Assembly: GCF_009914755.1 (NCBI RefSeq)
Contig: NC_060947.1
From: the human T2T-CHM13v2.0 reference genome, Homo sapiens
Length of the DNA: 64,000 bases
Reading direction: 5' to 3' (one strand)
Shown here: positions 1 through 64,000 of the stretch, in pieces
How positions within the stretch are numbered: the first letter of the stretch is position 1
Layout: each line of letters begins with the position of its first letter
Made by a program: the position numbers and the translations under genes
Notes under the pieces: model-generated
Databases searched by the model: none
The model's input: only the letters and a program-made list of their open reading frames with translations
Told to the model about the DNA's origin: nothing

Positions 1-3560
<3,560 letters not shown>

Positions 3561-4015
3561 GTGGAGAGAATGCAGAGCGAGATGGCTGAATAGAACCCTC
3601 CAATGATCATCCTCCCCATTCCAGAAACAGAACATTGAACAATTATCTACACAAGAAACCACCTTTATAAGAACCAAAAATCAGGTGAGTGATACCTGAT
3701 TTTAACTTTGTATCACTGAAAGAGGCACGGAAGAGTGTAGGAAAGACAGTCTTCAGCCGCTAACAACACCCCTCCCTATCCTCAGGCAGGGCAGTGTGCT
3801 GCAGAGAATCTGTGTCCTTCTGGGAGGGAGAGCAAAGTGATTGTGGGACTTTGCACTGGAACTCAGTGCTGCCCTGTCATAGCAGCATTTGGCAGAAAGA
3901 TACCTGATATGATCTCTATCTTCCCAGTGCCCACAAAGGGAGCACTTAGACCAGCACTAGTCAGGAGGGAATTTTCCCTCCCAACGGTAGGGAGAAATAA
4001 TTCCACCTGGGAGTT
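3561..4015 (+). mobile_element. Isolated 5' end (5'UTR) of an older L1
   Basis: Starts GGAGAGAATGCAGAGCGAGATGGCTGAATAGAA, resembling an L1 5' terminus with a degenerate YY1 motif; no ORF1 follows. Confidence 0.6.
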
Positions 4016-4089
4016 ATAAACTCAGTGGTTCTGAACTATCAGTTAGGACCCAGGAAAAAGACTCGCTGCTACAGTGTTCAAGAAGATGA

Positions 4090-4330
4090 ACAGGATGTTG
4101 AGAATAAGAACATAGGCTCAAGCAGACCTCAGTTCAAATTGTAGCCAGTGACACCTGTTCTTTATGTATGTATTTGTGTGTGTGTGCGTGTGTGCGCAAT
4201 TGTGTGCATTTGTCTAATATTTAAAAAATGTATGGATACCTACTTTACAAACTCTTGTGAAGATGGTTTGAAACATCATATAAAAAGCACTTCAAACAGT
4301 ACCCATAACATAGTAGGAGACCAACAAACT
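4090..4330 (+). mobile_element. MIR relic interrupted by a (TG)n tract
   Basis: CAGACCTCAGTTCAAATT...GTGAC and ATACCTACTTTACAAACTCTTGTGAAGAT...AAAAGCACTT core-like motifs. Confidence 0.55.
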
Positions 4331-4545
4331 AGGATTTAGTAATAGTAGCAGTGTCATCAGCAGTGATACCAAAATGGTGGGTATGTAAAGTCAGTCTAAT
4401 CTTTAATATTTCTGAATAGTGTGGCCTTATTTATAGGCCAACTCGCCTTTACTGGCCAATAGCAGATGGGGAGCAATGGATCCTTTTCCTCATGAGTGAC
4501 ATAAACAGGAACGGTACACAAGAAATAAATATGAAGAATTAAAAG

Positions 4546-4551
<6 letters not shown>

Positions 4552-4586
<35 letters not shown>
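4552..4586. repeat. (CA)n microsatellite
   Basis: Direct reading. Confidence 0.95.
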
Positions 4587-7197
4587 CCATATAGTTTATT
4601 CTACAAATTACTTGCTATTCATATTATGCCGTGACTTTTGTATCAAGCTCTGTGACCCTGAATGGGAGGTGCTAAGTTACTTTGTATTTAATTGTTATAA
4701 TTTATTGCTTTTTCTGCCTTCAGCCACTGACTGTAAATTTTTGTAGAGAAACACAAAATTGCTTCCTGTTCTTGACACAGAAAGGCCTTTTTCCCCCTAG
4801 TTAAGCTCATAATTTTATGTTGGATGACCTTTGTTTCTGTGGCTTGGTTTTATGATTTAAAAACTGCTTTGGATGACAGACAGTTCTGGGGATGATTTTT
4901 TTTAACCAATGCAAATTGCCTGAGCCCATGACATAATGCTAGTTCTTCTCTTTGTATTTCCTGATAGTATTACCAGCATCATGCTGCCTATAAATCAATT
5001 AATCTGCCCTGGATGAGAATCTCAAGGCCTGTGAGTATGTTGCTTGAAAAAAATACCTTTGTCTCTACCAACTTTTATTCCCAACATGAAATTCTTGTAA
5101 AATCACATTAAGGCAGTTGGAAATTAAAAGCAATCCGTTTTTTCTTTAGATAAAAGGTTTGGTTCTGATACATAACACAGTCAGTTTGAGTGAAAGAGAA
5201 GAATTTTTGTACTGAGTATTTTTTTATTGTGCCTGAAGCTTTAACCTCCTTTTCTTTCCCTGTTGTGTGTTAAGAAAATTAAGTATCATAAGTAAGGGAG
5301 ACTACATTGGTATGTGCAGCCCCTATTGGCTTTTGATTGTGAAAACACAGGCCAAGGCCTGAGCATCTTGTTGACTCATTTGCACAGATGGAAAGCATGA
5401 AGATTCACCCTCAACAGCAGGTTAGAATTGGAAGTCAAAGGCTCAAATTGGAAGTCACCATGTCTCCCTGTATCAATTTAGTGTCCTCATTGCCCCATGC
5501 AACTTCTTAACATAAATTTGGATTTTAAAAAGAGTATTTTTTTGAAGTGTGGGCTTTTTGAGATTAAGTGTAGGCCAAAGGGATACATGGCTGAGAAGTT
5601 AAGTATGATCAAAATCCTGCTAAGTGCCTGCCTTATATTTGTCAACCAGGAGGGATAGTCTAAGGCTATTGGCAGAAGTTCACGCTCTTCTAAAACAAGG
5701 GCAATCTACCAACCCGAGAGCCAAAAACAGCAAAGGAAATATGTGCCAGCTTTCTCCCTATATTGGCCCGTTGGGTTTTGGTCACCCATCCTTAACAGGG
5801 TCATTTCTGGCTGCTAATAAAAAAAGCAGGCCCAAATTTAGGGTTCTTGAGGGCCATTAGGAGGACAAGGGAGAAATTGCAATACAAACAGAGTGGTTGA
5901 GATAGATAGGGACAAGAATGGAGTTGTACCTATCTGAGAAAAGATGTTCTGAGTGTCTGTGATTCATAGAATCAGTTTGAATAGTGGGAATGAAAACGTA
6001 AAGTGATTTTGGAAGTTTTCAAATAACATATGTACCAATATGTGTGTGCACATTCACACATGTGTGATGGCTGTTTGGGAATGTGTGTATCTCATGTCCT
6101 GATGATATCATCTTTTGGAATGAAATATTTATTTTTGCAGCTACCTATGAGAGTTTGAAGGCTAAGTCCAGTCCAGTTTCTGAGCCTCTTCAATCTGAGC
6201 AGAGTCAAAAATCCCATTGGTTACTGAATCCTGGAATTAGCTTCATTTCTGTTGACCATGAACACCTAGTGTGCTTGGTGGTGTTTCTTGTTCCCTCATG
6301 TGCTTACCAAATCATACCTTTCTCACTTCCATCATGTTGGTCCAGTCTCTCTGCCTGAGTTCATGTTTTGGTTTTGAATTCCTCACTGGAACTAGGTTTG
6401 TCTTGAATACCTGCCCTCTTGGCTGGGTTCTTATACTGATCATGACCCCTTCCTGCACCAAACCTGCATACAAGAGTTCCTTTAAACTTAGGACATTGGA
6501 CTGCCTCCTGGTATAACAAACAAACTACCATTGGATCCGTCCTCCCTCAGCCGTGTTGGACCTACTGTGGTCTTATTTTCCCTCTTCACTTGAACATGTT
6601 AAAGAAGATCCAGCATGCCATTTCACCTGAGATTCTTCTGTTTGATGGCAATCAACGTCCAAGAGTTCATACATTTACCAAAAAAGGGGACGTTTTTGGT
6701 TTAGAATACTTTGAAATGTCAAAATGAATGAAAGTATTAACTAGTAATATTAGTGCATTAATATATAACCTAGCTACTTATGTCTCCATTTTTTAAAGAA
6801 CCAATTGCAAGTCTAATGAGTACTAGTCCTAGTTCTGGTCCTACTTTGGTGATTTGGAATATCACACAGTAAATTCCTCCTTTTATGTATGTTACAAACT
6901 GTAGCTATTGCAATATTCATAAGCAAGAGTTCTCACAAATACATAAAAATGAGGTATGTATCTTTTTTTATTTTTATTTTTTATTTTTTATTATTATACT
7001 GTAAGTTTTAGGGTACATGTGCACATTGTGCAGGTTAGTTACATATGTATACATGTGCCATGCTGGTGCGCTGCACCCACTAATTCGTCATCTAGCATTA
7101 GGTATATCTCCCAATGCTATCCCTCCCCCCTCCCCCCACCCCACAACAGTCCCCAGAGTGTGATATTCCCCTTCCTGTGTCCATGTGATCTCATTGT

Positions 7198-11040
<3,843 letters not shown>

Positions 11041-11088
11041 TTATTTTGCTCGTTAGTTGATGCAGTTTCTTCCTAGTCTCGACGGTCT

Positions 11089-12105
11089 TTACATTTTGGC
11101 ATGATTTTGCAGCGGCTGGTACCAGTTTTTCCTTTCCATGTTTAGTGCTTCCTTCAGGAGCTTTTTTAGGGCAGGCCTGGTGGTGACAAAATCTCTCAGC
11201 ATTTGCTTGTCTGTAAAGTATTTTATTTCTCCTTCACTTATGAAGCTTAGTTTGGCTGGATATGAAATTCTGGGTTGAAAATTCTTTTCTTTAAGAATGT
11301 TGAATATTGGTCCCCACTCTCTTCTGGCTTGTAGGGTTTCTGCCGAGAGATCAGCTGTTAGTCTGACGGGCTTCCCTTTGAGGGTAACCCAACCTTTCTC
11401 TCTGGCTGCCCTTAACATTTTTTCCTTCATTTCAACTTTGGTGAATCTGACAATTATGTGTCTGGGAGTTGCTCTTCTCGAGGAGTATCTTTGTGGAGTT
11501 CTCTGTATTTCCTGAATCTGAATGTTGGCCTGCCTTGCTAGATTGGGGACGTTCTCCTGGATAATATCCTGCAGCGTGTTTTCCAACTTGGTTCCATTCT
11601 CCCCATCACTTTCAGGTACACCAATCAGACGTAGATCTGGTCTTTTCACATAGTCCCATATTTCTTGGAGGCTTTGCTCATTTCTTTTTATTCTTTTTTC
11701 TCTAAACTTCCCTTCTTGCTTCATTTCATTCATTTCATTTTCCATTGCTGATACCCTTTCTTCCAGTTGATCGCATCGGCTCCTGAGGCTGCTGCATTCT
11801 TCAAGTAGTTCTCCAGCCTTGGTTTTCAGCTCCATCAGCTCCTTTAAGCTCTTCTCTGTATTGGTTATTCTAGTTATACATTCTTCTAAATTTTTTTCAA
11901 AGTTTTCAACTTCTTTGCCTTTGGTTTGTATGTCCTCCCGTAGCTCAGAGTTATTTGATCGTCTGAAGCCTTCTTCTCTCAACTCGTCAAAGTCATTCTC
12001 CATCCAGCTTTGTTCCGTTGCTGGTGAGGAACTGCGTTCCTTTGGAGGAGGGGAGGCGCTCTGCTTTTTAGAGTTTCCAGCTTTTCTGTTCTGTTTTTTC
12101 CCCAT
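11089..12105 (-). CDS. L1 ORF1p, intact 338 aa RNA-binding/chaperone protein
   Basis: MGKKQNRK...ARREW...YPAKLS...NHAKM, canonical length. Confidence 0.95.
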   Translation of the reverse strand: MGKKQNRKAGNSKKQSASPPPKERSSSPATEQSWMENDFDELREEGFRRSNNSELREDIQTKGKEVENFEKNLEECITRITNTEKSLKELMELKTKAGELLEECSSLRSRCDQLEERVSAMENEMNEMKQEGKFREKRIKRNEQSLQEIWDYVKRPDLRLIGVPESDGENGTKLENTLQDIIQENVPNLARQANIQIQEIQRTPQRYSSRRATPRHIIVRFTKVEMKEKMLRAAREKGWVTLKGKPVRLTADLSAETLQARREWGPIFNILKEKNFQPRISYPAKLSFISEGEIKYFTDKQMLRDFVTTRPALKKLLKEALNMERKNWYQPLQNHAKM

Positions 12106-12989
12106 CTTTGTGGTTTTATCTACTTTTGGTCTTTGATGACGGTGATGTACAGATGTGTTTTTGGTGTGGATGTCCTTTCTGTTTGTTAGTTTTCCTTCTA
12201 ACAGACAGGACCCTCAGCTGCAGGTCTGTTGGAATACCCTGCCATGTGAGGTGTCAGTGTGCCCCTGCTGGGGGGTGCCTCCCAGTTAGGTTGCTCGGGG
12301 GTCAGGGACCCACTTGAGGAGGCAGTCTGCCCGTTCTCAGATCTCCAGCTGCGTGCTGGGAGAACCACTGCTCTCTTCAAAGCTGTCAGACAGGGACCTT
12401 TAAGTCTGCAGAGGTTACTGCTGTCTTTTTGTTTGTCTGTGCCCTGCCCCCAGAGGTGGAGCCTACAGAGGCAGGCAGGCCTCCTTGAGCTGTGGTGGGC
12501 TCCACCCAGTTCGAGCTTCCCGGCCGCTTTGTTTACCTAAGCAAGCCTGGGCAATGGCGGGCGCCCCTCCCCCAGTCTCGCTGCCGCCTTGACTGCTGTG
12601 CTAGGAATCAGCGAGACTCTGTGGGCATAGGACCCTCCGAGCCAGGTGCGGGATATAATCTCGTGGTTCGCCGTGTTTTAAGCCCGTCGGAAAAGCGCAG
12701 TATTCGGGTGGGAGTGACCCGATTTTCCAGGTGCCGTCTGTCACCCCTTTCTTTGACTAGGAAAGGGAACTCCCTGACCCCTTGCGCTTCCCGAGTGAGG
12801 CAATGCCTCGCCCTGCTTCGCTCGCGCACGGTGCACGCACCCACTGACCTGCGCCCACTGTCTGGCACTCTCTAGTGAGATGAACCCGGTACCTCAGATG
12901 GAAATGCAGAAATCACCCGTCTTCTGCGTCGCTCACGCTGGGAGCTGTAGAGCGGAGCTGTTCCTATTCGGCCATCTTGGCTCCTCTCC
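12106..12989 (-). promoter_or_regulatory. L1 5'UTR internal sense/antisense promoter, CpG-rich, YY1 site intact
   Basis: CAAGATGGCCG on the minus strand at 12969-12979; CpG-dense 12520-12970. Confidence 0.85.
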
Positions 12990-13624
12990 TGAGGTATGCA
13001 TCTTTATGTCACATATTTATAATTTCAAATCTGTCACATATTTATAAGTAATCAAATAGAACAGGTAGAAAACACATTGGGTTTAAATAAGCCAAAATTT
13101 AGAATTTAAAGTATTTCTATATTGATGTTCTTCAGAAATGGTATGGACCAGGGAGTGAGGTGTAGACAGATAAAGAAAAAAGAACTTAATTATGATGAAT
13201 TTTTATTATCAGATAATACATTTTTTCATAATTTCTCTATTTTCTGGGTTTTCATGACTGTAAATAAGCCAAATTAATTTTATGAGCATGCCAAATTATA
13301 AGTAATACTTCCTAATGCTGCCAAACCAACAAAGCACATTTTAATCTAATCAGCACTAAAGTGTTACATATATTTATCTTTTGCACAGTTTAATAACCTG
13401 TGGTTAATAATTGCCAAAATATTACAATGGGACTTAAATAGGTTTTCTAAATATCCAGAGGAAGGGAGGGGTGGTCCTACCTTCAAAACCTGACAGATTT
13501 GATTCTTTGGGATCTCCTTAGGAACTTCAAGCAGGAAAGGTTGTGAAACAACTCAGAGTCCATCAACACACTCACTTGTGCCATCTGCAAGATATGTTTT
13601 CTGCAGACCTTGCAAAACTCCTGA

Positions 13625-13737
13625 TACACACACATATATGTACACACATATATATACACACACATGTGTGTATATGTACATATATACACATACGTACATT
13701 TATATATACATATATGTGTATACATATACATATATAT
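13625..13737. repeat. (TA/CA/TG) low-complexity repeat
   Basis: Direct reading. Confidence 0.9.
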
Positions 13738-14389
13738 TTAAACTTTTTGTACATGTTGTTGATTAAGAGGAGGTAAAATTAAGAGGGGCTAACATTTCAA
13801 GCTAACACATGTTACTGAACATAGAATTGTACACATGAGGTCATTACTGCAGCACATGTGTGCTGGGCTCAATAAGTAAATATCAGGTGCACACTTTCCT
13901 TCAGAGGCAAGGAGCAGTTGTACAATAAAAACAAGGGGATGTGGCATTCATCTCGTGGTGACAAGATACCATTTTCTTGGTTAGTGCTGAGGCAAGTTTG
14001 GGATACTTTTCTCTGAATTTTAATAGGCAGAAGAACCTTATCTGGCGATATATGCTTCTAAAGTTCCTAGGATTATGGTTGTAGTTTTAGCAATGAAATG
14101 AAAAGCTAAAGCTGGATTCATCATGGAAAACAAAATAAATTCGGTGGTTTTGAAATTTCCAGAGGCTACCTGAAAAATAGGTATTGATGTATCTCACATA
14201 TTTTTTAAATGATAGGATCGGAACAAGACATATTAGAAAAGTAATTTCACCACATAGTGAGGGTTGAGAACTCCATTTATTGTTTAACTCCAAATTTAGC
14301 ATGTTCTAGTTAAGACCTTATATCAGTCGTTAAATCTTGGTGATTAAATTTCCAAGAAAAACAAACAAACAAACAAAAGCATTTCCTCT

Positions 14390-15725
14390 GTGGAAGGCAA
14401 TATGCTGTATTGGTTAAGAACACAGACAGGTTCTGGCAGCAGATTTAGCTGTGTCACCTTGAGTAAATTTCTTACTCTCCTTCTGTCTCAGTTTCCTTAT
14501 CTGTTAAAAAAAAAAAGGTGACTTTAGACACAATTACCTTATTTGGGTACTTATGAGAATTAAATGAGTTAATACATACACACACACACACATATATGAA
14601 CAAATTAGCAATAAGAAAGCAAACAATGCCATCAAAAAGTGGGCTTAGGGCATGAGTAGACAATTCTCAAAAGAAGATACACAAATGGCTAACAAGCATA
14701 TGGAAAAATGTTCAGCATCACTAATGATCAGGGAAATGTAAATCAAAACCACAGTGCAATACCACTTTACTCCTGCAAGAAGGGCCATAATAAAAAAATC
14801 AAAAAATAGTAGATGTTGACATGGATGTGGTGAAAGGGAAGCACTTCTACACTGCTGGTGGGAACGTAAACTAGTAAAACCACTATGGAAAACAGCATGG
14901 GGATTCCTTAAAGAACTAAAAGTAGAACTACCAATTGATCCAGCAATCCCACTACTGGGTATCTACCCAGAGGAAAAGATGTCATTATATGAAAAAGATA
15001 CTTGCACATGCATGTTTATAGCAGCATAATTCACAATTGCAAAAACGTGGAACGAGCCCAAATGCCCATCAATCAATGAGTGGATATAGAAACTGTGGTA
15101 TATATATATATACACATATATATATATATGTATGTATATATAGTGTGTATATATATATATACACAATTGTATATGTATATATAATTGTATATATATACAC
15201 ATAATTGTGTATGTATATATAGTGTGTATATATATACAATTGTGTGTGTATATATATACAATTGTGTATATATATATACACAATGGAATGCTACTCAGTC
15301 ATAAAAAGGAATGACTTAGTGGCATTTGCAGCAACCCGGATGAGATTGGAGACTATTATTCTAAGTGAAGTAACTCAGGAATGGAAAACCAAACATCGTA
15401 TGTTCTCACTCATAAGTGGGAGCTAAGCTATGAGGATGCAAAGGCATAAGAATGACACAGTGGACTTTGGGGACTCAGGAAGAAAGGGTGGGAAGGGGGT
15501 GAGAGATAAAAGACTACACATAGTGTTCAGTGTATACTGCTCGGGTGTTGGGTGTACCAACATCTCACAAATCACCACTAAAGAACTTACACATGTAACC
15601 AAACACCATCTGTTTCCCAATAACCTACGGAAATAAAAAAAAAGTGAGTTAACATACATGAAGTCCTTAGAGAAACACCTGGTATGTAGAGAATATTCAT
15701 GAGCAGTAGATATTATTATTACCAC
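14390..15725 (+). mobile_element. MIR (14390-14580 and 15643-15725) split by an L1 insertion
   Basis: GCTGTGTCACCTTGAGTAAATTTCTTA...TCTCAGTTTCCTTATCTGT; TGAGTTAA(T)ACATACA repeated on both sides of the L1. Confidence 0.75.
14596..15642 (+). mobile_element. 5'-truncated L1 3' end (L1PB/L1MA-like) with an internal TA-rich expansion at 15098-15281
   Basis: ORF2 C-terminal text (CAATTCTCAAAAGAAGATACACAAATGGC); 3'UTR ending CCCAATAACCTACGGAAATAAAAAAAA. Confidence 0.9.
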
Positions 15726-15986
15726 TTACTGTTCAAGGTTCTGTATCATTTTAGTTGAAGAATATGCTGAGATTTCTAAGCAATTTTAAAAATATATCAT
15801 TTACAGACATTTGTGTATATGAATCATAATTTTTCTGATACTAGGCAAGCAAAGGAAGTCCAGAAATAAATTAGACATCGAGACAAATGTCAGTGCAATT
15901 GATAACCATTATACCAAATTTCAAAATTTCATGTATATCCAGACAGTTTCATTCTTCTCATTAACCGACTTGATAATATGTAAATA

Positions 15987-16150
15987 TTAGGTTGGTGCAA
16001 GAGTAGGTGCGCTTTTTGCCATTACTTTTAATCCCACTACTTTGAACATACTTCATATATTTTCCATCATTTTTCTTACCATTTTGTAAACAAATTCTTC
16101 CCCCATTCCTTTTAATTGCAAAAAACACACTGACTTTTGTACCAACTTAA
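15987..16150. mobile_element. MADE1 (Hsmar1-derived MITE) with a central insertion
   Basis: TA-TTAGGTTGGTGCAAGAGTAGGTGCGCTTTTTGCCATTACTTTTAAT ... TGCAAAAAACACACTGACTTTTGTACCAACTTAA inverted arms. Confidence 0.88.
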
Positions 16151-16329
16151 ATAGTTATATATTTGAAATTAAACAACAAAACTCTTCTGATATAATCTGT
16201 TCTATATATTAAGGTTCCATGTAAGATTGATTTTAAAAGTCCGTCCCACTGATTAAAAAAAAAAACTAAAAAGGTTTAAAGTTCATTGATCTAAAGAAAA
16301 TAGTGTTTCTTTTACTGTAATAATAATGA

Positions 16330-16530
16330 TGATAATATAATTTTTATGAAGTACTCTCTTACCTATGATCTCATTTGTTACAACAACCCAGCAAAACAGC
16401 CAGGGTCGGAATTATCATTCATATTTTACTGATGAGAGAATGAAGCCTCGAAGAGGTAAAAGTGACTTACTCGAGTGACAAGGCTATTGTGACCCAAAGC
16501 CAGAAAGGATTCCAATCCAATTCTTTATTC
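16330..16530 (-). mobile_element. MIR relic
   Basis: ATATTTTACTGATGAGAGAATGAAGCCTCGAAGAGGTAAAAGTGACTT core. Confidence 0.65.
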
Positions 16531-19500
16531 CTCATTCAGTTTTTTTACTTGACCTGCCTTGCAGCCGACAGGCCTAAATGTTCCTGTTCCAAAGCTGAGG
16601 GCCTTTTCTCCTGGGTGCTCCTGATGCAATGATTTATAGCAGAAGTGCGGGGTCATGCCTTTCTGGCTCCTTACAGGAGGGAGGTTTTCTGTGCACCTTG
16701 GCTTCTGATCGCACTGTGTAGTGAATTTGGAGGTGTCAAGGTGGACTCACACGGTAATGTGAGCCTAAGATGAGAAGTTAATTAGGTCTTTTGATATCTA
16801 ATGAGGTTTCAAATCATTTATCACCAGTAGAGAGCACTATAAGATTAGAATTAATAGCAGGACTTGCATGAAGAAAATAATGTTTGTATCATGAATGTAT
16901 TACAAAGGCGGAGTTAAAATGATTGATTTTAAGCAAGCATGATCTGCCCTTGTAATAGTAGATCATTTCCATCAGTTGAATCTTTACAAAGCAGTCACTC
17001 AAAACTTGCATTTAAATGTAATAGCAATATTAAAAGAAGTAGGCGTTGCTTGCTTGTTGAAGTTACATTGAAGAGGTTCAATTCTGAATCATAACCCAGG
17101 CATATGTGCCTTCTACTTGAATATCTTGCTTCCAAACCACTGTTGCAGTGTTTATAACACAGAGTTCCTTCTTTCTTCCTGACTCCTGTGTTGCATATGG
17201 GACTCCACACATACAGAATAGGTTCAAAGATATCAAGATACCATGGGGCTTCATGCTGACCCCCTTTATTTTTCTTACTTGGGATTTGTGGCTGTTGGGC
17301 TTTCTTAAACCTTTTTTTTCTGGTTGTAGATATAAAATCAAGCTTCATTTCATAAGTAGCCTTCAGTGTATTCATATTATTTAGAGACATGCAGTAAATA
17401 CAAATCTGCCCACAGTCTACAGACTGAAATATTGGCATTTAGTTCCATCCTAATTACAGTATTTTACTAGTCTAACACTGACATGCATCACACAATGACT
17501 TTCATGCTGTGGAAAGCTTTGAAATGGATCTGCCTTAAAGATAGCTGCACTTACACTTCATATGTTTTTCATCATTTTTCTTACCATTTTGCCAGTTCCC
17601 CAAACTAGCTGTATTTAAACAAATTCTTCCCCCACAGCCATTTTGTTCTCTGATTTCACCCTGCCGTGAAGTCTCAATGCAAAATCGGCAATAGCATGAT
17701 TGATCATTTAGCTGACAGCATAGTCATGAACACGAGGTAGAAACTAAACATCCAGTAAGAGGAGAAGCTGGAATGCAGAGGTATTAAAATACAAATATCT
17801 CCCATGAAAACAGAGGAAACATGAGAGGTTTAATGTTTGAATAAATCTCCTCTATTCCCCAAACCCTAGCCATTGATAAATGTGCTCCCTCTTCAATCTT
17901 GTTTCAGTATTCAAGTTTTCTCATAAGTAGTGTATTTATTGAAAAAAGCCCTCTCCCTTTACTCTGTCCTCATCACAACAGTAAAAGAACCCGCCCCCCG
18001 ACCCGCCAACCTTGCAAAAAGAGCCTGTGAGAATGCTTTCCTCTAAGGACTCAGTTACTTGCTTGCCTAAATGAAGAAGAGACATGTCTGTAGTAATACT
18101 TGCATGTTGGACGAGCCCCATTCAGAAGAAAATCACAATGAGGTTTCTGTTTATACAGGTGCCATTAGGTGTACTTACTGTCACAGTTGTAAGTTAGGTA
18201 GCTAACCAAGTGCACTGCACATGGAGTTAAAAAATTCAAATTTAAAAAATGCAAATAAGCTAACTGCTGGCATGAGGATTGGGTCTCCCAAACATAGGTT
18301 CTATCATTGTAGTTCCCCAAGGGGGCTCTACATACACTTACAGCAGTATACTGGGCCACTATCCTGGCTATTGAATACCAAGTCCATTTTATATATCATT
18401 GACAAAGATTTGTATGGCCTCAAAGAGGACTTTCAATTGGGGGCTATTGCTTTTATTTTTGCCTTTTGTGTAGAATTGGCATTTTAGGGCTGCTGGCAAA
18501 ATTAATTTACTGACAGTGACAGCATCTGTGAAATACATTTACCTAGAAAATGTAAATATGAATATACATATATCAGAAGAATGTATTATAAAAAGTTTCA
18601 CATTACTTGCGTTAAATATTCAATGATATAATAGTTATGAACCCATTTGATCTAGAGTCTCACCACAGTAGGGTAGTATTTTTAATAATAATTTTTTGAA
18701 TCTTATACATTTTAAATTTATTATTTGGGGCTTTAATTTTGTATATACATAAGTGTCTCTTAAGTGAAGGAATTTAGCACAGGTTAACTGATAAACTGAA
18801 ATGACAGATATGTACTAGGCACTCCCACTCAGCTTGTGTGAAAAAAGAGGGCAAGGAAGTCCAAAAAATACCTCAAGTTTTCTGCAAATTACATAAGCCT
18901 TGCTCTTTCCAACCTTTTATAATTCACCTTTCCTCTTGTTCAGTCATTCAACAATTACTTATTACTTTTACTTTATATTTGAAGTATTATCTTATTTTCA
19001 TAGTTGAGCTTATAAATGATACATAGAAAGCATGAGCAGAGAAACTTATCAGAAGCTTCCATCACTGAGCAGAAACTCTCAGATTTGGGATGTGATCCAC
19101 TTGTTTCTTTTATGTAATTTTTGCTCTCTTTGCAGCCCAGCTGTTCTCCCAAGAACTTGTTGTTGTTTTTCTCAGTATTTCCTTATTTCAGATTCCAGTG
19201 ATACATATGTGTGAGACTTTAAAAAATTCTTCTTGTGCCATGTCCTCTTAACATATAGCTAAAACTCCTGGGCATCAGAAACAGTAGGCAAAACTTGAGT
19301 CAAATCAATTTTTTTTTTTCCTGTCTGAGAGATCTGTATTTCACAACAATAGTAAAGTAGATGGTTTGGAAGCAGAACATGACATACGGTCCTCCAAACA
19401 TCATCCAACCTTCTCTATGCAGTACATAGCATGAAACTTGGCATAACACACCTTGGACCAGGTCCAGTGGCATTCAATCACTGGCAATGCTGGAAACGCT

Positions 19501-19646
19501 TTGATGAATCATGGACTCACTATTACCAAACAATTTCATGGCCCTTCCCTAAGGATGGTGTAATAGTGGGACTTCAGTGTATTATATAAAAAGAAAAAAA
19601 ATACATATAGGAATATATGGAATAGTCTTGTTTATCTCTAACCCCT

Positions 19647-19647
<1 letters not shown>

Positions 19648-19690
<43 letters not shown>
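19648..19690. repeat. (CA)n microsatellite
   Basis: Direct reading. Confidence 0.95.
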
Positions 19691-19693
<3 letters not shown>

Positions 19694-20384
19694 TATGATG
19701 AAAACACACTCTCTTTAGTCCTTCCCATTTGTCCATTTGCAGACTAGTATTTCTGTTTTCTTCAGTGACTATGTGACTCTTAATGCCCAGTCAAAATCAA
19801 TTTCAGGAAAAAATTCATTACATTTTGCCATCACTGGCAATGCTACATAATAGGTACTCAGTAAGTATGCATTTGAGTAGTGAATGACTGCATCTGTCAA
19901 GATGAAAATAAGGTTTTCCAAATTAGAATCATTTTGTTGGTCTTTCAGCTTTGGTACCTGTAAGTTATTTTTGTTCTTTGAAAATTTGATTGTAAACAAT
20001 ATTGTTGCCATTTCCAATTTAAAAATCTTTGACTCTTATATTAATTGAGAAAATGTATATATGAAGTGTCTTGCACGGTTCTTGATACGTGGTAGGGCAG
20101 GCAGTGTTAGAATGAAAATTTGTTGAAAATAGTGTGATAGGTTCAATTGCATTAAATAAAATGAAAACATTAAAAGATTACTGATTAGAGCACCTGTAAG
20201 CTGTAATGCAAACAAAGGAATTGTAGGGATACAGATTAGCCTTATACCATATAGAATAAAAAGCGAAGGGGAAGAAAATCCAAGAAGAAAGAAGAGAGGG
20301 AAGAAGACTGGTTAAACCTCCTATTTATTAAAATTCAATATTATTTTGGAAAAAAAGAAATGTTGGACTTTATAATTCTTGTTA

Positions 20385-21197
20385 TTTAATATTTTAAAAA
20401 CTGTGATAAAATACACATAACATAAAATTTACCATTTTATTCATTAAAAAGTGTACAATGTAGTAACATTTAGTACACTCATAATATTGTGCAATGGTCA
20501 CCACTGTCTAGTTCCAGAACATGTTTATTACCCCAAAAGGAAACCCCATGCCCATGAAGCAATCACTCCCCATTTTACCCTTCACCCAGTCCCTGGAAAC
20601 CACTAATTTGCTTTCTGTCCTTATGGATTATCCTGTTGTGGATATTTGATATAAAGGAAATCATATAATATGTGGCTTTTTGTGACTGACTTCTTTAACT
20701 TAGCTTAAAGTTTTTGAGGGTCACCCATGTTGTAGCATACTCATCACTTCATTCCTTTATAGGGATGAATGATATGCCATTGTAAAAATAGACGACATTT
20801 TGTTTATCCATTTATCACTTGATGGACACTCGGGTTTTTTCCACCTTTTGGCTATTGTGAAAAGTGCTGCTATGAGCATTTGTGTATAAGTTTTAGTTTG
20901 AACACCCATTTTATATTCTTTTGAGTAATATACATAAGGAGTGGAGTTGCTGGGTGTGATGGTTAATTTTATGTGTCAACTTGACTAGGCAAAGGGATGC
21001 CCAGATAGCTCCCTTACTAATATACAGGATCACATGATAATTAGATGTTTGGCTTATGGGGGAACTACCCTAGTGTTTTCCACAGTGGCTGCACCATTTT
21101 ACATTTCCACCAGCAGTGTAGGTATGTTCCAATTTCTCCACATCCTCATCAACAATTATTATTTCTCATTTTTCTTGTAGTCACCCTAGTGGGTGTA
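20385..21197 (-). mobile_element. L1MB-like 3' end containing a short MLT2 LTR fragment (~20955-21010)
   Basis: TACACATAACATAAAATTTACCATTTTA...GTTCCAGAACATGTTTATTACCCCAAAAGGAAACCCC; TGTGATGGTTAATTTTATGTGTCAACTTGACT resembles an MLT2 terminus. Confidence 0.8.
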
Positions 21198-22294
21198 ATT
21201 TTCTTACTCTAAATTTCCTCCCATATTCCACATTGGAAGTATGCAATATTGTACAGGGCAAAGATGAAGTACCATATACTATTAGTGCTGGCTGAGGGCC
21301 AAATAGTGGAGGAAGTGCTGTTTGACTTTCATGCCTCTACATTCCCATTCTGTATCCTTCTTTTATCCACCTTTGGTGGTGCCTCTTCTGTTTTCAGGTC
21401 CTTAGTGTCTGCCTTGGTCAAGGTATGACTTATTCACTTTAAGAGACCTGTATAACATCTCACTCATGTTGGGAGTATTTATATTTTAACAGACAAACTA
21501 AACTTCTGAAATTGCCAGCAATTAGCAGGCATCTATTTTAGGAGGCACAGGGTAGACAGTAGGCTTGCTATGAGTCTCTATTATAGATAATGGATGTGAG
21601 CTCACAGTCTGCTGACTGATGCCGAGTGTGAATGATGTTCACATAATAAAGCACATGAAAAGGAGTCAATTGGTCAACTCTCAGGAGGGTAGTCAGTCAT
21701 TCATTTGATAAGAATTGGTCAAATGCTTATTTTGTGCTAGGTACTGGGAGTGGCATTGTGGGTTGAATCTGTACTGCATCCTGATTTCAAGGAGCTTATG
21801 TTAGAGTTGTGTTTACAAGCAGTAGGGCTGATGTTACAGGGACCCACATTATCCTCTGATAAGGCTACCTTGTGACTACTGGACAACATGTATGCAGTAG
21901 CTGACCAGGTATACAAATATAGTCTGTGCTCCTGAAAACAGCAAAATGAACTTAGGAATACTCAAAATGCTCCTGTGACTCATACGCTAAAGTTTTAGGC
22001 CCCTATTGCCCATATCTTAGACCTGAACTGTCCAATACAGTAGTCGTATGTGACCTTCAACACCTAAAATGTGTAGTGCAACTGAGGAACTTATTAAAAT
22101 GAATTTTGATTGATTTATATTTTAAAACTGGTACTTGATTCAGTTATTGGAAAACTTTCACATGCTTGGAACAGCTTGGGCATATGAATCTACTTTGTCA
22201 ACTATAAATGTTATTAGCTCTAAATAGAGATCAAATATTTCCAATGAACATTTAGCATCCAAATTGGGGTGTGCTAGAAATGCACACCACGTTT

Positions 22295-25200
22295 TACAAA
22301 AACAGACATATAGACCAATAGAACAGAATAGAGAAGTCAGAAATAAGATCAAACACCTACAACCATCTGATCTTTGACAAGCCTGACAAAAACAAGCAAT
22401 AGGGAAAGGATTCCCTATGTAATTAATGTTGCTGGGATAACTGGCTAGCTATATGCAGAACATTGAAATTAAACCCCTTCCTTACAACTTACACAAAAAT
22501 TAACTCAAGTTAGATTAAAGGCTTAAATGTAAAACCCAAAACTATAAAAAAAAAAAAAAACCCTAGGAGAAAATCAAGGCAATACCATTCAGAACACAGG
22601 CACGGGCAAATATGTCATGACAAAAACACCTAAAGCAATTGCAACACAAGCAAAAATTGACAAATGGGATGAAATTAAACTAAAGAGCTCTTGCACAGCA
22701 AAAGAAACTATCATCAGAGTAAACAGACAACCTACAGAATGGGAGAAAATGTTTGCAATCTATCCACCTGACAAAGGTCTAATATCCAGGGTCTAAAAGG
22801 AGCTTAAACAAATTTACAAGAAAAAAACAACCCAATTAAAAAGTGGGCAAAGGACATGAACAGACACTTCTCAAAAGAAGACACATATGTGGCCAACAAA
22901 CATGAAAAAAAGCTCAACATCAGTGATCATCAGAGAAATGCAAATTAAAACCACAATGAGAGACCATCTCACACCAGTCAGAATGGTGATTATTAAAAAG
23001 TCAAGAAGTGTCTGTTCATATCCTTTGCCCACTTTTTGATGGGGTTGTTTGTTTTTTTTCTTGTAAATTTCTTTAAGTTCCTTGTAGATTCTGGACATTA
23101 GTCCTTTGTCAGATGGATAGATTGCAAAAATTTTCTCCCATTCCATAGGTTGCCTGTTCACTCGGATGATAGTTTCTTTTGCTGTGCAGAAGCCCCTTAG
23201 TTTAATTAGATCCCATTTGTCAATTTTGGCTTTTGTTACCATTGCTTTTGGTGTTTTACTCATGAAGTCTTTGCACATGCGTATGTCCTGAATGGTATTA
23301 CCTAGGTTTTCTTCTAGGATTTTTATGGTTTTAGGTCTTAATGTTTAAGTCTTTAATCTATCTTGAGTTAATTTTTGTATAAGGTGTAAAGAAGGGGTCC
23401 AGTTTCAGTTTTCTGCATATGGCTAGCTAGTTTTCCCAACTATAGGGAATCCTTTCCCCATTTCTTGTTTTTGCCAGGTTTGTCAAAGATCAGATGGTTG
23501 TAGATGTGTGGCATTATTTCTGAGGCCACTGTTCTGTTCCATTGGTCTAGATCTCTGTTTTGGTACCAGTACCATGCTGTTTCAGTTACTATAGCCTTGT
23601 AGTATAGTTTGAAGTCAGGTAGCGTGATGCCTCCAGCTTTGTTCTTTTGGCTTAGGATTGTCTTGGCTACATGGGCTCTTTTTTGGTTCCATATGAAATT
23701 TAAAGTAGTTTTTTCTAGTTCTGTGAAGAAAGTCAGTGGTAGCTTAATGGGGATAGCATTGAATCTATAAATTACTTTGGGCAGTTTGGCCATTTTCACC
23801 ATGTTGATTCTTTCTATCCATGAGTATGGAATGTTTTTCCATTCGTTTGTGTCTTCTCTTATTTCCTTGAGCAGTGGTGTGTAGTTCTCCTTGAAGAGGT
23901 TCTTCACATCCCTTGTAAGTTGGATTCCTAAGTATTTTATTCTCTTTGTAGCAATTGTGAATGGGAGTTCATTCATAATTTGGCTTTCTGTTTGTCTATT
24001 ATTGGTGTATAGGAATGCCTGTGATTTTTGCACATTGATTTTGTATCCTGAGACTTTGCTGAAGTTGCTTATCAGCTTAAGATTTTGGGCTGAGACGCTG
24101 GGGCTTTCTAAATATACAATCATGTCTTCTACAAACAGAGACAATTTGACTTCCTCTCTTCCTATTTGAATATGCTTTATTTTTTTCTCTTGCTTGATTG
24201 CCCTGGCCAGAACTTCCAATACTATGTTGGATAGGAGTTGTGAGAGAGGGCATCCTTGTCTTGTGCCAGTTTTCAAAGGGAATGCTTCCAGCTTTTGTCC
24301 ATTCAGTATGATATTGGCTGTGAGTTTGTCATAAATAGCTCTTATTATTTTGAGAAGACATTTATGCAGCCAACAAACATATAAAAAAAAGCTCATCATC
24401 ACTGGTAATCAGAGAAATGCAAATCAAAACCACAATGAGATACCATCTCATGCCAGTTAGAATGGCGATCATTAAAAAGTCAGGAAACAACAGATGCTGG
24501 AGAGGGTATGGAGGAATATAAATGCTTTTACACTGTTGGTGGGAGTGTAAATCAGTTCAACCATTGTGAAAGACAGTGTGGCGATTCCTCAAGGATCTAG
24601 AACCAAAAATACCATTTGACCCAGCAATCCCATTACTGGGTATATACTCAAATGATTATAAATCATTCTACTGTAAAGCCACATGCACACGTATGTTTAC
24701 TGCAGCACTATTCACAATAGCAAAGATTTGGAACCAACCCAAATGCCCATCAATGATAGACTGGATAAAGAAAATGTGGCACATATACGCCATGGAATAC
24801 TATGCAGCCCTAAAAAAGGATCAGTTCATGTCCTTTGCAGGGACATAGTTGAACCTGGAAACCATCATTCTCAGCAAACTAACACAGAAACAGAAAACCA
24901 AACACCATGTGTTCTCACTCATAAGTGGGAGCTGAACAATGAGAAGACATGGACACAGGGAGGGGAACATCACACACCAGGGCCTATTGGGGGGTGGAGG
25001 GCTAGGGGAGGGATAGCATTAGGAGATATACATAATGTAGATGGTGGGTTGATGGGTGCAGCAAACCACCATGGCAAGTGTATACCTATGTAGTAAACCT
25101 GCACCTTCTGCACATTTGTCCCAGAATTTAAAGTATAATTTTAAAAAAGTCAAGAAACAGCAGATGCTGGTGAGGATTCAGAGTAAAAGGAACACTTTTA

Positions 25201-25866
25201 CACTGTTGGTGGGAACGTAAATTAGTTCAACCATTGTGGAAGATAGTTTGGCGATTCTTCAAAGATCTAGAAGCAGAAATACCATTTGACCCAGCAATCC
25301 CATATACTGGGTATATGCCTAAAGGAATATAAATCATTCTATTATAAAGATACATGTGTGTGTATGTTCATTCCAGCACTATTCACAATAGCAAAGACAT
25401 GGAATCCACCCAAATGCCCATCAGTGATAGATTGAATAAAGAAAATGTGGTATATATATATGTGTATACATATATATATACCATGAAATACTGTGTGGCC
25501 ATAAAAAAGAAGGATATTGTATTCTTTGCAGGGACATAGATGGAGCTGGAAGCCATTAACCTCAGCAAACTAACACAGGAACAGAGAACCAAACGCTGCA
25601 TGTTCTCCCTTATAGCTGAATGATGAGACCACATGGACAGGGTTGGGGGATGGGGGTGGAAACAACACACACTGGGGCCTATTAGGGGTGGAGGTGGGGG
25701 TAGATAGAGCATCAGCAAGACAGCTAAGGGATGCTGGGCTTAATACCTAGGTGACGGGTTGATCTGTGCAGCAAACAACCATGGTACACGTTTACCTATG
25801 TAACAAACCTGCACATCCTGCACATGTACCCTAGAACTTAAAATAAAAGTTGAAGGGGGAAAAAAA
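22295..25866 (+). mobile_element. 5'-truncated older L1PA (about PA8-PA13): 22295-23007 plus 25144-25866; host of a nested L1
   Basis: ORF2 3' text is continuous across the TSD (ATTAAAAAGTCAAGAA|ACAGCAGATGCTGG); 3'UTR and A tail at ~25840-25866. Confidence 0.9.
23008..25143 (+). mobile_element. Nested 5'-inverted (twin-primed) L1PA, about PA7/8: inverted part 23004-24355, direct part 24353-25143
   Basis: TSD AAAAAGTCAAGAA at 22995-23007 and 25144-25156; minus-strand ORF2 pieces 23440-24402 then plus-strand 3' end. Confidence 0.92.
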
Positions 25867-26179
25867 TAAGTACCTATCAGGTTTCAGAAGCTTATTATAA
25901 AAGAGGAATGTAAATTGGCTCTTTAATAATTTATACATAGATTACAGAGTGAAATATGATTTTGAATTTGTTTAGAAAAATTATTAATAATATTAAAATC
26001 AATTTCTGTGATTTTCTTTTAATTTTTGAGAATGTGGCTGCTAGAAAATTTTAAATTACTTCTGTGACTCACAATGTGATTGTGTTTCTACTGAATAACA
26101 CTGCTCTACAAGATTAGGGTTATCTGAATCTATGTTTCTTTTACTGTAATATATGCATCTTTTCTTTGTTTTCATTTTA

Positions 26180-26697
26180 CTCCACCTTTATTAAGGTATA
26201 ATTGACAAAAATTTGTATATATTTATAGTGTACAGTGTGATGTTTTGATATATGTACACGTTGTGAAATAATTTTCACAATCAAGCTGATTAACATATCT
26301 ATCACCTCACATAGTTATCGTTTTTGTGTGTGGTGAGAATATTTATGATCTACTGTCTTAGCAGTTTTCAAGTATGCCATGCATTATTATTAGCTATAGT
26401 CATCATACTGTACAATAGATATCCAGAACTTATTTATCCTGTGTAACTGAAATTTGATACCCTTTAATCAACATCTCCCTATTCTTCACCCCTGCTCCCA
26501 GTCCCTGTCAACCACTATTTTACTCTCTGCTTCTATGAATCCAAACTTTCTAGATTCCACATATAAGTGAGACTATGTGGTTTTTATTTTTCTCTGCCTG
26601 TATTATTTCACTTAAGTTAATGTCCTCCAAGTTCATACATGTCACAAATGATGGAATTTGCTTCTTTAAGGCTGAATAGTATTCCATTGTGTGTGTA

Positions 26698-26756
<59 letters not shown>

Positions 26757-26845
26757 TAAACCTTCTTTATCCCTTCATCTGTTGATGGACACTTAGTTTG
26801 ATTATATCCTGGCTATTGTGACTAGTGCTGTAATGAACATGCAGG
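26180..26845 (-). mobile_element. L1MA-like 3' end with a (TG)n(TA)n microsatellite at 26688-26754
   Basis: TTTATTAAGGTATAATTGACAAAAATTTGTATATATTTATAGTGTACA...TAGATTCCACATATAAGTGAGA. Confidence 0.88.
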
Positions 26846-28099
26846 TAGATTTGGAGTAAAACTCCCCCTTTGGCATTCCACCTTCTTTCATCACAACTCC
26901 CAGGGATACCATCACCTTGCCACGCTTCTCGAGGCTGACATCCAGCAAATGGTAAATACATGAAGAAACATCTGGGACTTTCTCACAGCCCTCTTTCTAA
27001 ATACATTTTTTCCCTTTCGGTCCATGGCCAGGTTCACTTATAATTCCAATACACTCAAGTCATGCTCCCCTAGGCTTTACTTAAGTGACAAAACCATCCA
27101 ATAGAGTAATTTATACTAAAATGATCTTAGTTTGATATGTTCTTCCTCTCAAGGGTATTTGCATTTTAAAATTTACTGCCTGCAGAGAGCAACAGTTAAC
27201 TCAAAGGGAAGAATTTAAGAGTGATATTTTGAACACTATGACTAGTAAACTTGATCTAGTTTCCTAGTTATAAACAAAACAAACAGATAAAAATCTTAGG
27301 TCTTCCTCCATACATTCTCTTCCTGTTCCCCATCTTCTTCTCCCTGAGTAAGTAGCCATTGATAGAAAAATGATCCTTGACTTTAGGTAAATTTATCTGT
27401 TTCATACGGTAAAGTGAAATATTTATGATCAATCAGAGGTAAGGTTGGAAACAAATTAATGTGCCTTTTATTTCTTTCTTTGTTCTAGATATGATAATAA
27501 TGAGCAGTTTCTCTTTCATAAGACTGTCAGCTCCTCTAGGGTTGGCTGCCTGGAATTGGAAATACCAAATAAGCGTTCAGTCAATTCATTTGATTTTATT
27601 ATGAGCTCATTAAAAAAATACAACCACTCTCAGTAGAGCACAACTTATTAGCCCAAAGAATCCAGCGGAAGGTATTGGTCCATTCTTTAGTCTTCACAAA
27701 GAGATTTATAGCTGAAAGAACTAGAAGACTGTTCTGCTGTACAACCTACAGCATGTACTTCTATCTCTTCATTTTATTAGGAAATATTGAATATGTTATC
27801 ATAAGTATAACAAGGTGGATGTTGTTTCTCCCAGTGTAAGGATAAACATGTAATCTAATTATGTTTATGAATTTTTCTTACTTACTTGAAATTATCTCTT
27901 TTGATAGAAGACTGATACGTTGAATTGTTCTCTGAAAGTCGACAGGGAGTGAAAGAATTTAAGCTTCTCTTCTTTAGGTTGAAATGGGAGGACCCCTTTG
28001 AACTGGAAAAGGAGGAACTGTCTTAGGAGTTTGTAAATATATTGTACCTATCAAGAGTACAGGAATGTGATTTTGGAGTATCCCGGAGAGTGCTTATTT

Positions 28100-28230
28100 T
28101 ACTGCCCCATTGCCAATGGAAAACTTGAGACAGAATAGGGTTAAGCAGTTTCCCAGTGTTCCACAGTAAATTGGCAGTTGAATTGGGATTAGAATCTAGG
28201 TCTCCAAACCTTGGGGACTTCTCTATTAGC
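28100..28230 (-). mobile_element. MIR relic
   Basis: CCCCATTGCCAATGGAAAACTTGAGACAGAATAGGGTTAAGCAGTTTCCCA. Confidence 0.55.
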
Positions 28231-31200
28231 TCAGATCATGTACGGCTCAGCAGTTTCTTTCACAAGATCCTCCTGACATGACACATGCCATCAGTCTTAT
28301 TTTATAACAGATGTTTTGAGGGTGGAGCAGATGGTCTCTTCCCTTCACCCTCCCAGCCCTTGACTCCAGAGAGTCAGAACATGTCAGATATGGCACTCAT
28401 AGCCTTCTTTCCCCCGGGGTCTATCTCCCTTTCTGCTCATCCTTCTCATATGCTCATCTTTCCCATAATCAAGAAAATGCTGTTCCTATGGTTTCCTTTT
28501 TTGATGAGGCTATGTACTTTTCCCATCAAGTTTTTTTTTTTTGTCATTTATGTTCTTGTTGTCCTGACTTTCCTTTAATTTTTGTAGAAGACAGCATTGT
28601 CTAGTTGGTGGGAAGAACACCGTCCTCTAAGACACTGGCCTCCACATCACATTATGACTCTTAATATAATGAATGACCTATGGCCAGTTGCTTTCTACCT
28701 TTGTGTTGTGTACATTTTGGACTATCTTTGGTCCCCTGGAGTACTTCCTTGGGGAGCCACTGTCCTAGAGTACTTAGAAATTTGGAGAAAAAGATCAAGG
28801 CCTCATCAACAAGTTCCAGATGCTCCACTATCTTTGTCACCCATGGTTTACGTGCAGCTTGCTCTCTGTATTACCATTTTTATTCTTCAATGCTTTTCTA
28901 CTATATTTTGCTGCTTTAATGTTGTTAAATGGGCTTCTGACATTTATTTCTTTTTTCTAGCTAACCAGAGAACTTTACGTCCTGAGGGAACCCAGTATTA
29001 GATATATATGTGTGCATTTATACGTACACACATGTGCGTGTGTGCCTGCATGCACGTGTGTTCATGCACTTCTACAAATTTCAGTGAATTGTATTTAATG
29101 GCAGAAACATTGACTCTGGTGTCATAGATGCTTTTATTTACCAGCCTTGACATATACAAGCTGTGTGACTGTGGGCAGGTCATTCTACCTGTTCTGTACA
29201 GACACCCAGGAAATCACTGCTGCTGTGGAGAAGCAATTGAATACACAAGCTGTGTTAAAAACAATGAAAACCAAAAAGAAGAAAGAAGTTTCTTCACTTG
29301 TGAACCATTGCCCCAAGGATGGAATAACTGCCAACTGATCCATCCCCTTGCCTCAAAGTGAGCAGTCCTGAGTAGATTGAGCAGCTAGGTTCATGTGAAC
29401 TTGTCCCATTCTGGGAAATCCTCTAAGGGAAACTAGTCAGTTTTCCTTTCAATGCTGCAGACAAACTACCTCATTTACATGTTAATGCAAGAAATGAATG
29501 GAAATGATGGCCATTTGCTTCTGACCATAGCCAGAATCATTTAGTTTTTTTTTTTTAATTTTGCTATGTTATTACTAACAAAACAGCCTTATAATTAATC
29601 CCAATGTACTTTCCTGTATTGGGCTGAATGGGTATAATCAGAATGACAATGTAGAATTATAAACTGAAAGATTCTTATTTTCCTGGTGAGTTTATCATGA
29701 AGCCCTCCTGTGCCTTTTTGCCGTAACATAGTGCAACACTTTTATCTGCAGCCAGTAACAGGCCTTGTTTTTATCTTCTATCCTAACTTGGGATTCAGTT
29801 GCCTTTTACTCTCTGTTTATCTCTGTTTGAGGAAGTGCAGAATGCAGATGGCGAATGTTGATTCTCCTTGGACATAACCTTGAAGTTGGACCCTAGAGGG
29901 TCCTAGGAATTTTCCAATTATTTATTCCAATGTTAACATGTTTTATGATCTCCCTGGGCTTTTCTCTCCTCACAGTAACTCTGGTTAGGAGATTGGATTA
30001 AGTGATCTCTCATTAAGTGAACACCATTGCCCTTGGTTTCTTAATTTGGCCACTAGCCAACATCTGTCCCTTTCTACCTTGGGGTCTAAAGTCTCTCATC
30101 TTTATATCCAAAGATGATTCTGAGATTCCAAGTAAGAAAAGTCTATTTAAAACAATTGAAGGGACCAATTTGTTTTAAACATTTCATCTTATTTTGTCAT
30201 TGCTTTATCCACTTTTCAGTCTTTTAAAATAAATACTGGTATAATGGCAGCAAAATCTTGTGAGAATATCATCTCTCCTAAATGTACAACTTCCTTGAAA
30301 TATGCTGACTTTTGTATGGTCCTAGAACTAGAGGAAATTTATGAGGGCTTTGAACCCAGCTTCTATTTTTAAGGCTTCTTCCTCTAAATTCTCCATGATA
30401 GATGATTGCTCACTAGGGGTGGAAAATTTTATAATAACATTTGATGGCCTATTCCAATGTCTGGACAGTTGTTCAGTGGATACTCCTAAGACATTGCTGT
30501 GTTACACTGAAAATCACATTAGACTTTTGCTCTTCTAATTTGTTTGAGTTTACAAAACACCAGCCAATATTCTGTTCACAGAGCCACAGATGTGAGGGCT
30601 GTATCATGTATCACCAGAGTTGATTCACCTGCTCTAGCTGACTAGAAGGCTGTCCCCTTCCTCCCTCACTTCTCTGCACTTAGCCAAAGAGGACAATCTT
30701 TTCAGATACTTACAGTGTTATTTGTATGCCAATTGGTACTTGGTAGCAATACTAAGCAAGCATCAGCCTGTAAGCTTGAGTTCACAAAAGTCGTTATACT
30801 ACATTAGAATATGCAAGGGTTTGAGTTCTCACAAGGACCAGAAGGGCTGCATAATGATGCCGTACTGCCTATGTTGACTCCTGTGGAATGCATTTTGTGT
30901 ACAGTTTTCTAATGATGCTCTAGGGACTTTCCATTCCATTAGTCCTTTGGCACCTTCTAATATATTTACTGACTTAGGACATGCCTCAATGCCCCCCAAA
31001 AGGGTTAGAATTGGTTTCCATGGGCAAGGCTGCTTGGTGGGTAATTTAATTCTTTGGAAGTTTTTCATGCTGGTCCTCTGTTAATTTCCACAATTTTCAA
31101 TGTTCTCTGTGAGTGTCATCACAAGGAGAAAAATTGAGAGAACCTTGAACATTGCTTTATTTCTTCTACACTCTTGAATGTGGAGGAAATAAAAAGATGG

Positions 31201-31984
31201 TTGGTTGTCCCAAACCTGGCTTTGGATCATAGGGTCCCAATTTGCTTCTCAAACCTCTTTTCTTCTCATTTCCTGCACTCTGGGCACCAGGGATCTTCCC
31301 ACCACAGGCTTTCACACCTGTTTTTTTTTTTTTTTCCTGTTTCTCTGTTTTTGATGCTTTTTTTCTTCCTTATTATTTGGCAATTCTCTCATTTGCCCAG
31401 CTAGCTCTATGGTTTTGACTTAAATGTCACCTCCTCAAAGCTGCCTTTCTTAGCTCTAGCGATTATGTCAGGCCTTTCCGGACCATTTATCTCCTTAGTT
31501 GCATTTGTCAGAGAGGAAAATTATATCTTTACTTGCAATATCTCTTCACATGGTGAAGAATAGAGCACAGCAAAGCTACCCTCAGAGGCAGATGCTCAGT
31601 CAGGCAAAGGGATCTGCTTTTCTGTAGCTCATGATATTAACACATTTCTGGATGTTTATTGGGCCACTCAAACCTGGCATTAAATCCATGAATGGCAACA
31701 GTCTTTGAGGGTCTGCTGAGTGACTTTAACCTTAATGACAAATTGAGGAACATTTGATCCATTTGATATCAAATTAAATTAATGATTATTTGCCAAACAC
31801 CTATGAGTAGTATTGTGTTAAGTGCCTTGAGGTAAAAAAAAATTATAGAACCTGCTACCTACCTTGTGATCTGGTTGTGTAAGCCTGCGATCTGGTTAAG
31901 ATGAAACAAACTTCATACTCAAAAAATTAGCAACTTCCCCTCCCCTGGTGATTACACAAGTCCTCTCTTCTTGAATATGAGCAT

Positions 31985-32375
31985 GAGCTATCACTTGCTT
32001 CTAACCAATAGAATATGGCAAAGGTGACAGCCCCTACATGATTACATGTATGTGATTGCATAATCTAGACTGTATTGCTTGAGTCTATTTTTCTGTTGCT
32101 AACTTTGAAGAACTAAGCTGTGATAAATCCCATGGCCAACTGCAAGGAAATGAGTTCTGTTAACAAACTGAGGCACACTGGAAGTAGGTCCCTCCCCAGT
32201 CAGGATTTCAGATGAGATCCCAGTCCCGGACTGCAACTTTGTGAGAAACCCTAAGCAAAAAGCCCAGGTAGGCTGAGCCCAGACTCCTGATGCACAGAAA
32301 CTGTGAGGTAATACATGTGTGTCATTTTAAGCCTTTGAATTTTTGGTAGTTGTTACATATCACAGAAAACCAACA
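31985..32375 (+). mobile_element. MLT1 (MaLR) LTR
   Basis: ACTTGCTTCTAACCAATAGAATATGGCAAAGGTGA...CCAGACTCCTGATGCACAGAAACTGTGAGGTAATACATGTGTGTCATTTTAAGCC...AACCAACA. Confidence 0.8.
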
Positions 32376-32414
32376 TTGCTATCTAATAATTATTTGCATG
32401 ATCAGAATCAAATG

Positions 32415-32560
32415 CTTATCCCCCACATTTTATGAGTTTCTTATGGACAGGAACCATGTCTCTCTCTTTTATTGCTCTATCCTCTATGCGTATGACAATG
32501 CCAGGCAGAGTTGCCACTAAATAAATATTTGTTGAGTAAATTTATGAATAAATAAACAAA
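32415..32560 (+). mobile_element. L2 3' end
   Basis: ACAATGCCAGGCAGAG...AATAAATATTTGTTGAGTAAAT-ATGAAT tail. Confidence 0.6.
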
Positions 32561-34190
32561 TAAATTGGAATGTCAAACTTAGTTCAGGGCACCACATGTG
32601 AAGATACATTTAGCAAATTTTACAATCTTTAGTGCAAAGCCACAATAATTAAGGTAAGATGTGTGGAAACCATGGCATGTGAGGAACAGTTAAGACAATT
32701 GCAGATACTTGGGTGAAGAAGTAAGAACATCAGATGGGAAGTAATTACTAGGGCTCAGACATGTAAAGATGTGTCCCATGGAAAAGAAGCCCTGCCCATG
32801 CACTGTTGCAACCCCATAGGTTAGTTGAACTTGGAAGCCAATGAGTGGGAGATATTGGAAGACAAATTTTGCTTGGTGTAAGGAAGAGTGTGTTTATGGT
32901 GATGGTAGTGTGGTTAACAATTATAGCTGCTTTTTGCTCCATGAGGTAGTAGTGAGTTCCATTTCACTGGAGGTGCTTAATCGGAGAAAGGCAACCACTT
33001 TTTAAGGATGTAGTAAAGAGGACCTCTTCATTTAAAATGCTTATTGTACAGTTAGGGAAGAGGACAGATACAGAAGATACATATTAACAAGACACTATGC
33101 TAAGTGTCAAATGAGATACAGACAACAAATCAAATATACACTATTTTAGAGAAAGAAGTTGTCCTGAAGGCCAAGCAATTAAAGAGGACTTTGTAGAGGA
33201 GACTGTATTTGAAAGAAGAGTAAGTGTTGGATAAATGAATCCAATAAGTGTGGGATATTTCATACATGAGTAATAGCATGGACAAAAGGGAAAAGCACAT
33301 TCCAGTCTACAAATTACTAGGCCCACCTAGCCATCTCCTGTTTAAAATCACAATGAGCTGCATTCTCTATCTTTGCTTACCAAGTATTTCTGCAGGTGCT
33401 CTGCCCAGGTACCTCCCGTCTTTGTATTCATACACCTCAACTTCTTTCTGAGCCTAGAAGTGCATAGACTACCAGAAGCTATTGGTAGATGTGTGTCTTT
33501 GGTTTTTTTTTTCAATTATAGAAGAGACTATGTCAGAGCACACTAGCTGAAAACACAGTCATTAGTCATGTGCTTTCCCAGCCTAAGCAGTGAATTAATG
33601 TGAAATTTGAACACATTTCTTAGCGTCTTGATTTTTTAATTTCTGCTACAAAATGATAATGCTTCTGGGTTTCTCATTGAAACCTCAGGGTGCTGAGTAT
33701 TAACTAAAGAGAAATAGCAGTTACTGGCACACTCTGTGTTTATTCTATTACCAAAGATGTCACCAACAAAAACAAATCCTAGACCTTCATTCTCATCCAC
33801 TATAGTGGGTTCTTTAAAGAGCTAGGATGCCAGGGAGGGAATTGATGAAGACTAGTGATGAAGTATTACTTCTTCAGATGAAAAAAAGAGCTCCTCCCAT
33901 TTCAAAATAAATTCTTGCCTTCTAACATTAGGTAAGTTACTGATTTATGGAGTAGTTTTTGACAACACTGAGGCTTAAAACTCTCTTCACAGCATGGATA
34001 CCAGCAGCCTGAACTTTTCCCTACCCTATTTTAGGAACTTTGACCCCAGAGGATCATCCTCTTACTCTCCAAAAGGAAACGCCTATTTCATTTTATGCTG
34101 GCAGAACATTTTAAAGCTAAATAATGTAATTTAATGTCACCTATCTGGAAAAATATCCATTTGAGTAACAGCCAGATCTTTCTAAATATA

Positions 34191-34192
<2 letters not shown>

Positions 34193-34228
<36 letters not shown>
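34193..34228. repeat. Poly-T tract (~36 nt)
   Basis: Direct reading. Confidence 0.9.
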
Positions 34229-34231
<3 letters not shown>

Positions 34232-34764
34232 GATTTAAAATTTAGAACTGTCTTTTATTGAGGAAGAGGAAGGCTGTGTCTGGGCCCCTAAATGAATGGC
34301 CTTTATTTAAAACCTTTCTCCATATTAACTTCCTTTGACTTTCATGTCAATCTAGAAGACTTCATGAAGTAGTTGTTGCTGATATTTATATTTTTATCCC
34401 TGAAGTCAGGCAGACTCCTTACACTCTCTTAACTTAGATGAGGTAAACTGCCTTATTATCATGAGCTATTTTTGATGGAATGGGCTTCAATCCCATAGAA
34501 TAAACACAATTACTAATTGAAGGCCAGGGTGTAACCATAGGGCTGTTGCCACTAAAGGCAAATGGGGAGGTCTGTACGAGCACTACAAAACAAAGAGATG
34601 AATATAGGTGGGCCAATAGTGAGAGAGTGAAAATTCAATCTCTACTATTTGAGCTAACCTAAATAAGTTTGATCTGGCAACACCTAGACTGGCAGATAGA
34701 TATCCTCCTACTAGGTAAAGCACGGTTCTTCAATGATGAAACACCATTCTTTAGTATTGAAACA

Positions 34765-35050
34765 ATAGTAGGGAGGTTAATGAGTACAGACATACAATTA
34801 AATAGAAGGAATAAGTTCTAGTGTTTGATAGCACAACAGGGTAACTATGGGTAACAGCAATTTATTGTGTATTTTAAAATAGCTGGAAGACAAGATAAGA
34901 AATATTCTCAAACACAGAGAAAAGATGTTTGAGGTGATGGATATCCTAAATATCCTGATTTGATCATTACACATTGTATGTATGTGTCAAAATATCATAT
35001 GTGCCCCATAAATATGTACAATTATAATGTATCAATTAAAAATTTAAAAG
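34765..35050 (+). mobile_element. L1MA-like 3' end
   Basis: TAGAAGGAATAAGTTCTAGTGTTTGATAGCAC...GTGCCCCATAAATATGTACAATTATAATGTATCAATTAAAAA. Confidence 0.85.
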
Positions 35051-35134
35051 ATTAAGATGGCAAATTTTACATTATGGGTTTTTTGCCACAATTATTTTTT
35101 TTCAATGCTAGTTTTAGAACACTACTGCAAGTGT

Positions 35135-35232
35135 GCTAGGTCAAATCTCTTGGGTAAAGGGACTGGGAATGTGCATTTTAACAAGCTCCCTGGGGATTCT
35201 CAGGCACACACTAAGGTCTGAGAAGAGCTGTG
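35135..35232. mobile_element. MER5-like DNA transposon fragment
   Basis: GGAATGTGCATTTTAACAAGCTCCCTGGGGATTCT...AAGGTCTGAGAAGAGCTG. Confidence 0.7.
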
Positions 35233-35254
35233 CTTGGCCCCTACAATTCACAGA

Positions 35255-35425
35255 GCTCTATTCACCCACATCTTCTCATTTAACACATACCAACTCTGTA
35301 GGTGGGTATTACTGTAATCACTATTTCGCCAATAAGGAAATTAAGGCTCAGAAAAGCTAAGCAAATTGCTTTGGATCATAGAGCCAATAAATGGTGGAGC
35401 CAGGGTTCAAATCTGGGTCCACCTG
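35255..35425 (-). mobile_element. MIR
   Basis: AATAAGGAAATTAAGGCTCAGAAAAGCTAAGCAAATTGC...GGAGCCAGGGTTCAAATCTGGGTC. Confidence 0.7.
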
Positions 35426-38239
35426 CATCACATTGATTTTGTTTCATTGTGTATTTCAACTTGTTTCTTATCCATGGAAGTGAAAGTTAGACTGAATCTA
35501 CCTTCATGTGTTTGACAAAGTATTAAATGTCTCAAAACAGTATTTATCTGATCTTTTGTGGTTATTCCTATTAGCCTTTTTAGCCGGTGCTCATTCTTGT
35601 TTAGTGCTGTCTGATTTGTCACTCACTCTGATGCACAGGTATTATTCGATTGAACCAAACCAGGTTTTTCTTCTATTTGGATCAATGCTCTATATCTTTA
35701 GCCACCCGATGTATATATCTTATAAAATTCCCTATGTAGATTCATCTGCAGTTTTCTGTATTTATTTCCTCTAATTTCAAGATATAACTTTGAATTCTGT
35801 TGATATATCTCACAAAAAGTTTATTGAATTAATTAATATTGATCTTCTGCTCATAAATCTTTAGTGGCTCCTGAGTACCAAATTGTCTACTGAGTAATGT
35901 CCAAATTCCTTAACTTTGTATGTGAGACCTCTATAATCTGCTGTCAAGCTACCTTTCTAGCCTTTTCTCCTCTACATGTCTGATATTACATTCAATTGGA
36001 TAAAGAGTATTTGTCACTTTTGAGTATATGCATTGAACTTTTCTACCTTCCTGCTTTTGCTGCTGCCATTTCCAGTGTTTAGAATGCCTTTTCCAACCAT
36101 ATTTACCAATCTTTAGAAATTTGGCCCAATTCTTTCTGCATATGATCCCACCCTAAAGTGACTTCTCATCTTATGTGTTTTTAGTGCATTTAATTTGTTT
36201 TATGCATAAGACAAATTTTTTCAACTGCCTTGTATTACTGCAATTTTAATTTGTGGCCAATTTTTGCCTATGAGATTATAAGGACTTTAAGACAGACCAT
36301 AAACTTGTAGTCCTTAGTTTAACATTACTTTTGAACCTACTGTGTGTCACCCACTCTTCTAGGCACAAGGATCACTGAGATAAAAGAGAATTCCTGCCCT
36401 CGTGGGGCTCACAGCATAAAAGAGGAGACAGAGAGGTAAACAACTTTATATGTCATACAAGTATAACTCCTCACATTCACCCTAAGAATTGCCACTCTGT
36501 ACCTATCTTTTAAATTCAACAGAGTGGTCAGCAATGTAATTTCTTTGATAATTAATGACATATTTCAATCAGATCAAAAACTATTAGCTAGCAATCACAT
36601 AACTTCTGAGCTAAAACCAAATATAAATGGAATTTCACATAACTGGCCTGAGATATTTTAATTCATGTGTCTGAACTTGGATGGGACCCGCTGAATCCTC
36701 TTCAATAGTCAATAAACCTTTTGCAATGAAAAATAAACATATGACGGTGATTTAGTGAGTGTTTCTTATGTCAAGAGAAGGCTGTAGGTTTTGTGTTCAC
36801 TTATTTAGTGGGGTTTTCTTTGTCACCTATGATTATACTCATCTGAAACTATGAAAAAAATCAATATGGTATTGGATTGCTTTGGGATGGGAGGGGGTGG
36901 ATTAGAGAATAAGAAAATATCATACATGAACACAGTTACTTTGTGATAAAGAATTACAAACAGAAAATACAGGCTGATAAAGCCTTAGAATGAAATTGAA
37001 ATTATTCCTGCATTCACTTGGTATTCTGTAGTATTTATAACAAAGTTTAACAAAGCCTTTCTTAGCCCTATGGACCATATACTTAAGATAAAATGTCTAC
37101 CAGTTGAGGAGTATAAGTGTATTCTAAGTGATGAAGTTTATTGTAACCTAAAATAACAAGAAGCATGGAGCATTTGGGGACCCTTGTTATTGAAAATGAT
37201 AATAGGTAATGTTCTTGGTTGTTACCTTGATTTTTCTTTAGAAAGAGCAAAGCCGTCATTTGGGCTCCTGGCCCTCTGAAGGAGATGGTTGTCTCTATTA
37301 CTGTGCATTTGTTTAGCACTCCATGCTGTCAAAGCCCTTTCTTTGTTCACCTGCTGGACGTGTCAGATGTATTAATGAGATGATTTTAGTCACAATACAT
37401 TGGTTTCTTTCCATTTTTGGATCATGATTAGTGTTAAAGGTGGAATTACAAACACGGTCTGGGTATAGGATCACAACAATATCTCTAATTAGTGGAGCAC
37501 CTTGACAAACAAACACTTCAAACACAAAGAAAGCTGTATTTTGTGATACTCTTCAGTTTACTGAAACTCTCTTAGAAAGATTTTCCCAGGGAAACTGATT
37601 CCTTTTTAGGTTTCATTTTGTCAATTTGCATTTGGTTTTTAATATGCTTTGCTTTAATTTATGAAGTCTAAAGTGAATGAATGATGAATAAATATGTTTT
37701 CTTATGCATTTTAACCCACACATAAGTGTATAAGTCTTCATATGCATATGCATACGTGCACATACACATGCACCTCTTTTGTTTTGGCCCTGGCCCTTCA
37801 AACTCAGGTAACCCACCTGCATGCCCCATATCCTGAAATTGTGGAAAAGCTTAGAGGATTCTTGATATTCCAGTTGTTGCCTAGGCCTTCTACTTGCCTG
37901 CTCCTCATTTGATCTTGATGGTGGCTCTTCTCTCCCTCATTCTGTACCCTGCCTCCATACGTTTCTCTGGCCACCTTTGGTTTTGCCATTTTTCCTTCTA
38001 GATGTTCCTCTCACTTCTGCATTTTTGCATGTTGTGGCTTTCACAAAATGCTCTAATCTCTGTGCCTCTCTTGATTTTGGTGCTTTTGTTGCCTCATAAA
38101 AGAAACTCCCTATTCTAGCATTTCTCGTTGAACGAGATCCTGGTGTGAGAAAATAAGAGGAATAAAGGGTGGAAAAATATGGCATTTTACTTTGTGTGAA
38201 ATTTATATTTAATCATTGAGAAAATATTGAGTTGAATGA

Positions 38240-38935
38240 CCGTATGCAGTGCTCTCCTCCTCCCTCCAGTCCAAGTCACAATCCTCTTTTGTCTGAACTA
38301 CTGCAATACTACTGTCCTCTGAGCTTTAACCCTTGTTCCCTACAATTCATGCACCATGGAATCCATGCAATGGAATGACCTTGTAACATATAAATCAGAT
38401 AATGCCATTCATCTGGGTCAAAACTCTCTCCAGAGAAATTGGATAAAAGTGAATTCTTGACCATGGTCTATGAGGCTCTGTATTATATTTCCCCTGCCTA
38501 CCTCTCTGCCTTATCTCTGCTTCCTCTGCTTCAGCCTCATTGGCCTTCTTGCTGCTTCACAAAAACACTACACTCTTTCACACTTGAAGGCTTTGCACTG
38601 GCTTTTTCCTCTTTCTGTAATACCCTGATCCTTGATCACACAAACTGATTTTTTCTTGTCATTCAGATTTCAAGTCGGATATCACCTCTTTGGAGAGTTT
38701 GCTGGCCTCGCAATTGGATGTGTCTCCCAGCACTCTCTACCATATGATACTGTTTTATTTTCATTATATGTTCTTGCTCATTCATATATTTAGCTGTTTA
38801 CTATCTGTCTTCCCACCGTTAGCATGTGAATTCCATAAAAGCAGGGATCTGGTCTGGCTTGTTCATTTCTGAAAACCCAGCAACTAGAACAATGCCTGGC
38901 ATTCAGTGGAACTGCATAAATATATGTTTATTAAT
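38240..38935 (+). mobile_element. L2 3' region
   Basis: TCAGCCTCATTGGCCTTCTTGCTG...GGCTTTGCACTGGCT...AGAACAATGCCTGGCATTCAGTGG...ATAAATATATGTT. Confidence 0.75.
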
Positions 38936-39162
38936 ATTTTGGCCTTTGAGTGAAAGCTAGAGTATATATATACTTAACATATATTAAGTAAGTATATTAA
39001 CACACTTAACATATATTCATTCATTACTTCTCGCGATGGCCTTGTCAGATAAATGACATAATCTGCATTGTATAGATGAAAAAAACTAAGGTCCAAAGTG
39101 TAAAGTGACACACATATATAGGAAGCGGTGATGCTAGTATTGGACCCGAAGTCTATATGATG

Positions 39163-39730
39163 CTGTATCCGTCTTCTGTTGCTGCATAATGAATTACCGC
39201 AAGCTTCATAACTTAAAACAACACTCATTTATTATCTCACAATTTCTAAAGTTTAAATATCCAGGCATGGCTTTCCTGAGTTCTCTGCTCAGGGTGACAC
39301 AAAGCTGCAATCAAGGTACCAGTTCGATTGTATTCTAGTCTGGAGGCTTGCCTAGGGAAGGAGCCACTTCCAAGCTCTCTCAGATTGTTGGAAGAATTTA
39401 TTGTGGCCATAGAGTTTGTGGCAGCATGCTTCTTCCTATCTAACAGTGGAGAGACTGGATTCCTGGTATGAGAAAATAAGATAGATAAAGGGTCCATTAT
39501 AAAGGTCTGCTCTTTTAGTCTCTGACTTCCAGGAAGGTCTAGATCCTCTTTTAAAGGATTCACCAGATTAGATCCAGCCCACCCAATATAACATCCGTTT
39601 TTGATTAACTAAAATGCAATGGATTAGGGACCTTAATTATATCTGCAAAACAGGTCCTACCCAAACTCAAGAGAAGGAGATTATACAGGGTTGTGAGACA
39701 TTAGGGGTCATCTTAAAATTTTGCCTGTCG
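39163..39730 (-). mobile_element. MLT1 (MaLR) LTR
   Basis: AACTTAAAACAACACTCATTTATTATCTCACAATTTC...GGGACCTTAATTATATCTGCAAAA...GGGGTCATCTTAAAATTTTGCCT. Confidence 0.8.
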
Positions 39731-41449
39731 TATGGTACAAAAGATCTTTCTATTTCTACTCTAATCTACTTTGGGTAGAAGATTGGGTGCAAGATCCTTT
39801 AGAGTTTTAAGATACTGTAATTGTATAAATACATAGAAGAAGGAATAACTCCCAAGTGAATAAATTGTTAAGAAGAGATTACCCAAACCATTGCACTTGA
39901 AAATGCAATGCAAATCACAAGAAATAAACAGAGCATTGTATGTGATCAAATCTGAGATTGACCCTCATCTCTCATGTTGGATCACAGTTTGCTTTGCAAT
40001 TCTCTGCTCCTCTTGGCCATCCCATTTTGTCATTCAGAATGGAGACACTCCACTTGAAAGGTGAACTCATGTTGTCAGATATGTGCCTTACTGAAGCAAA
40101 AAGATGGCTTTCTATGGAAAGTGAACAGATGTAACCAGGCAGCTGCATTAAAGACATGCCTTTGAATTGCCTTTTGGAATTTCCTGCTTTGGAAACTAGG
40201 AAAAAATGGATAAGCCATGTCTTGAGAGTCTGCATGTATTCATTCACTGAACTTCTACAGAGCATCTCTCAGGTGCTAAACTCCATGGAGCCTAGGAACA
40301 GAGGTCCAAAGATGCACAGAAGAGGGTTCCTACCTCAAGGAGCTTACAGTTTAATGGAACAAATAGACCAACAAGCTGAGTAGTATAAAGATGTGTGTAG
40401 GCTTAGGCATTGGAGTGGGGGTAGAGAGCAACCACTTCTGCCATGCTGAGAAAGAGTTTCCAGAGGACAAGCCAGGTCATGAAAGATGCATAGGTGCTCA
40501 CTTTATAGTTTAAAAGGGCAGGATCTTAAAAGACATTCTAATAAGGGGGAACAGCATGTGCAAAGGAATAAAGACCTGAAAGGGCATAGCATTTGGGGTA
40601 CTGTGTAAGATTCAGAGGGGAGAGCAGAGAGTGAGTGTGGGGGACAGGAGAACTGAGGTGAGAAAGCTAGTTACAGTGTGTGAGTAGCACTGTTGTTGTG
40701 GTATAGGTGGCCTCATTCAGAGGAAGGCACCCCGATCAGACTGGAGGATATGATGTGGTCTGTCATCATATGGCTCTATAAGCAATATATACTAATGTCA
40801 GTAGCATAGTGCAGACCCTACCAAAGGGCCCCCTATAAAGGGTATATGATGTCTAGGACTTTCCCCTATATAGTTAGTCAGTGAAAACCTGAGAAACTCC
40901 TACTGCTGCTTTTGTGTTTCATATTATTTTAATGGAAATTATGCATTTGCTTAATCCTAAATAACCAACATTGAATTTTATGACATAGGAGTGTATGGGA
41001 AATTAAAAATCCATTTTGTTTTTCTTCATTTTTTTTACCCAATGAAGACCAAAAAATGTATCTTTTAAAACTTTTAATATTAAATGTCTTTCAGAATGAC
41101 TATTTTTATATTAATGTGAAGCATATGAAATTGGTGCAAAGAACTGTAAGAACAAACAAGTCTCTTGTATGCCTTTCAGTTCTCACGAGGTGCTTCTGAT
41201 GGTAGTGCTGTAAGTGAAGTGCCCATCTCGTGTTTAGAGTGTGGGTTTCCAATGATGCTAGAACAAAACCCAAGAGGCCAATTGCCTTGGTATATGTGTG
41301 TACATTTGCAGGGGTGGGAGACGTTAGCAGAAAAGTTGAAAGTAAACTCAAAATACATAGCTTCATCATTTATAAGTAATATTCCACAAGGATTACTTTT
41401 ATTTTTATTTCTTAAATAATAATTCATAATTTACAGATAACTTTAAAAT

Positions 41450-43020
41450 CTGATAAGGTCAGGATTTGGAGCTAGCCAGATCTGGATTCAAAGCCAGATT
41501 CACCACTTCCTAGCTATGTTTATTTGTAGATTTGAGTGAGTGGCTCACCTTCTACCAATTTCACTTTCCTTATTTCTAAAACAGGAACACAGTAATTAAA
41601 TTATCTTGAAGTTTTACTAAATAAATTATGTGAGGGAACAAATATAAAATGTGTAACATCGGGAGCAAGAAATAGAGATTGGGTCATGGAAAAGACAGCA
41701 TGTAGAGTGGTAGGAGCACACATTTTGGAGTTATTCCTTCACTCAATAAGCACTGATTGAGTGAGACGTTCAGTAAGTGCCAGGTATTGGGTTAGGTTCT
41801 AGAGGCACAATGATGAATAAGGTTACTTGATCTGTCTTAGAGCTTGACCCTGGTGATTAGAGCACCATCTCTGCCACTTACTAGCTGTGTAAGCTTGGTA
41901 AGAGCCATTTCTTCTCTCTGATCTTTGGTTTGCACATGTGTAAAGTGGGAATAATAATACCTGCCTTGCAGTATTCTTGTGAGGTTCAATGAAACAATGT
42001 ATGTAAAATATTACGCTTATGGTAGTTGCACAGTAAAACAAGGCAATAGATCATCATTGTCATCATCATCAGAATCTCATTATTGCCAAAAGAAGTTTAA
42101 AGTAGTTGGTTCACTGAGAGATATTTGGAGCTGAAACTACAGACTCTTCTGGATTTAAGCGAGTTCTGTGGATTTTCTAATGCCTTTTCTGGTGTTGCAG
42201 CACATTGAGTCCCCACCTCCCCAACCCTGCCTTCAGCCCATTTTAGCTCGGGAGATAAACATTAACTTCAACATTATAAGACCATTTAATTGTAGCTCTT
42301 GCAGAAGCTTAATCCAGAATCTGTTCCAACCTCCTTAACTGACCAGTGAAAGCAGAGACCGGTTATTGCCATTCAGGAGCAGAGCCCAGCTTTTCTGACT
42401 CCAAGTTGAATGCTCCTTCTACCTTCCCACTGCTGCTTACAGAATGAAGGAGCAGTGAGGCAAATGTACCTTCAAACTGCACATAACATAAAGCAACTTG
42501 TCTCCTAAATGTAACTGAGAGTGGACAGATGGCAAAAAAGAAGGACTGCTTTATAAAGGTAATTTTGTCATCAATATTATTGTGGATGACAACCTTAGTT
42601 TTGTAGGTCTTGTGTTGGGAAAGTCAACGTGTAGCCGGGTTTTTTTTTTCTGTATAGTTATTGGGTTCTATGACACAACAAAAGTCTGGTTTATGGTTAG
42701 CTGGTTTATATTTTCTCCTGCATATTTTACTTTGATCTTTACTTGTAGAATAGCACCATGGAAATACAAAGGTTCTGGAGCCAGTGATAGAGCTAGTGTT
42801 AAATCCCAATTCTGTCATTTATTATCTATGTAAGTGACTAGAGGCATGAGGCATGCCACTTGACCTCTCTGAACCTCAGTTTCCTCATAAGTAAAAGGAT
42901 GGTAATAATAGTCTTTATACTGCAGGTTTGTTGTGAGGATTCAGTGAGTTAATCTGTATAAGATGCTTAGAATAGTTCCTGATACCTAGTATGTACTCAG
43001 TAAATATAAGCTATGTAAAT
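41450..43020 (+). mobile_element. Cluster of MIR/L2 relics (~41460-41640, ~41690-42050, ~42770-43015)
   Basis: GAGCTAGCCAGATCTGGATTCAAAGCC; CCTCTCTGAACCTCAGTTTCCTCATAAGTAAAA...GTTGTGAGGATT cores. Confidence 0.65.
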
Positions 43021-46000
43021 ATTATTTTACAATATTACATATTGTAATATACGTTCAAAACCTTATCAGTTGGCAGTTGCTACCATCTTAAATTGTATGC
43101 AAATATTGAGAAGCCTGAGACATTTAAAATAATTTGCTATGGTATCACCTTATACTTGGATGACACATTAACTTTCTAATCTTTTAACATATTAATAAAT
43201 ATTGATTGAGAGCTTGTTCTGTGCCAGGCACTGTTTTATCCCAATGAAAGAAGCAGGATCAGTATAAGTATCTCCATCTGAAAAAGGAAAAAGCACATGT
43301 ACATAGATATTAGAGTATTTGCTTCATGCCATGTTGCTTGTTAGGAATTCAGGTGGACTGGAGCTCAGATCTTTTGAGTTTTTACTCAAAGCTCTTCCAG
43401 CTTTATTCTGCTATTGTGTCTGGTGCAATGGGCCTGGCCAGGGGCATGCTGAGTGAGTAACAGGAATGCTCCTTTAAGAGGCAGTGCTGTGTACTTAAAG
43501 AGGAGGCTGATTTTTTTTTTTTTAAAGGTGGCCAGGAGGCACCAAGAGCTAAAGGAGAGTCCAAAATCCAAAGTTCAGGAGAGAAACAGAGTTCAGAGCA
43601 GCTGGGAGCAGGCAGGTATCAGGAGCCCACTGAAGGAGCATAGCAAGGTGCAGCCAAGCACTCTTACAGATGGCCTGGCTGACTTGAGTGGGCTTCCTGT
43701 CTGTGTGGCAGTTTTTGTCCTGGGGCATCGTCAATGCAGTGCTGGGCTTCTGTTCCAGCAAGGCTCTTTTTTTTCCTTGAGATGTTTCTCTGCATGAAGG
43801 CAAATCTTTTCTCTTAAAAGGGTGTCTATTGTCTTGATTGTGATAATATACGCTAGCATCATTGTAAATCAATAAAGCTTGTTGTAACAGGTAGTCAGGT
43901 AAGTGCAGGAACTTCAAAGAACTTTGGCAGAAATGATGCTTGTGGATGAAATTTAGTGTGGGAAGTGGAGAAGACAGCAAAAATGAAAATGGGCTCTCCT
44001 TTTTGTACCAAGATGGCACTCCTGACCCCTGGTCATTCCTTCTCAGCCACAAAGATGGATTTGCACTAGTCTAGCCACATTTTCTCCTTGACTCTTCTTG
44101 TGACCAACAATGCCATTTGCCAGATGATTCAATGGGTGAGAGGAGAGCATGGGACTGTGACATGGCCAAGTTAACTGACCCATGTGGGAACTGGACTGAT
44201 AGCTTTCACATAAGGCTTCCAGAATCTCATTTCTTATAAACTATAGCATTAAACAAAAGGTTATGTAAACAGATCAAAACCAATTGACTTTGGAGTAAAA
44301 AAATGGCATTCGTTCTGACTTGTAATCCTCATCCATTTTTTTAGACAGATGTCTGGGATTAGGAGTTTGAATGAAGACTTAATTTGAAAATGACAAGGCA
44401 CTCATATTGACAACAGGAGGACTTTGGTACCTATAAATTGCTGGTGAGAATGTACTATTGACTCTGAGCAGGCAACTTTAAACGTTAAGAGTTTAAGGAG
44501 TAAAGGGCTGAATAGCCCCTAAATCAGAGTCTCCAAATCTCAAGATCCTCATTATGATCTACCACCTCCACTGAAGAAAAATACTAGCTTTAAAGAACTC
44601 CTTGAATTTCTTAATGTATAAAATTTTTTTCCAGGTTGAAAGTTCTTTTACATTTCTGTGCTTCAAATCTATGGAAGTATAAGAATCAAAGTTAGACATA
44701 AAGTCGTGAGTAAAGTTCAAGTTCCACATTTTGCTGCAGATAACGAGTCGAACATCTGACAATGCTGCTTTGCAGTTACCTCTGGCTCTTTCCTAGTGAC
44801 ATTGTTAGTATTAGTGCTAACAAAAGTGCCAGCACCATTTTTAGGTTTTCTGGGGTGTTAGCGTCTATCCCTCATCACCCCCCTCCTCCTCTTCCCACCC
44901 ACTGACTTGCAAGGGTATAGCCTGTTGTTGTAATACACTTGTTCTTCCATTTCTATAAAGAATTTTTCTCCTTTCCTTCTCTCTATTGTCTCTGGATGTA
45001 GCCTGATTTTCACAGTAAGGCTCCCACCTTCTTTCAGTTGCAGAATGACCTTGGAATCTTTTGCTGGGGGAGAATCGCTCTCTTGCCTTCTAGCTAGTAA
45101 TTAGTGTCAGATGATGCAAACTGCATGGGTTACAAATACAGCTAGGAAAGGTGAGACGTGCCTATTGGTTGAAAATATTCACATCATGGAATTGTTGGAA
45201 AACTTGAGTATTGAGCCCTTGTATATTACATATATAGTATGAATATATATATATATAATTTGTAATAAGATGTGGATGGAGTGCAACTCCTCACTCTCCC
45301 ATTTTGGAGCTGAGTTTCTTTACACTGCAGTATTCGTTTTGATAACCGTGCAGAGACAGATGGCATTTTGTCTGCCTTCCAGAACAGAGGAATAGTTTGC
45401 CTAGCTATAGCTAGTATAATGAGAAGCCGTGTAAGTTGAAGATGAGGTAAAACCAGAGCATCTGTCAGTCCTCACGTGCCAGATTGGAGATGCTGCAGAC
45501 GAACTAATATTTCAACAAAAAGTTGAAGCGAGTATAGATTTGTGACCAAAATGATTGCATTTGATAACAATGCCATAGCAGATGTCCTAGAGTTCATGCT
45601 TGGTTTTTATTACTGCTCTGTGAGTGTTTTTGGAAGCGAGACCTACCAGCACAGCTTGTATGGTGCATGTTCATTATAAAATTTTATTTTACAGAAGACA
45701 ATGAGATGGAAAATTTGTAGCTAATTTGGTACTTTCCTACTTTATCATGTTTCTTTACTTATTATTTGGGAAAAGGTTCTATTCTTGTTTGATTTACATT
45801 GGCGTGTTCTAGCACAATAAAAGAATATCGTGTTAATTTGAGGTAGAGAATGAAAACCCAAATGAATGTCCATTATCTAATATTATGTTTTCAGTATGGA
45901 CCATAGGAAGATACGTTTTAACCTATCTGGGGTCCTCCTTTTCATCTATTTTCTCTTATTTTTTTTTTTTTGTTATTTGAGGGTAATTTTTAAAAAGTCC

Positions 46001-47442
46001 TTTAGGAATCCTGATTAGGAGAGAAACAGGAAATATAAGTATTTCAAAACATGTAATACATGATAAATATATACAAAGTTTATTTGTCAATTTAAAAATT
46101 AATTAATTTTTAAAAAAGAAAGAAAAGAAACAGGAGAACAATGGTTTGCTTGCTAACATCTTTCTTCAATAGTTAGATTAGTAGTTAGTATTTCCTCAAG
46201 AAAGTAATTGCTTTAGACTTCGATGGTTTAAGTTCTTTATATATTGTGAAGAATGTGCTTCTAAGTGTGCATGATGCTTGTTTGGCCTCAGTGCTATATA
46301 AAGCAGCGTTAATGTGACTCAATTAAAGAAAGTCATGGGCTCAGAACCCAAATCCCACCACATGTGCCTTATATGAAGGACAACTTCTCTGGGTTTTAGT
46401 GGAATGGGAAATAGCTATATAACCTGATTGCCTTAAAACATACCCTTATTGGGAGAAGGCAATTATTTTCAAAGGTTGATGTATGTTAATAAAAGATTAC
46501 ATATAATAGTCAAAATGTTATAGCATCGAGTTTACACGCAGAAAGACAGTCCAATTACATACGAAAATACATCCTATTACAGAAGCTGTTAGGACGATTT
46601 CTCTGCCATGTCTTGTAAGCAAATCGTAGTTGAGGACAAGTGTTCCTGTCTCCCTGCAACTCAATGGCTCTTGGGAAACATATGGTTTTACTTCTGGAGC
46701 TCCTCTTTTTGCTTCCCTTCAAGGTCTTAACTCAGATTATTCTATTTCCTAGCAGTTTGTGGTGTTGGAGGCTTTGGGTTACATGGAAACCAGTAGCATG
46801 GTTTTGGGTTTGCCTGCATGGGTTGATATCTGCAGTTGTTTTGTAGAGCGCTAAACCACACTCCTGGCAAGTGTCAGTTTGAATTAAAAATGTTGATATA
46901 GTAACACACTAGTGTGTTAAAATAGATATGTGTGTAATTAAATAAACATGCCTAGCCGAAAGAAGAGAAAGAACCTATTCAATTTACTCTCATCTACTTA
47001 AAGGTAATCTTGCTTGTCAGCTGTCCTTATATTGCTTGTTTTCTCAATGCTCTTTTTAAAAACAGTTTTCTTATTTTTAAAGGGAATTGAATTTCATATT
47101 TTTAAAACATTAAATCTATTATAAATAATTATCAGATAATCTAATGTTCTGAATGGCATATCTCAGATATTAGGCTTCTGAGATTTTAGATAGATTAAAA
47201 TGTTTTAAGAAATGTGTACATCGTATTGCAGAAAATTTTAATTAGCATGCTGCAGAGAATTTTCTCATGCATCCCCCTGAATCTGATCAGATCACTTCCT
47301 TGCTTACAAACTTTCAAAGTTCTAGAAGAGAAGCATCTTTGTATGACATTCAAGGTCTTTCATATGTCTTAAGATCCAGTCCTGTCTCCCATTGCTCTCC
47401 CTACCCCTTTCTCACACTGAGCTCTAACCCTCAAAACCCAAG

Positions 47443-48248
47443 AAGACATTTATACAGCCAACAGACACATGAAAAAATGCTCATCATCCCTGGCCATCAG
47501 AGAAATGCAAATCAAAACCACAATGAGATACCATCTCACACCAGCTAGAATGGCGATCATTAAAAAGTCAGGAAACAACAGGTGCTGGAGAGGATGTGGA
47601 GAAATAGGAACACTTTTACACTGTTGGTGGGACTGTAAATTAGATCAACCATTGTGGAAGACAGGGTGGCGATTCCTCAAGGATCTAGAACTAGAAATAC
47701 CATTTGACCCAGCAATCCCATTACTGGGTATATACCCAAAGGGTTATAAATCATGCTGTTATAAAGACACATGCACACATATGTTTATTGCAGCACTATT
47801 CGCAATAGTAAAGACTTGGAAGCAAGCCAAATGTCCATCAATGATAGACTGAATTAAGAAAATGTGGCACATATACACCATGGAATACTATGCAGCCATA
47901 AAAAAGAATGAGTTCATGTCCTTTGTAGGGACATGGATGAAGCTGGAAACCATCATTCTCAGCAAACTATCACAAGGACAAAAAACCAAACACCACATGT
48001 TCTCACTCATAGGTGGGAATTGAACAATGAAAACACATGGACACAGGAAGGGGAACATCACACACTAGGGCCTGTCATGGGGTGGGGGGAGGGGGGAGGG
48101 ATAGCATTAGGAGATATACCTAATGTAAATGATGAGTTAATGGGTGCAGCACACCAACATGACACATGTATACCTATGTAACAAACCTGCACGTTGTGCA
48201 CATGTACCCTAGAACTTAAATTATAATAAAAAAATAAATAAAACAAAA
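47443..48248 (+). mobile_element. 5'-truncated L1PA (about PA5/6) 3' end, inserted in an L2-like relic
   Basis: TSD CAAAACCCAAG at 47432-47442 and 48249-48259; ORF2 C-terminus, 3'UTR and A tail. Confidence 0.93.
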
Positions 48249-48939
48249 CAAAACCCAAGTGACACCAAGGCTTCCTTGTGCTACCGTGCCTTGGCACATG
48301 CTGTAGCTTCCAAGTAAAATCCCCTTTTTACTGCCCACCTTCTGTTTCCTCTTTTAATTGTCCCTACCAGGCATGACATTCATATTCTGACACTAAAATT
48401 CTTGAAACTGCCAAATAGGTATGCAATAATAATAACTCTTGCAAGCCATTCTACAAGCTCATGGTACATATATGCCTATGGCTCTCATTCTTTCCCATTA
48501 ATTGCTCAAGTTCCTACATGCTCATTGGCAGGAAATACAGTATCTCTCTCGACAGTCTTCTCCTACCCCTGTGACATTTCGAGGAACTCTAAGTCTTCAC
48601 ACAGTTCAGAGAGGATGGGCCTCTGGGCTTCTCCACCTAAATAAAGGAGAAATTGGAATATAAGTTCTCTCTCGCTATTGCCATACAGGGATGCTTTGGA
48701 AAACTGGCAACATTTGAAGGCTTCAACATGATTTTTCTTGTACCTCTCACACTTTCATATATATATATATTTTTTTTCAAAGAACCCCCAATAGATTCAA
48801 TCACCTCTGACACTGGAAGAAAGAAAAAGACACATTTGATTTCCATGGGTTACCCTCTACCTTAGAATTTTAAAAAGGAAGAATTCAAGTGACAAAGTAT
48901 TTGTATCTTAATAATAATCAAGATCTTACATTTGTATAA

Positions 48940-49095
48940 CACTTTCAAAATACTTCCATATAATATCAATAGAGGAGATAGGGTTGCTGCTTGCTATAGA
49001 TGAAAAAAATTGAGGTTTAGAGAAGTGAAGCAGTGGGCTTAAAATGACAAAGCAAGCTAAGTCATAGATTTTGGACCAGAGCCTGTTTTTGACTC
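48940..49095 (-). mobile_element. MIR relic
   Basis: ATAGATGAAAAAAATTGAGGTTTAGAGAAGTGAAGCAG. Confidence 0.55.
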
Positions 49096-50509
49096 TGGCT
49101 TTCCTTGAGATTTCTTTGGCTTCTGCATTTTGGATCTCATTTGTTCTGGCTGTTTGGTTCCTGCCTGACCTTTCTTTCAAGGCATGGGTCCATACAATGG
49201 GCTTTCCATTCTTTTAGCTACCTGAAAGGGACACCCCATTAGGCCACCCCCTTGAGATCCAACCCTGAACACTGGGACCAGGCCAAAGGCAGGGAAGGAA
49301 GACTTTAGATCCCTTTTAGACCACAATTCTTTCTCCTGTATGACTTTTCATGTTAATGTCAAATAAGCATCATTTTTCTTTTTTCTCACTTTTACTTTAA
49401 CTGACCACCTTAGCCCAAGATAGGCACTGTATCCACCCACATGTGAGTGTGCAACTAGAAACTATAGTGACTTTTCTATGTCCATATGGACAATTACTTT
49501 TCTCTGGAACTCATCATTGGAATGATTTTTGTCATTGTGCTACTTATTAAGTAATAAAATATACTAATTTAAAATAAGAAATCAGATGACAATTTGTGGA
49601 AGAACATCTGAGGAGGGAAGAGAGAAGATTGTACTGAATGTATATTCTATCAAGGTCAACAGTCAGACACTGTTTCTTACAAGATAAACAAATTACTTAG
49701 AAACAAAGATGATCCAGGAAAACAAGTGCAGCCTCATTTCATATTCTGATAATTTAATCCTGTACATAATGCTAAACTCAGACTCTACAATAATGCTTAT
49801 GCAAAATCAGGACTGGTTTGACAAATGAACAATGAAAGAGGAAATTAAATTAAAGATTTAAAGAAATTATTTGAATCCCTTTTTGGTCAAAATGGGCATA
49901 TTCACATAAAAATTAAGCTCAATGAGTATAAGAAAGTTTATAAATCAGTAACTGGGAAGAATCTTATCACTTCTTCCCTCAAAGTAACTTGTGGAAGCCT
50001 AGGATGCTCCTAGGAACACTGTAAGCGATGGAGAATTTAACATAATAATGCATATTAGAACTCAGAGTAATATACTAAGTTACGATGAGTCTTTTTTTCT
50101 GGGGGATGGATGAGGTAACCCTGAACTGTGTAGAAAGATGGTGCTACAAGTGAGAGGTCATAGCTACACTTACTCTATGTTACTATCCTTCAAAATCCCT
50201 GTGCCTTAATAGTGACCAGTGGGCAGTAGTAGAAGAGATTTCCTTATATAGATCAACATTTTAGACAAATATTCAGATGACTCATTTGCATACTGCTGAC
50301 TTCAGGTAGATTGAATATTTTCCTTGCACCAAGTATGGCTTTTCTACATTTTCTCTATGCTAAATCCTATCTTTAATGATTATTTTTGTTAGTGTCCATT
50401 GAAACAAATTAGTCTGTTAGGTCTGGAACAAAGGCTTTAACAGTGTTTCCAACAACAACAAATATGTATCACACACATATTTATACTTGTACTTAAGAAT
50501 ATCAAGTCA

Positions 50510-50658
50510 CCTTTTGGTCTCAGCGACGGCAGGGCTGAGCCAGCGACACCCTGCATTCACTCTCCACTCCCGCTCTCTGGCTGTCCACCCGTTCCACTGC
50601 CCACCCCACCACCATGACTGAACAGGCCATCTCCTTCGCCAAGGACTTCTTGGCCAGA
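50510..50658 (+). pseudogene. SLC25A6: Processed 5' fragment of ADP/ATP translocase 3 mRNA (5'UTR + first ~14-15 codons)
   Basis: CCTTTT...GGCAGGGCTGAGCCAGCGAC...CCACCATG then MTEQAISFAKDFLA, the ANT3 N-terminus (ANT2 begins MTDAAVSF, ANT1 MGDHAWSF); GC-rich island in an AT-rich flank. Confidence 0.9.
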
Positions 50659-51243
50659 AGCCTCCAAGAAATATGGGACTATGTGAAAAGACCAAATCTA
50701 TGTCTGATTGGTCTACCTGAAAGTGACGGGGAGAATGGAACCAAGTTGGAAAACACTCTGCAGGATATTATCCAGGAGAACTTCCCCAATCTAGCAAGGC
50801 AGGCCAACATTCAAATTCAGGAAATACAGAGAATGCCACAAAGATACTCCTCGAGAAGAGCAACTCCAAGACACATAATGGTCAGATTGACCAAAGTTGA
50901 AATGAAGGAAAAAATGTTAAGGGCAGCCAGAGAGAAAGGTCGGGTTGCCCACAAAGGGAAGCCCATCAGACTAACAGCTGATCTCTCAGCAGAAACTCTA
51001 CAAACCAGAAGAGAGTGGGGGCCAATATTCAACATTCTTAAAGAAAAGAATTTTCAACCCAGAATTTCATATCCAGCCAAACTAAGCTTCATAAGTGAAG
51101 GAAAAATAAAATCCTTTACAGACAAGCAAATGCTGAGAGATTTTGTCACCACCAGGCCTGCCCTACAAGAGCTCCTGAGGGAAGCACTAAACATGGAAAG
51201 GAACAACCGGTACCAGCCACCGCAAAAACATATCAAATTGTAA
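50614..51243 (+). CDS. Open chimeric ORF, 209 aa: ANT3 N-terminus fused to L1 ORF1p residues ~145-338 (RRM + CTD); expression unknown
   Basis: MTEQAISFAKDFLA-R-SLQEIWDYVKRP...YPAKLS...; CCACCATG start context; no stops. Confidence 0.6.
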   Translation: MTEQAISFAKDFLARSLQEIWDYVKRPNLCLIGLPESDGENGTKLENTLQDIIQENFPNLARQANIQIQEIQRMPQRYSSRRATPRHIMVRLTKVEMKEKMLRAAREKGRVAHKGKPIRLTADLSAETLQTRREWGPIFNILKEKNFQPRISYPAKLSFISEGKIKSFTDKQMLRDFVTTRPALQELLREALNMERNNRYQPPQKHIKL

Positions 51244-51306
51244 AGACCATCGAGGCTAGGAAGAAACTGCATCAACTAACGAGCAAAATAACCAGCTAGC
51301 ATCATA

Positions 51307-57030
<5,724 letters not shown>

Positions 57031-57260
57031 GAACACATGGACACAGGACTGGGAACATCACACACTGGGGCCTGTTGTGGGGTATGGGGAGGGGGGAGGG
57101 ATAGCATTAGGAGATATACTTAATGTTAAATGACGAGTTAATGGGTGCAGCACACCAACATGGTACATGTATACATAGGTAACAAACCTGCACGTTGTGG
57201 ACATGTACCCTAAAACTTTAAGTATAATAAAAAATAAATAAATAAATAAATAAAAATAAA

Positions 57261-57564
57261 GTAATAGGAACAAAAATAAAAATTAGATATAATTAAAGAA
57301 AACTTTTCTCAATTAAATAGTGAGCTTGGCCTACAAGTATCCCTTTATTCTTAAAGATCAAATATTTCACTACAATATGTTTATTTGTCATTTCAAATAT
57401 AAAAGAATATTTTGTAAGTGTTCTATCAGGAAGTAATATAGTTTACTAATAAAAGAGCAAAAATAAGGCTAATCTGAGACATTTTCTCTGTAACTCTAAA
57501 CATTAAAGAAAGTCTATAGAGTGTTATTAATAAAAACATTGTATTATAATTTAAGAATTAAAAA
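57261..57564 (+). other. Putative L1 3' transduction (~300 bp non-L1 AT-rich DNA)
   Basis: Lies between the L1 A tail (57228-57260) and the second TSD; AATAAA at 57529-57534, ~25 nt before the terminal A run. Confidence 0.85.
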
Positions 57565-57714
57565 AAGAATATCAAGTCATGAAAATCTGTACAATCTGCA
57601 AATCAATGGAGAACCATAGGATGTACATATATTTCATGTAAATTGTTACATACTTAATGATTACTTCTGTAATCTCATCATTCAAAAACTGAAAAAAGAA
57701 AAAAATGGTTACAG

Positions 57715-57885
57715 GCATATTTTCATGTCAAAAAACATCAGCATCTTTTTTATTGGCTGCTTTGTACTATGAGATGTAGCAGCTGTACGTTAACTTATTT
57801 AACCTGTTCTTATTGAGGTACATTTGGATTTCTTCCAGTTTTTCACTATTACAAATAGTGCTACAATAAACATTCATATAAACAC
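57715..57885 (-). mobile_element. Ancient L1 (L1MC/ME-like) fragment
   Basis: CATTTGGATTTCTTCCAGTTTTTCACTATTACAAATAGTGCTACAATAAACATTCAT. Confidence 0.65.
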
Positions 57886-57904
57886 TGGTTTTTTGTGTGT
57901 GCAT

Positions 57905-59674
57905 TTTTAAAAAACTTTAATTTTAGATTTGAGGGCACATGTGAAGGTTTGTTACATAGGTACACTCATGTCATGGGGGTTTGTTGTACATATTATTTCA
58001 TCACCCAGGTATTAAGCCCAGTACCCAATCTTTTCAGCTCCTCTTCCTCCTCTCACCCTCTACCCTCAAGTAGGCCCCAGTGTTTGTAGTTTCCTTCTTT
58101 GTGTTCATAAGTTCTTATTATTTAGCTCCCACTTATAAGAGAAAATGTGGGTTTTGGCTTTCTGTTCCTCTGTTAGTTTGCTAAGGATAATAGCCTCCAG
58201 CTCCATCCATGTTCTCGCAAAGGGTATGATCTTGTTCTTTTTTATGGCTGCATAGTATTACATGGTGTATAGGTACTACATTTTCTTTATCGAATCTGCC
58301 ATTGATGGGCATTTAGGTTGATTCCATGTCCTTGCTATTGTGAATAGTGCTGCAGTGAACATTTGCATGCATGTGTCTTTATGGTAAAATCATTTATATT
58401 TCTCTGGGTATATACCCAGTAATGGGATTGCTGGGTCGAATGATAATTCTGCCTTTAGCACTTTGAGAAATCACTGTACTGCTTTCCACAATGGTTGAAC
58501 TAATTTACACTCCCACCAACAGTGTGTAAGTGTTCTCTTCTCTAGGCAACTTTGCCAGAATCTATTAATAATAGCCATTCTAACAGGTGTGAAATAGTAT
58601 CTCATTGTGGTTTTCATTTGCATTTCTCTAATGAGCAGTGGTATTGAGCCTTTTTTCATATGTTTGTTGGCTGCACATATGTCTTCTTTTGAGAAGTGTC
58701 TGTTCATGTCCTTTGCCCACTTTTTAATAAGGTTGTTTGTTTTTCTCTTGTAAATTGGTTATGTTCCTTATAGATGCTGGATATTAGACCTTTGTCAGAT
58801 TCATAGTTTGCAAAAATTTTTGCCCATTCTGTAGGTTGTCTGTTTGCTCTGTTGATAGTTTCTTTTGCAGTGCAGAAGCTCTTTAGTTAATTAGATTTCA
58901 TTTGTCACTTTTAAGTTTAATTAGATCTCAGTTGTCAATTTTTGCTTTTGTTGCAATTGTTTTTGGCATCTTTGTCATGAAATCTTTGCCCGTTGCTATG
59001 TCCAGGATAGTATTGCCTAGTTTTTCTTCCAGGGTTTTGATAGTTTTGGGTTTTACACTTAAGTCTTGGTTTTTTGAGTCTACATCTTGAGTTGATTTTT
59101 GTATATGGTGTAAGGAAGTGGTTCAGCTTCCATCTTCTATGTATGGCTAGCTGGTTATCCCAGCACCATTTATTGAATAGGGAATCCTTTCTCCATTGCT
59201 CATCTTTGTCAGCTTTGTCAAAGATCAGGTGGTCGTAGATGGGTGGCCTTATTTCTGGGCTCTCTCTCCTGTTCAATTGGTCTATGTGCCTGTTTTTGTA
59301 GCAGTACTATGCTGTTTTGCTTACTGAGGCCTTGTAGTATAGTTTGAAGTCAGGTAACATGATGTCTCCAGCTTTCCCCTTTTTGCTTAGGATTGCCTTG
59401 GCCATTTGGGCAGTTTTGGTTCCATATGAATTTTAAAATAGTTTTTTTCTAGTTCTGTGAAGAATGTTATTGGTAGCTTGAGACAAATAGCATTGAATCT
59501 GTAAATTGCTTTGGGCAGTATGGCTATTTTAATAATATTCATTCTTCCTATCCATGAGCATGCGATGTTTTCCCATTTGTTGTGTCTTCTCTGTTTTCTT
59601 TCAGCAGTGTTTTGTAATTCTCATTGTAAACATCTTTCACCTCCCTGGTTAGCTGTATTCCTAAATAGTTTATT
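57905..59674 (-). mobile_element. Older L1PA (about PA13-16) 3' portion, abutted or interrupted by a younger L1
   Basis: 3'UTR ATTATTTCATCACCCAGGTATTAAGCCCAGTACCC; decayed ORF2 C-terminus. Confidence 0.88.

Positions 59675-64000
<4,326 letters not shown>

What the first reader, a model, noticed from the sequence alone, without database searches (positions are those of the whole stretch)
50495..57579. SLC25A6(ANT3)-LINE-1 chimeric retroelement: host mRNA 5' end replaces the L1 5'UTR and ORF1 N-terminus
Seen: one 15-bp TSD pair (AAGAATATCAAGTCA, 50495-50509 and 57565-57579, TT/AAGA cut site) encloses ~150 bp of GC-rich non-L1 sequence, an L1 that starts mid-ORF1, and a 3' tail. All of it therefore integrated in one TPRT event. 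Knowledge: MTEQAISFAKDFLA is the ANT3/SLC25A6 N-terminus; L1 chimeras with a cellular RNA at the 5' side (U6-L1 etc.) arise by template switching or RNA ligation. Unusual: the captured piece is the extreme 5' end of an mRNA, not the 3' end typical of retrocopies, and it is joined mid-exon. Inference: either a one-off RT switch from L1 RNA onto ANT3 mRNA run to the cap, or a copy of a pre-existing chimeric source element, analogous to the MAST2 exon capture in SVA_F1.
Basis: partly seen in the sequence, partly recalled or inferred. Interest (0 to 1): 0.92.

Follow-up and report, generated by a model that had tools for sequence, protein, structure and literature searches.

The report
SLC25A6 mRNA start fused to L1
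An old, dead LINE-1 insertion on the X chromosome carries the first ~147 bases of the SLC25A6 (ANT3) messenger RNA in place of its own front end, a one-off example of a chimera type already catalogued in the human genome.

Summary
A perfect 15-bp target-site duplication (50495-50509 and 57565-57579, cut site TT/AAGA) encloses four things.

- **SLC25A6 piece:** 146-147 nt that match the 5' end of PAR1 SLC25A6, starting at the mRNA start.
- **L1:** it begins inside ORF1 and is joined in frame.
a younger antisense L1 at 53539-55405 with its own 17-bp duplication.
308 bp at 57252-57559, 96% identical to a chr6 locus that has no L1. This is probably a 3' transduction.

The SLC25A6/L1 junction has no GT or AG splice signal, only a 2-nt "GA" overlap. 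No other locus in T2T-CHM13 carries this junction, so there is no propagating family. CpG loss is similar in the SLC25A6 piece (8 of 14) and in the L1 (10 of 15), which fits one arrival time.

The best reading is one target-primed reverse transcription event in which the L1 reverse transcriptase switched from L1 RNA to SLC25A6 mRNA and ran to its cap.

The class is known: Law & Burns 2026 list 17 mRNA/lncRNA-L1 chimeras, 15 of them from transcript starts. This locus is not on their list. It is a new member of a known kind, of modest interest. No primate outgroup was available, so co-arrival of the pieces is untested.

The parts
50495..50509 (+). 5' target-site duplication AAGAATATCAAGTCA, preceded by TT (EN site TT/AAGA)
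50510..50655 (+). Copy of SLC25A6 mRNA nt 1 to about 146: a 104-nt 5'UTR (50510-50613), the ATG at 50614 and codons 1-14
   Evidence: It starts within about 2 nt of the start of an independent chr9 processed pseudogene.
50656..50658 (+). SLC25A6/L1 junction. A50656 is most simply the gene's G after CpG decay. 'GA' at 50657-50658 is shared by both parents. There is no GT donor and no AG acceptor.
50657..53538 (+). Host L1, first part: ORF1 C-terminal part (to the stop at 51241-51243), the spacer, and ORF2 from the ATG at 51307 (EN and RT domains; the frame is broken after 52794)
50614..51243 (+). Open 209-codon fusion frame: ANT3 residues 1-14 followed by the ORF1p RRM and C-terminal domains
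53539..55405 (-). Later, independent insertion: the 3' 1.85 kb of a younger L1, antisense, with a poly-T tract at its left end. It is flanked by the 17-bp duplication AAATCACAAGCATTCTT (53522-53538 and 55406-55422).
55406..57229 (+). Host L1, second part, running to the end of the 3'UTR
57230..57251 (+). A-rich tail of the L1, of the form A(n)(TAAA)n
57252..57559 (+). 308 bp of unique sequence, 96% identical to chr6:121799406-121799713 (CHM13). An AATAAA lies about 24 nt before its end.
57560..57564 (+). Remnant poly(A) of the retrotransposed RNA
57565..57579 (+). 3' target-site duplication AAGAATATCAAGTCA

Best explanation
This is one L1 target-primed reverse transcription (TPRT) event at a TT/AAGA site. 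The template was an L1 RNA that had read through 308 nt of chr6 flank and was polyadenylated after an AATAAA, so it most likely came from a chr6 source copy that CHM13 no longer carries. ORF2p copied this RNA back to the middle of ORF1. It then left the L1 RNA and continued on an SLC25A6 mRNA at about nt 147, with a 2-nt GA overlap, and ran to that mRNA's 5' end. Resolution of the insertion produced the 15-bp duplication. The in-frame ANT3(1-14)-ORF1p fusion is a by-product with a 1-in-3 chance. The insertion was dead on arrival: it has no L1 promoter and a truncated ORF1. A younger L1 later inserted antisense into its ORF2. Shown here: the anatomy, the parent loci, the absence of splice signals, the single copy number and the similar decay of the pieces. 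Inferred: the template switch itself and the order of events.
For: 1. A perfect 15-bp duplication sits directly against the first SLC25A6 base and directly after the final A run, at a TT/AAGA site.
2. The 5' piece is colinear with SLC25A6 exon 1 in sense orientation. It starts at gene position 741. An independent chr9 processed pseudogene, which spans all exon junctions, starts at position 742 (flanks). That places the start at the mRNA 5' end, as expected if the RT ran off the cap.
3. The junction: the gene reads TTGGCCGGAGGC, four other L1 copies read ...GAAC/GAGC/AAAC/GAAA followed by GAAGCC, and the window reads TTGGCCAGAAGCC. There is no GT after the gene part, no AG before the L1 part, and a 2-nt shared GA.
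4. Single copy: of 40 scored matches in CHM13, 1 spans the junction (the window itself), 3 match only the SLC25A6 part (PAR1-X, PAR1-Y, chr9) and 36 match only the L1 part.
5. The pieces show similar decay. CpG dinucleotides lost: 8 of 14 in the SLC25A6 piece (the CpGs were counted by eye on the printed gene row) against 10 of 15 in the host L1 3' part. Non-CpG changes on the window lineage are 5-7 in about 118 sites, against 3.2% for the L1.
6. A pre-formed chimeric RNA would lack the ORF1p N-terminal part. The fusion aligns only from position 41 of PDB chain 2yko_A. Such an RNA would be a poor cis substrate (inference).
7. The class is documented. Law & Burns list 17 mRNA/lncRNA-L1 chimeras with TSD, EN motif and poly(A).
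Against: - No primate outgroup could be examined, so co-arrival of the three pieces rests on the single duplication and on the low-power decay comparison.
- Non-CpG divergence of the SLC25A6 piece (4-6%) is nominally higher than that of the L1 (3.2%) and than half the chr6 distance (about 2%). With 5-7 events this is not significant.
- The 5' part is not a full-length RNA copy, unlike the classical chimeras as summarised in PMC2104539. The switch therefore had to land inside an mRNA.
- Law & Burns favour splicing over template switching for most of their mRNA cases.
- The chr6 parent has no L1 within 10.4 kb upstream.
- The final A run is only 5 nt long.
Confidence: 0.72

Rival explanations
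1. The chimeric RNA was formed before reverse transcription. A 5' fragment of SLC25A6 mRNA was joined to a 5'-cut L1 RNA, either by RNA ligation (RtcB-type, as shown for U6/L1) or by non-canonical trans-splicing. The joined RNA was then retrotransposed as one template.
For: It gives the same final structure: sense orientation, one duplication and the cap-proximal end retained. RNA ligation before retrotransposition is established for U6/L1 (PMC6789731, abstract seen in the listing). Law & Burns propose RNA-level joining for mRNA/L1 chimeras.
Against: There is no GT/AG at the junction. Such an RNA encodes no functional ORF1p and would need trans-complementation. It also needs two endonucleolytic cuts with ligatable ends. 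The junction shows a 2-nt overlap plus 6 of 9 in-register matches, which ligation does not predict.
Confidence: 0.1
2. Two separate events. A full SLC25A6 processed pseudogene inserted first and made the 15-bp duplication. An L1 then integrated at the start of that pseudogene's poly(A) tail with a target deletion of about 1.2 kb, removing everything from codon 15 onward.
For: The final sequence would look the same. The nominally higher non-CpG divergence of the SLC25A6 piece points weakly in this direction. L1-mediated target deletions are known (recalled, no call).
Against: It needs three coincidences: a hit in one 1.3-kb retrocopy, a nick exactly at its tail, and a kb-scale deletion. CpG loss in the SLC25A6 piece (8 of 14) is not greater than in the L1 (10 of 15). 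Only 5 A's remain where two tails would have merged.
Confidence: 0.05
3. This is a copy of a pre-existing chimeric source element. An SLC25A6-L1 chimera sat at the chr6 locus and this insertion is its offspring, analogous to RAP1GDS1-L1PA2 or SVA_F1.
For: The 3' piece shows that the RNA came from chr6, and that source copy is not available for inspection.
Against: No second locus has the junction. Such a source would lack both the L1 promoter and an intact ORF1, and 147 nt downstream of a transcription start carry no upstream promoter (inference). No sibling carries the chr6 tag: of the 3 matches, one is the window itself, one is the chr6 parent and one is a 43-nt A-rich match.
Confidence: 0.04
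4. This rival concerns the 3' piece only. The element is a tripartite chimera made by two template jumps. TPRT began on a polyadenylated chr6 transcript, jumped at an A-run onto the poly(A) tail of an L1 RNA, and later jumped again onto SLC25A6 mRNA. No L1 ever sat at chr6.
For: The chr6 locus has no L1 homology from 10.4 kb upstream to 1.5 kb downstream. Homology to chr6 begins inside an A-run, which would give T/A microhomology for a jump. The sequence before that A-run (GTGA) is not a canonical EN site. [quoted passage not shown] A double jump was proposed in Magnaporthe (PMC2104539).
Against: 3' transduction is common and source L1s are often unfixed (recalled). An L1 tail followed by flank, then AATAAA, then poly(A) is the textbook transduction layout. 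There is no evidence that the chr6 region is transcribed on its own.
Confidence: 0.18

Closest known systems
mRNA/lncRNA-LINE-1 chimeric insertions ('5' transduction events') of Law & Burns, Cell Genomics 2026 (PMC13174262, Table S5)
   Same: One duplication encloses both parts. There is an EN-type cut site and a poly(A). The non-L1 part is the start of a transcript, in sense orientation and upstream of the L1 (15 of their 17 map to transcript starts).
   Different: This locus is not among their 17 rows. Most of their L1 parts are near full length, and 6 junctions sit exactly at splice donors. Here the L1 is cut inside ORF1 and the junction is mid-exon with no splice signals, so template switching fits better than their trans-splicing model.
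Chimeric retrogenes of the U6-L1 type (Buzdin and co-workers), as summarised in PMC2104539
   Same: The 3' part is a 5'-truncated L1. [quoted passage not shown]
   Different: Those have a full-length copy of the cellular RNA as the 5' part. Here only the first ~147 nt of an mRNA whose chr9 retrocopy spans four exon blocks are present. The original paper (PMC169886) was not held, so its mRNA cases could not be checked.
L1 3' transduction
   Same: The layout is L1 A-tail, then unique flank, then AATAAA, then a second poly(A), then the duplication. The parent sequence is found once elsewhere, on chr6.
   Different: No L1 lies next to the parent sequence in CHM13.
RAP1GDS1-L1PA2 chimeras (Law & Burns) and SVA_F1 with the MAST2 exon (the SVA_F1 case is recalled)
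   Same: Host 5' exon sequence sits at the front of a retroelement.
   Different: Those propagated, giving several insertions with different duplications. This junction occurs once and the element lacks what it would need to propagate.

Membership tests
mRNA/LINE-1 chimeric insertion (Law & Burns 2026) | A single target-site duplication flanks the non-L1 part and the L1 together | tested here: met
   15 of 15 nt identical, at 50495-50509 and 57565-57579
mRNA/LINE-1 chimeric insertion (Law & Burns 2026) | ORF2p EN-type cleavage motif and a 3' poly(A) | tested here: met
   The site is TT/AAGA. A 5-nt A run follows an AATAAA-directed end.
mRNA/LINE-1 chimeric insertion (Law & Burns 2026) | The non-L1 part maps to exons of a gene transcript, in sense orientation relative to the L1 | tested here: met
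   It maps to SLC25A6 exon 1 in PAR1, from the mRNA start, in sense orientation
mRNA/LINE-1 chimeric insertion (Law & Burns 2026) | Both parts appear at the same node in a multi-species alignment | not testable with these tools
   No primate genomes are held. The only proxy is CpG loss: 8 of 14 against 10 of 15.
Splice-mediated chimera / SpIRE-like junction | The exon part ends at a GT donor and the L1 part starts after an AG acceptor | tested here: not met
   The gene continues GGAGGC after the junction. In the 4 L1 copies aligned, the L1 has AC, GC or AA before GAAGCC.
Classical chimeric retrogene (U6-L1 type) | The 5' part is a full-length copy of the cellular RNA | tested here: not met
   Only the first ~147 nt are present. 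The chr9 retrocopy shows the mRNA continues through further exons. The definition is taken from the passage.
Classical chimeric retrogene (U6-L1 type) | A 5'-truncated L1 as the 3' part, in the same orientation, directly joined and flanked by direct repeats | tested here: met
L1 3' transduction | Unique sequence lies between the L1 tail and a second poly(A), inside the duplication, with a poly(A) signal | tested here: met
   57252-57559, with AATAAA about 24 nt before the A run
L1 3' transduction | The parent locus carries an L1 immediately upstream of the transduced segment | tested here: inconclusive
   There is no L1 homology within 10.4 kb upstream on chr6 in CHM13. The source may have been unfixed.
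Propagating chimeric retroelement family (SVA_F1 / RAP1GDS1-L1 type) | Several loci share the junction but have different duplications | tested here: not met
   1 junction-spanning match (the window itself) among 40 scored out of 112 candidates

The most novel reading that the evidence does not exclude
The element is a three-part chimera written by one reverse transcriptase run with two template jumps: chr6 polyadenylated RNA, then the L1 RNA tail, then an internal site in SLC25A6 mRNA. If so, it would be a natural human record that ORF2p can land on internal, non-3'-end acceptor sites of mRNAs by 2-nt or A-run microhomology, separate from the splicing route favoured for other mRNA/L1 chimeras.
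Probability: 0.18. Interest if true: 0.45.

Novelty: new member of a known kind. Interest (0 to 1): 0.3.

Why it matters
This is a clean, fully delimited example of an mRNA-L1 chimera whose junction cannot be explained by splicing. It adds a data point for template switching onto an internal mRNA site, in a class where trans-splicing has recently been favoured. It also shows that the published catalogue of 17 is incomplete. The locus has no sign of function: it has no promoter, a degraded ORF2, an intergenic position and a single copy. It tells us nothing new about SLC25A6.

Tried and rejected
- **Splicing origin.** Rejected: no GT or AG at the junction. The chr9 retrocopy also reads GGA at that codon, so an ancestral GGT donor is unlikely.
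- **Propagating family.** Rejected by the whole-genome search.
- **Chr6 segment as a retrocopy of the window.** Rejected: chr6 has no A run after the homology ends.
- **Nested L1 as an inverted duplication of the host's own 3' end.** Rejected: 1 shared private change against 49 host-only and 15 nested-only. The nested copy is 2.4% from the L1 at 6955-8817 and 6.2% from the host.
- **L1 subfamily name.** No named reference was on hand, so only divergence values are given.
- **Buzdin et al. 2003 (PMC169886).** Not held.
- **Literature searches for SLC25A6 in this context.** One search found 0 papers holding all 4 terms. Another listed 10 of 263 papers, and none of the 10 contains 'SLC25A6'.
- **ORF1 numbering from locus L007.** That ORF1 is broken, so the L1 start point is given relative to PDB chain 2yko_A.
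Full report
**Observation**

The 15-mer AAGAATATCAAGTCA sits at 50495-50509 and 57565-57579, and the 5' copy is preceded by TT. In 50300-57800 only five direct repeats of 13 nt or more exist. Two of them are insertion duplications, this one and the nested one described below. The other three are matches between L1 pieces. Directly after the 5' copy comes GC-rich sequence with an ATG at 50614. Translation from that ATG gives MTEQAISFAKDFLA and then runs without a stop into L1 ORF1, as a 209-codon frame at 50614-51243.

**Identity of the 5' piece**

I searched the window's own genome (T2T-CHM13) with 50510-50700. Of 112 candidates, 40 were scored:
- The window itself matched at 100% over the full query, positions 1-191.
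- Two PAR1 loci matched at 86% over positions 1-155 (chrX:1235606-1235760 and its chrY twin, minus strand).
- One chr9 locus matched at 79% over positions 21-140.
- The other 36 matched only positions 147/148-191, which is the L1 part.

The alignment shows colinearity with the first exon of the PAR1 gene, including the start codon. No tool named the gene.

The chr9 locus is a processed pseudogene. It aligns to four exon blocks of the gene with the introns removed. It begins at gene position 742, and the window copy begins at 741. The chr9 flanks show a degenerate A/T-rich duplication ending just before that point (read by eye). Two independent retrocopies ending within about 2 nt of each other put the mRNA 5' end there. 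The start CCTTTC is also pyrimidine-rich, like a TOP-type initiator (recalled knowledge).

**Divergence of the 5' piece**

Over 50510-50655 the window differs from the gene at 18 of 146 positions:
- 8 of the 18 lie in CpGs of the gene.
- The chr9 copy agrees with the gene at 13 of the 18, with the window at 3 and with neither at 2.

Most change is therefore on the window's lineage: 8 CpG changes and 5-7 non-CpG changes. By my count on the gene row printed, 8 of its 14 CpGs are lost in the window.

**The junction**

The three sequences at the junction are as follows:
- The gene reads TTGGCC GGA GGC ATC.
- Four other L1 copies read GAAA, GAGC, GAAC or AAAC, followed by GAAGCCTCCAAGAAATATGGG.
- The window reads TTGGCC A GAAGCCTCC.

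The simplest reading is that the gene contributes through its G at 50656, which has since become A by CpG decay. 'GA' at 50657-50658 is common to both parents, and 6 of the next 9 in-register positions also agree. There is no GT after the exon part and no AG before the L1 part, so this is not a splice junction.

The L1-derived protein part aligns from position 41 of PDB chain 2yko_A (human ORF1p, E = 1.1e-109). It carries the Pfam RBD-like and dsRBD-like ORF1 domains. The coiled-coil N-terminal part is absent. By recalled numbering, the L1 part starts near residue 144 of 338.

**The L1 body and the nested L1**

Against another L1 in the window (minus strand, about 6955-11674), the element splits into three blocks:
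- 50658-53538 is colinear at 94.1% identity.
- 53561-55405 has the opposite orientation at 97.4% identity.
- 55406-57266 is colinear again at 93.4% identity.

The middle block is a separate insertion. It has a poly-T tract at its left end and its own 17-bp duplication, AAATCACAAGCATTCTT, at 53522-53538 and 55406-55422. It shares 1 private change with the host L1, against 49 host-only and 15 nested-only changes. The host L1 without it is about 4.7 kb. ORF2 starts at 51307, with EN and RT domains, and is broken into several frames.

**The 3' end**

After the L1 3'UTR and an A-rich (TAAA)n tail come 308 bp (57252-57559). They match chr6:121799406-121799713 with 12 mismatches and no gaps (K2P 0.040). 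Homology starts inside an A-run and stops at ...AAGAATT, about 24 nt after an AATAAA. From there the window has five A's and then the duplication, while chr6 continues with unrelated sequence. So chr6 is the parent and the RNA was polyadenylated there.

A BLAST of the whole element against chr6:121789000-121801213 gave only this one hit, so no L1 lies beside the parent segment in CHM13. The genome search for the 3' piece scored 3 of 3 candidates: the window itself, chr6, and a 43-nt A-rich match. No sibling insertion carries the same tag.

**Are the pieces the same age?**

I made no consensus. I estimated the host L1's private branch from pairwise distances to 29 of the closest copies returned by the genome search. 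That search scored only 40 of 17,392 candidates, so these 29 are not guaranteed to be the closest in the genome.

| Measure on the host L1 3' part | Value |
|---|---|
| Private branch, all sites | 3.5% |
| Private branch, CpG-type columns removed | 3.2% |
| Positions differing from a 90% majority of the 29 copies | 50 of 1825 (2.7%) |
| FastTree terminal branch | 4.0% |
| CpG-type dinucleotides retained | 5 of 15 |
| Mean CpG retention in the other 29 copies | 48% |

CpG loss is therefore 10 of 15 in the L1 and 8 of 14 in the SLC25A6 piece. The 5-7 non-CpG changes in about 118 sites compare with about 3.8 expected at 3.2%, which is not a significant excess. Nothing indicates that the SLC25A6 piece is older than the L1, but the test has low power. 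With recalled primate substitution rates these values suggest an age of roughly 10-25 million years. I could not name the L1 subfamily with the tools at hand.

**Mechanism**

The anatomy is what a template jump during TPRT predicts:
- Synthesis starts at the poly(A) of a read-through L1 RNA.
- It proceeds 4.7 kb into ORF1.
- It moves to another RNA at a short overlap.
- It ends at that RNA's cap.

A pre-formed chimeric RNA, made by ligation or non-canonical trans-splicing, would give the same product. However, it would encode no working ORF1p and would need two compatible cuts.

A two-step history gives the same sequence but needs three coincidences: a pseudogene inserts first, then an L1 nicks exactly at its tail, and that integration deletes about 1.2 kb. 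It also gains no support from the CpG comparison.

A chimeric source element on chr6 is unlikely. Such an element would lack both a promoter and ORF1, and no other copy of the junction exists.

For the 3' piece, 3' transduction from an unfixed source is the ordinary reading. A first template jump from a chr6 transcript onto the L1 tail cannot be excluded.

**Comparison with what is known**

Law & Burns (Cell Genomics 2026, PMC13174262) describe 17 hg38 insertions in which mRNA or lncRNA sequence is fused 5' of an L1 inside one duplication.
- What I read: the abstract, sections 13 and 14, the first part of the discussion and all three parts of Table S5. I also ran term searches of the main text and of the four supplement files held.
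- Their findings: 15 of the 17 map to transcript starts. Most of the L1 parts are near full length. Six junctions sit at splice donors. They favour cis- or trans-splicing.
- This locus: 'SLC25A6' and the 15-mer are both absent from the supplement files. Their only chrX insertion row is at 81.2 Mb (TPK1).

The older class of U6-L1-type chimeric retrogenes is defined, in the passage I saw in PMC2104539, by a full-length 5' RNA copy. That feature is not met here. The original paper was not held, and supplements or tables I could not see might list this locus.

Two literature searches pairing SLC25A6 with retrotransposition terms found nothing relevant.

**Verdict**

The structure is real and well delimited. 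It is a new, uncatalogued member of a known kind, the mRNA 5'-end/L1 chimeras. It is notable for a mid-exon, splice-signal-free junction and for carrying a chr6 tag. It is a single copy, was dead on arrival, and has no sign of function. I score interest at 0.3.

Noticed in passing
window 53522-55429: The nested antisense L1 is truncated at the same L1 coordinate, within 6 nt, as the point in the host L1 where it inserted. This gives an inverted repeat (55388-55405 and 55412-55429) around a 6-nt spacer. It looks as if the target overhang, itself L1 sequence, paired with the incoming L1 RNA at the homologous place and set the 5' end, in a twin-priming-like way. A chance coincidence would be roughly 0.2%.
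   Followed up: partly
window 53792-55360 (minus strand): A 522-codon open frame lies on the minus strand and has no Pfam match. It sits inside the nested young L1 and corresponds to the C-terminal part of its ORF2, still uninterrupted.
   Followed up: partly
L004 (chr9:31269229-31270880 of CHM13) and L044: An SLC25A6 processed pseudogene spans all four exon blocks, with an inserted segment around L004 2636-2830 and a degenerate A/T-rich duplication. It is 79% identical to the window's SLC25A6 piece, so it is not the piece's source.
   Followed up: partly
window 6955-11674 (minus strand): Another long L1 in the window is only 2.4% from the nested L1 over the 3' 1.8 kb, and 6.3% from the host L1. 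There are therefore two L1 age classes within 50 kb.
   Followed up: no
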